Below, piece after piece: positions 1 through 64,000 of a DNA stretch of 64,000 bases (position 1 is its first letter; each line of letters starts with the position of its first letter). The notes beneath the pieces are model-generated. The model saw nothing but the letters and a program-made list of their open reading frames with translations. It ran no database searches and was not told where the DNA came from. Origin of the DNA: Octopus sinensis (Eukaryota); contig NC_043014.1 in assembly GCF_006345805.1 (NCBI RefSeq), positions 35,464,001-35,528,000 on the forward strand, read 5' to 3'. Position numbers and translations under genes: made by a program.

Positions 1-594
1 ACACTCCTCCCACACACACACACACGCACACACACATATTATCACATACACAGATATACCCAAACCCCCGCTCACTCATTTCTACTTGAACACTCTCCTT
101 CGTACACCTTCACGTGTGGATACACACACACACACAACACATTAGATTATAGCAGTAATATTACGCGGCATAGCACACATTTTTGGTTGGATCCACTTTC
201 TCCAAAACAAAATTTTATCTCTTAAGCTTGCTCACATTCTTAAAACAACACATCTACCTGCCGTACCTTACACCAGATGGCTCTGCTTGTTGCATTCTTT
301 AAAACAAAATTCACCAAAGTTTCTTTATTATTATTATGCTTCCTTTCTTTCTTTATCTTGATGTATGAATTTATTTATATTATTATTATTATTATTATTG
401 TTGTTGTTGTTGTTGTTGTTGTTGTGTTGTTGTTGCTATTATTATTATTGGTGTTATTATTATCATCATTACGATTATTATCATTATCATTATCATTATT
501 ATCATTATCATCATTATCTTTATTATCATTATCAACATCACCATCATCATCATCATCATCATCGTCATCATCGTCATCATCATCATCATCATCA

Positions 595-633
<39 letters not shown>

Positions 634-1109
634 TATTATTATTATGATCGGGGAAGAATCATTGAAGCCCTTTTTTGTATGTATGCTACAAGAAGTAGGG
701 ATAGGGTGGCTAAACCCTTTATAACTAACCTCCTACCTCTCATTCTCTGTTTTTCTCTGTTTTCCCCTCACTTCAATGAGGTAAGCGCTGCTTACTCGAT
801 CGCTCTGCTAGAAATATCAGCCAAACCACCCTAAAATTACATCCTTGCAGTCGGATAAAGAGATAGTAGGTGTAGGTGTTTTGTACCTATATGCAAAGAC
901 GAGATGTTTACGACTGGAAAGTCTTTGATCACAGGGTAGAGCTGTTGTGAGGTTAATGAACAACAACAAGAATAGCAACTTCGTCACGCTCTTGTATTAT
1001 GTGCACGAGGGAATTGTTGCTATACAGATATAAATGCATACATACATACATACATACATACATACATACATACATACATACATACATACATACTTACAGA
1101 CAGAGACAC

Positions 1110-1203
<94 letters not shown>

Positions 1204-1597
1204 TTACACACACGTGCATATATACATGTGTGGCATAGCTCACTACGCTACGACGTGGGACTTGGGTTCGATTTCACGACGTAGCATTTTTGGTGAATGT
1301 TATCTTGTGTACCTTCCGTTTCACTGATATCGTGTGATTGAAATTCAGCTAACAGAAACTTTATAGTAGTAGACCATCGAGTTGACTTTTTTTTTTCTTT
1401 TAAAAGGTTATAGCCTTGTCACGCTTACCTGAGAACTACGTTAAGGGCACACGTGTTTGTGGAATACTCAGGGACACGTTAAATCAGGAGCAAATAATTC
1501 AGTTAATCGAAGAACAGTATCCTCATCGACAAACGACGGAGATCTACCATATGTTTTTTTGTGTGCGAGAGAGAGCGACAGATCGTGTGTGCATGTG

Positions 1598-1651
<54 letters not shown>

Positions 1652-2499
1652 CATATTTATGTATGTGTGTGTGAGAGAGAGAGTATGTGTATGCGAGTCT
1701 ATGTACGCACGCGTCAGAAAGACCGTGCCTGTGTATGTATGCGTGAGACAGAGAGAAAAAGAGTGGAAGCTAGAGAGAGAGGAAGGGAGAGAGAAAGGAA
1801 GGGAGAGAGAGGGGAAAGGAGAGAGAGAGAGGGAAAAGGAGAGAGAGAGGAATGGAGAGAGAGGAAGCGAGAGAGAGAGAGGAAGGGAGAGAGAGGAATT
1901 GTGTATGTGTGTGTGGGGGTTGTATTTGTATACATGTGCAGGATTCTTCATACGTCGTCTACCTCTCATATTCATAAAATAATGTAAAGAGCGCAGCAAT
2001 CTTACATTTGCGTCTCAGGTTTCGGTTGTGAAACACAATGTTAGAGGAAACCCAAAGGGCTTGTGGGCTTCTCATATTCACGTAGTAATGTCATTTCAAG
2101 AGAACAGGAGTTGGACAAGATGCTGACAAGACAGGAGAAGAATGCAGCTTCTTTGACTCGTCCACCTTGGATAAATAATTTGAATGTGTCTTCGAATATT
2201 TTATACTGAAAGTATGAGTGACATCAAACATCTTGTAACCGCGAACAAATGTATCGGTAGTAGTTTCTAGATCAAATTCAGTTAAAGATGAGACAGTATT
2301 GTCGTTGGAATATTGCAGATAACAGCCCATTGTCCTTGTATGATTTACGTTTTTTAATTTCATCCAAGTCATCGAAGGTTGATGTGGCCAAAACCTTTCA
2401 AACAGTGCCGAGATCCATTCGATGGTCAATATTCGAGAAATTTGAATTCCCAGTCCAACCACTTGAGGTGAATCGAATATATAGTACTGAGGAGCTATA

Positions 2500-3331
2500 A
2501 GAGCAATATGACGGACTTGGGAGATTATATGGTGTTATAGGGCTGTTTATTGAGCTCTCTCTCTCTCTCGATTACTTACCAGTGATTTGAGATTTTATGA
2601 GCTAGGAAGCAATGCGTTGCAGAACATGACCAAAGAGATTCGATTTCATCCTCGTTTGGATTGCCCTAGCTTTATGAAACAGCGTAGAGTATTTTTGGAT
2701 GACGTACAGTCTGTATATCCAGGGCCTCACAACTTTCTCCAACACTTCTGTATAGACAGCATCACTGACTTTAAGTTCTGGGAAAAATGTAAAAGGAATG
2801 ACCTTTCTTTCGTTGCTGATGACTCTCAGAACCATCACAGATGCTAGGAACTTAATATGCATAACCATTGGAACCATATTCGAGTTTTTGCATAACCAGC
2901 TGTCGTTCCTTCGGTCTACCTTTTGGTCCTGGTCGAAATTTTTCTACTCGGAGAAAAACTAAAACATTCCAAACTCTGGTTTTTAACTTGGTTAGCAAGC
3001 GCATTGCACAGATTGAACGATTCTCTTCTGTCACATTCGACATAAACTGACCTTCGCATCACACAACTTGTACCAGATGCTCTCATACACAGCTCTTCTT
3101 ATGGTGCATTCTAGAATCTTGAGGTCCACTGCAATAGCTCTGATTGACTTTGTGGGTGGGGGTGTCGATTATTTCTTTTGTAAAACCTTATATGTTCTAA
3201 TGGTATTACAACTATGTGCATGAGATTTGTGTTTAGTTTCTGCTGTTGGGTCACCTTCAGTAGCTTCCAGTTCCTTTCGAACTTTGACAACAAAAAATCG
3301 GGAAACTTCCAGGAAACGGGTTATCTCTGTA
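2500..3331 (-). mobile_element. Decayed Tc1/mariner (maT/DD37D-like) transposon
   Basis: ORF 2602-2877: VPMVMHIKFLASVMVLRVISNERKVIPFTFF..YTEVLEKVVRPWI resembles maT transposase (TKFPASVMVLGVVSNEG..VVKPWI). Several stops and frameshifts. Confidence 0.75.
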
Positions 3332-4242
3332 TCACTATGCTGCGCTTTTAAAGCAACTATGACAATTTGCCTTTCATTTGCTGAGTCAACCTGATTTCTG
3401 ACATTGTTTATCTGAAAAATAAGGTAAAATAATACGTTCGAAGAACTTTAGAGCTCTTGGAAAAGGTGTCCTCAAAAAAGCTGGTGCACGCTCTATTTCA
3501 ACAGCAACAAGGCATTTTGTATGTATGTGTATGTGAATATTTGTATGTTTTGTTTTATGTTTGTATTTTCATGCTTATAGTTGCATATCTAGGCGTGCTC
3601 ATATATATTTAAATGATCAATTTCTGGAGAGTTTTACAGAATTTTACAGTTACAATAATGGCTTGGATCTTAGCCTTCGAATTATCTTTCTCCTTTCTGG
3701 TTTTGAGAAGCCTAATTTTTCAAATGTATGTATGTATGTATGTATGTATGTATGTATGTATGTATGTACGCATGTATGTAAATCCATCAAATAATTTGAT
3801 GACTGACATCTTTATATGTAAATCTTTTGGTGACTCAATCTTTGAAGTATGATATCAATCGCCGTCGGAACATGTAAGTATTGGTTTTGAAAAGACAATA
3901 TGTACCTTTATGTACATTCACCTTTTCATGCAAATAATGCCGAGTTACTTCTTTATATCTTTAATCTTATGCCAATAATGAGACCGCCAATTGAGTTACG
4001 GCTAGCAGTATCTTCCCCTTGTAAAACGTCAATGTGCTCTTCTAGAAAGTGGTCTTTGAACTGCTTCTTCAAGCCCTCCAGCCAGCCTTTGACGCTTCCG
4101 CCAAACGTTGACCATGTGGTAGCGCACACGAGTTTTACAAGGAAGACGCGAATTAGACATTTGCGTGGCAGCCTCCAAGCCATCTCAGTTCGTACCTGTA
4201 TAACGTGGATTCAAATACGGCTGGTATACACACAGACAGACA

Positions 4243-4298
<56 letters not shown>

Positions 4299-4466
4299 CA
4301 CACACACTCACACACACACACACACACACACATACACAAACCACAAAGAATATTGTAGTTTTGCTTTCTTCATCACACCAATAGTGCCTCTGTTCATGTT
4401 TTTGGATAAACACCTCACAACTTAAAAGAAATGAAGGAAGTGATTGATGTACAAGTGGTAGTAGTT

Positions 4467-4503
<37 letters not shown>

Positions 4504-4726
4504 GAGGAGGAGGAGGAGGAGGAGGGATGTAGTACGGGGAAGTGTATTTCTTTGTAAAGCAGAGGACGTTTCCAGAAGACGATGAATCAAGATTATAAAT
4601 GACACCTATAATGTTAACCCGTTGATATCCGACTTGTCTGACGTTCTCACTGTCTCTTCGTCTCTATTGCTCTCTTTCATTTTCGTCTGCTCATTCTGTC
4701 TCTCACTTCTATCTATCTTTCTAGAA

Positions 4727-4761
<35 letters not shown>

Positions 4762-5083
4762 GCGTATTTGTTTGTGTCTATATGCCTATTTATTTCTCTC
4801 CTTAACTCTCACTTCTTTCTTTTTTTGTTAACTCTGTCTATTTCTCTTTCCACATACGCATACAGTCATACTATCATACATACATTTACATACTCGACAC
4901 ACACATACACACATACACGCACAAATGCACACACACACATACACGCACACACAACACACACACACATACATAGACCATCGATATTTCTATCTGGCAATCT
5001 AGTTGTCTATCCATCCACCTACATTATTATAGGTGTGTCTCCCCATCCATCAGCTTATTCTTACAATATGCATATATATATAG

Positions 5084-5116
<33 letters not shown>

Positions 5117-5152
5117 TATATATTATATATATATATATATATTCATAGTTAT

Positions 5153-5196
<44 letters not shown>

Positions 5197-5875
5197 TTAA
5201 TATCTATAATGTGTATTGTGTGTGTTTGTGTGTATTTGAATCGTATTTGAATCCAGGACGTAAGCAGGTGAAACAAAGTAAAAAAAAAAGAAACAAACAT
5301 AATATTTAAAAGAAAAAGTTATTTAGAACGAAGTCTTCCATGGCTGCTGACTCATATCTTTACAACTCAGGCCCACCTTCAAAAGACTGAGAAAAGAAAC
5401 ATATGTTTTATCTCCGATTCTTAAGTCTTGAGAGGTTGATGTTTCTAAGGTGATGAAATAGCAAGGTTGGTAGAGTGGCAGACAAAATGCCTGCTGGTGT
5501 CAGGTTACACCTTTCATTTTTTTCTAGCTTTGAATCTGTTGAATTCGACATTGTTTTTTATTATCGCTGAATCGATTGAATAAGTACTCCGGAACTGGGG
5601 ACAGTATAATCGACTGTCCTCCACCACTCAGATTTCTGGGCTTGTTCCTATATTAAAAACTATTATTTCTATAATTGCTATTATTATTATTATTATTATT
5701 AATATTATTATTATTATTATTATTATATTATATTATTATTATCATCATCATCATCATCATCACCATCATCACTATCATCACCATCATCACTATCATCACC
5801 ATCATCACCATCATCATCATCATCATCACCACCATATCCTCCACCACCACCACCACCACCACCACTACCACCACT

Positions 5876-5906
<31 letters not shown>

Positions 5907-5912
5907 TCATCA

Positions 5913-5945
<33 letters not shown>

Positions 5946-6129
5946 TATGTTTGACTTTTGCTTTACATTTGTACAAGCTGGCTCCAAGTCTCACCCAGAG
6001 ACCTCAAGAGACAACAAGTTGGAAGTTCATGTTGGTGTTATGCCTAGGGTGCCATATATTTGGTTTTGTACTTAGTGTTGTACTTATTATTATTATTATT
6101 ATTATTATTATCATTATTATTATTATTGA

Positions 6130-6680
6130 GTGAGGGAGCAATGCATGCCATCAATATGATGACACCGGGATACAAATATACAAGTCCAATATACCCACCA
6201 TGACTACCCAACTGATAAGGGTACACCAAGCACATGCATCACAACCATATGTGCGCGACATGATGATCTCATGTCAAGATAAACAGCGCATGAGCTTGTA
6301 GGTGGGGCTCAGTTCGAATTTTTTTTCAGGTCGAGTAGCCCATCCTGCTCAAAAGGCCTCTAAATAAGGTTTGTTTATGAATGATGAACGAAACTACCAC
6401 GTTTCTAGAGGCGAATTATTAAAACACCAAAGAATTCCTCTTAACACAAGGCTATGATGATCTCCCCCACTACTCCTGCTCATGATCAGAGATGCACAAA
6501 TCGTCAGCGATTAAGGGACATGCTCAACTGATTGAGGTCAAGCAATTGATAAGCAACTCTGTGGTAGTGAGCAGAATATTTGCTGTAACCCAAGACAAAA
6601 CATGTACATGATAACACTTCCAATCAGTTAATATCAGAAACCATGAGAGTAACTGCCCGGTACAGCATCAGGTCATCATT
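6130..6680 (-). mobile_element. Non-coding interspersed repeat with (TAA)n tail; second copy at 59476-59900
   Basis: Clear colinearity between copies (tcaagataaacagcg; gaattcctct; tgatcagagatgc; gcagaatatttgctg). Both abut (TTA)n; strand inferred from the tail. Confidence 0.7.
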
Positions 6681-6759
6681 ATCATTATTATTGTTGTTGT
6701 CGTCGTCGTCGTTGTTGTTGTTGTTATTATTTTTATTATTATTACCATCCTTATTATTC

Positions 6760-8120
6760 CTTCGCAACACAGTGCGAGTTAAAATGCACCGGAGTCTTTA
6801 GTCATCTATCAAGTCACAACAAGGACCTCAGACAGATAATAGTTTCCCTAAGATGAACGCCGTGCTCAATAAGGCTGATTTTTGCAAGACATCAATCTTG
6901 CATGGTATTTCCATTTGCCTTAAGAAGTCTTGAAGTTTCAATGAGATTGAGTCAAACGCTCCGATCACCACTGGTGTCACTTTTACATTACCGCTCGCAT
7001 TCCATATACAGTCTTGCCATTTCCACTTTCAATTCGGAGTACTTGGTGATTTTGTCAACCTCTTTACTCACAGCATTCATGTCATTTGGTGTGGCTACAT
7101 CAATGATCCGACAGTATTTGTCTCTCTTATTCAAAATAGAAATATCTGGCCGACGGTGTTCGATTACACAATTTGTCTGAAAATCATAGTTCCAGAGTAT
7201 CGTTACTTTTTCATCTTCCTACATACATTTACTTGGTACATGATCATACCAGTTCTCTGTTACTTCATATTGGTATTTACGGCATAAGAGCCAACAGAAG
7301 ATACACACACACACTTTATAATGGCGGCGCTTGTATTCTTTTTGTGCAAATCCTTGACATCTACTTACCAAGTGGGTCATATTTTCCATACTCTTTCCTC
7401 AGAGTCTGTATTTCTGGGTGTCTGAAGTTTTATAGATGTTATAATTCACTGAATTGGTAGCGAGAGCCTGGTCTTGTGCAGCAATGATCAGGATTTCGGT
7501 GGTACACTCCAAATCACCATACTGCATTGTCATTAACGTCTTGTGTATTCCTTTCAAACTGTCCATGCATTCTCATTTTAAAAGGGTCTTCTCTTCTCCT
7601 CAGCTCCATCTGTTTTTCAGATTTTCCAAACAATTTCAGGTCATCTATAAACAAAAGATGGTTCAATGATGGACCTTTTTTCCACATCGGTAACCCATCT
7701 TAACATTCTTATGGGTATTAGTGCAATTACAAAAAGTAACGGAGAAAACGAGTCATCTTCGAAGATTCCCCTTTTAATATTAACTTCTCCAAGGAATACA
7801 TTACTTGAGTACAATTAGGTTTTCCAATCTTTCATGCTATACATCAGAAAATTTGTGATGTTGTCAGCAACACAAAACATCATATCATATGCCTTCTTAA
7901 AGTCAATCCAAGCGATAGACATGTTTGTATGATGTTTTTTACAATGCCTCAAAGCTGATGACCAGGTGATCCTTGGTACCCTGAGAACTCTTCCTACATC
8001 CTTTTTGTTCCCTTGGTAGTATTTCTTCCTGTGCCAGGAAAGTGTATCTTTGTTGCACATATTCCAGTGAATATCTTCCAGATTATGTTTAGGTACCACA
8101 ATATTCCTCTTTCTTCTATC
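6760..8120 (-). mobile_element. Decayed R4/Dong-like non-LTR retrotransposon (RT plus restriction-like endonuclease)
   Basis: HCKKHHTNMSIAWIDFKKAYD RT motif (ORF 7815-8099). Near 7170-6950 the minus strand reads IEHRRPDI..CRIIDVATP..KITKYSEL. Flanked by (TTA/TTG)n. Confidence 0.8.
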
Positions 8121-8131
8121 TTATTATTATT

Positions 8132-8163
<32 letters not shown>

Positions 8164-8183
8164 CGTCGTCGTCGTCGTCGTCG

Positions 8184-8218
<35 letters not shown>

Positions 8219-8457
8219 AGGGGAGCGAGCTGGCAGAATCTTTAGCTCGCAAGAAAAATGCTTAGCAGCATTTTGTCTTTCTTTACAATCTGGGTTCAAA
8301 TTACGCCAAAATCGACTTGGTTCTTCATCTCTCCGGGTCGATGAGAAATAGTACCAATCAAGTACTAGGGTCGATGGAATCGACTAAATCCGATGTAAAA
8401 CAAATGCTGGCTGTACCTAAAACAGAAACAATTATTAATATATTAATTGTAGCTAAT

Positions 8458-8667
8458 ATTGGTTTCAAATTTTGGCCAGCAAGTTCAAGGAAAGGGTAAC
8501 ACGGCTACACTGACCCCTGTGTTTCACTGGTACTTATTTTATCGAACCCAAAAGGATAAAAGGCAGAATCGATCTCGGCAAAATTTGAACTCAGAACGTA
8601 ACAATAGACGAAATGCCGCTAACCATTTTGCCCGGTGTGCTGACGATTCTGCCAGCTCGCTGCCTTA
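8458..8667 (-). mobile_element. tRNA-derived SINE, family B
   Basis: Reverse complement of aaggcagcgagctggcagaa..gagttcaaatt. Confidence 0.8.
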
Positions 8668-9684
8668 ACTGTAGCTAATATTAATATCAATTGCTAATTA
8701 GTAGAATCATTGGGGCATTAGGAAAGTAGCATGCAGTTTTTATTTAGGCTTTTTGCATTCCAACTTTACCTTCCATGCTCTGTAGGTTGATAAGTTAACG
8801 GTCCAGTACTGGGATAAACGGTCAAGTACTGCGCTTACTTACAGCTGAGGGGACTGGAGCTTCGTGAAATGGAGTGTGTTGTCCAAGAACACAACACATC
8901 GCCCGATCCAGGAATCAAAATCACGATCTAGCGGTCGCGAATGTAACACCTTGACCAATAGACCACGCGCCTTTATAAGCAACAGAAATACGTCGACTCT
9001 TTTTAGGGATTCGAAGAAAGTTGAAATTGTAGATCATTTTCAAGTTTCTAGGGCCGAGAAAATAACAGCCAGTCAAGTGATGAGGTCAATTTAATAAACT
9101 TGTTCTGCACGTAAAAGTAAAACATTGATAAATTTCTTAACTTTACTTTCCGAGTAATTTTCTGGCCAAATCGATATTGCTGCATCGCTGGAGAGACATC
9201 ATTTTCCAAGTGTAATCCATAATGACGATGTCTGACTAGCTTTTCCGAAACATTGAACTGATTTCATGCATCTTCTGAATCGCTGTGCATTTTCAGTGAA
9301 GACAGATGTCAGATTTAACCTCCTAGACCTATGTAACAATGAGTTCTATTGCTGACCGCTATAAAAGAGATGGACAGTAGCGTCTCTGTGAAGCCAAGTC
9401 TCTTATCAAAAATTTAAAATGATATCCAGCATTGTGACACGAGAGGAAAAGAGAGGGAAGTTGAGAGAAAGAGGGGGAGGGAAGAAGAGAGGTCGACAGA
9501 GAGAAAGAGATGTGAGAAGGAATAAATGAAAAGAACAAGAGTAGGAAACAGACACATAGGAGATGTAGAGGCGGATAGACAGAGACATGCATACACACGC
9601 ACACAAACTCACACACGCAAGCTTGCACACGTATTCACACGCACTCATGCACGCACGTATACGCACATATGCATACATCCAAAA

Positions 9685-10425
<741 letters not shown>

Positions 10426-11437
10426 GGGAGACTGACAGACAAACAGACAGGCTGGCATGTATACAGATAACTAGATGGATCTAATGAAAGTGTCAAACAA
10501 AAATAAAGACAATATTTCGTCTAAATTAATTATCTTCTTTATTAATTTGCAGCTTGCAAATTGCAAGATTATGATTTTACACAAACATGAAATACATATG
10601 CTCGCGTGCGCGTGTATTTTCTGGCGACTGTGTTTTGTGCGCTAGTGTTTGCGTTCGTGTCTGTGTCTCTGTTCATACACGCACTTTATTCATATGATCA
10701 TCACATTGTATTGACCGTTACAATAGATAAACACAGACTGTGGGAAAGAGAATGAAGAAGGGAGGTTAAGGAGAGAGAGAGAGAGAGAGAGAGAGATGAG
10801 TGCAGGTGGGAAAGAGGGAGAGAGCTATTAATTATGTAACTAACAAATTGTAACACAATTATGATTCGTCCACATGAGTCTGTCTGTTGAGATAATTAAC
10901 AAAATTAATACGGAGTAACCCCGTCGCAGACATCGACAGCAACATTGATGATGATGTCGATGAGAACAAGAACAGTGATTATAACAATAGTAGCAACAAC
11001 AATAGCTACGCTAATTACAATATCCACGAGATCCGGAGCAATACAACAAACAGCAAACATATCAGTTCCTGCAAAAACAAAGCTATTAATACCGAAGCAA
11101 CAGTGGACCAATCAACATCGATTTCGTTTTGATTATCCTCATTATCACGGTAATATGTGAGTTGTCATCGTTATCGCCGTCGTTGAGATATTATCATCAT
11201 CATCGTCGTCGTCGTCATCATCTTGGACGCAATCATCTCAACTACAATCATCATCAGCAGCAGTAGCAGCAGTAGCAACAGCAGCTGTAGCGGTAACAAC
11301 AGCAATAACAGCAACAGCACCAACAAGTGGAGGCGCAATGGCCCGGTGGTTAGGACAGCGGACTTACTATCATTAAGTTTCACTAAAATTAATATAATAA
11401 ATGTGAACGTCAGTGTATCACACTTTCTCAAATATAA

Positions 11438-11657
11438 TAAGTCCTTTCTACTGGAATACAAAGCCTCAAATTTTGGGGAAAGGCATTAAGTCAATTACAT
11501 CGACACCAGTACGTAACAGGTACTAATTTTATCGACCCCGAAGGGATGAAAGGCAATGTCGACCTAGGTGGAATTTGAACTCAGAACGCAGCAGCAGATG
11601 AAATACCGCTAAGCAGTTCGCCCGGCGTGCTAACCACTCTGCCAGCTCGCTGCCTTA
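11438..11657 (-). mobile_element. SINE family B
   Basis: Homologous to other family B copies. Confidence 0.85.
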
Positions 11658-11772
11658 ATAATATAATATAATATAATATAATATGATATAATATGATATG
11701 ATATAATATGATATGATATGATATAATATGATATGATATGATATGATATAATATAATATAATATAATAATAA

Positions 11773-12111
11773 GGGTAAAGACCCCCTTCGGTCATGAATG
11801 ACCATGTGATTGCACCTAGAAATTTACCCTCCTAGACACAAGTCCGGGCAAGGTTGTTTATGGAAGACCAGCAGTCGCCCATGCATACCAGCCTCCCCTC
11901 TCCACGCCACCAGTGTTATCCAAGGGTAAGACAAAGGTCGATACAGCTTGGCACCAGTGACGTCGCAACTCATTTCTACAGCTGAGTGAACTGGAGCAAC
12001 GTGAAATAAAGTGCCTTGCTCAAGAACACAACACGCAGCCCGGTCCGGGATTCGAGCTCACAACCTCACGATCGTAAGCTCGACGCTCTAACCACTGAGC
12101 CATGCGCCTTC
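11773..12111 (-). mobile_element. tRNA-derived SINE, family D
   Basis: Minus-strand head gaaggcgcatggctcagtggttagagcg..tcgaatcccgg. Decayed copy at 58183-58495. Confidence 0.85.
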
Positions 12112-12162
12112 AATATAATATAATATAATATAATATAATATGGTGATTGTCAGAATAATGTA

Positions 12163-12212
12163 GACAGCTCTGATGAGAACCCAATAAGGTTCGAAAATCG
12201 ATTAAGGTTGTT
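12163..12212 (+). ncRNA. Type I minimal hammerhead ribozyme (PLE-type)
   Basis: acagct-CTGATGA-gaacc(caataa)ggttc-GAAA-atcgat-TA-aggttgt. Canonical core, perfect 5-bp stem II, palindromic stem III (AATCGATT), stem I with one bulge. Confidence 0.8.
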
Positions 12213-12257
12213 CATAATATTTTTCAGTCTGCGGAGAAATAGCTAAAATTATCGTGT

Positions 12258-12503
12258 GGAGGTGCGTGGCTGAGTAGTTACGGTTTTGAACTCATGGTTG
12301 TAAGGTTGTGGTTTCGATTCCTAGACCGGGCAATGCGTTGTGTTCTTGAACAAAACACTTCATTTCACGTTGCTCCAGTCCACTCAGCTGGCAAAAATGA
12401 GTAATCCTTCGACGGACCGGCGTCCCCTCCAGGTGGGGAATTTCTACGCCACTGAAACCGGGAAACCGGCCCTTATGAGCCTGACATGGCTCAAAAAGGA
12501 ACA
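12258..12503 (+). mobile_element. SINE with family D-like head and a different tail
   Basis: Shared core ttgtgttcttga..atttcacgttgctccagt.cactcagctg. Related copy at 44690-44920 (-). Confidence 0.8.
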
Positions 12504-12629
12504 TTTTTTTTTATAATATAATATAATATAATAAATGTGAATGTCAGTGTGTCAGTTTGTCAAGCTTTTTCAACTTTACTCCTAGAGGCCGTAGCCCAAC
12601 ATATCATACCATTTTGGAATCAGACTGAC

Positions 12630-12925
12630 CCCGTGAATAAATTAAAAACACCCCGTTCCGAATCCGGACTCACAATCCTGAAATTTGGGATTCCTATACT
12701 TTCATTACTGTGATTGTATTCGGCAATTTTTTTACGTGACTATTTGCGACAAATTTTTTTGTACGATAGCAAATTTTATAATCTAATGGCTAACTCCGTG
12801 AGTAAATTAAAAAATATTCCGGGCCTAATCCGGACCTGCAATCCTGAAATTTTGGATTCCTATGTTTTCATTACTGCGATTGTTTAGGGCAATTTTTTTT
12901 ACATGTTTTTTGGCGACGAATATGG
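12630..12925. repeat. Diverged direct repeat (~120-bp unit, ~165-bp period)
   Basis: ccgtga.taaattaaaaa..aatccggac..caatcctgaaattt.ggattcctat..ttcattactg.gattgt occurs twice. Confidence 0.8.
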
Positions 12926-13075
12926 TCGTCATTGGGATATGACTCTGGAGGAAGCAATTGCAACAAATTCTCCAAAACAAATCAGAGATCTGTTTGCAGA
13001 TCTTCCCATTCAGGGTTAGTTGCTTAAAAGCTATATACCAGCTCATAAGCCGCCCTATCGGTTGGCTTTTAAGAT

Positions 13076-13111
<36 letters not shown>

Positions 13112-13581
13112 CATATATATATATATGTATGTATATATGTATATATTTGTAAATATAAATATAAGTATGTATGTGTGTGTGTATGTATACATATATTACA
13201 GTTGTTTTATTTTTCTTCGGTTTTATAGAAGTATTTCCGTTTCAAATCCTAGCTGTTCACTAGAAAGATTTTTCTTTCTTTGCTTCCCATTCATTTCAAT
13301 GTTATATAACTTAGAAGACAATAGGAAGATACATTTCGCATTACGGAATTCTATGTCACGACAAGACTTTCAGAAACGCCACTACACTAGAGACATGCAA
13401 TGTTTAATAACCAATATACAGTGAAGTTATGCAATGCACATATACACTACTAATATACAGTACTAATACACGATGCAATAGTCAAAATAAATATACAATA
13501 TAACACAATATATATACAATATATTGTTATATGCTTGTGTTGTATATCATTCCTATTGTGTATTCGTATTGTATATGTGTT

Positions 13582-13637
<56 letters not shown>

Positions 13638-13638
<1 letters not shown>

Positions 13639-14087
13639 TTTTATTCTTTTATTCTTTCTTTTTGTTTGTTTCAGTCATTTGACTGCGGCCATGCTGGAGC
13701 AACGACTTTTTTTAGTCGAACAAGTCGATCCCAAGATTTATTCTTTGTAAGCCTAGTACTTATTCAATCGGCCTCTTTCGCCGAACCGCTAAATTACGGG
13801 GACGTAAACACACTAACATCGGTTGCCAAGCGATGATGAGGTGTACAAACCCAGACACACAAATATACACACACATACACACACACATACATACTCACAC
13901 ACACACACACACGCACGCACAATCACATATATACGACAGGCTTCTTGCAGTTTCCCTCTACCAAATCCAATCAGAAGGATTTGGCCGGCTCGAGCTATAT
14001 AGTAGAAAACACTTGCACAAGGTGCCACGCAGTGGGACTGAACCCGGAAACATGTGGTTGGTTAGCAATCTACTTAGCACACAGCCA

Positions 14088-14090
<3 letters not shown>
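13638..14090 (-). mobile_element. tRNA-derived SINE, family A (internal microsatellite)
   Basis: Homologous to 19044-19460. Confidence 0.85.
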
Positions 14091-14132
<42 letters not shown>

Positions 14133-14162
14133 GTGTGTGAACTAAACCCCTCATATTCTCTC

Positions 14163-14242
<80 letters not shown>

Positions 14243-14472
14243 ATGAGGGGTTAATTCCCTGGTGATCTAAACGAACAGTTATGCTGAGTAAATGCTATAA
14301 TGGTCATCCGTTAGGTTCCAAGATCACAGCTGAAGCTGGAGCTAGTGATCCGTATTAGGCTTTCGAGTTAGCAGGTATATACTATATTCGAAGGAAAAGG
14401 ACAACAAAAACCAAGGCAGGACAAGTATCTCAAGTCATTTAGAATATTTCATTAGGGTAAGGTGAATTTGAA

Positions 14473-14548
14473 GTCTTACAGCTGTTTCAGGTATATCCCA
14501 AGTGATAGACTAGCATGTCCGTACACTGGATATTCCGTCATCAGAGAC
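14473..14548 (-). ncRNA. Type I hammerhead ribozyme, left arm of foldback element
   Basis: Reverse complement: gtct-CTGATGA-cggaatatcca...tgggatatacct-GAAA-cagctg-TA-agac. Palindromic stem III ACAGCTGT, GUA cleavage triplet. Confidence 0.8.
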
Positions 14549-15008
14549 AAGGTAAGTAGACAGGGAAATTCAGAGTTTATAGGATTGAGGAATATGTTGA
14601 AGAATAAAAAGTAAAACAGTAGTTAGAAGAATACAGACAGGAGAATAAAATTCACAGATCATCTTTTTCCAAAGAGTATAGAGATTGGTTCGCACTTCGG
14701 TGAACGTATATGGCCTTAGGTATAATCCCAAGTAAATCCAGGCAGTATTTTGGCCGTATTTTGAATGTTGCGTTCATACTGAATACTGCCAAAATACTGC
14801 CTGATATACCTGGGATTATACCTAAGGACCTATACCTTCACAGAAGTACGGACCAATCTCCATACCCTTTGGGAAAAAGATGAGCCGTGAATTTTATTCT
14901 CCTGTCTGTATTCTTCTGTCTGCTGTTTTACTCTTTATTCTTCTCCCTACTATTTTATTCCTTATAAACTCTGAATTTCCGTCTAGAACTTTCATACATA
15001 CTCACCTT

Positions 15009-15084
15009 GTCTCTGATGATGGAATACTCAGTGTACGGACATGCTATCCTATCACTTGAGATATACCAGAAACAGCTGTAAGAC
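15009..15084 (+). ncRNA. Type I hammerhead ribozyme, right arm of foldback element
   Basis: gtct-CTGATGA-tggaatactca...tgagatatacca-GAAA-cagctg-TA-agac. Long stem II, palindromic stem III, GUA site. Confidence 0.85.
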
Positions 15085-15302
15085 TTCAAATTCACCTTAC
15101 CCTAAGGAAATATTCTAAATGACTTGAGATACTTGTCCTGCCTTGGTCTTTGTTTTCTTTTTCCTCTCATATAATATAATATAATATAATGTAATGTAAT
15201 ATATATAGGAAATAATTGAGATTCAGTTATATTAGGTCTTAAGTTGAAGCACTAAATCAGTCCGATATTATTCGCATCGCTCGAAGTAAGATGAATAAAA
15301 TC

Positions 15303-15424
15303 AAAATAAGCAACTGGATATCAAGTAGTGATGCAGTACAACCGTTTCAAGCATTGTTCAATTAAATGGACCCGCTTGAAACGGTCGTACTGCATTACTA
15401 CTTGATAACCTGTTGCTTATTTTA
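15303..15424. repeat. ~120-bp hairpin whose arms keep only the 3' half of an HHR
   Basis: aagcaactggatatcaagtagtgatgcagtacaaccgtttcaagc / gcttgaaacggtcgtactgcattactacttgataacctgttgctt. Contains GAAA-cggtcg-TA but no CTGANGA. Confidence 0.7.
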
Positions 15425-15458
15425 ATATATATATATATATATAATATATATATATAAT

Positions 15459-16221
15459 AAATGAAGAAAATGCTGACAAAATAATATAAGTAATTTAAGT
15501 AATTTAATTAGGTGAAAGTTCTTTTTACCGGTTGCGCATTTGTTATGCTTATCAAAAGATATTTTTTAAGAGAGATAGAGTTCCTTTCTGATAGATTTTT
15601 TCCTCTTATCCTCTTATCTTATCACAGATAAGAGGAAAAAATCTATCAGAAAGGAACTCTATCTCTCTTTAAAAAAATATCTTTTGATAAGCATAACAAA
15701 TGCGCAACCGGTAAAAAGAACTTTCACCTAATTAAATTACTTAAATTACTTATATTATTTTGTCAGCATTTTCTTCATTTCTTTTTTTATATATCACAAC
15801 TCGTGTTCCACATCTCCTTTTTTAAATATATATATATATATATAATATATATATATAATAAATGAAGAAAATGCTGACAAAATAATATAAGTAATTTAAG
15901 TAATTTAATTAGGTGAAAGTTCTTTTTACCGGTTGCGCATTTGTTATGCTTATCAAAAGATATTTTTTAAGAGAGATAGAGTTTCTTTCTGATAGATTTT
16001 TTCCTCTTATCCTCTTATCTTATCACAGATAAGAGGAAAAAATCTATCAGAAAGGAACTCTATCTCTCTTAAAAAAATATCTTTTGATAAGCATAACAAA
16101 TGCGCAACGGTAAAAAGAACTTTCACCTAATTAAATTACTTAAATTACTTATATTATTTTGTCAGCATTTTCTTCATTTCTTTTTTTATATATCACAACT
16201 CGTGTTCCACATCTCCTTTTT

Positions 16222-16225
<4 letters not shown>
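15459..16225. repeat. Two tandem near-identical ~400-bp units, each a ~320-bp near-perfect palindrome with a variant HHR-like motif in both arms
   Basis: Palindromes at 15459-15780 and 15860-16179, separated by a short tail and (TA)n. Arm motif tctt-TTGATAA-gcat(aacaa)atgc-GCAA-ccgg-TA-aaaaga (e.g. 15680-15719). Confidence 0.85.
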
Positions 16226-16259
<34 letters not shown>

Positions 16260-17330
16260 TGTATTGATGCAAACAGCGAAAATTCGCTCAAAATATGAGT
16301 ACATGTATATATTTTTATTAATATTTAGCAGAAGTAACAGAGTGACTCAAAGTTCGAGAGTGCCATTGCACCAAACTCTCGGACCTTGAATCACTCTGGT
16401 GATTAAGAAGCTTGCTTTTCAACCACGTGGTTTTGGGTTCACTCCTACTCGTAGCACTCTGGGAAAGTGTCCTCAACTATAGACCCTGGTCGACTAATGC
16501 CTAGTGGGTTAATTTAGTAGCCGGAGAATGTGTGGAAGCTCATCGAATATATATGCATGTGAGAGAAAGAGAGACTTTATGTGTGTATTATCTTCCTCAT
16601 GGATTGACAATCGGTGTTGGTCAGCTTACATCCCCTCAAAACAACGGCACGGTAAAAGAAACAGACAAAATATGTATGAGACTTAAGTAGTGTATACTGT
16701 GCGCTGTACAATGACTGAAGCAAGCAAACGATAAAAAGATAAATACAAATATACAATGAATATATACAACACAATAGCACAATACTGTACTGTATATCTG
16801 TATTGCATCTCTATATACAATATTTATATGCTATAGTAAAATCCAGATATGACCAGGATACAAATTTCCAATTTGGTCTTGGCTACATTGGCAACTGTCT
16901 CCTAGCTCTATTCTTCTGGATTTTGTAACATTTGCTACAGCTTCTTTAAATAAATGAAATGAATTATTAAAATTATAAATGCTAAAATGAAAAGCTAATC
17001 TACTGTATAAAAATTTACGATACAAAATATATAATATACGAAAACACACAGTAAAAAAGTATACAATACAGAAATATATGCACTACTCTATATGCAAAAG
17101 TGTAATTATACCAAAACGCACAAGTAAATAAACGCCAACAAAAGTATGTGAAAAAGCAGAAGTGAATTGGTGTAAATAGTTTTATAATAAACAGGCTTTG
17201 TGTAGCTACTAGTATTGCTGCCAAAAGTCAGTGGGGTAACTATTTTGGCTTGATGTTTTTATTTGTGGCCACATGTACATATACGCTATACACATGCACA
17301 AATACATACATGAATACATGAATACAGATG

Positions 17331-17407
<77 letters not shown>

Positions 17408-17501
17408 CTATTTTTGAAGACAAGTGGATGTATTCCACTGAAATTAGGTAAATAATCCTTCGAACAGACGGTCAGCAGCGACGCCTGCTGGGCTTGACTA
17501 C

Positions 17502-17544
17502 TCTGCATTGATAAAGGGCAAATACCCTGAAGCATGTCTGCAGA
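17502..17544 (+). ncRNA. Variant type I hammerhead ribozyme (U3-A8 core) at the apex of a long hairpin
   Basis: tctgca-TTGATAA-aggg(caaata)ccct-GAAG-catg-TC-tgcaga. Perfect 6-bp stem I and 4-bp stem II, GUC site. Outer stem ccttcgaacag..ggtcagc / gctgacc..ctgttcgaagg (17457-17590). Confidence 0.75.
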
Positions 17545-17706
17545 TGCCTGACCAGCAAGGGGAAGCGGCTGACCTCCCCTGTTCGAAGGTTATAATGGAC
17601 ACAGGTTTGTGTCATATAGCTAGCTAGAGGCGATGGCCTCTTGGAGTTAATCAAAGGCAGCTTTCGTCCTAGATTTATGGACCGCTATATTAGCTTGGCA
17701 ATAACT

Positions 17707-17750
<44 letters not shown>

Positions 17751-17939
17751 GCGTACATAAATACATACAACATAAAATTCGTGCATAGATATACAAATAT
17801 ACATATGTAGATGCATACATGCATGTATATATACCTACATCATCAAAAATCCGAAAGACGTTCCTTTGAAAAGATTCTCTGACTGATGTCCAGAGATATA
17901 CAACCAGGTAAGTTGCGCAGACCCATTTGATCACAGGGG

Positions 17940-18930
17940 TGAAAAGGCTTTCTGTTAATCAGGAAAAAAGTTATGCATGGTTAACTTAAAGAAACTAATC
18001 TATCTTGAACGAAAAACTGGTATATTAGCTTTCACTTTGAAGAATCTGTTTCTGTGGTAACCAGGAATAAAGAATAACATCAAATACCTGACGCAGAAAA
18101 GAGATAGTGGTGTAGGTAAATTACCAAGTTCACACAACCGAAGATTCTGTGAAATTGACCCGACGATGTGATCAGTATAAATAGCTATCCGAAAGTGTGG
18201 TCACAACACAATCTGTCTATGAAAATACTATACACTGTAATTTGCAGAAAGGACACTCTTGAAAATTGAAATAGTTTTACTGATGTGGATGATATACATG
18301 CACATCAGTAATATGAAAGAACAGTGATGGACTGTCCCGGTCAATATCTTTAAAAAATGGGTACAAATTCATTTAAAGAGATATAGCACAGGTATAGACA
18401 CAGATTAGTGCTCACACCGGCTCAAATACCGAAAGTCTAGCGTCAAACGATGGGAGAAGGACTCCCGACAATTAAGAGTTGGCTACCGGCGACTGAGCTG
18501 ATGAAAGTATAATGAAATAGTAAATGAACAAGCGGTTGTTAATGACATCAAAGCATTCACAAGTTAGTTATTCAGAAGTGAGTATAAATACATCTAAGTA
18601 GAAAATCAAGAGAAAGCAAAGCAGGAAAGTGAAAGTTCACAGTTCTTCATAGATAACTAGATCTCCTAAAAGTTCATACTCTAATATTACAGACAAAAGA
18701 GAGGATAATCCATAGTACTTTTTCATACATAAGTGAAATCTCTAGAGAGTATAAAACAAATCAGACATTATGAGCTGGACAAAGAAGAAAAATGTAACTG
18801 TCCACAGTATTATATACACAGTGGTACAAATCTGTTGCATAGAGGATTTTAATGAGAAAAAGAAAATATTTATGACGCATTAATGAAAACTGTCGATAAT
18901 GAAGCCGAAGAATAGATTTCTATTTGCATT
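17940..18930 (+). mobile_element. Highly decayed LINE RT fragment (R4/Dong-like)
   Basis: A-rich strand with motif remnants (NDIKAF near 18540; YKYI near 18580). No long ORF. Confidence 0.35.
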
Positions 18931-19043
18931 CTGTGATTATATTAGCAGTGTTCCCAGTGGGGGGGGGGGATTAAAAGGGGGCCCGAACAGACTGCCATGT
19001 TTAATAAAATTAAATTACTTTAAACGTTTTTAGACATGCTTTA

Positions 19044-19460
19044 GGCGCAGGAGTGACTGTGTGGTAAGTAGCTTGCTTACCAACCACATGGTTCTGGGTT
19101 CAGTCTCACTGCGTGGCACCTTGGGCAAGTGTCTTCTACTATAGCCTCGGGCCGACCAAAGCCTTGTGAGTGGATTTGGTAGATGGAAACTGAAAGAAAC
19201 CCCTCGTATATATGTATATATATATGTATGCATGTGTGTGTGTATATGCTTGTGTTTCTGTGTTTGTTCCCCCAACATCGTTTGACAACCGATGCTGGTG
19301 TGTTTACGTCCCCGTATCTTAGCAGTTCGGCAAAAGAGACCGACAGAATAAGTACTAGGCTTATAAAGAATAAATCCTGGGATCGATTTGCTCGACTAAA
19401 GGCGGTGCTTCAGCATGGCCAAAGTCAAATGACTGAAACAAGTAAAAGAGTAAAAGAGAG
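19044..19460 (+). mobile_element. tRNA-derived SINE, family A (full length)
   Basis: A-box-like tgactgtgtggt, B-box-like ggttcagtctc, ccttgggcaagt core, internal (TA/TG)n, tail (agtaaaag)n. More than 10 copies in the window. Confidence 0.9.
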
Positions 19461-19753
19461 AGTATGTCCATCGCAGAAAGAAATATATGAAAGCAAGAGG
19501 ATTTGTTTTCTCATCAAAAAAGGAGGAGGCAAAAAATTTCATTAGTATTTGCAGAGAGAGGTTGGTATTTGGTTGTGTGCGTTCCATTGCTCATGTAGAC
19601 AGTTTGTATAATTAAAGGTTTCAACACCAATTATAAGAAACTGGGTTTCACAAAACCAGATTAAGACACGGTAAATTACAAAATAACATTTACAATTGAT
19701 TAATAGAACTCTTTTTAAAGCATCACGGAATTTCATCCTATGTATGTATAAAT

Positions 19754-20110
19754 ACTCTTTTACTCTTTTACTTGTTTCAGCCATTTGACTGTGACCATGC
19801 TGGAGCAAATCGACCCCGGGACTTATTTTTTGTAGGCCTAGTACTTATTCTATCGGTCGCTTTTGTCGAACCGCTAAGTTACAGTGACGTAAACACACCA
19901 GCATCGGTTGTCAAGCGATGTTGGGGGGGGGGGGGGGCAAACACACCCACACACAAACATATACACACACACATATATATATATATACGACGGGCTTCTT
20001 TCAGTTTCTGTCTACCAAATCTACTCACAAGGCTTTGGTCGGCTCGAGGCTATGGTAGAAGACACTTGCCCAAGGTGCCATGCAGTGGGACTGAACCCGG
20101 AACCATGTAG
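19754..20110 (-). mobile_element. SINE family A, 5'-truncated
   Basis: Reverse complement of family A; forms an inverted pair with 19044-19460. Confidence 0.85.
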
Positions 20111-20781
20111 TTCGTAACATATATATATACACACACACACACTCACACATTTATATATACGTATACAAGCGTACGTGCTTGTAGACGTCAATATAAACAA
20201 AGTGCAAATTTCAAATGCAGTGAGATGCATGCATGTGAAAATACATACAGACAGATCAATATAAGCATAAGCAAAACGCCTTAATGATCATTCAGTTGAT
20301 GTTAATTTCAAGTGAAAGATCTTGGTTTTTGCGTTGGAGATCCGTCCTTTCTCTTTTGCAAAGTAATTTGAAAACTTAATCAACTGGAAAATAGATACGC
20401 AACTAACATACATACATACATATGTACGCACACACACAGACATATACAATTATTCACATACATATATCATACATACACAAGCGTGTGTATGCGTGTTTGT
20501 ATGTATTTTGATAGATGTATATGAACATAATGAAGGTTGAGTGACGTCCTACAATTATATGAACAAGAGGGTTCTTCAACCCTATATCCTACACGATGGT
20601 GAACTGGCAGAATCGTTAGCATGCCGGACGAAATAATTCGAGTCGTTTCTTCCGGCTTTACGTTCAGAGGTCAACTTCCTCACATCCTTCGGAGTCGATA
20701 AAATAAATATCATCTGCAAACTGGGTTCGATGTAAATAACTCACCATTTCCCCCCGCCCCTAAATATCACACCTTGTGCCT

Positions 20782-20881
20782 NNNNNNNNNNNNNNNNNNN
20801 NNNNNNNNNNNNNNNNNNNNNNNNNNNNNNNNNNNNNNNNNNNNNNNNNNNNNNNNNNNNNNNNNNNNNNNNNNNNNNNNN
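20782..20881. other. Assembly gap (100 N)
   Basis: Run of exactly 100 N. Confidence 0.99.
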
Positions 20882-20949
<68 letters not shown>

Positions 20950-21325
20950 TATATATATATATATACATACATACATACATATACATATGTATATATGTAT
21001 GTATGTATTGAAATATCTGGAATATTTCGCCGTTGTTGTTTAGCCCCAGTTGAGCCCCGATTACGCAGACCTATAACCAAAAGCAATACAGCTGTGACCA
21101 ATCCGTTATACATACAGATATTAATACATATGTACATGCATATACACACTCATACAAATATACGTAATATATACGTACGACTGAATGTATGTATGTGTGT
21201 ATATGTGTATGTGTGTATGTGTGTATATGTGTGTGTGTGTATGTGTGTATATGTGTGTGTGTGTATGTGTGTATATGTGTGTGTGTATACATGCACACAC
21301 ACACATAGGCGTGGCAGCGTGTATA

Positions 21326-21490
21326 GGCGCAGGCGGGGCTGTGTGGTAACAAGTTTGCTTCCCGGTCACACAGTTCCGTTTCAGTCCCGTCCATGCCACC
21401 TTGGGCAAGTGCGTTTTCTACTATAGCCTCGGGCCGACCAAAACCCTGTGAGTGGATTTGGTAGATGGAAACTGAAAAAAGCCCGTCGTA
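21326..21490 (+). mobile_element. SINE family A, head half
   Basis: ggcgcaggcggggctgtgtggtaa..ccttgggcaagt..gcccgtcgta. Confidence 0.85.
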
Positions 21491-22521
21491 CACAACACAC
21501 ACACACACACAAACACACATATATATATACGTGTGTGTGTGTAGGTATATATATATATATATATATAATTATATATATATTCATAGGGTGAATATAGCGT
21601 TAGGCGAGACTTTAGGTCCTAGTCAATGCAAATTTTATTAGGAATTTAACTCTATCCTTCACTAAAAAAGTCCCCATACTTACTAGTATTTACAGTTTAA
21701 TACGAATTAACTGTGTATTAATAGCCGAATTTAACATCATTCACATGCACACACACAAACACATACACACATGGACACACACACACATACACACATATCT
21801 CGACGTCTGTACATATACACACACACACATATTTATTTACAAATATATACGTACATACATGATTAGTTTCCATACCGTTTTCTTTTTACCAAATTCCCTA
21901 AGATATTTGTTGGCCTGAATTTTTAGTAGAAGTCCCTTTTCCAAGGTGGCGGTGCAATGGGATTGAACCAGAAAACGCGCAGATGCAGCGCAAGCTTCTT
22001 CACCACACAGCTCTCTCTCTCTCTCTCTCTCCCTAGCACTCTCCCCCCTCTCTCTCCACACACACATATATAATGCATATGTTTGAATGTATATGTACAT
22101 ATCTATGTATCTGTAGTCTCTACAACACATGCTATCAATAACCAACCACTCCATCCAGACAATATAACCGTGGAAGTCTAGAATTATCGATTATCAATGA
22201 AACTTGTAGCATTACCATTCCAAACAAAATGAGACTCATAACGTAACAAAGAAATATTGAAATATTGGAATATTAATGAAAGACGTTGAATCTTCACCGT
22301 GTTTTAATATTTAACAAGACGTATAAAAGAAAGGTTGATCCTTAGAATGACACGTATATACTTATTCACAGACACGCAAATACACGCACAAGCATGTGCA
22401 AATAGATGCATAAATACACACACACACACACACACACACTCACACACACACTAATACACCTTTCCATATGTACATATACTCTGCATTGGACTAATATTTT
22501 CTGTCTGCGATGAATATTATT

Positions 22522-22755
22522 TATTTCTTTACTACCCACAAGGGGCTAAACCATAGAGGGGACAAACAAGGACAGATAAAGGGATTAAGTCGATTACATC
22601 GACCCCAGTGCGTAACTGGTACTTAATTTATCGACCCCGAAAGGATGAAAGGCAAAGTCGACCTTGGCGGAATTTGAACTCGGAACGTAACGACAGATGA
22701 AATACGGCTAAGTATTTCGCCCGGCGTGCTAACATTTCTGCCAGCTCGCCGCCTT
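22522..22755 (-). mobile_element. SINE family B (full length)
   Basis: aaggcggcgagctggcagaa head, gagttcaaattcc B box, gtgggtagtaaagaaata end. Confidence 0.9.
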
Positions 22756-22973
22756 TTTGCAATGAATATTATTAACGCCTTCAACACACCAAATGGCAAG
22801 GTCTAGCACAGGTGTAAATGTGGATCTGCTGTCGCTGGTATGATGAGAAAGCATGTGTGCACGTGTGAATGTCTTTTTGCCAGCATATGTATTTGCGCTT
22901 GTGCATACCTACTGCTAGTCTATATATCTTGCTCCCCCTCCTGTTACTTTCCTTTCCTGTCTATCTCGCATAT

Positions 22974-23023
<50 letters not shown>

Positions 23024-25129
23024 ATACATTGACACGCTCGTGCACACACCTTCCCTCTCTTTCCCCCACTCGCTCGTGATAATTACATATACACTCATTT
23101 AATTGTTTTTAAATCTACTATCTAGCCAATTATTTTCTTCTTCTTCTCCTTCTTCTTCTTCTCTTCTTCTTCTTCTTCTTCTTCTTCTCCTCTTCCTCCT
23201 CCTCCTCCTCCTCCTTCTTCTTCATCATCATTATCACCAACCTCATCTTTCTCTTCTTTTCCTTTACTTCTACTTCTAACACATATGCATATTCGAACAC
23301 ACAAATACACACACACTCATACACACATACACACATACACACACACACTCACATACACACATACACACACACACATACACACACACACACACTCACACAC
23401 ACACACATACACACACACACACACTCAGACACACAAACGCGCGCGCACACTTATACGTACTCGCAGACTTAAGCAGAAGCAAACGTATACATAAATGAAC
23501 GCATGGTATTCTAATATACAATGGAATAGCATCATGACTGAGAGTAGATGAAATAAAAAAAAACATAACTGAGAGAGGAAGAAGACAGTGACAGAGACAG
23601 AGACAGACAAATAGACATACAGACCAACAAACAGACAGAGAGGGGATATGTGTGTGGCATGATTTGGAGAAGGAGCGAAAGAAAGAAAGAAAGAAAGAAA
23701 GAAAGAAAAACAGAAAGAAAGAAATAATCGTCAGTAATGTACTTGTTATCATAGCCGCTAAAGATCAGACGAACTTCCAGAAAATCGCCATTAACTTTTG
23801 GGCGATTGAATTTCGTGAGTTCTCCGTCTTGCCTTTTCTGAAAAGAACTTTCATTAACGCTAATGCCTTTTCTTCTCCTCAAGATTTTAATTTCAATTAA
23901 TGTTGAATTATTTTCCACTCACAATCCGTCACCTCAAGTATGTTAGTCGATACATTATGTACTCCATGTAGAAGGCACCCTTGAGAAATTATCCTATATT
24001 TTACATACACGCACACACATACACAACACACAGATGCACACGCCCGCAAGCATGCATACACATATATATATGTATATATATATGTGTGTGTATATATATT
24101 TACGATTGTAATCTGATATTTTCATGTTCAGCTTACTTGAACATGTACAGATAGACAGGCTTGCAAGAATGTACTTTTAGAGTGCTTTATTAGTGTTCCA
24201 CTGTGTATATCAGCGCACATATGTTTCTAAGTATTTACACACATACTCTCACACACACACAGACATATACATACACAGATGTATTTATATATGTGTATTT
24301 GTGTGCACGTGTTCTATATGTATTTATCTGTTCAATTATGCATATCTGTATGCTTGTGTGTAATCTTTCATTGAAGGTAAGGATGTATATGTATGTACAT
24401 ATGTAAGACTATAGGTTTGTGTATGTATATCCATACAAATGTATCTGTGTGTGTTTTTGCATGTGTGTATGTATGTATGTGTGTGTGTGTGGTGTATGTA
24501 TCTGTGTGTTTGAGATCATGGGGAAAGGTTTTCTTTAGATAAATAAGACGGCAGTAATTTTTGATGCAATATGTCAATATAGCACCATGGCTAACAACGT
24601 GCTACAACAAGAAGCAAATGCAATGCACTCTACCAGACAAATGGTAACAAGGCTTGATAAGTAAACATTAGTAATACAAACATTTGAAATCCACAGAACT
24701 CCCCCCACCACCACCACCACCTTTGAAATATTGATGATTAATGATGAATGCCATACTTATAACACAGCTTTTTCCTCAACTAAACATATGTTGATATGTA
24801 ATAGGCATAGACAAATATATACAGCGGAATGATGACGTATGAATTTAATGTACAAATTCCAAATTTTGTTTTGGCAACCAGTTGTACAACAGTAGATACA
24901 TCGATTCTGCTTGCATTAAAGATGCTTCAGCACCTATAAATTCTGAAGCTAAGCCGAAGAATGTCAAAAAACGCTGTTATTGAATTTTACAGAATTTAAT
25001 GTCATAAAAATAATAAACTATATCTTTACGAAAATCATACGAAAATATGAAAGGAAAAAAAAAAACATTCATAAAAAATGTAAAACTAGAAACTTGTTTT
25101 ACATACATGCAGAAAGACAGACAGACAGA

Positions 25130-25630
25130 CACGTACAAACGTTTTCAGCAGATATAAGAATGGAATTTGGCCAAATGAAGTATTCCTGGAAAATTGGTCC
25201 CCCAAACTCCATACTTATCCATCAACGGTCTCTCTCTTTATCTCTCCTGTTCAGCACAAAGAATGCCGCAAATATCTTGGCATGGAACGAAACATATCGG
25301 GTGCTGTGAATTAAAATAGAGTGATCCGAGAATATTACACCAGACTTAGAAAACTATGGTAGTCGGTACTCTCATTTTACAACCCGACAACATTCCATAA
25401 TGCAATTTCAGTGCCAGTACTGATACTAACATTTGGGATACTTGACTGGTCTGTATAGGAAATCCACTCCGTAGACTTGGCTGTGAAAGGCTCAGTAAGC
25501 CGAAAGGATTTGGAAAAGAACTAAGACCCGGATGCGAAACGCCCAGTAAACTAAGATACGACTGTGCATGGGTATGTTACGATGAAGGAAGTGAAGATAA
25601 TACTAATACCGAAAGATGCTCAGACTTTCT
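25130..25630 (+). mobile_element. Decayed R4/Dong-like RT fragment
   Basis: VQTFSADIRMEFGQMK (RT motif VxxFSxDIxMEFGxxKC) followed by KYLG at ~25271. Confidence 0.6.
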
Positions 25631-25808
25631 TGTTCTCATGGCTGCTACATCACATCATATTTCGAAGTCTACCCGTTTGCAATCCAAGAGAAAATCAACA
25701 CCACTTATCAAACGGTGGTGGGGGAAATGCAATGACACAAATTCAAACACACCCACACCCACCCACACATATACATACATATATACATACATACATACAT
25801 GCATACAT

Positions 25809-25842
<34 letters not shown>

Positions 25843-26584
25843 GCACACATATATATATATATGCCTACATACATACATATGTATATATATATATATATAT
25901 ATATATGTATGAGACGGGATTCTTCCAGTTTCCGTCTATCAAATCCACTCAGACATTTTCCCCGGGTACCAGGCAGAGAGAGGGGTAGTAGTATGGAATG
26001 AAGAATTTAGGAATATAGATTAGGTGTTGGTTGGACAGGTCAGTGCTTAGTAGCAGAAGAAAATATATATTAGAAGATGTATACATATGTATATATTAGA
26101 CATGTGTATATATATTTATACAGATGTTTATTCATATCAATAATCTTCATATACAACTCATACTCATATGTATATGTACACATGCACATCCATATATACC
26201 TGTATCTGTATGTATTATCGCCCCTATACACGCAGGTATATATACCTTGCATACATATATGCATTCACACATACATAAAACATACATACATACATACATA
26301 CCATACATACATACATACATACATACATACATACATACATACATACATACATACATACATACATACACGCATACACACATACATATACACGCACATATAC
26401 ATGCACGCATAGACACACGAATATAATTAGATGGTTGTGATATTCGAGTATGAGTGAGAAATTAGATTGGGATTAAGAGTTAAAACGTAGATTTATAGGT
26501 TACTGGGATTACGTAAGGAGTATTATGGAATTATACTGTTTGGTCGTTTAGGCATTTGGATTTATGGTGGAATTTGAATGTGTG

Positions 26585-26805
26585 AAAAAAGCAGTGGTTG
26601 CATGTGCTTAGTGCATCATTATGTTTATTTAGCAGACCTCGGTATGAAAGCCCTGAGTCCACTATGGACCATGATAGAGTATAGGGTATTTGTATTATTG
26701 AGATGATGAATGTGGTTGGTGAGTGTTGTAGATTTACTATGGTTATCGTATCTAAAAGAATGGAGGTGAGCAGCATATCGTTGCTTAAAATTTTTTCTGC
26801 CAAAA
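26585..26805 (-). pseudogene. Penelope-like element GIY-YIG endonuclease C-terminal relic (frameshifted, internally deleted)
   Basis: Minus strand, two frames: KNFKQRYAAHLHSFRYDNHSKSTTLTNHIHHL then IPYTLSWSIVDSGLSYRG-LLNKHNDALSTCNH. Matches the PLE pattern FKxRxxxHxxSF..STxL..WSI..LLNK..CxH. Confidence 0.7.
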
Positions 26806-26922
26806 TAATGGATCTAGAAATGCAATATCCTTGCATATCTCACTTCTATTTTCATTCCCCCACTTCACTCTCTATTTCGTATCTTATCTAAATTAACTAT
26901 TGCTTAATAATTTTCTCACATC

Positions 26923-26970
26923 GTCTCCGATGAAGGGATATAATAATTATCCTGGAAACAGCTGTAAGAC
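26923..26970 (+). ncRNA. Type I hammerhead ribozyme (U4C variant) next to PLE endonuclease relic
   Basis: gtct-CCGATGA-agggata(taataat)tatcctg-GAAA-cagctg-TA-agac. Same stems I and III as the 15.0-kb HHR. Confidence 0.8.
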
Positions 26971-27448
26971 CTATATATAAATGTTCTAAAATCTTCACAG
27001 CCTTGGTTTTTTATCTCATTCTGAAAAAATTATATATATATATATATATATAGATAGATAGATAGATATAGATATAGATATATAGATATTTCTATGCAAA
27101 GAGGAAAATAGAACTCAAAATATGAGGTGTATAATTATATTTTTATTAATGCTTAGTAGAAGCAACAACGTTGCTGAAGGGCCATGAGTTTCGTGCGTTA
27201 GTATTTAAAACTCGTCAGATCTCTTCGATCTATAACTAGCAGAAGTCGGGGAATAGGTAAGTCGATTACACCAACTCCAGTGATGAACTGATACTTATTT
27301 TATCGACCTGGAGAGGATAAAAGACAACGTCGACCTCGGTCTAATTCGAACGCACAACGTAAAGACTGATGTAATGCCGTTAAGCGTTTTGCCGGCGTAT
27401 TACCGATTCTACCAGCACGCCGCTTTGCTTCTGCTAAATATTAATGTA

Positions 27449-28420
27449 CAGGAAGCGGCAGAAGTCACGCCCGTTTATTTAATAATTTTTATAGAACAAA
27501 ACATTTGTTACTTAGTAATTTTTTATTGTACAAAAATTTATTACAATAGTTAAAGAAATTAAAAAAAGACAATAAAAATAAATTGCAGTAGTGTTAAGAA
27601 ATTTATTAAATACTAGCAGTATCGCCCGGCGTCGCTCGGGTTTGTAAGGGAAATAACTATATAAGCATTTTTAGAGATGTAAAGTATAATAGCCATCTCA
27701 ATATGGCTAACCACAAGGGGGGGGGGTACTGTAGCTTTTTACGTTCTGAGATTTAATAATAAATTTTTAGAGAGTTACTTCCCTTATATATGCCAAAAAT
27801 GCATTAAAAATGGAAAAAATTCATGGTAATTTTTCTTTTTAAATCGTAGACTCATCGTAGACGCGCGCTAATACCCAGAAGGGCTCGATATGAATCACGA
27901 CTATAAGAACCGGTTTTGGTTAAACTGCACCACAAAATGTGGGAGTAGTTAGGAATCTAAATCGTAGGAGACAGACAGCACACAACCTCACTTTTATATA
28001 TAAAGATTGCTCCATCAAAATAACGTAATTAATTATGATAAAGAATTTAATTAACATGTTCAAAACTCTCTCGTTCATTTTCAGTAAAATGCCGAACCCT
28101 ACCAGCAACACTTCTACAAACCTTTTGACACAATTCCAGTTAATTGCGGAATTCCAGAAATTGCTTGTTTTAAGTCATGAATTATTTTCGGTTTCAGGGA
28201 GTTAACAAGAACTTTCAATACAGCCACAAGAAAAAGTCAGGTGGTATTAGGTCTGATGAACGCGGTGACCACCCAATTGTTCTACGTTGTCCTATCCACC
28301 TCACCTCAAAATTAAGATTTAACAACTCCTGAACGTTTTACCCATAGTTAGGGTGTGAACCATCCTGTTGAAAGTAGAAAACCACAAAATAACAAAGGGC
28401 GTTATTTTTTCCACAGCCTG
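27449..28420 (-). mobile_element. Tc1/mariner relic interrupted by a Helitron
   Basis: Minus strand 28380-28215: FYFQQDGSHPNYG*NVQELLNLNFEVRWIGQRRTIGWSPRSSDLIPPDFFLW (QQDGAPPH..RWIG..WPPRSPDLTPxDFFLWG). Degenerate terminal inverted repeats. Confidence 0.75.
27613..28006 (-). mobile_element. Non-autonomous Helitron
   Basis: Minus strand starts TCtttatatataaaag and ends with hairpin cccgagcgacgccggg then CTAG. Inserted between A and T with no target-site duplication. Confidence 0.85.
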
Positions 28421-28444
28421 TGTAGTATGTATATATTATATATA

Positions 28445-28515
<71 letters not shown>

Positions 28516-28674
28516 TACACACACACATAAAATATATATATATATCACATGATCACGTGACCGACCAGGCTATCAGATGTTGCTACACATCGCTGGTCAC
28601 AATTTTTAGCCTTCAAACGACGCCACCCCACTGGCTAAGCGAGCAGGCCTATAGGCGTATATATATATTATACA

Positions 28675-29241
28675 AGACAAAACATCTCGAGGATTGAATC
28701 ACCCCAGAGGGCACTCACTAAATGAATTGAAGGCATGGCTGCTCTCGATTATTGGGACCGCCTTAAAGCCTTGAAACTCTACTCTCTCCAGCGTCGCCGT
28801 GGGCGGTACATCATTTGCACGATGTGGAGAATATACCACCAACTTTGCCCAAACGGCCTGAACATTAGCTTCAAGGTTCATCCAAGACTGGGACCACGGG
28901 TCATACGTCCCTTGCCCAATTCAAGATCACAGCATACATGTACACTGCAACATAATTTCTTTTCCTCAACAGGCCCTGCCCTATTTAACATTGTCCCGAA
29001 AGAGATCAAAGAGGAAAAGGATCCCATCAACTTTAAATGGAGTCTGGTTAGATTCCTTCAAGGAATACCAGATAAGCCACCCATAATTGGATACAACTCA
29101 CCCAACAAAAACTCACTAATGAATGGACCATAAACAAAACTTGACTTAAACAGGATCAGATAATCCTATCAGGGGTGCTATTGAAGTTAGACATGGCCTG
29201 GACCAATCTTGGTCGAAACATATCTAAGTTTTATCTAAGTT
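28675..29241 (+). mobile_element. 5'-truncated CR1-like LINE 3' end
   Basis: ORF 28735-29133 LDYWDRLKALKLYSLQRRRGRYII..GPALFNIVPKEIK..FL..IPDKP is a typical ORF2 C-terminus. 3' tandem tail tatctaagtt x2. Confidence 0.8.
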
Positions 29242-29283
29242 TTATTTATATATATATATCTATATATATATAATTATATAATA

Positions 29284-29318
<35 letters not shown>

Positions 29319-29383
29319 CTATATATATATATATATATTATATATATAGATAATATATCTATATATTAATATATATATCTATG

Positions 29384-29731
29384 TGTAGGAGTGGCTGTGT
29401 GGTAAGTAGCTTGCTTACCAACCACATGCTCCCGGGTTCAGTCCCGCTGCGTGGCACCTTGGGCAAGTGTCTTCTACTATAGACTCGGGCCGACCAAAGT
29501 CTGTGAGTGGATTGGTAGACGGAAACTGAAAGAAGTCCGTTGTATATATGTTTATATATGTTTATATATGTGCGTCTGTGTTGTCCCCCTCAACATTGCT
29601 TGACAACCGATGCTAGTGTGTTACGTCCCCGTAACTTAGCGGTTCGGCAAAAGAGACCGATAGAATATGAACTAGGTTTACAAAGTTTGCTCGACTAAAG
29701 TCATATGACTGAAATGAAAAGTAAAAGAGTA
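29384..29731 (+). mobile_element. SINE family A
   Basis: Full head and tail with small deletions. Confidence 0.85.
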
Positions 29732-29738
29732 AGATATA

Positions 29739-29784
<46 letters not shown>

Positions 29785-29785
<1 letters not shown>

Positions 29786-30185
29786 TATTCGAGACAAAAC
29801 CACTATTTTGCAAAACAAACAAGGAAAGACTTAATCAATAAATAAAATTTAATAAATAGTCAAAAAAACCGCCACTACAATCGTTTCTGGTCTTGATGCG
29901 ACAATCTTCAGGTGGACTTCCAATAATTCAGTGTCAAATTATGAATGACTCATAATTTGAACTGAATTATTGGAAAGCCACCTGAAGTTGTCGATCAGAT
30001 CAAGAACGATGTAGTGGCGGTTTTTTTTGACTATTTATTAAAATTTTATGTATGATAAGTCTTTCCTTGTTTGTTTGCAAAATATGTTTTGTCTCGATTA
30101 ATATTTTATAATATTTTTACTATAAAATCGATTTAATCCTAAATCTGATTTTTTCCCTGTAAATTTGGATTTATTCCCTAATATT
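29785..30185. mobile_element. Foldback element with HHR in each arm and a unique ~70-bp tail, flanked by (TA)n
   Basis: Arms 29785-29943 and 29950-30105 are reverse complements. The tail (actataaaatcgatttaatcctaaatc..ttattccctaat) recurs at 41518-41580. Confidence 0.8.
29872..29915 (-). ncRNA. Type I hammerhead ribozyme, left arm of foldback element
   Basis: Reverse complement: ccac-CTGAAGA-ttgtc(gcatcaa)gacca-GAAA-cgattg-TA-gtgg. The mirror copy at 29978-30017 (+) has indels. Confidence 0.75.
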
Positions 30186-30188
30186 TAT

Positions 30189-30221
<33 letters not shown>

Positions 30222-30688
30222 ATATGTACATACATATATACATATGTGTGTGTGCGCATTTCGGTGTGTATTTGGGTGGCTGCGTACGGGTGTTTAAATA
30301 TTTACGTGTTCTAAAGTCGACGTTTGTGAGTGAGGGGGAGTTATTAATGGATGCATACGTGAGTGAACGATTGTATAAATATGTACGCGTGGGATGACAT
30401 AGGGGAGTCTTTATATAGCATAAGTGTGTACATGTGAGTGTGAGGGTTTGTTTGAGCGCATGCTGGTATGTGTGTGTGTGTTGTGTCGGTGTGTGCATCG
30501 TTTAAGGGAAAGAAATGTCTTTTACATTTGATATTGTTTTTGTTTTCTTTTACTTTGGCGTGGCTGAATAATTATTTTGATTACAATCTCACAAATGGCT
30601 TGTAATGGACATAATGGTAACTGTTAAGTGACTACGACCGCTTATGATATTGTAAATGATATTAATGTTGTTCTTACTGTTGTTGTTG

Positions 30689-30720
<32 letters not shown>

Positions 30721-30735
30721 AGTGGTGTTGCTGTT

Positions 30736-30766
<31 letters not shown>

Positions 30767-32668
30767 TTGTTAAGCAACAAGACGGCTAAGGGTGATTAGG
30801 TGATGGTCTAGGGCTTAGGGGCGGGAGACCCCAGACCTAAGAAAAAAAAACTTTGGCCGTCTTGTTGTAGTCGAGGGCTCTTCATTGGCGCCCGACACCA
30901 CTGGGAGGTGGCCCTCGAAGTCGCTGGAAATGAAGATCTCCAGATCCAAATTCTTGAACGGCTGCTGCTGCTGCTTAGTTCTTGTTGAGCCCTGCTTGTA
31001 TTTTAACCCTCGCCATCGGGACTGTAAGGCGGTAGAGAATGATTTGAGGCAGATTTGTGAACTATTTTTGACAGATCACGTGATTACTATATTAATTATT
31101 GTTGTTGCAGTTGTTGTTCATGATGATTAACTGCAAAAAGGACTTGTATGTACAGAACAATGGTCAAAGACATCATATCCCAGATCGAGATCAAGAAACC
31201 CGTTGTCCCACTACGCGGCAACTTGGGCAAGTATCGTCTCACATAGTTCCGGATATGTGTGTGAGTGTGTGTGTGTGTGTGTTTGTGTGTATGCATGTGC
31301 GCAGGCGTGTGTGTATGTATGTATGTATGTACATACAGAGAGACAGACAGAACAGTCCAAAGGCTGAAACAATAAGATAAAGAAATGTATCCAGAACCAC
31401 GCCCTTTGTTCATAATAGTGATGGCATTTTTTCTTTATTGTGATGAGGATGATAATGATTATGATGACGACGACGACGATGATGATGATGATGATGATGA
31501 CGACGACGATGATGATGATGAGGAGGATGATGATGATAAAGGATGATGATGATGAGAATGAGGATGATGATGAGGAGGATGATAAGAGCGGTCAGAGGAA
31601 TAAATATGGCGCTGTTGGAGTTTATGCCAATGTTAATAATAACAAAGATGACGGCAGTGACAACGTCAATGATTATAATTATAGTGTGATGTTGTTGTTG
31701 TTGATGATAATGATGATGATGATGATGATGATGATGGAGTGGGGATTGATGTGGCGGATGTACAACTTCGACATCTGACATATGGTATACCGTGCATATG
31801 TTTAGGCAACGTCGACTTGATGGAGGGAAGTGAGCAAATGATCTGTGCTGGTCGTTCAGCAAGAATTCGCCGAACTCTTATCTGTTGTGTACGACATGGA
31901 AGTCCACGATATCGGGGAATGTTGAAGATGCATGGACTGGAAGTTCGGTTATTGGACTGACGATCGTAAGGTGGCAGTTTCGGGTCGTTCGTTATGCTTT
32001 TGTGTAAAAACATTCATTACACATTACACCAGTCCACTCAGCTAAATACGAGAATACGAGTACCAGCAACAACTAGGGATTTACTCTGTAAATGACTGGC
32101 GTCATGTTCCAGAGAGAATATCATAGATTTAGCTGCTAATAGGAAATGGAGATCGAGATACGTAGCGGCCTATGACCCTTGTAAGCTAAGATGTATACAT
32201 GCTCATCCGTCTGAATGACGAGGGCCATCTAATTATCCTTAACGATGACTGATAACTTGCGCGGTGACTTAGTTTAAAATGAAGAAGAGTTGCTCTTAGT
32301 GAAGAAAACACGAAATCTTACATATATATAGGGTTATAGCATCCATCGTGTCGTTTTGTTTTTAGACTAGGCTGAGATTTGAGAAAGACTGAACTTCTAT
32401 TTGTAGCCATTTGAGCACTTAAACGAAATCTTCAGCATTGGTTCGGATACCTTTGTGTTGCTATTGTTTAGCCCGGACCCGCCTGAATTACCAGACCAAT
32501 GTTACAGACTGTCTAGCCATGAGAATTCTGTATTTCCACGTCCGTTCAAATCGTTGCACTGTGAGTTGAGGGAGATTTAGTTTCTGTTCTAGTATGTTGT
32601 TTGCACACGTAAACGCTCTTTGATGTATGCATGTATATACGTACGTGTGTATGTATGTACGTACGTAC

Positions 32669-32699
<31 letters not shown>

Positions 32700-33084
32700 T
32701 GTAGTATGTATGTATGTATGTATGTACGTTTGTATTAAAACGTATAGATTTATGCACACAGTACATAAATCGAAGAGAAACCTAGATGTAGGAAAATGAA
32801 GCTGTGAGGGCAGAGAAACGGATAGATGAAGGTGGGGCGTTTTGGTCAAATTTTTAACAGAGATTTCTCTGTCTGTCTATCTGTTTCTCTCACTTTCTCT
32901 CTCTGTCCTTACATGTGTATTATATGTGTTTGTATGCTTGTGTGCGTATGTGCGTGTGTCAGTGTGTGTGTGTATGTGTGCCTATGTGTTTTTGTGTTGG
33001 GGCGCGGTTATGTATACAGACTGAATTGGCGGGAGGCATAATGAATAATAGTAGTAACAATACACACACACACATATAATCACC

Positions 33085-33142
<58 letters not shown>

Positions 33143-33152
33143 GCAGGCAGGC

Positions 33153-33276
<124 letters not shown>

Positions 33277-33633
33277 GCATGTATGCATACGCAAAGGCAT
33301 CACCATAACACAGTGCCGAAGTTTGAAAGTGTGTCACCCGGGGTAGCACTTGAGTTAGTCCACCTACCCCTTACACAGGTTCGTACAGCAGACTCAAAAG
33401 TACCGTCCCCGTAAAAGAGTAACTTAGGAGCGACTGCCTTCTCGTTACCCACTGCTATTCCACAGCCACAGCGTTGATTAAGTAAATGTCCATAGGGAAA
33501 TCATACACAATATCTATGTTTAATAGACATGCATTTCATCTACAGAGATATAATCCGTGATTAGATCTCAGAATCTTTGGCTGGACGTAAGGAATCATTC
33601 AACAAGTGATTCATATAAATGTTCCACCAAAGT

Positions 33634-33858
33634 AAGGCGGCGAGCTGGCAGAATAGTTTGCGAGCGGACACACAAAAAAAATGCTTAGTAACATCTTGTC
33701 TGTGTGTGTGTTGAGTTCAAATTCCGCCGAGGTCGACTTTGCCTTTCGTCCTTTCGGGGTTGGTAAAATAAATATCTGTTGAGCACTGGAGTCGATTTAA
33801 TCAACTTACACCCTTTCCCTGAACTTACTGGCTTTGTGCCAAAATTTGAAACCAATAT
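33634..33858 (+). mobile_element. SINE family B
   Basis: aaggcggcgagctggcagaa..gagttcaaattccgccgaggtcgactttgcc. Confidence 0.85.
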
Positions 33859-34092
33859 TCCCCCAAAGTCACTTACCTCAATGAAAAACATAAACAAATT
33901 AATCACAAATCATATTTTCACAGCAAACCAAAATATGTGTTTATTATACATTATATACATATTTTTTTTCCTAACGTTCGTAAGTAAGTGGCAAGGTTCC
34001 TGGTTGATGAATATTATTAGAAACTATACGAAACACCTGGTGGTCGATTTCTCACTCTCAGCTACATGATATTCTGCGATCTAATATTTTAT

Positions 34093-34809
34093 CTTTTCTT
34101 TTATATTTACTTGTTTCAGGTATTAAACTGCGGCCTTGATGGGGCAACGCCTTGAAGAATTGTTAGTCGAATGAATCGACCCTGGTACTTATTTTATTGG
34201 ACTTGTTTGCCAAACCGCTATGTTAGAGGGATGTAAACACATTAATTCCGGTGGTGAAGCAGTGGTGGTGCACAAACACAGACAGAAAGACACACACACA
34301 CATAAATATGTATATATATATATATACATACACACATGATGAGCTTCTTTCAGTTCCTTCCATCAAATTCTCTCACAAGGCTTTGGTCGGCCCGAGGTTA
34401 TAGCAGAACACACGCTTGCCCAAGTTATCACGCAGTGGGACTGAACCCAGAACCATGTGGTTGGGAAGCAAGCTTCTTACCACAGAGTTTCTGTTGATCA
34501 AATATATAAAATATATTAAATATTTTTCACACAAACACACAGAAGTGTGCGTGCCTTTGTGTGCACATATGTATGTGTATGTGCATGTGTGTGTGTGTGT
34601 GTGTATGTTTGGGTGTCTGTGTTTGTCCCCCAACATAGCTTGACAACCGATGCTGGTGTGTTTACATCCCCGTAACTTAGCGGTTCAGCAAAAGAGACTG
34701 ATAGAATAAGTACTAGCGTTACAAAGAATAGGTCATAGGGTTGATTTACTTGACTAAAGGTGGTGCTCCAGCATGGCCGCAGTCAAATGACTGCAACAAG
34801 TAAAAGAGT
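34093..34809. mobile_element. SINE family A (-) at 34093-34484 plus family A tail (+) at 34615-34809
   Basis: Homology to family A in opposite orientations. Confidence 0.8.
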
Positions 34810-34847
34810 AGTATAAACAGTAGTAGTAGAAGTAGTAGTAGTAGTAG

Positions 34848-34909
<62 letters not shown>

Positions 34910-35439
34910 TCTTAAATTGTGGTCACCACTTATGACAAACGGAAGCTATCATGTTCTTATTCTGTGTCACCAATTGTAGATTCCACTGATCGATGTGTAA
35001 TATAAAAACACAAAAAAAGGACACCAACCATGGAAAAGTAGTTCAAATGTACTTTTATAGGCACAAGCATTGTTCTCTGTGGATGTAAAGCTTTCATTGC
35101 AATCAAAAGGTTTCAGATTCGGTCCCACTTCCTGGCACCTTGGACAAGTGTCTTATATTATAGCTCCTGGCCGACCAGTGCCTTTTGAGTGAATTTGGTA
35201 AACGGAAATCACGTGGAAGCTCGTCGTAGACACACACACGCACACCACACACGCATACACGCACACATATATATATGTACATATGTGTGTATTATATATA
35301 CGTGTGTGTGTATGTATGTATGTACGAGTGTGTGTATGTCTTTGTGTATCTGTCTACATCACTGCTTGGCAAATGGTACTGATTTGGCCACGTCCACATG
35401 ACCAGCTGTTCGGTATAAACGACCGATAGAATAAGTGCC

Positions 35440-35671
35440 AAGGCGGCGAGCTGGCAGAAACGTTAACGCCGGGAGAAATGCGTAGCTGTATTTCGTGTGC
35501 CGTTACGTTCTGAGTTCAAATTCGGCCGGGGTCGACTTTGCCTTTCATCCTTTCGGGGTCGATAAATTTAGTACCAGTTACGCACTGGGGTCGATGTAAT
35601 CGACTTAATCCGTTCGCCTGTCCTTGTTTGTCCCCTCGGTGTGTAGCCCCTTGTGGGTAGTAAAGAAATAA
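35440..35671 (+). mobile_element. SINE family B nested in a family A tail
   Basis: Full copy; family A tail sequence on both sides. Confidence 0.85.
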
Positions 35672-35957
35672 GAGTAAGTACCAGACTTTAAAAATAAGTC
35701 GAAAATCCTTCGAAGCAGTGCCCTAGCGTGGTTGCATTCTAATGACTGAAACAAGTAAAAGATAAAAAATAACGTTAAAAGATTCGTGATGTTTTCAAGA
35801 AACATAAATTCTACTTAATTAACAGGCTAACCTGTAGTAGATATCAGAACGTCTCCGATAACCAATTAAATTTTCCAGGGGTGAATTCTGCATGTAAATA
35901 AATATAGAGGAAGCTGAGGTAGAATACACACCCAGGAGAACAAAAGAATTAAGCCAA

Positions 35958-36948
35958 GGCGTGGTTGTGTGATGAGAAGATTGCTTCCCAACCACATGCT
36001 TCTGGGTTCAGTCCCACTGCGTACCACATTTGTAAGTGTCTTCTAGTATAACCTCGAGCCGACCAAAGCCACGTTAGTAGATTTGGTAGATTGAAAGTGA
36101 AAGAAGCCCGTTGTGTATTTGGATATATGTATGTATGTATGTATGCATGTATGCATGTATGTATGTATGTATGTATGTATGTATGTATGTGTGTGTGTGC
36201 ACGTGTCTATGTTTGTCACACACACCACCACCACCACCGCCACCGCTTGACAACCGTTGTTGATGTGTTTGTGTTCCATAACTTTGCGATTGAGCAAAAG
36301 AAACCGGTAGAATAAGTAACCGTAAATCCTTGAGTATAGTCCACCCTTGAATGTAATACGCAGGGGATTTTTAGGGGGATGTACCTCTGAAAAAGCTAAA
36401 CTTTGTGTATAACACGCACTCCTTCTCTAACTTGAGTCAAGGAGGTCTATATAACGTCCTTGGTTTGTAAAAATGTATACGGTAACGTCTTTTATTATTA
36501 TTATTGTATATATAACATAATGCAAACGTGTAGCTTTTTTGTGCATTTTGTTTGCAGAAAGTAAAGAAATAAAAGTAATAACAGTAATAATTAATAAATG
36601 TTGCTTACTGCAAGTTATGGATGATTTTTATGACTTCATTGCTTTCAGGCTTAGCTTAAGGTATTTTCGCTCCCGACATCACAAAATGCATCTGAATAAA
36701 CATTGCTGGACAGCAAATAGAGACTCGGACATTGCTTAGAAAATATTTTTCATTTTTAACCTCGTATATAGTACGCACTAGGGATTTTGACCTTTAAATT
36801 TTTGGGAAAAAATGCGGATTATACTCGAGTATTTACGGTATCAAGGCTTTACACAAAAATACTGGGATCGATTCATTCGACTAAAAATTTTTCAGGTAGT
36901 GCCCCAGCATGGCCGCAATCTTATGACTGAAACAAGTAAAAGATAAAA
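35958..36948 (+). mobile_element. SINE family A split by MITE insertion
   Basis: Head at 35958-36318; tail resumes at 36841. Confidence 0.8.
36320..36838. mobile_element. Non-autonomous Tc1/mariner (pogo/Tigger-like) MITE nested in a SINE
   Basis: TIRs ccgtaaatccttgagtata / tatactcgagtatttacgg with TA flanks. Splits the SINE tail at gaataagta. Confidence 0.75.
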
Positions 36949-37732
36949 GTAACTGAGATTATACGCAATAAACAAAAGGTGAAAGATAATACAAAAATAA
37001 ATTAACAAAAAACTACAAATAGTGACTTAGGCGAATGTGACATAATTCAATCAATAATGAATTTAGGGGTTCAGTTTGGAAAGTTCAACTACGATAAAAG
37101 TTCACAGCAATACCAAAACTAGAAATTCCAAACAAACCTTTCAACGAAACATACAAAATCTAAGAAAATGTATACGTTTGAAAGCAAATATATCTATCAG
37201 TGAGATTGCTAAATCGTCCGGCGTGAATTCACTCGTTCAATCTTTTCTCATGTTTCCAAAAAGAACACGTTAGATAAGATAGACACAGATACGATACACT
37301 CTGTCAGAGGCAAAGACTGTATGGTTATACACACCTTTGTGTGTATGTGTGTGTGAGTGTGTCTCTGCGTATGTGTGTTGTGTGTATTTGTCTATTCACA
37401 TATATGTATACATGCACTTGGCTTAGTGCTAAGGTGTTGATCTCACGATTGCAGTGGTACACTGTGTTCTTGAGTAAAACAATTCATTTCATGTTTCTTT
37501 GCGATCATTCAGACAGCTTAAGTGTTGCACAAAGGGTCTGTTCAGGCAATGTTCGATTTAATGGAGGAGCTGAGCTAAAGTACAGCACAAACATTTGATC
37601 ACTAGGATCAAATCATCTGCGCCGGTTGTTCAGCCAGAAATTGTAGAACCGTCTTTCTAAGACAACGAGAGGCAACCACCACATACACAGTCATATATAC
37701 ATACGCGTGTGTGTGTATGTGTGTGTGTGTGT

Positions 37733-37771
<39 letters not shown>

Positions 37772-38028
37772 TGTGTGTGTGTGCTCTTTTTGTTATTCTT
37801 TTTACTTGTTTCAGTCATTTGACTGCGGCCATGCTGGAGCACCACCTCCAAGAGTTTTTAGTCGAACAAATCGAACCCGGGACATATTTTTCAAAAGTTT
37901 AGTACTTATTCTATCGGACCTTTTTGCCAAACCCATAAGTTTGAGGGATGTAAACACACAAACGCTAGTTGCCACAGACACAAAGACACACATACATAGA
38001 TATATACATATATACATACATACGCACG

Positions 38029-38060
<32 letters not shown>

Positions 38061-38414
38061 GGGGGAAGTAAGAAAAATCAACGAAAATGCACATTGTAAA
38101 TTTAAAAAATAAAATGCTTTTTATGAAAGGTAACGACTGATATATACATTTAGATGAACTGAGGTAGTAATAAAAGTAATGAAAGTCTTAAAAATCATTA
38201 TTATGCGATAATTAAAGAGATTCAGCATACCGCGGTTTCGTCATGAGGTATTCATTGCTTTGAATGAACACCGGCTAATGAACGGTGTCAGATCTAATAG
38301 TTCCTGAGTAAAAAGATTATTTTTAAGGGAGGTAAGTAGTTCTGGATTTTGTGCAGTTAGGTTAGATATAGAATTGTAATGTGAATGCACACACACACAC
38401 ACACACGCATATAT

Positions 38415-38453
<39 letters not shown>

Positions 38454-39493
38454 CACATATATATACAGTATACATACCTACCTGTATATATATATATACA
38501 ACATAGATACCTACATAAATATATATATATGGGGAGAGAGAGAGAGAGAGAGAGAGGAGGGAGAACAGGGAGAGAGGAAAAGAGAGAGAGAGTGAACAGA
38601 TGAGATCCAGAGGTTCTCAAAATAGAACAAAATTTGAACTTACTCGCCGAAACCTTTATGGTGTACAAAGTCAGTGGAATAAAAAGTGGTTAAAGGAAAA
38701 ATCCAAGTGAGCAGATATGGAGGCGATGATCCAAATAATCAAATAAAACTGCTTAGGTTAGATATACAAAACATATATACATGTATACATGTAAATAGAG
38801 GAAGCAAAGATTGAACATTTTCAGAGGATGAATATTCAAGAATAAATGAGACATTTCATAAGCGCCACGCGGCCATTATCGAGGTTAGTATATTATTTTC
38901 TTTGTCTTGACGTCTAGAATCCGAAAACATTGGGCGGAAGAACCGGTGAGGCTTGCAATAAGGTCGAAAACCGGCTGAAAACAATGATTAGAGGAGGTCT
39001 TCACGGTCATTTTAAGACGAAAACCAGCTTCCTAACTTCATTCCTTGTCGAGATATCGCATTCTGAAAGTCGCAAAACTTTGCGTTTTTCTCGGTTTTTA
39101 AGTTGTTGCGCTTACGACGGTCTGTTAATAAACGCCTCAAATATAGGTGAGATTTTTATCTCTCCATTCCGAAGACGTAGACCAGATGTAGCCAATGTTT
39201 ATTTGATTTCATTACTAGTTGCATATTCTAGTGAACTATATCTGCCAACATTATGAAGTAACACACCTCCTCAGAAACAGCTGGTGGACTTGTAATACAA
39301 TACCCCCGCCTCTTATTTTTTAATGGTTTTTTTTTTTTACTCTATGCAAGTTTGCTCTATGAATATACAAATATCTATATATTTATACTTGAATAGTTAT
39401 CGTCTGAAAATGTTCAGTCTTTGCTACATGTATACATGTATATATATTTTGTATATCAGACCCAAGCAGTTTTATTTGTTTATTTGCCTCACC

Positions 39494-39557
<64 letters not shown>

Positions 39558-39984
39558 TTCCCTCTCTCTCTCATATTATGATAAATATTAATATATATAC
39601 ACACACACACACACACACCACACACACATATATATATATATATATATAGGTGATAAATAAAAATATATGCATACATACAAACATATATGTACGTACCTAC
39701 ATCTACATGTATATATACATGCATATATAAATAATTATACGTGAGTACAGGACATCACAATAAGACGTAGAAACGGAAAAAAACAAAAAAAAAATAAGAA
39801 AACGAAAAACGAAAAACAAGAAAATGAAAAACAATTACAGGACGAGCTACACAAGGACAAAACCCCTGTCATCAGCTGTCGCTAGTGGAGTCAGGCATGT
39901 TTCGAAGGCATAGACAGAACACTAATCCAATAAGCCTTCCTGCGAGAGAATTAAAATAAAATTCCAAGCAGCGGGGCAAAATGA

Positions 39985-40265
39985 GTACGAACACAAACAA
40001 GACGTAACAATAAGACTGCAAAATTAAAATACATGTACAAAAAATACAATTAATTACAAAACGAGAAAATAAAAAGAGAAATACGATACAGGAAATCAAA
40101 CACACAAGAAGACGAACGAAAAAGCCTTTTTTGGCATAGACAAACAATAAAACTGCAAAAATAAAAATACATGTACAAAAAATACAATTAGTTACAAAAC
40201 GAGAAAATAAAAAGAATACGATACAGGAAATCAACCACACAAGGGGACGAACGAAAAAGCCTTTA
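39985..40265. repeat. Tandem duplication of a ~135-bp A-rich unit
   Basis: actgcaaaa.taaaatacatgtacaaaaaatacaatta.ttacaaaacgagaaaataaaaaga..gacgaacgaaaaagccttt occurs twice. Confidence 0.85.
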
Positions 40266-40370
40266 TGCTGGCGAAGACGAATGGTAAAGTATCAGCGCGT
40301 GGAGGCAGTCTTGTCGTTTCGGTCCACTTCTTTGTTCCTTTTTTTATATTATATATATATATATATTATA

Positions 40371-40408
<38 letters not shown>

Positions 40409-40416
40409 TATATATA

Positions 40417-40453
<37 letters not shown>

Positions 40454-40465
40454 GATTACTTCACA

Positions 40466-40511
40466 ATGTCCCTTGAAAAGCTAATTTGAATAGCGAAAAC
40501 CGGTTGGATGT
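40466..40511 (+). ncRNA. Variant hammerhead motif (U3-A8 core), cleavage site probably decayed
   Basis: atgtcc-c-TTGAAAA-gcta(atttgaa)tagc-GAAA-accggtt-ggatgt. Palindromic AACCGGTT stem III; one-nucleotide register defect. Confidence 0.55.
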
Positions 40512-40733
40512 AAATTTTTTTAATAAAAAGATATTAAACTATGCGAAAAGAAGGCATTTCTTTTTCATTTTTTATATGTTTTCCACACTATATATATACA
40601 TATACATATATCTGAGTGCCTCAGCATTTTCAAGCATGTTGGAGACAAGTCGTTTTTCGCCCTTGCTCCTTTAATATAATTATATACATACACATACATA
40701 ATACATACATACATACATACATACATACATACA

Positions 40734-40809
<76 letters not shown>

Positions 40810-40833
40810 TATATATATATATATATATATATT

Positions 40834-41585
40834 AAATTAGAGATAAAACCACTATTAGGCAAATCAAACAGTGATTTAAATATTTATGTAATTAGATATA
40901 GACTATTACCGATATTAAATTATTGGTGGGTTTCCTACCTTATAAATCAAAATTAATATTTAACATTATAATTGATTTTGATATAATCATAATTGTTAAG
41001 TTTTAAGTTTCTAGTTTGATAATAGAGTTTATTATAAGTAAAATTATTATATTATTTATATCTTTAAAATATTGTTTAAATATTTCTGATTATTTGAAAA
41101 ATATTTCAATTAGCCTGAAGATTGACTGTAACCATAACTCAAATTATTAATTGAATTTAAATTATTGTTATTCGAATTGGTACAGCCATGAAACGATCGT
41201 AGTGTTTTACTCTTTATCTTTTATTAAACTTTTAATTCTTTTGATATATAAATAAAAAAATAAATAAAATAAATAAATAATTAATTAATTAATTAATAGA
41301 TAAAATAATATATAAATATAAAAATATACATACATACATATATATATATTTGTATATATATATATATAACATTTATAAGTTTAAATTATTTAAATGAATT
41401 TTTTATTTTTAACTTTTATATTTTTAAATTAATTTTATGTATTGGCTTATGTTTTTCACTGTTTGATTTGCCTAATAGTGGTTTTATCTCTAATTTAATA
41501 TAATATAATATATTTATACTATAAAATTGATTTAATCCTAAATCTCATTTTTCCCTGTAAGTTTGGATTTATTCCCTAATATTAT
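40834..41585. mobile_element. Foldback-type element related to the 29.8-kb element, with one internal HHR
   Basis: Terminal inverted repeats aaattagagataaaaccactattaggcaaatcaaacagtg / cactgtttgatttgcctaatagtggttttatctctaattt. Same 3' tail as the 29.8-kb copy; (TA)n flanks. Confidence 0.75.
41113..41204 (+). ncRNA. Type I hammerhead motif with long stem II
   Basis: CTGAAGA-ttgactgtaacca...tggtacagccat-GAAA-cgatcg-TA-gtg. Palindromic ACGATCGT; stem I eroded. Confidence 0.65.
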
Positions 41586-41588
41586 TAT

Positions 41589-41666
<78 letters not shown>

Positions 41667-41674
41667 GGGGATAT

Positions 41675-41729
<55 letters not shown>

Positions 41730-41807
41730 CAATTTAGCGTTAAACTGAAAGGCTACTCAATACTTTTTACTTGAGTGTATGTTTATAAATATTTAAGGAA
41801 GTTTCAT

Positions 41808-42323
41808 ATACGACGAATATTTCAAACGTTTTGAGACTTTTATTCTAATTTTATTATACATCTAATAAGCTGAACTGCCGACTTTTATTCTAGATTGAAG
41901 GAGACAGCTGAAACAGCACTTTGAACACATCCCACTAACCACTTGTCATAGCCCACTAAACACTTGTCATAGCCCACTAAACACTGTTTGTCACAATTAC
42001 ACTTGTCACAATTGTCACAATTACACTTGAGTAACCAACTACTTGACAAGCGATGGGCAACTAAAATGTTCCTCACCCTCAAGTGAAGGAGAATCACAGA
42101 GGCAATTGTTTTCAAGACATTGAGAAGATGAAGGCGGTTTTGAGAAGGATCCTGGACATCTTCACTCTGGAAGATTTCCATAGGGCCTTCTCGAAATGGC
42201 TGGAGCGCTACAAGTGCTTTGTAGTCAGAGGATCTTACTTTGAATTGAGTTAGAGTTTTGTACTTCTTTGAAATTAATAAATCTTTCCTGAAAAAGTTTC
42301 AAAACTTTGAAATGCACCGCGTA
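41808..42323 (+). mobile_element. Internally deleted mariner element
   Basis: Transposase C-terminus RGNCFQDIEKMKAVLRRILDIFTLEDFHRAFSKWLERYKCFVVRGSYFE at ~42100-42245. Degenerate TIRs; internal 21-bp tandem repeat cccactaaacacttgtcatag. Confidence 0.75.
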
Positions 42324-43804
42324 TATTTAAACCTGAATCTAAACAACAACCCAATTGGATCTTTGCTATTGTTTTCGACGTGGTCATGTTTGTCGTGGTC
42401 GTTGTAGATGTCTATGTTGTTGTTGCTCTTTGACTCCATGCCAACCTGGATTGGACAGGCCTATGATCAAATACATTCCAGTTGCGAGCATCTGAATTTC
42501 TTTATGCCCGGTAGGCACATACCCGTACCATACTTTCGAATATGTCTATTTTTTTCGTGACGTATATTTGCCATTTAAATATGGCTAACCCCTAAGGGTT
42601 GATGCTACTGTAGTTTGTAGCCCCAGGAGGACACCTCCTCCAGCTGGCTATAGACACACTTTCTGTGCCCTATCAGTATTTGCAAAAGGAAGCCATCCTT
42701 CCCGTCTCCAAACTGACGTGATACACACGGACCCGAGTTTCTGGGTATTGACCCGTCGTCGGCGTGTGACAATCACAGTTGTCGATAAAAAGTAGGTTCC
42801 CTTCACTAATACATATACTTTTTCCAGTATCATAAAGACACTGATATCGAAAAAGTGTAAACAAGCAATAATAAATCTTAGAAGATTTATTATTGCTGGT
42901 TTTTTTTGTTTTTTTTTTTTAAGTTGTTAGTGTCTGATTTGAGACATTTTTGCTGCTACTTCTTGAAGGTCGAGTTCCTTTAACTCTTCTGAAACTAGTG
43001 TTTGTATTAGTTAGTACTTTTATGAATAGATTAGAATAAGTATCGAGTAAAATTTTCTCATTTAACTAAATATTTATTACACTTACGAAAGGGGAATGAG
43101 GAAGGAGTATGCGCACTGTACTTAGCTATGTTTGACTGTTATGTAGGAGTTTTGGCCTCCATCTGGCACCGTATAACAGTACGAACACAAATTTATTATA
43201 ACTGTTGTTGTAAGTGTTATTTCTTCCTGAAAAAATATCAACTCTCAATGAAATGTTTGTAGAGGTTTCTTTTATTCATTATGGTCTTATCGTTCCATGA
43301 AAAATTCATTTTGGCACACGACAGACCGCACAGGAAGTTGCTCGTCCACCATGTTGTGTTTTCTTTTCCTTTTATATTTTCTTATTGTCGTTTGTTTTGT
43401 TGTTGCTGTTTTTTTTATTGTTTTACTTTTGATTTACCGCCTGCTTTCATGTTATTTATTTATTTTATATTTTACAATATATTTTAATGTTTTTACATTA
43501 GTAACCGCTTCCGTATAAACAGTAACATGTGGACATGTATTTCATTAAATCGTCTCCCCCATCTTTAATATTAATATTATTACCATCATTATATTGCCCC
43601 CTCCAACAAAAATGTGGCTTTTTGCCAATGCTGGGACTTATTGTTATTATTGTTGTTGTTCAGCACTCTTATTTTGATACGTGCTTTCACTAAATAGCTG
43701 AACCCATGTCTGTGTACTTTGAATACATGCTGGGCTTCCTTGTGTTTTTTTTATTGTATTACGAATGCTCTGCATAATATAAATATATATATATATATAT
43801 ATAT

Positions 43805-44105
43805 CATGTGACCGACCAGACCATCAGATGTTGCTACACATCGCTGGTCACAATGCGTTTTGCATTGTTTTAAGCCTTCGAACGACGCCACCCCGCTGGC
43901 TAAGCGAGCAGGCCAACAGAAGAAAGAGTGAGAGAAAGAGTGGTGAAAGAGTACAGCAGGGATCACCACCCCCTGCCGGAGCCTCGTGGAGCTTTTTTTT
44001 AGGTGTTTTCGCTCAATAAACACACACAACGCCCGGTCTGGGAATCGAAACCGCAATCCTCCGACCGCGAGTCCGCTGCCCTAACCACTGGGCCATTGCG
44101 CCTCC
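43805..44105 (-). mobile_element. tRNA-derived SINE, family C
   Basis: Minus-strand head ggaggcgcaatggcccagtggttagggcagcg..ggtttcgattccc (A and B boxes). Fragments at 11329-11365 and 28548-28650. Confidence 0.85.
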
Positions 44106-44117
44106 ACACACACACAC

Positions 44118-44149
<32 letters not shown>

Positions 44150-44325
44150 GAGAGAGAGAGAAATTCTATATCGAGTGAAAAAACGGTATGGACGTTTTGT
44201 TTTGGTGTCTCGCTTTGCTATATACGACTATGAGGATTTGCATCCCCAACGAAACTCGTTTTTTTCCAAAACTTCTTCTCAAACCTGCTGTAATGTAATA
44301 CATGTCTTTGGTGTGGTAATTGTGC

Positions 44326-44412
44326 GCGGCTGAAGAAGGCTATTGACATACATGTTACATCAATTATACATTGATATAAACTGTCCAATAAAGCCAGAAA
44401 CATATGTACCGC
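44326..44412 (+). ncRNA. Type I hammerhead ribozyme with extended stem II
   Basis: gcgg-CTGAAGA-aggctattgaca...atcaat/attgat...tgtccaataaagcca-GAAA-catatg-TA-ccgc. Perfect stem I, palindromic ACATATGT, GUA site. Confidence 0.8.
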
Positions 44413-44442
44413 TAAATCCTTTGCATCCTGTTTTTCTTTTGA

Positions 44443-44485
<43 letters not shown>

Positions 44486-44537
44486 GTGTGTCTGTGTGTG
44501 TGTGTGTCTGTGTGTGTGTGTGTTGTGTGTGTGTGTG

Positions 44538-44571
<34 letters not shown>

Positions 44572-46162
44572 GTGTAGAACATGTATAAGTCCGAGGTTTA
44601 TGGTATATAGCTGTCTGCAATTTTTTTTAATCATTCCCGAGATTGTATCTGTTCTCAGTCCCCACATTTTAGTTAGCTCTCAAGAATCATAGGTCCTTCA
44701 CGAGTCATAGGCTAATAAGGCCGGTTTCCCGGATTCTCTGGCACAAATACCCCTCCCCCATCGTCGATGGGGCACTGGTTCGTCGCAAGGTTACTCAGTT
44801 TTTGCCAAATGAATTGGAGCAATGTGAAATGAAGTGTTTTGCTCAAGAACACAACGCATCGACCGGTCCAATAATCGAAACCACAGTCCTATGAGCATGA
44901 AGACAACATCTTAACTACTAGTTATTCTTAATTCTAAATAATCATAATTTCTAAATTTCATTTAGATTTACATTATCGTCTGTTGGAACTGATAATACGA
45001 TCAACTGGAACTTTCTTTCTTGGTGGTTTCTATCAGCAATATCGGATTGATTTATTCGTATCTTGATCTCTGTGTTTGAATACAATGATAAATATGAGAG
45101 TATGGTTTCTTTATCATTTTCTGATGGCCATCTCTATCTCGATGATACAGGGCTATCCATCTCCTCAGGTGAATAGATACGTTTACAAGTGCGTTCTGTT
45201 TGATATATGCTATCACTTTCTCTATTGGTATTTTATGATAATGAGATAACTTCCATTTACTGAAAACCCTAGTCTCTTGATATATACATGTAAATGTATG
45301 TATATATGTATGTATGCTTGTGTGTGTTAGAGTGTGCGTGTTTATGTGTGGATGTGTGTGTGTTTGTTTGTGTGTATGTATGTGTGTTAATGTATTACGT
45401 ACGTACGCATGTATGTATGTGTGTATATGTGCAGATTTGTATGCTTTATTTTATGTAAGTATTCTAATGTATCTGTACATTATACATGCATACATAGTAT
45501 GTATGCATGTATTTTGTCTTCGATAAAACTAGCCAGTTCGATGCAAAATGATTGATTGATTCTTTCTACCCTCGAAAAATACTGCAGTTTTATATTAATA
45601 TAAATTTGGTAGTCTGTCTTTGAAAGGCGTTTTCTGTTTTCCCCTTTGTTTAGTTTTTCGGGCATTAGAGAATGTTCTCGCTATTGTTTTAGCATAATAT
45701 TCTATAACTCTTTTTCAGTTCATTTACTTATTTTGTCTTCGCCATTGTTTGGTTTTTCATCCACTGTTTTATATTCGTAGACTTCGTTGAAGAAGAGAGA
45801 AAACCGCCCCTTTTTATATTTCGTACAAGCTCTGTAGTTATTTGTATTAGTTTCTCCTTTTCTTTTTTAGACATCTTATATCTACCAAGTTGCAGAAGGA
45901 GCTTACCTCCCTGCATTCGATAATCATTAAGTACCAGATTTCGGGTGGAGTTTTCTAAAAGTAGTCATTATCTTTTTTCTCTTCCGGTATAGGCATGTTA
46001 ATTTGCTCAGCCCCCAGTTGAGAATAGTATAACTATATTATATTATAACTAGAATCTTACGCTACCAGTTCACTTTATCTCAACGTCACAGCTGTTCGGA
46101 GGCACAACGTAAATTTCATAGAAGACCTGAAAAATAAAAAATAAAGAAAGGAATAAAAAATA

Positions 46163-46208
46163 TTTTGCTGATGAGAAAGTAGATGTTACCTTGAAACACT
46201 GTATATTT
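46163..46208 (+). ncRNA. Possible decayed hammerhead motif
   Basis: CTGATGA-gaaagta(gatgt)tacctt-GAAA-cactg-TA. Core and stems II and III present; stem I poor. Confidence 0.4.
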
Positions 46209-47063
46209 CTTCCCAAATCTGTCTCTGTCAAACTCCCAACTTTGACCAGTGTGAAATATTTTCAAGAGAAAGTTTACGATTCTGGTTATGGATAAAGAAG
46301 ACTGTGGGAACAAATTTAGCAATTTTTCGCAAAATATGTACCCTTTTGCCAAGTTATAACAAAAAGTTAGTGAAATATTTAAAATGTTTACAGTTGGATA
46401 GATAGATAAATATAACAAAATAATTTGACAAAAAATGTGAATTTTTAATAATTTTCTGAGATTTTAAAAAAACAACAAAAATATTATTAAAAAAACAAAA
46501 AATATTATTAAAAAAAAGAGTAGATGAATGACGTCCTTCACAGATCTGAGGAGCGTAGATTGTTGATGAAAATATCAGTAGTTTATCAACTGATATGGCG
46601 ATTCTTTTCAGAGATGTGGAGGAGTTCTGCGTTGTGCTCAAGCCCGAGGTGTTGTAAGAACCTTAGAGAGCCGAATAAAAATGATCGTTTCATTCGTTTT
46701 TATTTACATATATTTAGATATCATTTTATCGACCAGTCCATTGGGTGTTGTTATACACCGCTACTCACAATTCGCTTTCCCGAATTGGTTATAGCTTGCG
46801 AATGAGCCACACCGCTGGTTAGGCGGACAGGTCAACATTCCCCTAAATGAAACGTCATTTGCACGCAGAGAATTCCATTTATGTATGTATGTATGTATGT
46901 ATGTATGTATGTATGTATGTATGTATGTATAGATAGATAGATAGATATTGCTAGATATAGAAACATATCTATTACATATACATACATACATACATACATA
47001 CATACATACATACATACGTATATAAACACGCACATCGCACACAAACACGAGCACAGACGTATA

Positions 47064-47280
47064 TATTTCTTTATTACCCACAAGGAGCTAAACATAGAGG
47101 GGGCAAACAAGAACAGACAAAGGGATTAAGTCGATTACATCGACCCCCCCCCCGTGCGAAACTGGTACTTTATTTATCGACCCCGAAAGGATGAAAAGTA
47201 AAGTCGACCTCGGCGGAATTTGAACTCAGAACGTAACGACAGACGAAATACCGCTAAGCATTTCGCCCGGCGCGCTAACG
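47064..47280 (-). mobile_element. SINE family B
   Basis: Homologous to family B; flanked by the direct repeat gag(c/t)acagacgtata, a probable target-site duplication. Confidence 0.85.
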
Positions 47281-47938
47281 AGTACAGACGTATAGTCGCA
47301 TTTGCTCGCTGGGGACGTTAATTAGCCACCTATCGGAATCATTTTGCATTGTGCTCTCGTCTCATCACGATGTACCTTCTCATCATCGCTTCTAAATGTC
47401 CATTTTGTGCTTATGGGCCTATACAGCGGAAGCTGGAGGTGCTGAAGGGCATCTCACTCGAGTTCGAATGCTGAGGGAGTGCGTCAGCATATGCCGAAGA
47501 CTCACTATAACGGTGACAAACATATCGGAAATTGAAGTGGTTGGCACCATACTGACGGTACAAGACTTTGTAACAAGAGCACTTATTAACCAAGGGAAGG
47601 CGGCGGGCTTGCTGGTTTCTAAAATTATCTTGTGGAGAGTACAGATGGCAAGGGTGGAAGAGAGGATTTTAGTGTATAAAACCTGGTTGAGGGAGAATGC
47701 GCTTTAATATCTTAATCGAAATAGATGTATGGATATTTGAACAGATGTTGTTTCAATCTTCAAACGCAACACTAATCCCGCCCCATCTCTGCTCACCACC
47801 CGTTCGCACCCTACTTCCCACTGACGTAATTAGAATATCGGGTGGGGAGTGGATGGGAGTGATCCATACGTCCGCACGAAGCTGCTCAACAGTGAAGTAT
47901 AATACACCTTCTTTAGTTAATATACTCCCGATTCAGCC

Positions 47939-47994
<56 letters not shown>

Positions 47995-48160
47995 CTATCT
48001 ATCTATCTATCTATCTGTCTGTCTGTCTGTCAGTCTGCCTGTCTGTCTGTCTGTCTGTCTTTCTGTCTATCTGTCTTTCTGTCCGTTTGTCTGTCCGTCT
48101 GTCTGTCTGTCTATTTATCTAGCTGTCTATTTGTCTGAGTGTGGGTTTTTCGACAGCGAG

Positions 48161-48229
<69 letters not shown>

Positions 48230-48254
48230 AAGACAGAGAGAGAGAGAAAGACAA

Positions 48255-48285
<31 letters not shown>

Positions 48286-48613
48286 AAAGAGAGAGCGCGA
48301 CAGACACGGACAGACAGAGACCGACGTCGAAATTGAGTACTATAACTTAATTACATATTACCTATTTATAGCTAAGTGGACTCCATCTCAACATGATACC
48401 TACGAGTAATAATTAGGTAAATGGTATTTCTATATGGTGCTTCAGGACCATCTCTATTTACATTTTTTTTTACTTCTACCTTTACAGTTTACTGACTGGG
48501 TTTAACTCTACTTCCGCGCGTTACCTATTTAGCACTGATTAAATATCTTTAGTTAATAAAATTATACATATATGTTTTATTGGTAATTATATGGTTGTGT
48601 GGTAAAACGTTTG

Positions 48614-49043
48614 CGGCGAGCTGGCAGAAATGTTAGCACGCCGGGCGAAATGCTTAGCGGTATTTCGTCCGGCGCTACGTTCTGAGTTCAAATTGCCTTT
48701 CATCCTTTCGGGGTCGATAAATTAAGAACCAGTAACGCGCTGGGGTCGATGTAATCGACTTAATCCCTTTGTCTGTCCTTGTTTGTCCCCTCTATGTTTA
48801 ACCCGTTGTGGGTAATAAAGAAATAAGAAACGTTAGCACGGCGGGTGAAATACTTAGCGAAATTTTGTCTGCCGCTACGTTCTGAGTTCAAATTCCGCCG
48901 AGGTCGACTTTGCCTTTTATCCTTTCGGGGTCGATAAATTAAGTACCAGTTACGCACTGGAGTCGATGTAATCGACTTAATCCCTTTGCCTGTCCTTGTT
49001 TGTCCACTCTATGTTTAGCCCCTTGTGGGCAATAAAGAAATAA
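48614..49043 (+). mobile_element. Head-to-tail dimer of SINE family B inserted in a family A head
   Basis: Copies at 48614-48825 and 48826-49043; family A resumes at aagtttgcgtcccaaccac. Confidence 0.85.
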
Positions 49044-51151
49044 GAAGTTTGCGTCCCAACCACATAGTTCCGAGTTCCTTGTGCAAGTGTCTTCTTCTAT
49101 ACCGTTGGGCGGACCAAAGCCTTGTGAGTGGATTTGGTAGGAGAAAAGCAAATGTCGAATATTAATTTGACTCTGTCATGGACATGTTTCGCTGGCATTA
49201 GATCTGTCCATGGTAAGGGATTAAACCTCTACAAAAATTCTGGAGGGAGGGACCGAGAGGCAAATATGTACGGTTGTATTGAACCAATATCTTGCACATG
49301 CCTGCGGCTACATAAATCCTGTGAACGTATTGATTTGACTTTCCTTTGAGACGAATCCTTGACTGACGAAGTGGGGCATGAGTGACGAATCCATGAATGA
49401 CGAGGTGGGGCAAGGTAGTTGCTTCAGAAAACATCCCTAGCACAGTAGAGGTGGCTAAGTTACTGTCTTTGCAATACAGCCGACAAATGCAGGCGTGGCT
49501 CTGTGGTAAGGAGCTTGCTTCCTAACGAGGTGACTTCAGGTTCTGTCCCACTGCGTGTCACCTTGGGCAAGTGTCTTCTACAATAGCCTCGGGCTATATG
49601 TATCCTTTATCATTTATTTGTTTCAGCCATTTGATTGCGGCGATGCTGGGGTAGTCCTCCACCACTACTTGACAACCGGTGTTGGTGTGTTTACGTCTCG
49701 TAACTTTTTAGTTCAGCAAAAGAAACCGATAGAATAAATACCAGACTTAAAAAATATAAGTAGTGCGGCTGATTCATTTCAGTAAAAAACATTCTTCGAG
49801 GCAGTGCCCCAGTATGGCCGCAATCTAATGGACAAAACAAGGAAAAGATAAATGTTAAAAGATAGACGATGGAAAAGGCCAACCAGATCTTTTCAGTGAA
49901 GTACAAACGCCCACTTTCTGACCAAACACTTGTTGAATAATAGAATTATAGAAATGTTAAAAAAAGAAACTATAGTTCCACGCCAGCCACCATGAAAAAG
50001 AATACATAACTCTGTACTATCATATCTAAAGCAGAAAGAATATATATCATTTAACACTATCCAACAATGTTTTCTCATCACAGAAAGAAAAAACTGTGCC
50101 TAATCTAACTCCATATGTTATCTATATAAAATAATTGATCTGCCTTTGTATGGTACATATTTATGGCTTGATATATGTAGCAATGAAATTGCAGATTGTC
50201 GAATCGTTAGGGTAACGGAGCGACAGCCAACTCATTGGCTCATATCCTTTCACTGCCGATATTTCAGGTTTCTGCACAATATATTTAATTTACAAATGAC
50301 CCGGTGCATCAAGCTGTAAATGGATAACAGAAGGGGAAAATCAAGACAAGAGGATTAAGAGGATTCGGCTGGATAGTTGAAGGTGATAGAAAGATTTTCA
50401 ATACTTGTAGCTGTATCAGTGAGTGACCCAAACTGTTTGCGCATTTGGCATAAATGTGTGCCTGGTGGAGAGCTTGGTGGAGTGAAAAGAGATAGTTTTG
50501 GATTCGATTTACCAAGTATGTGCTGTGTTGTGAAGTGAATGAAAAGGCGATTTCACAAAGTTTACTTTTCGTAGCTTACACCACGTTAATAAACCCACGC
50601 AGTGGGACTGAACCTAGAAGCAAGCTCCTTACCACAGAGCCACGCCTGCATTTATCGGCTGTATTGCAAAGACAGTAACTTAGCCACCTTTACTGTGCTT
50701 GGGATATTTCCTGAAGCAACTACCTTGCCCCACTTCGTCACTCATGCCCCTATTCGTCACTCAAGAATTTATCTCGAAGGAAAGTCAAGTCAATACGTTC
50801 GTAAACCTGCTAGTGCTAATTATCTAGTTTCTCGGTAGAATTCTATTTAGGATGTAAGTGTTGTCTAGCAATGTTCTTCACCCTAGTTTTTGTTTTGAGT
50901 ACATGACAAACCAAAGTTAGGCAAAAAAGATCATTAGCTGATAAGAGAATTTCTCTATATAGAATGATGCAAAATAGAAAAAAAAAAAGAATTGTCTGAG
51001 GAATATTTATTAATAGCAAAATACTCATCAAAAATTCATTCACAAGCATATGATCCGTGCCATAAATGTTGAAAGTAACTTGGAGTTAACTGTTGAATTG
51101 CTATGATGTACTATACAACATATCAATAGGATTTTAACCTTTTTTTTTTCA

Positions 51152-51481
51152 TAGGAGCACTCCGTGGGTTACGACGACGAGGGTCCCAGCTGATACGATC
51201 AACGGAACAGCTTGCTTGTGAAATTAACGTGTAAGTGGCTGAGCACTCCACAAACACGTGTACCCTTAACGTAGTTCTCGGGGAGATTCAGCGTGACACA
51301 GTGTGTAACAAGGCTGGCCCTTTGAAATACAGGTACTACTCATTTTTTTTACCAGCTGAGTGGACTGGAGCAACGGGAAATAAAGCGTCTTGCTCAAGGA
51401 CACAACGCGCTGCCGGGAATCGAACTCACGACCTTACGATCATGAGCCGAATGACCCTAACCACTAAGCCACGCGCCTTCA
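51152..51481 (-). mobile_element. SINE with family D-like head and a third tail type
   Basis: Minus-strand head gaaggcgcgtggcttagtggttaggg..gagttcgattcccgg. Confidence 0.85.
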
Positions 51482-51856
51482 CAGGATTTTAACCAAACTG
51501 TTGGTTACGATGATTGAGTACTGAACAACTGAGCCAGAATGTGTGTGGAACAGATACACGTGAGTTACGATTCTTACTAGAAGTTGTCAGTAACTGTGTA
51601 CCATTTCCACCTATCCACAACCCACTACTTATAAACTCGTATTAAGAGTGAAAATAAACTGGATAGATCAGTTTACATATTTAGCATTTTTCTAGGCAAC
51701 GAGGTCGAACATTATATTACTGGTGTAAACAAGAAGTAAAAAATGGTGAAGTTACCTTCTCGAGTTATACCGACTCATAAGGGCCGGTTTCCCGGTTTCA
51801 TAGCGTATGTATCCACCACCTCTGTCTTCTCTTCTCTGGATCTTTCCTTCTCCTAT

Positions 51857-51891
51857 GTTTCCGACGAAGAGCTCCGCTCGAAACGTTAAAC
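51857..51891 (+). ncRNA. Ultra-minimal type I hammerhead motif (U4C, extra A after core)
   Basis: gttt-CCGACGA-a-gagc(tcc)gctc-GAAA-cg-TT-aaac. Palindromic AACGTT; lies in a pyrimidine-rich ~175-bp segment ending at (TA)n. Confidence 0.7.
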
Positions 51892-52007
51892 CCTCCTTCT
51901 TTCCTTCTTTCCTTCTTTCCTGAGCGTCCAATAATACTATATTTGTTCCACGTCCTCGCGTTGTTGTGTTTTTTTGTGCTTTCATGTTTGGATTAACTTT
52001 ATATATA

Positions 52008-52425
52008 CTCTTTTACTCTTTTACTCTTTTACTTGTTTCAGTCATTTGACTGCGGCCATGCTGGAGCACCGCATTTAATCGAGCAACTCGACCCCGAGAC
52101 TTATTCTTTTGTAAGCCCAGTACTTATTCTATCGGTATCTTTTGCCGAACCGCTAAGTAACGGGGATGTAAACACACCAGCATCGGTTGTCAAGCAATGC
52201 TAGGGGGACAAACACAGACACACAAAAACACACACGCATATATATATATATACACATATATACGACGGGCTTCTTTCAGTTTCCGTCTACCAAATCCACT
52301 CACAAGGCTTTGGTCGGCCCGAGGCTATAGTAGAAGACACTTGCCCAAGATGCCACGCAGTGGGACTGAACCCGGAACCATGTGGTTGGTAAGCAAGCTA
52401 CTTACCACACAGCCACTCCTGCGCC
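52008..52425 (-). mobile_element. SINE family A (full length, low divergence)
   Basis: Complete head and (agtaaaag)n tail. Confidence 0.9.
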
Positions 52426-52752
52426 CATATATATATTAGAAAAAATAGGGTACTCAGAAATCTAGATTCACAGATTTTTATAAATATGTCACATGCTTTA
52501 ATAAATCATATATTAGCGCTTGCATAAGCGCTAATATATGGTTTATAAAATCTTTCCACCGAACGTCCAGCTAATACGTTCCTTGTGCACATCCTCTTGT
52601 TAATCTTATTCGTTTATTTGAATTGACTATATATATATATACATACACACTCACACTCATACCCACACACATATATATATGTAACACACATACACACACG
52701 CGTGCGCACATGCACACCCACTTTTGCATACGTTTATTTATCTATCTGTCTG

Positions 52753-52805
<53 letters not shown>

Positions 52806-52868
52806 ATCTATCTATATATATATATATCTATCTATCTACCTCTCTGTCGGTATCTTTGTGTGTGTGTG

Positions 52869-52900
<32 letters not shown>

Positions 52901-52911
52901 CAGAGAGAGAG

Positions 52912-53016
<105 letters not shown>

Positions 53017-53904
53017 TAGATATAGATATACATATACATATAAGAACAATTTTTCTTTCAACATGTATTGAAGACACCAATGTGTTCTAGTTTAATCTAT
53101 TTATTAGTGATTTTTCATAATTTCTTTATAAATCTTATGTTTACTTTGGAAATGTAACACATATACACGCACAAGCAACACACACACATACATCGTTATA
53201 TATGCGTGTATGTACATATTTGTGTGTATTTTGGGGTACGTATGTGTATCTATTAGTCACTCTGTATGTGTGTGTGTGTGTGTATCTATAAGTCACTGTG
53301 TGGGTGTGTGTGTGTGAGCGCGAAATTGCAGTGTGCCCCCAGATCGTATAAGAGATACGATATTTATCAAATTAATGGAAAAGTATTGTATACACTGTCC
53401 ACATTTTCCTATAGTTCTCTAAACACACAACACAGATTTGTTATCTGTAAGGTCAACTTATAGATAGCTCTTCTAGGCAGTTAGCTTGCCTACAGGAAGC
53501 TAAGTTTCAGCTTCTCCAGCGCGGAACGCCTTCGGTGTTCGGATGGGAAACTAGTTAAGCGGGATAAGACGGTGGTGGGATAGTCATAACAAATAAACGA
53601 TGGGTGGTCTTAAATGAGGAAATTAGATTAGGATCGCTTAGATTTTGTGAAGAATCAGATTCAGCGAAACTGTAAGTTACAGCCGAGTTAGGAGATAGAT
53701 TAGAAACAGCCTTGTACGAAAGACATCACGGTCGAAGTACAAAGAACCAGCAACGCCTATTGACTATTTCTTTATACGGGTCGATTCTTCTGAGATCGAT
53801 GAAAGTGCTTACACTTCTATCACCCTTGGATTCTGCGCAGTTTTTGCGAATGGCAGCTCTCATATTTTCACCATCGTGTCGGCGTCGTCACTACCGTTTT
53901 TACT

Positions 53905-54692
<788 letters not shown>

Positions 54693-54776
54693 AAAAGTAG
54701 CTTTTCCGAAACCAACAAAGTCATATTTAAGGACAAGAACAAATTCGGAAACCATTTTACGCAATGAAACATAATT

Positions 54777-54807
<31 letters not shown>

Positions 54808-55485
54808 GCGCAAGATCACATACTTTTGATGACAGTTCAGGGGGATATAATCGATTGATTCAACCCCTAAATACATACAACGCAGGGCCCTTATTCCAAT
54901 CGTCACATGGAAGATTAAAAAAGCAACAATGATCTCAGTAGGTTTTTCAACCCAGATTGAAAAAGGACCATAAATAAACGACACGAGCCATTTAAGTTAC
55001 GCACCTAACTAGCGAGTCTAGCGTTATTTATCGGCAGAAATATTATTTCTAATAATACTTTTCTTATAGATGCTAAAGTGTTGTTGTTGCTCTTACTGGC
55101 CTTGCTAGAAGTCATAAATCATTATGAAAATATTTTTGTAATCACTGCTTGGAACCTCCACGTTTTCTTGTTGAAAGATCCTGATATACATACATGCATG
55201 CAGGCATCCGTATCCAGCCATCCCTCTCTCTATATATATATATATGTGTGCCTTTGTGTGTGGGGGTGGGGGTGTAAGTGTGTGTGTACAGGTGCGTGTG
55301 TGCGCGTGTGTGTGTATGTGTGAGTGTGAGAGAGTGTGTGTACTTGTGTCTGTGTGAGTGTGTGTACTTGTGTGTGCGTATGTGTGTGTGTATGTGTTTG
55401 CGGGCATGTGTGTATATATGTGTGTTTCTAATGTTTGTGTATGTGTGTATATATATATGTATATATATATGTGTGTATAGATATA

Positions 55486-55542
<57 letters not shown>

Positions 55543-55567
55543 GTGCGTATATATATATATATGTATG

Positions 55568-55600
<33 letters not shown>

Positions 55601-58600
55601 ATGTGACTGTGGGTACTAGTGTATGTATATATGTATATATATACACATACATTTATACATATATATATACATAGACAAGTACACGCAGTCACATACACAT
55701 GCATTCATATACACACATATCTAATCTAATCCTGTTAATTAGTTTTTCACCTCCTACGCTTTCCTTACTCAGCAAAGAATTATTCACTTCACTTTGCCAC
55801 CACCACCACCCACTCCTCGCCCATTACCTACCTATTCCTCCTTACTCCCTCCGTTAAGGATCATACTCTACTGCTATATTTTCTCCACGTCCACCCCCTC
55901 CTTACCTTATTTTAAATCATTTCTTGATTTTATTCTTACCAGCTTACTTTCTCTGCTCGTTCCTCCTCTCTCGGACTCCTTCTCTATACATACAAACGCA
56001 CACTTATATATACGCATATTGCATATATATACATTCATATATGCATACATACACACATAGCACATACACACACACACATACATAATATATACACACATAT
56101 CTATGGCAGAGAAATAAGTGTGCATATGATAGCAGTTAATCACCCTCCTACACGCAAACACGTGTGTATGTGTATCTATGTGTGTGTATATATTATATAT
56201 TAAATTATGTATATATATATATGTGTGAGTGTATACACATATATGTATATACAAGGATACAGACAAGTTTACATACACACATATATGTATATGTATATAT
56301 ATGTATGTGTGTTTGTGCACACACACACATACACACACACATACACGCACACTCATATATATGCATTTATGTATAAGTATATAAGTATATGCATATGTAA
56401 AGATTCCAGAGGTAAAGCATGGTTGAGTTAGAAAGAGTGGAAGATGTACAAATATGCAGGAAGCAACCAAGCTCCTACTTATCTTGTCAGTTATTTGAAC
56501 CTATCGTGTAAATACAGCAACCACTCTGCGTGCAGTCTACCGCGTAGGAAACGCATAGATTTGATGTTTCCCTTTATTCCAAAGTTCTTTCCACCTGAAT
56601 ATACAGATGAGTTCTTACAGGGAAGTGCTAGAAGAAACCACGAAAAAGAAGAAAAAAAGCTCACTAAATAAAACGAAGGAAATTTATCTATAAAAATAGT
56701 TTGATTGAATATTTGTCTACAATATCCAATTTGAAAACTTAAAAATCATTTGAACCCATAGTGCTTTTCTTTTTATTTAAAGCGCCGTGAAATCGAGTCA
56801 AGGAAGGAGCGTCTACTAGATCGCTCGACATGCAAGAAATGACAGTAAAATCTCCCACATATATAAGCCCATTTTCTTAAAATGTGCCAGACATATTCGA
56901 AATTGTAACCTAATTTTAAATTTCATTGCGAAGTAAGAAATAAAACAGAAGAAAAGCAAGAAAAGAAATTATTTGACCAGAGGCCTTGATCTACACAAGA
57001 ATAACAACTAAAGCAAAACAAAAAAAAACCAAACATACTAGAAACAAAAGACCTACTATGTTTGGGTTTATCTGGTGTAGGTGCCACTATCATCGTCGTC
57101 ATCGTTGTCGTGTCGTCGTCATCATCATCACTATCAACATAATCACCATCAACATTATCACACCGCCATGGGGATCACCGGCGTCTTCATCAAGAATTTT
57201 TGCATCAGAGATTGATTTTTACGACTTACATGCTTGACATAGCAGCTTAATCTCCCTCAAATCCCACTCTATATCCTGAAAAAGCATATAAGCTGATGAA
57301 GCTTGCAACGCTTTTGGTTTTAAGCCTGTTCAATGGGATTTGATCTTGGTTTAAGTCACAACTAATAACAACAGTGTATGTTAAGAAATGAATAAAAGAA
57401 ACCCCATGCAGCGCATTAAAATAATTTATTCACATCATCTCAGCAAATAAATTGTTAAATAGCATGAAGCTGATATTTCGGTATTACGATGCCCTATTCA
57501 AAGCTTAGAAATCAACCAGAGAAAAATAAAACATCAGATGTTCTCAGAGCTTTTTCTCTACCGTCAAGTCATTTCTCAGCTGTTACTTATGCATAAGCAA
57601 GTCGTTCCGCTTCTCTCGAAGCTTTCTACAAAGAAGTATTAACGAGTCACGATAATGCCATGCTATGTATCAGAAATCTTCAAACCATCTGTTGTCTCAC
57701 TGTATTTCTCTGCTGCCGTTATTCTTCCCTAAGCTTTGAATCGAGCAATTTATTGCCGAAATATCAGCTTCATGTTATACAAACATTTAGTTGGGACGTT
57801 TGTGAAAATAATTTGCTGTAATGTATATCGTCTTCATTTAATAATTTGATAGTCGCTCTATGTTCCGTAATAATTTAAGGCTAGTTGATTAAAAATCCAA
57901 GACTGGGATACCAATTATTCCATTTATTATATTTTAAATAATTTCACAGATAATCTAAACGATCATGTTTACATGACATTTTTCTTTACTTTTCATTTGT
58001 ATATTTGAGTCCGAAAAACAGGTTAAGTACCCACAGCCTTTACATTTCATACCAGGCTTGAAACTTGTTACTTATGTTGTTGTTTTGGATCTTCTTCTAG
58101 ATAGAATGACAGATAGATAAATAGAAGGAAAGAATGAAAGAAAGATAAATATATAGATAATTAGAGAGATTGACAGATATAAGGGGTAACGACCCCTTTC
58201 AGTCACGAATGACTATGGGAATGCAATTAGAAAGTTCCCTTCCAAGGCAAGCTTGTTTGTAGAAGACTAGCAGTCACCCATGCATACCAGTTTCCCCCTT
58301 TCTATGTCGCCAGTGGTGTTCAAGGGAAAGACAAAGGCCGATACAGCTTGGCACCAGTCACAGTTGAGTGAGGTGTAGCAATCTCAAATAAAAAGTGTCC
58401 TGCTCAAAATCACAACACACTGCCAGGCTCGAGAAGCGAAGTCACAATCTCACGATTGTAAGTCCGATGCTGAAACCATTGAGCAATGCACCCTCAGAAA
58501 TAAGTAAGAGTCAAAAGAAAGAGTAAGTACGGTTAGGCAGCTTTTTAATCCCTACAAATGTTTCCATACATACAGGTCCTCTGTATATATATATATATGT

Positions 58601-58601
58601 A

Positions 58602-58699
<98 letters not shown>

Positions 58700-58712
58700 T
58701 AGATACACACAC

Positions 58713-58783
<71 letters not shown>

Positions 58784-58790
58784 TCTTTTT

Positions 58791-58828
58791 CTGTCCGATG
58801 AACGGCAACGGGAAACTCAGAGTAACAG
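58791..58828 (+). ncRNA. Minimal type I hammerhead motif (U4C)
   Basis: ctgt-CCGATGA-acg(gcaa)cgg-GAAA-ctcagag-TA-acag. Sits in an ~80-bp island between (TA)n tracts. Confidence 0.75.
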
Positions 58829-58910
58829 GTTTTGTTGAATTTTCTGCTGCTTTAAATAAAGTATATACATATATATATACATATTCATATAGATAGATAT
58901 GCGTGGTTTA

Positions 58911-58956
<46 letters not shown>

Positions 58957-59340
58957 GTATCAGTATATGTGTGTGTATGAAACAATGACTATAATAATGG
59001 AACAAACAGTAGAATAATTATTTCATCAAAATGGAAATAAATACTTGTCTGAATTTATATTATATTTTAAGACTTAAAACCAACCAGCTTTGTTCATTTA
59101 TTTTAATTTTATACATAATAATTACCAGATGCATGTTAAGTCATCCCCTTTAGCCTCGCTTCTATTTTCTAATCTCCTAATCTATGGCTGTTATATTTTA
59201 CAAATGCTTATTATATTATTACTGTTGTGATTGTTACAGTTGTTTGTTATTACTACAACTATTATAATAGAAATCGTCATGATGATGATGATGATCATCA
59301 TCATCATCATCATCATCATCATTATCATCATCATCATCAC

Positions 59341-59403
<63 letters not shown>

Positions 59404-59414
59404 CATTATTATTA

Positions 59415-59470
<56 letters not shown>

Positions 59471-59475
59471 GTTAT

Positions 59476-59900
59476 TGATGGCGCGTGCCATCAAAGTGGC
59501 ACTGGGGTACAAATATACGAAGCCCAATATACCCATCAGGACAACCCGTCTGATAAGGGAATACCAGGCACATACGTCACATACACGACATATGATCTCA
59601 TATCAAGATAAACAGCGTATGATCTTGCACGTAGGTCCCAGTTAGAATTTTCTTTTGGTCGAGTAACCCATCCCACTCAAAAGATTCCTGAATAAGGTTT
59701 GTTTAAGCATGATGAATGAAACACCCACGTTTCCAGAGGTGAATTATTCAAACCCCAAAGAATTCCTCTCAATACATGGCTGTGATGCTTCCCACTACTT
59801 CTGCTCGTGATCAGAGATGCTCATATCGTCAGCCACCAAGGGACATGCTTAACTGGTTAACTAACAAGCAAATCTGTGGTATTTAGCAGAATATTTGCTG
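59476..59900 (-). mobile_element. Second copy of the (TAA)n-associated repeat
   Basis: Aligns by eye with 6140-6585. Confidence 0.7.
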
Positions 59901-59949
59901 GAGTATTGCATGCGTAGCGAGCTTACTACCTGCAGCCTACGATACTATG

Positions 59950-60780
59950 CTATCCATTCTTTTCAGCTGTCTAATACTTTCCTGATTATTCTAGCCATGC
60001 CAAGGAGGTAAACCTTTTGTAACAGTTCTACTGGGCACTCTATTCCAATTTCCTTTATATTCCTCTTGCTGCTAACCGATACTGCTCCCAAGGACCAAAG
60101 CAATAATTGGCACTAACTTCACTATCTTCATTTTCCATAGCGAGACTATTTCATACTTAAGAGGGTTATATCTATCTTTCTCCTTCCTTGACTTTTGAGG
60201 GGTCAAAGGGGCATGCAACATCAGCTATATAGCATGTGTGGTGCACCTTTTCTATCACCACTAGGTCAGATATGTTGTGGCTTAGCACATGATCTGTTTG
60301 GATTAGGAAATCCCAGAGGATTTTGTTAGTCTTCGACTCCGCCACTCTCTGCGGTTGTGCTCATACTACGTCTTGCCTCTCTCTAGCCCCCACTTTTCGT
60401 ATAGTTTCCAATGGAGCACTTTCGCTACCTGGTCGTGTCGCCAGCCACAACTTGTAGTCATTTGGGGCAAGTCTAGGGCATTCGTTTGTGATATGGTCAA
60501 TGGATTCATTCACTCTATTGCAGATGTGGCACAGCGGAGACACTTACTCATTGCTAAAATTGACTCTCCAGTTCGTGGTCAAAGCTTGGTCTTGCGCTGC
60601 CAGTATAGTGCACCCGGCCTCTTTTTTTAGGGTTTCTTTCATCGGCCAATCCCACCAATTTTTTCCAGCAACTTTGTTGTGGCTATATGAAATTGATTGT
60701 GTAATTCCTTCTTGCGTAATTCTTCTTCATGTCCTTTTTGTACTTCTTCCTTTGTTTCCCATTTTTTCTCTGCCCTCAAT
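59950..60780 (-). mobile_element. R4/Dong-like LINE 3' fragment (CCHC knuckle plus REL endonuclease)
   Basis: SPLCHICNRVNESIDHITNECPRLA (ORF 60361-60543); then KILWDFLIQTDHVLSHNISDLVV..CYIADVACPFD. Confidence 0.8.
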
Positions 60781-60788
60781 TATTATTA

Positions 60789-60869
<81 letters not shown>

Positions 60870-60870
<1 letters not shown>

Positions 60871-61440
60871 AAAGTTGTGGCATGCCAATTTAGTTAGCAG
60901 AGATGTGATCTTGAGTTTCATTGACAATAAATCTCCTCAAATCTCACAAAAATTCTTCTTGGCATTCTTGCAGAACACACAATGGCCTTTTTTCTGCAAG
61001 ACCAAAACTATGGGTCTCACTTGCAATATCCTTCAGCCTCTTAGGTAACAATTTGGGCGTAGTTCCTAATGCACCACTTACCACGAGAACAAATAACACC
61101 ATTGTGTTCCACAATCTCTTCATCTCTGTAGCTAAATCTTGATGTATCTTAATTGCCCCGGTTTTCTTGATATCTCCTACATCATTACAGGGTTACAAAT
61201 CAACGACATCACATTATTTGTTCCATTTATCCACTATGATCATGTCTGGTTCCACTGCTTCAATAGTTCAGCCAGTCTCAATGGCGAAGTCACATAAATT
61301 CATGCAAATACCATTCACCATGAATGAGTTCACACCATTTTTCTGACACACGAATTTCACAAGCTTGGTTTAACATACAAAGGCATTTCTTTACCGATAA
61401 AGTCATGCATGCGGTTTTAATATTTTTGTGCGAGTTCTCC
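60870..61440 (-). mobile_element. Second decayed R4/Dong-like REL fragment
   Basis: Minus-strand remnants DFAIET..PDMIIVDK..DLATEMKRLWN..VVSGALGTTPK. Ends in (TAA)n. Confidence 0.7.
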
Positions 61441-63584
61441 ATTATTATTGCTTTTATTAGAGGTTCTTATTATCTTCATAATTTATCTATATCATAGTTC
61501 TTTTGAATAGTCGAGCCGAAGTGGCTTTCAGCATAAGTTACCGCCCAATCGTCGTGCCTTGCTTCAGACTTCGTCTGACCAAATTGTAGCGTCTGTACTC
61601 CGGCTTCATGTGGAAGGAACGCTTCATTTGTAGTCAGGGGCTTCATTTGTAGTCATCTGGAAGGTGGCTCTTTCTGTTCGATAATGTAATATAGAGTATT
61701 TTTACGATGTAAGCTTCCCCGTTCTTTCTTAGGTTTCTCTTTCTCTACCTTTCTCCAATTACTCTTCATGATACCCACACATACATGCGCGTGCTCACCC
61801 CCCCCCATACACATAGTCGTTTTAAAAAAAAATTATATGATGTATGTACGTGTGTTTGTTGAAGTGATTAAACAAAAGTGAGCGATGGAACAGATCAGAG
61901 CAAGTGGAAAGGTATTGGCCAACTGCCATAAGGTCCTTCATCTCAAATCCATGCCAAGTGATGACAGGAAAATTGATTTCCCCGTTTTCTAAATGCACCT
62001 GGCTGAATGAAATGCACCTAGCTGAATGAAAAACTAATTAGATCATGTAATAATGTTAAATGAAACAAGCGTGCTAATGAAAAGAGAGATTTATTGTACA
62101 TCTCATTAAAGACATGAAACCGGGAGTAAACAGTGACCATTAAAAAAATTCTTGGAACTAAACAAAGAAAAGATTTTCCTTGTCTGTTGTGGAATGTATT
62201 TGAAATAAACTCATTGGCTTCAATCATTTGACTGCAAACATGCTAGGTTAAAGATTTCGCGGGTTTTAGTCGACCGTATCGACCAGTACAAGCATTCGGG
62301 AATAGATCAGTCTCAGCGAATAGGGGAAGAAAGCAACATAAATAACATGAAGTAACATAAATAATATCCTTAACCCCGAATATTATGCTGCACTATATTT
62401 TTCCAATGTGCACTTCTAATATTTTTTAAGACAGTAGAATGTGGTATGCGAGTGTTTTGGTTACTACTCCAGCAAACCGTGTAAAACTGGCTACGTTTAG
62501 TTTTTGCAAATGTGTACGAGTGTTTGTGTACGTATATTTGAATACAAAATGTGAATGCACCGATGGCTGAATGATTAAGAAGTTCAGTTCGCAATAATGC
62601 AATCTTGAATTCGATCCCATTTCGTTGCGTGTTGGGCATGTGTCTTTTATTCACTTACCATAGCCTTGGTTTGTCCCAAGTATTGAGAGTGAAACAGGAC
62701 AGAAGAAAACTATCCAGCGACCCGTCGACTTGATTGGACCTTATAGTTCAAAGATCCAACCGATTTTGCCTGAGTGTTTGCGTTAAAGGTATACCTTTTT
62801 TAATGATTTACTCAGCCACTGCGCATGCTAATTCGATGAATAGGCAATTCAGTTTATCGAGTAATTGGATGATCGTACGTCCTTCTCGATAGGAGAATCC
62901 ATAAATTATGAGATGAAGTGTGGTGAAGACTTTTATAGGAGAAAAAAAGAAGCGTACTCTTTGCGGAATTTTCTTGATGGTGGGCATAATGGCGAGAGAT
63001 GGAAGAGAAATATGTTAGTCCGTGTGTGTGCGAAGCACAACTGACTACTTGTTTGGAATTCCTCCCGCATCTTTCCTTACATTAGAGTCATTGAACTTCA
63101 CTGCACACAAATCTTCTTCACTCACACAATCTGCACCACAGTGAAGCCTTTCAAACACTCGCTAGCTGCTTTGCTTTTCTGGGCATGAAATAAAGTGTTT
63201 TGCTCAAGTACACAACACACCGCCCAGTCCGGTAATCAAATCCACGCTTGTAGGACTCGCAAAACATACGCGCAAAGTAATGTAGTGTATGGCTATGTAG
63301 TTAAGAAGTTCACATCGCAGACCTCATATTCTAGATTCAACCCTGCTTGCTGTCCCATAGGTCGGCAGTGGAAATAACAGCTGATGAATCGATTACAATC
63401 GTCGTAACACTGTTAGCAAAAATACTAGAGGTGCCGGCGTGGCTGTATGGCAAATTTGTTTCCCAACCACATGCTTCCGGTTTCAGCAAACACCTTCTAC
63501 TATAGCTTCAGGCCAACCAAAACCTTGTGGGAAGATTTGATAGATGGTAACTGAGAAGTTCGTCTCCTATCTACGTATATATGT

Positions 63585-63734
63585 AAAATTATAATTTAGA
63601 GTATCTAAGAGATATCACCACGGTGGAAATAGCAGCCAAAACTTGACTCTAAAGCCACATGTGGTTTTAGAGTCAAGTTTTGGCTGCTATTTCCAGCGTT
63701 GTGGTATCTCTTAGATACCCTAAATTATAATTTT
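63585..63734. repeat. 150-bp near-perfect palindrome with no spacer
   Basis: aaaattataatttag..ggaaatagcagccaaaacttgactctaaa.ccac|at|gtgg.tttagagtcaagttttggctgctatttcc..ctaaattataatttt. Confidence 0.9.
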
Positions 63735-63828
63735 GATAATAACTATTACCTTTGAAGATTTTTATTCCCATGCTGGCCACTTGATATGATCGGTACTTAA
63801 AAGAACGATCTTATCCTTATTTATATAA

Positions 63829-63859
<31 letters not shown>

Positions 63860-64000
63860 TGTATGTATGCTATGTATGCATGTATCTATGTGTGTGTGTG
63901 TCTCTGTGTTTGTTCTCAACCACCGCTTGACAATTGGTATTGGTTTATTTAGGTCCTCGTAACTTATCGGTTCGGTACAAGACCCCGATAGAATAAGTAT

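Follow-up and report, generated by a model that had tools for sequence, protein, structure and literature searches.

A palindrome that carries a hammerhead motif (HHR) on each strand and no open reading frame (ORF) raises the question of what it is: a mobile unit in its own right, a functional RNA locus or a remnant of another element. Such a locus lies in a stretch of 64,000 nucleotides from Octopus sinensis (NCBI RefSeq assembly GCF_006345805.1, contig NC_043014.1, positions 35,464,001 to 35,528,000 of the forward strand), which is termed the window below and to which all plain coordinates refer. In the original prediction, made before any database search, the locus was read as a MITE-like element and as a possible source of circular RNA. 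The follow-up analysis instead points, with a probability of about 0.88, to a decayed Penelope-like element (PLE) that bears Hydra-clade motifs: two of its 3′ ends, both truncated on the 5′ side, lie head-to-head in a TA microsatellite and likely stem from one insertion event.

The inverted arms align without gaps in three blocks, namely 14392–14571/14986–15165 (90% complementary), 14599–14673/14869–14943 (91%) and 14664–14738/14803–14877 (85%), and with gaps they are 85% identical over 399 columns. The predicted rod fold of the palindrome reaches −514.6 kcal/mol, with a z-score of −41 against 20 shuffles. The predicted pair of inverted arms is thus borne out by complementary segments of 85–91% and by the rod fold, and the reported lack of an ORF agrees with the finding that no stop-free frame of at least 130 codons lies within 14394–15165. 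These bounds hold for the palindrome itself, whereas the family profile places the left boundary of the insertion ~150 nt further left, giving an extent of ~14238–15168 (Table 1). The description of near-identical outer ~80 bp and diverged inner arms was overstated: from the centre to the end, arm identity per 50 columns is 0.92, 0.86, 0.90, 0.77, 0.88, 0.92, 0.98 and 0.84, which is not significantly uneven (chi-square p = 0.07). Furthermore, the palindrome has no single mirror centre, since its arms start ~20 profile positions apart, at 1169 on the left and 1189 on the right; including its tail, the left arm extends to profile position 1738, and the right arm stops at 1592, the 3′ end termed End A. 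The arms meet at a head-to-head junction.

Table 1. Features of the insertion and its surroundings in the window.
Feature	Positions	Strand	Basis
23-nt piece resembling End B	14137..14159	+	sequence similarity to the tail ends of further copies
(TA)n(GA)n microsatellite, left boundary	14168..14239	.	sequence; (TA)n/(CA)n tracts at the ends of other copies
~150-nt tail (End A to End B), left arm only	14238..14383	-	profile and copy comparison
Left arm: 5′-truncated pLTR/3′ UTR of PLE, profile 1169 to ~1592	14384..14783	-	alignment, profile
Type I HHR motif, C-U at stem II base	14473..14548	-	core motif, constrained fold; predicted cleavage 3′ of 14477
Head-to-head junction, 2–3 nt overlap	14779..14784	.	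genome-unique; found in short-read contigs
Right arm: 5′-truncated pLTR/3′ UTR, profile 1189–1592, End A without tail	14783..15168	+	alignment, profile
Type I HHR motif, U-A at stem II base	15009..15084	+	core motif, constrained fold; predicted cleavage 3′ of 15080
(TATAA)n/TA-rich tract, right boundary	15169..15207	.	sequence

Both ends of the insertion lie in TA-rich tracts, where no target-site duplication is readable, and the microsatellite on the left is likely the target site. Across this microsatellite, the left arm faces the short End B-like piece, which, judged by sequence comparison, is likely a separate, extremely truncated insertion into the same tract. An assembly artefact was considered and rejected, because a 112-nt contig of short-read DNA crosses the junction without differences and the arms are just 85% alike; the contig came from two runs of one study, one of which may be the source sample. 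Elsewhere in the window, two tandem ~400-bp units (15416–16243, 98% alike) of an unrelated AT-rich palindrome, with arms 15456–15580/15659–15783 that are 96% complementary, possibly represent a MITE-like element or a local duplication. A 113-nt inverted pair (12000–12112/12257–12369, 73%), a direct repeat with a unit of ~166 nt (12625–12921) and a small hairpin flagged by sub-threshold miRNA models only (15324–15402) were also observed.

The nature of the arms emerges from their relatives in the genome. A whole-element search yielded 1,884 candidates, of which 40 were scored, giving 111 matches, most of which span a single arm. Across 30 copies, the shared sequence extends beyond the arm in the upstream direction by anything from 0 to >1,100 nt, which corresponds to variable 5′ truncation, and two fixed 3′ ends recur: End A, and End B, which equals End A plus ~150 nt. 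In most cases, either end runs into (TA)n or (CA)n. Moving upstream from the arm, the copies first show a degenerate GIY-YIG region that has a CxCX5C linker and then the RT motifs FDITMGS and YRDD; the suspected link to PLEs and their pLTRs was therefore right, as longer copies continue into GIY-YIG and RT remnants. The identity of the family was pieced together from several decayed copies, with a full-length relative of 806 aa (P0001) as protein reference; the named relatives are from Argonauta and Octopus. One copy (L032) matches residues 660–804 of this reference, the GIY-YIG region, with an E value of 1e-16, and tblastn against the same protein places RT and then EN upstream of the 3′ UTR in L070 and L124, with broken frames; in L070 the 3′ UTR is followed by the start of the arm. 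In L131, the order is pLTR (79% identical to the right arm of the window over 397 nt), tail and then an ORF start carrying KDIP, RRMRW and DKT. End B lies ~60 nt before the first conserved ORF codons, and both ends are located upstream of the ORF.

These motifs, together with FDITMGS, YRDD and CxCX5C, align with the full-length relatives. DKT stands in place of DKG (SDKTGN in L131), the N-terminal RWK position reads RRMRWS in L131 and RRMRWR in the sister copy L123, aligning with RWK/RWR of the relatives, and the linker before EN reads CNCRSGNEC in L031 and CNCQFRTEC in L043. The family also has its HHR close to the 3′ end and inserts into (TA)n, and it shows the PLE traits of a pLTR recurring 5′ of the ORF (L131), an optional tail, variable 5′ truncation and inverted 5′ copies. 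With a 3′ UTR of ~1 kb and an ORF like that of P0001, the element may exceed 3 kb, where Hydra elements typically measure less than 3 kb; no full-length copy was found. Neither the EN nor the RT fragments of the family itself matched in Pfam, whose GIY-YIG model scored only in a sister frame of L118 (E 1.2e-5), and a protein search with the family EN fragment found nothing. Based on the motifs, the arms fit the Hydra description in the covered passages of PMC8557442 as pieces of a decayed PLE; since the HHR of the published Hydra-1_Obim differs, the PLE in the window belongs to another family. The copies differ from the family majority by a median of 8.5% (71 copies) and no intact ORF was found among those examined, so that the family looks old and inactive.

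Further copies are notable for their internal organisation. A 919-codon stop-free frame (L118:2113–4872, +) fuses a piece that by eye resembles the EN of another PLE to a Hydra-type RT-EN without N-terminus, likely through nested or chimeric insertion, and the ORF of one family copy contains part of another GIY-YIG PLE (C..C..C, YVGET; L031:2134–2570, −). Tandem arrangements comprise three ~184-bp End A units (L095:876–1312) and duplications of family segments of 1.68 kb (L074:6366–9416) and 1.18 kb (L163:842–2485), and two loci ~95 kb apart (L209/L210, G000:C17) have identical profile coordinates, likely as a segmental duplication or assembly duplicate. In the window itself, positions 26552–26811 (−) weakly match the EN region of the same PLE profile (E 7e-7).

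The outward-reading HHR predicted on each strand was recovered, with predicted cleavage sites at the same GUA positions (Table 1). Both cores read CUGAUGA...GAAA-CAGCUG-UA; in a constrained fold, stem I has 4 bp, stem II is long and bulged, and stem III falls within the palindromic ACAGCUGU. The CUGANGA / GAAA / UH core and stems I–III of a type I HHR are thus present, with a stem III of just 2 bp. The motifs were recognised from core and constrained fold, not by Rfam, which returned no HHR match at gathering score and none among 100 matches at E ≤ 10. The two stem II variants occur in the arms as originally quoted (atatcca/tgggatat and atactca/tgagatat), each being a separate point change from the commonest family form, ATACCCA/TGGGATAT. 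The C-U mismatch at the stem II base of the left HHR is found in one of 46 intact cores; across these cores the base is U-A in 24 and C-A in 19. The ATG inside CTGATGA opens a 21-codon frame that ends at the cleavage triplet (e.g., in L031). The same architecture has been reported for dimer-dependent PLE HHRs, with a short stem I and a weak stem III with palindromic loop (PMC4209133, in the part covered).

A sample that was not selected for palindromes was drawn with a 23-nt HHR motif, which has 111 exact matches; the 100 listed fall into 94 loci, with flanks of mostly 1.5 kb and with L209 and L210, which look like duplicates, both counted. Among the matches listed, a head-to-head inverted piece is present in 54/94 of these motif-selected loci, and all six close HHR pairs in the 100 are head-to-head. 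The tail follows a near-strict pattern: among the same matches, 35 of the 41 pairs having two 3′ ends carry the full tail on exactly one arm, five on neither and one on both. Four of the five have one partial tail (to 1632–1658), which brings the count to 39/41 with partials included. Single copies split into 18 tailed, 20 tail-less and two short, and against this split the one-tail excess has a binomial p of about 2e-6. A tiny inverted partner hidden beside every single copy was considered as well and is not general: an inverted piece of End B accompanies only 2/18 tail-less singles, and one of End A accompanies 0/19 tailed singles. Arm starts, measured as profile envelopes with one arm constrained by the search motif, correlate within pairs (rho 0.50) and lie within 35 positions of each other in 16/38 simple pairs (0 of 20,000 permutations).

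The arms of a pair also resemble each other. In 18/19 pairs, the identity between the two arms is higher than their mean identity to other copies, and they share rare variants at a mean of 1.4 versus 0.35 per 100 columns in the background (1.75 in the window). This score exceeds the background 95th percentile in just 8/18 arm pairs, and the arms in the window are 88.4% alike versus 84.5% to other copies, with 6/97 comparisons reaching the arm–arm value; a single template for both window arms is therefore suggested, and not more firmly than that. No published count of tails in inverted PLE pairs was found, which weighs little as the search missed the older Penelope papers and most subscription papers. 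The tail/no-tail rule can be regarded as a modest, testable lead on PLE integration.

A sequence of events that would yield such pairs can be outlined. The GIY-YIG/RT protein of the element would cut both target strands, after which the two broken ends would prime reverse transcription at different sites, one at B and the other at A, with the same or a sibling RNA as template. Both cDNAs would copy the same 3′ segment toward the 5′ end of the RNA and would then be joined through microhomology or snap-back. The priming steps are inferred by analogy with a Poseidon-clade PLE, which cuts and extends both target strands and whose RT starts at two sites bounding the tail (PMC11167929, in the passages covered). 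Inverted 5′-truncated copies, often with the tail at one end only, have been described for PLEs (PMC8557442, likewise). As a statement about the whole family, that it integrates by priming both cut ends at two fixed sites on one RNA, separated by ~150 nt, and makes two copies of the 3′ segment, with one-tailed HHR fold-backs as the outcome in more than half of the insertions, the proposal is tentative and its chances fall slightly short of even. If true, hundreds of long hairpins, which are potential dsRNA and editing substrates, would have been seeded in the octopod genome.

Other origins have to be weighed against this. The original prediction envisaged a hammerhead palindrome that PLE enzymes may mobilise in trans as one unit, and in fact palindromes are very common in the family. 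However, it fails the test proposed along with it, a comparison of junctions between copies: the junction pattern of the window matches only itself in the 2.7-Gb genome (≤2 mismatches), the junction centres of 38 simple pairs are scattered over profile 754–1536 and the arms are truncated pieces of a coding element. A MITE would be marked by numerous copies alike in both their ends and their interior, and such copies are not seen. Just one other locus matched the whole element over more than 700 nt (40 scored of 1,884 candidates), with a different centre. A 96-nt junction query gave four further matches seeming to cross the junction; among these and six more loci that were examined, L156 is a palindrome with a nearby junction, its centre within ~8 positions of that in the window but its junction sequence different, L160 and L161 are paired as well but centred elsewhere, and the remaining seven are not head-to-head. 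Two pairs of loci (L185/L195 and L095/L203) do share a junction, among 59 junctions, but these lie on short natural inverted repeats, one of which flanks the CUGAUGA of the HHR, and have their tails on opposite arms, which fits independent recurrence rather than copying. Passage through an edited RNA was rejected, there being no plus-strand A>G excess (right arm 2/105 A, left arm 5/140 T>C, against backgrounds of 3.2% and 4.0%), and copying as a unit appears very improbable. The related idea of a circular RNA got the architecture wrong: circle release needs two HHRs on the same strand and one per strand cannot release a circle, and a retrozyme circle was rejected since the units are inverted rather than in direct tandem. 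Likewise improbable, if less strongly so, is a simple snap-back, in which a tail-primed cDNA folds back, is copied to End A and is resolved by the endonuclease, or else a later local inverted duplication. The close arm starts and the recurrent junctions on natural short hairpins speak for it, and in the window it is indeed the arm with the tail that is longer, in line with what snap-back predicts. Across the family, snap-back requires the tailed arm to reach at least as far 5′, yet this arm is longer in 11 pairs, shorter in 17 and equal in four, the tail-less arm exceeds it by 250–790 positions in some pairs, and some tailed arms hold tail sequence only; deletions that later removed sequence from palindrome centres could obscure the comparison. 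Pure snap-back from the tailed arm is therefore disfavoured family-wide, while it fits the window locus.

Co-option of the locus for a function as dsRNA, as an editing substrate or as an RNA that cleaves would be consistent with two intact HHR cores and the persistence of the long hairpin, but is the least probable of the readings considered. An intact core is kept in 46/65 copies, a sample partly chosen by an HHR motif, and the arms differ by 5.6% and 9.3% from the family majority, compared with the median of 8.5%, so that intact HHRs need no selection. Moreover, the constrained fold puts the cost of HHR formation within the full hairpin at +99 kcal/mol for each strand, stem III needs a same-strand partner and no protein-coding exon is evident by eye among the long frames of the window. 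If transcribed, the locus would adopt a rod-like long-dsRNA form, in which the HHR of a read-through RNA is predicted to be buried and silenced. No RNA data set was listed as a carrier of the sequence, and in two runs presumed to be RNA, only short family-level pieces were found, leaving the junction uncovered, which carries no weight either way on expression. We propose that the HHRs are passengers of the pLTR, and the locus is likely inert.

The fused pair of PLE 3′ ends is thus a real but ordinary fossil insertion of a described type, and both opposite-strand HHR pairs and one-sided tails of PLEs are already known. The family statistic bears on later steps of PLE integration that are unvalidated in the covered passages of PMC11167929. 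The long tail makes both ends easier to score, and the near-strict rule of one tail per pair and the correlated arm lengths that emerge from it can be tested in vitro. The locus also serves as a warning that PLE fold-backs can pass for viroid-like RNAs or MITEs.

MITEs are inverted repeats without an ORF, but the window family lacks their homogeneous copy set and a readable target-site duplication. The 5′ inversions that arise by twin priming of L1 likewise show a head-to-head junction with microhomology; in the window, by contrast, the arms overlap, with one 3′ segment present in both. Within the passages covered of each source, the closest systems include the Hydra-clade C-terminal EN+ PLEs, among them Hydra-1_Obim of Octopus bimaculoides, with which the family shares the order of RT and then GIY-YIG, DKT, the RW motif, the CxCX5C linker, (TA)n targets, the 3′ HHR, an inverted 5′-truncated copy adjacent to the 5′ end and the one-end tail. 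The HHR of Hydra-1_oBim (ctgaagag, 7-bp stem II, stem III acca/tggt) differs, the tail of ~150 nt compares with 30–40 bp described for Hydra, the 3′ UTR measures ~1 kb and the window family is represented by decayed copies only (PMC8557442). With the minimal type I HHRs in PLE pLTRs, the window motifs share the 4-bp stem I, a long stem II and a weak stem III with palindromic loop, and their spacing of 603 bp falls within the 100–700 bp of the dual opposite-strand HHRs that were ascribed to truncated PLEs; stem II is longer here, at about 49 nt with bulges, and cleavage in the window is predicted only (PMC4209133). The Poseidon element PAc of Anolis shares two discrete 3′ ends bounding the tail as well as AT-rich targets, but its RT start sites lie 111–118 nt inside the ORF whereas both ends of the window family lie upstream of it, and the covered passages contain no tail rule for inverted pairs (PMC11167929). 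Non-LTR retrozymes have in common a type I HHR in a non-coding, pLTR-related sequence of a few hundred nucleotides; they form direct tandems with at least two same-strand HHRs and give rise to circles, whereas the units in the window are inverted, with one HHR per strand (PMC7229834; bioRxiv 10.64898/2026.07.22.740005).
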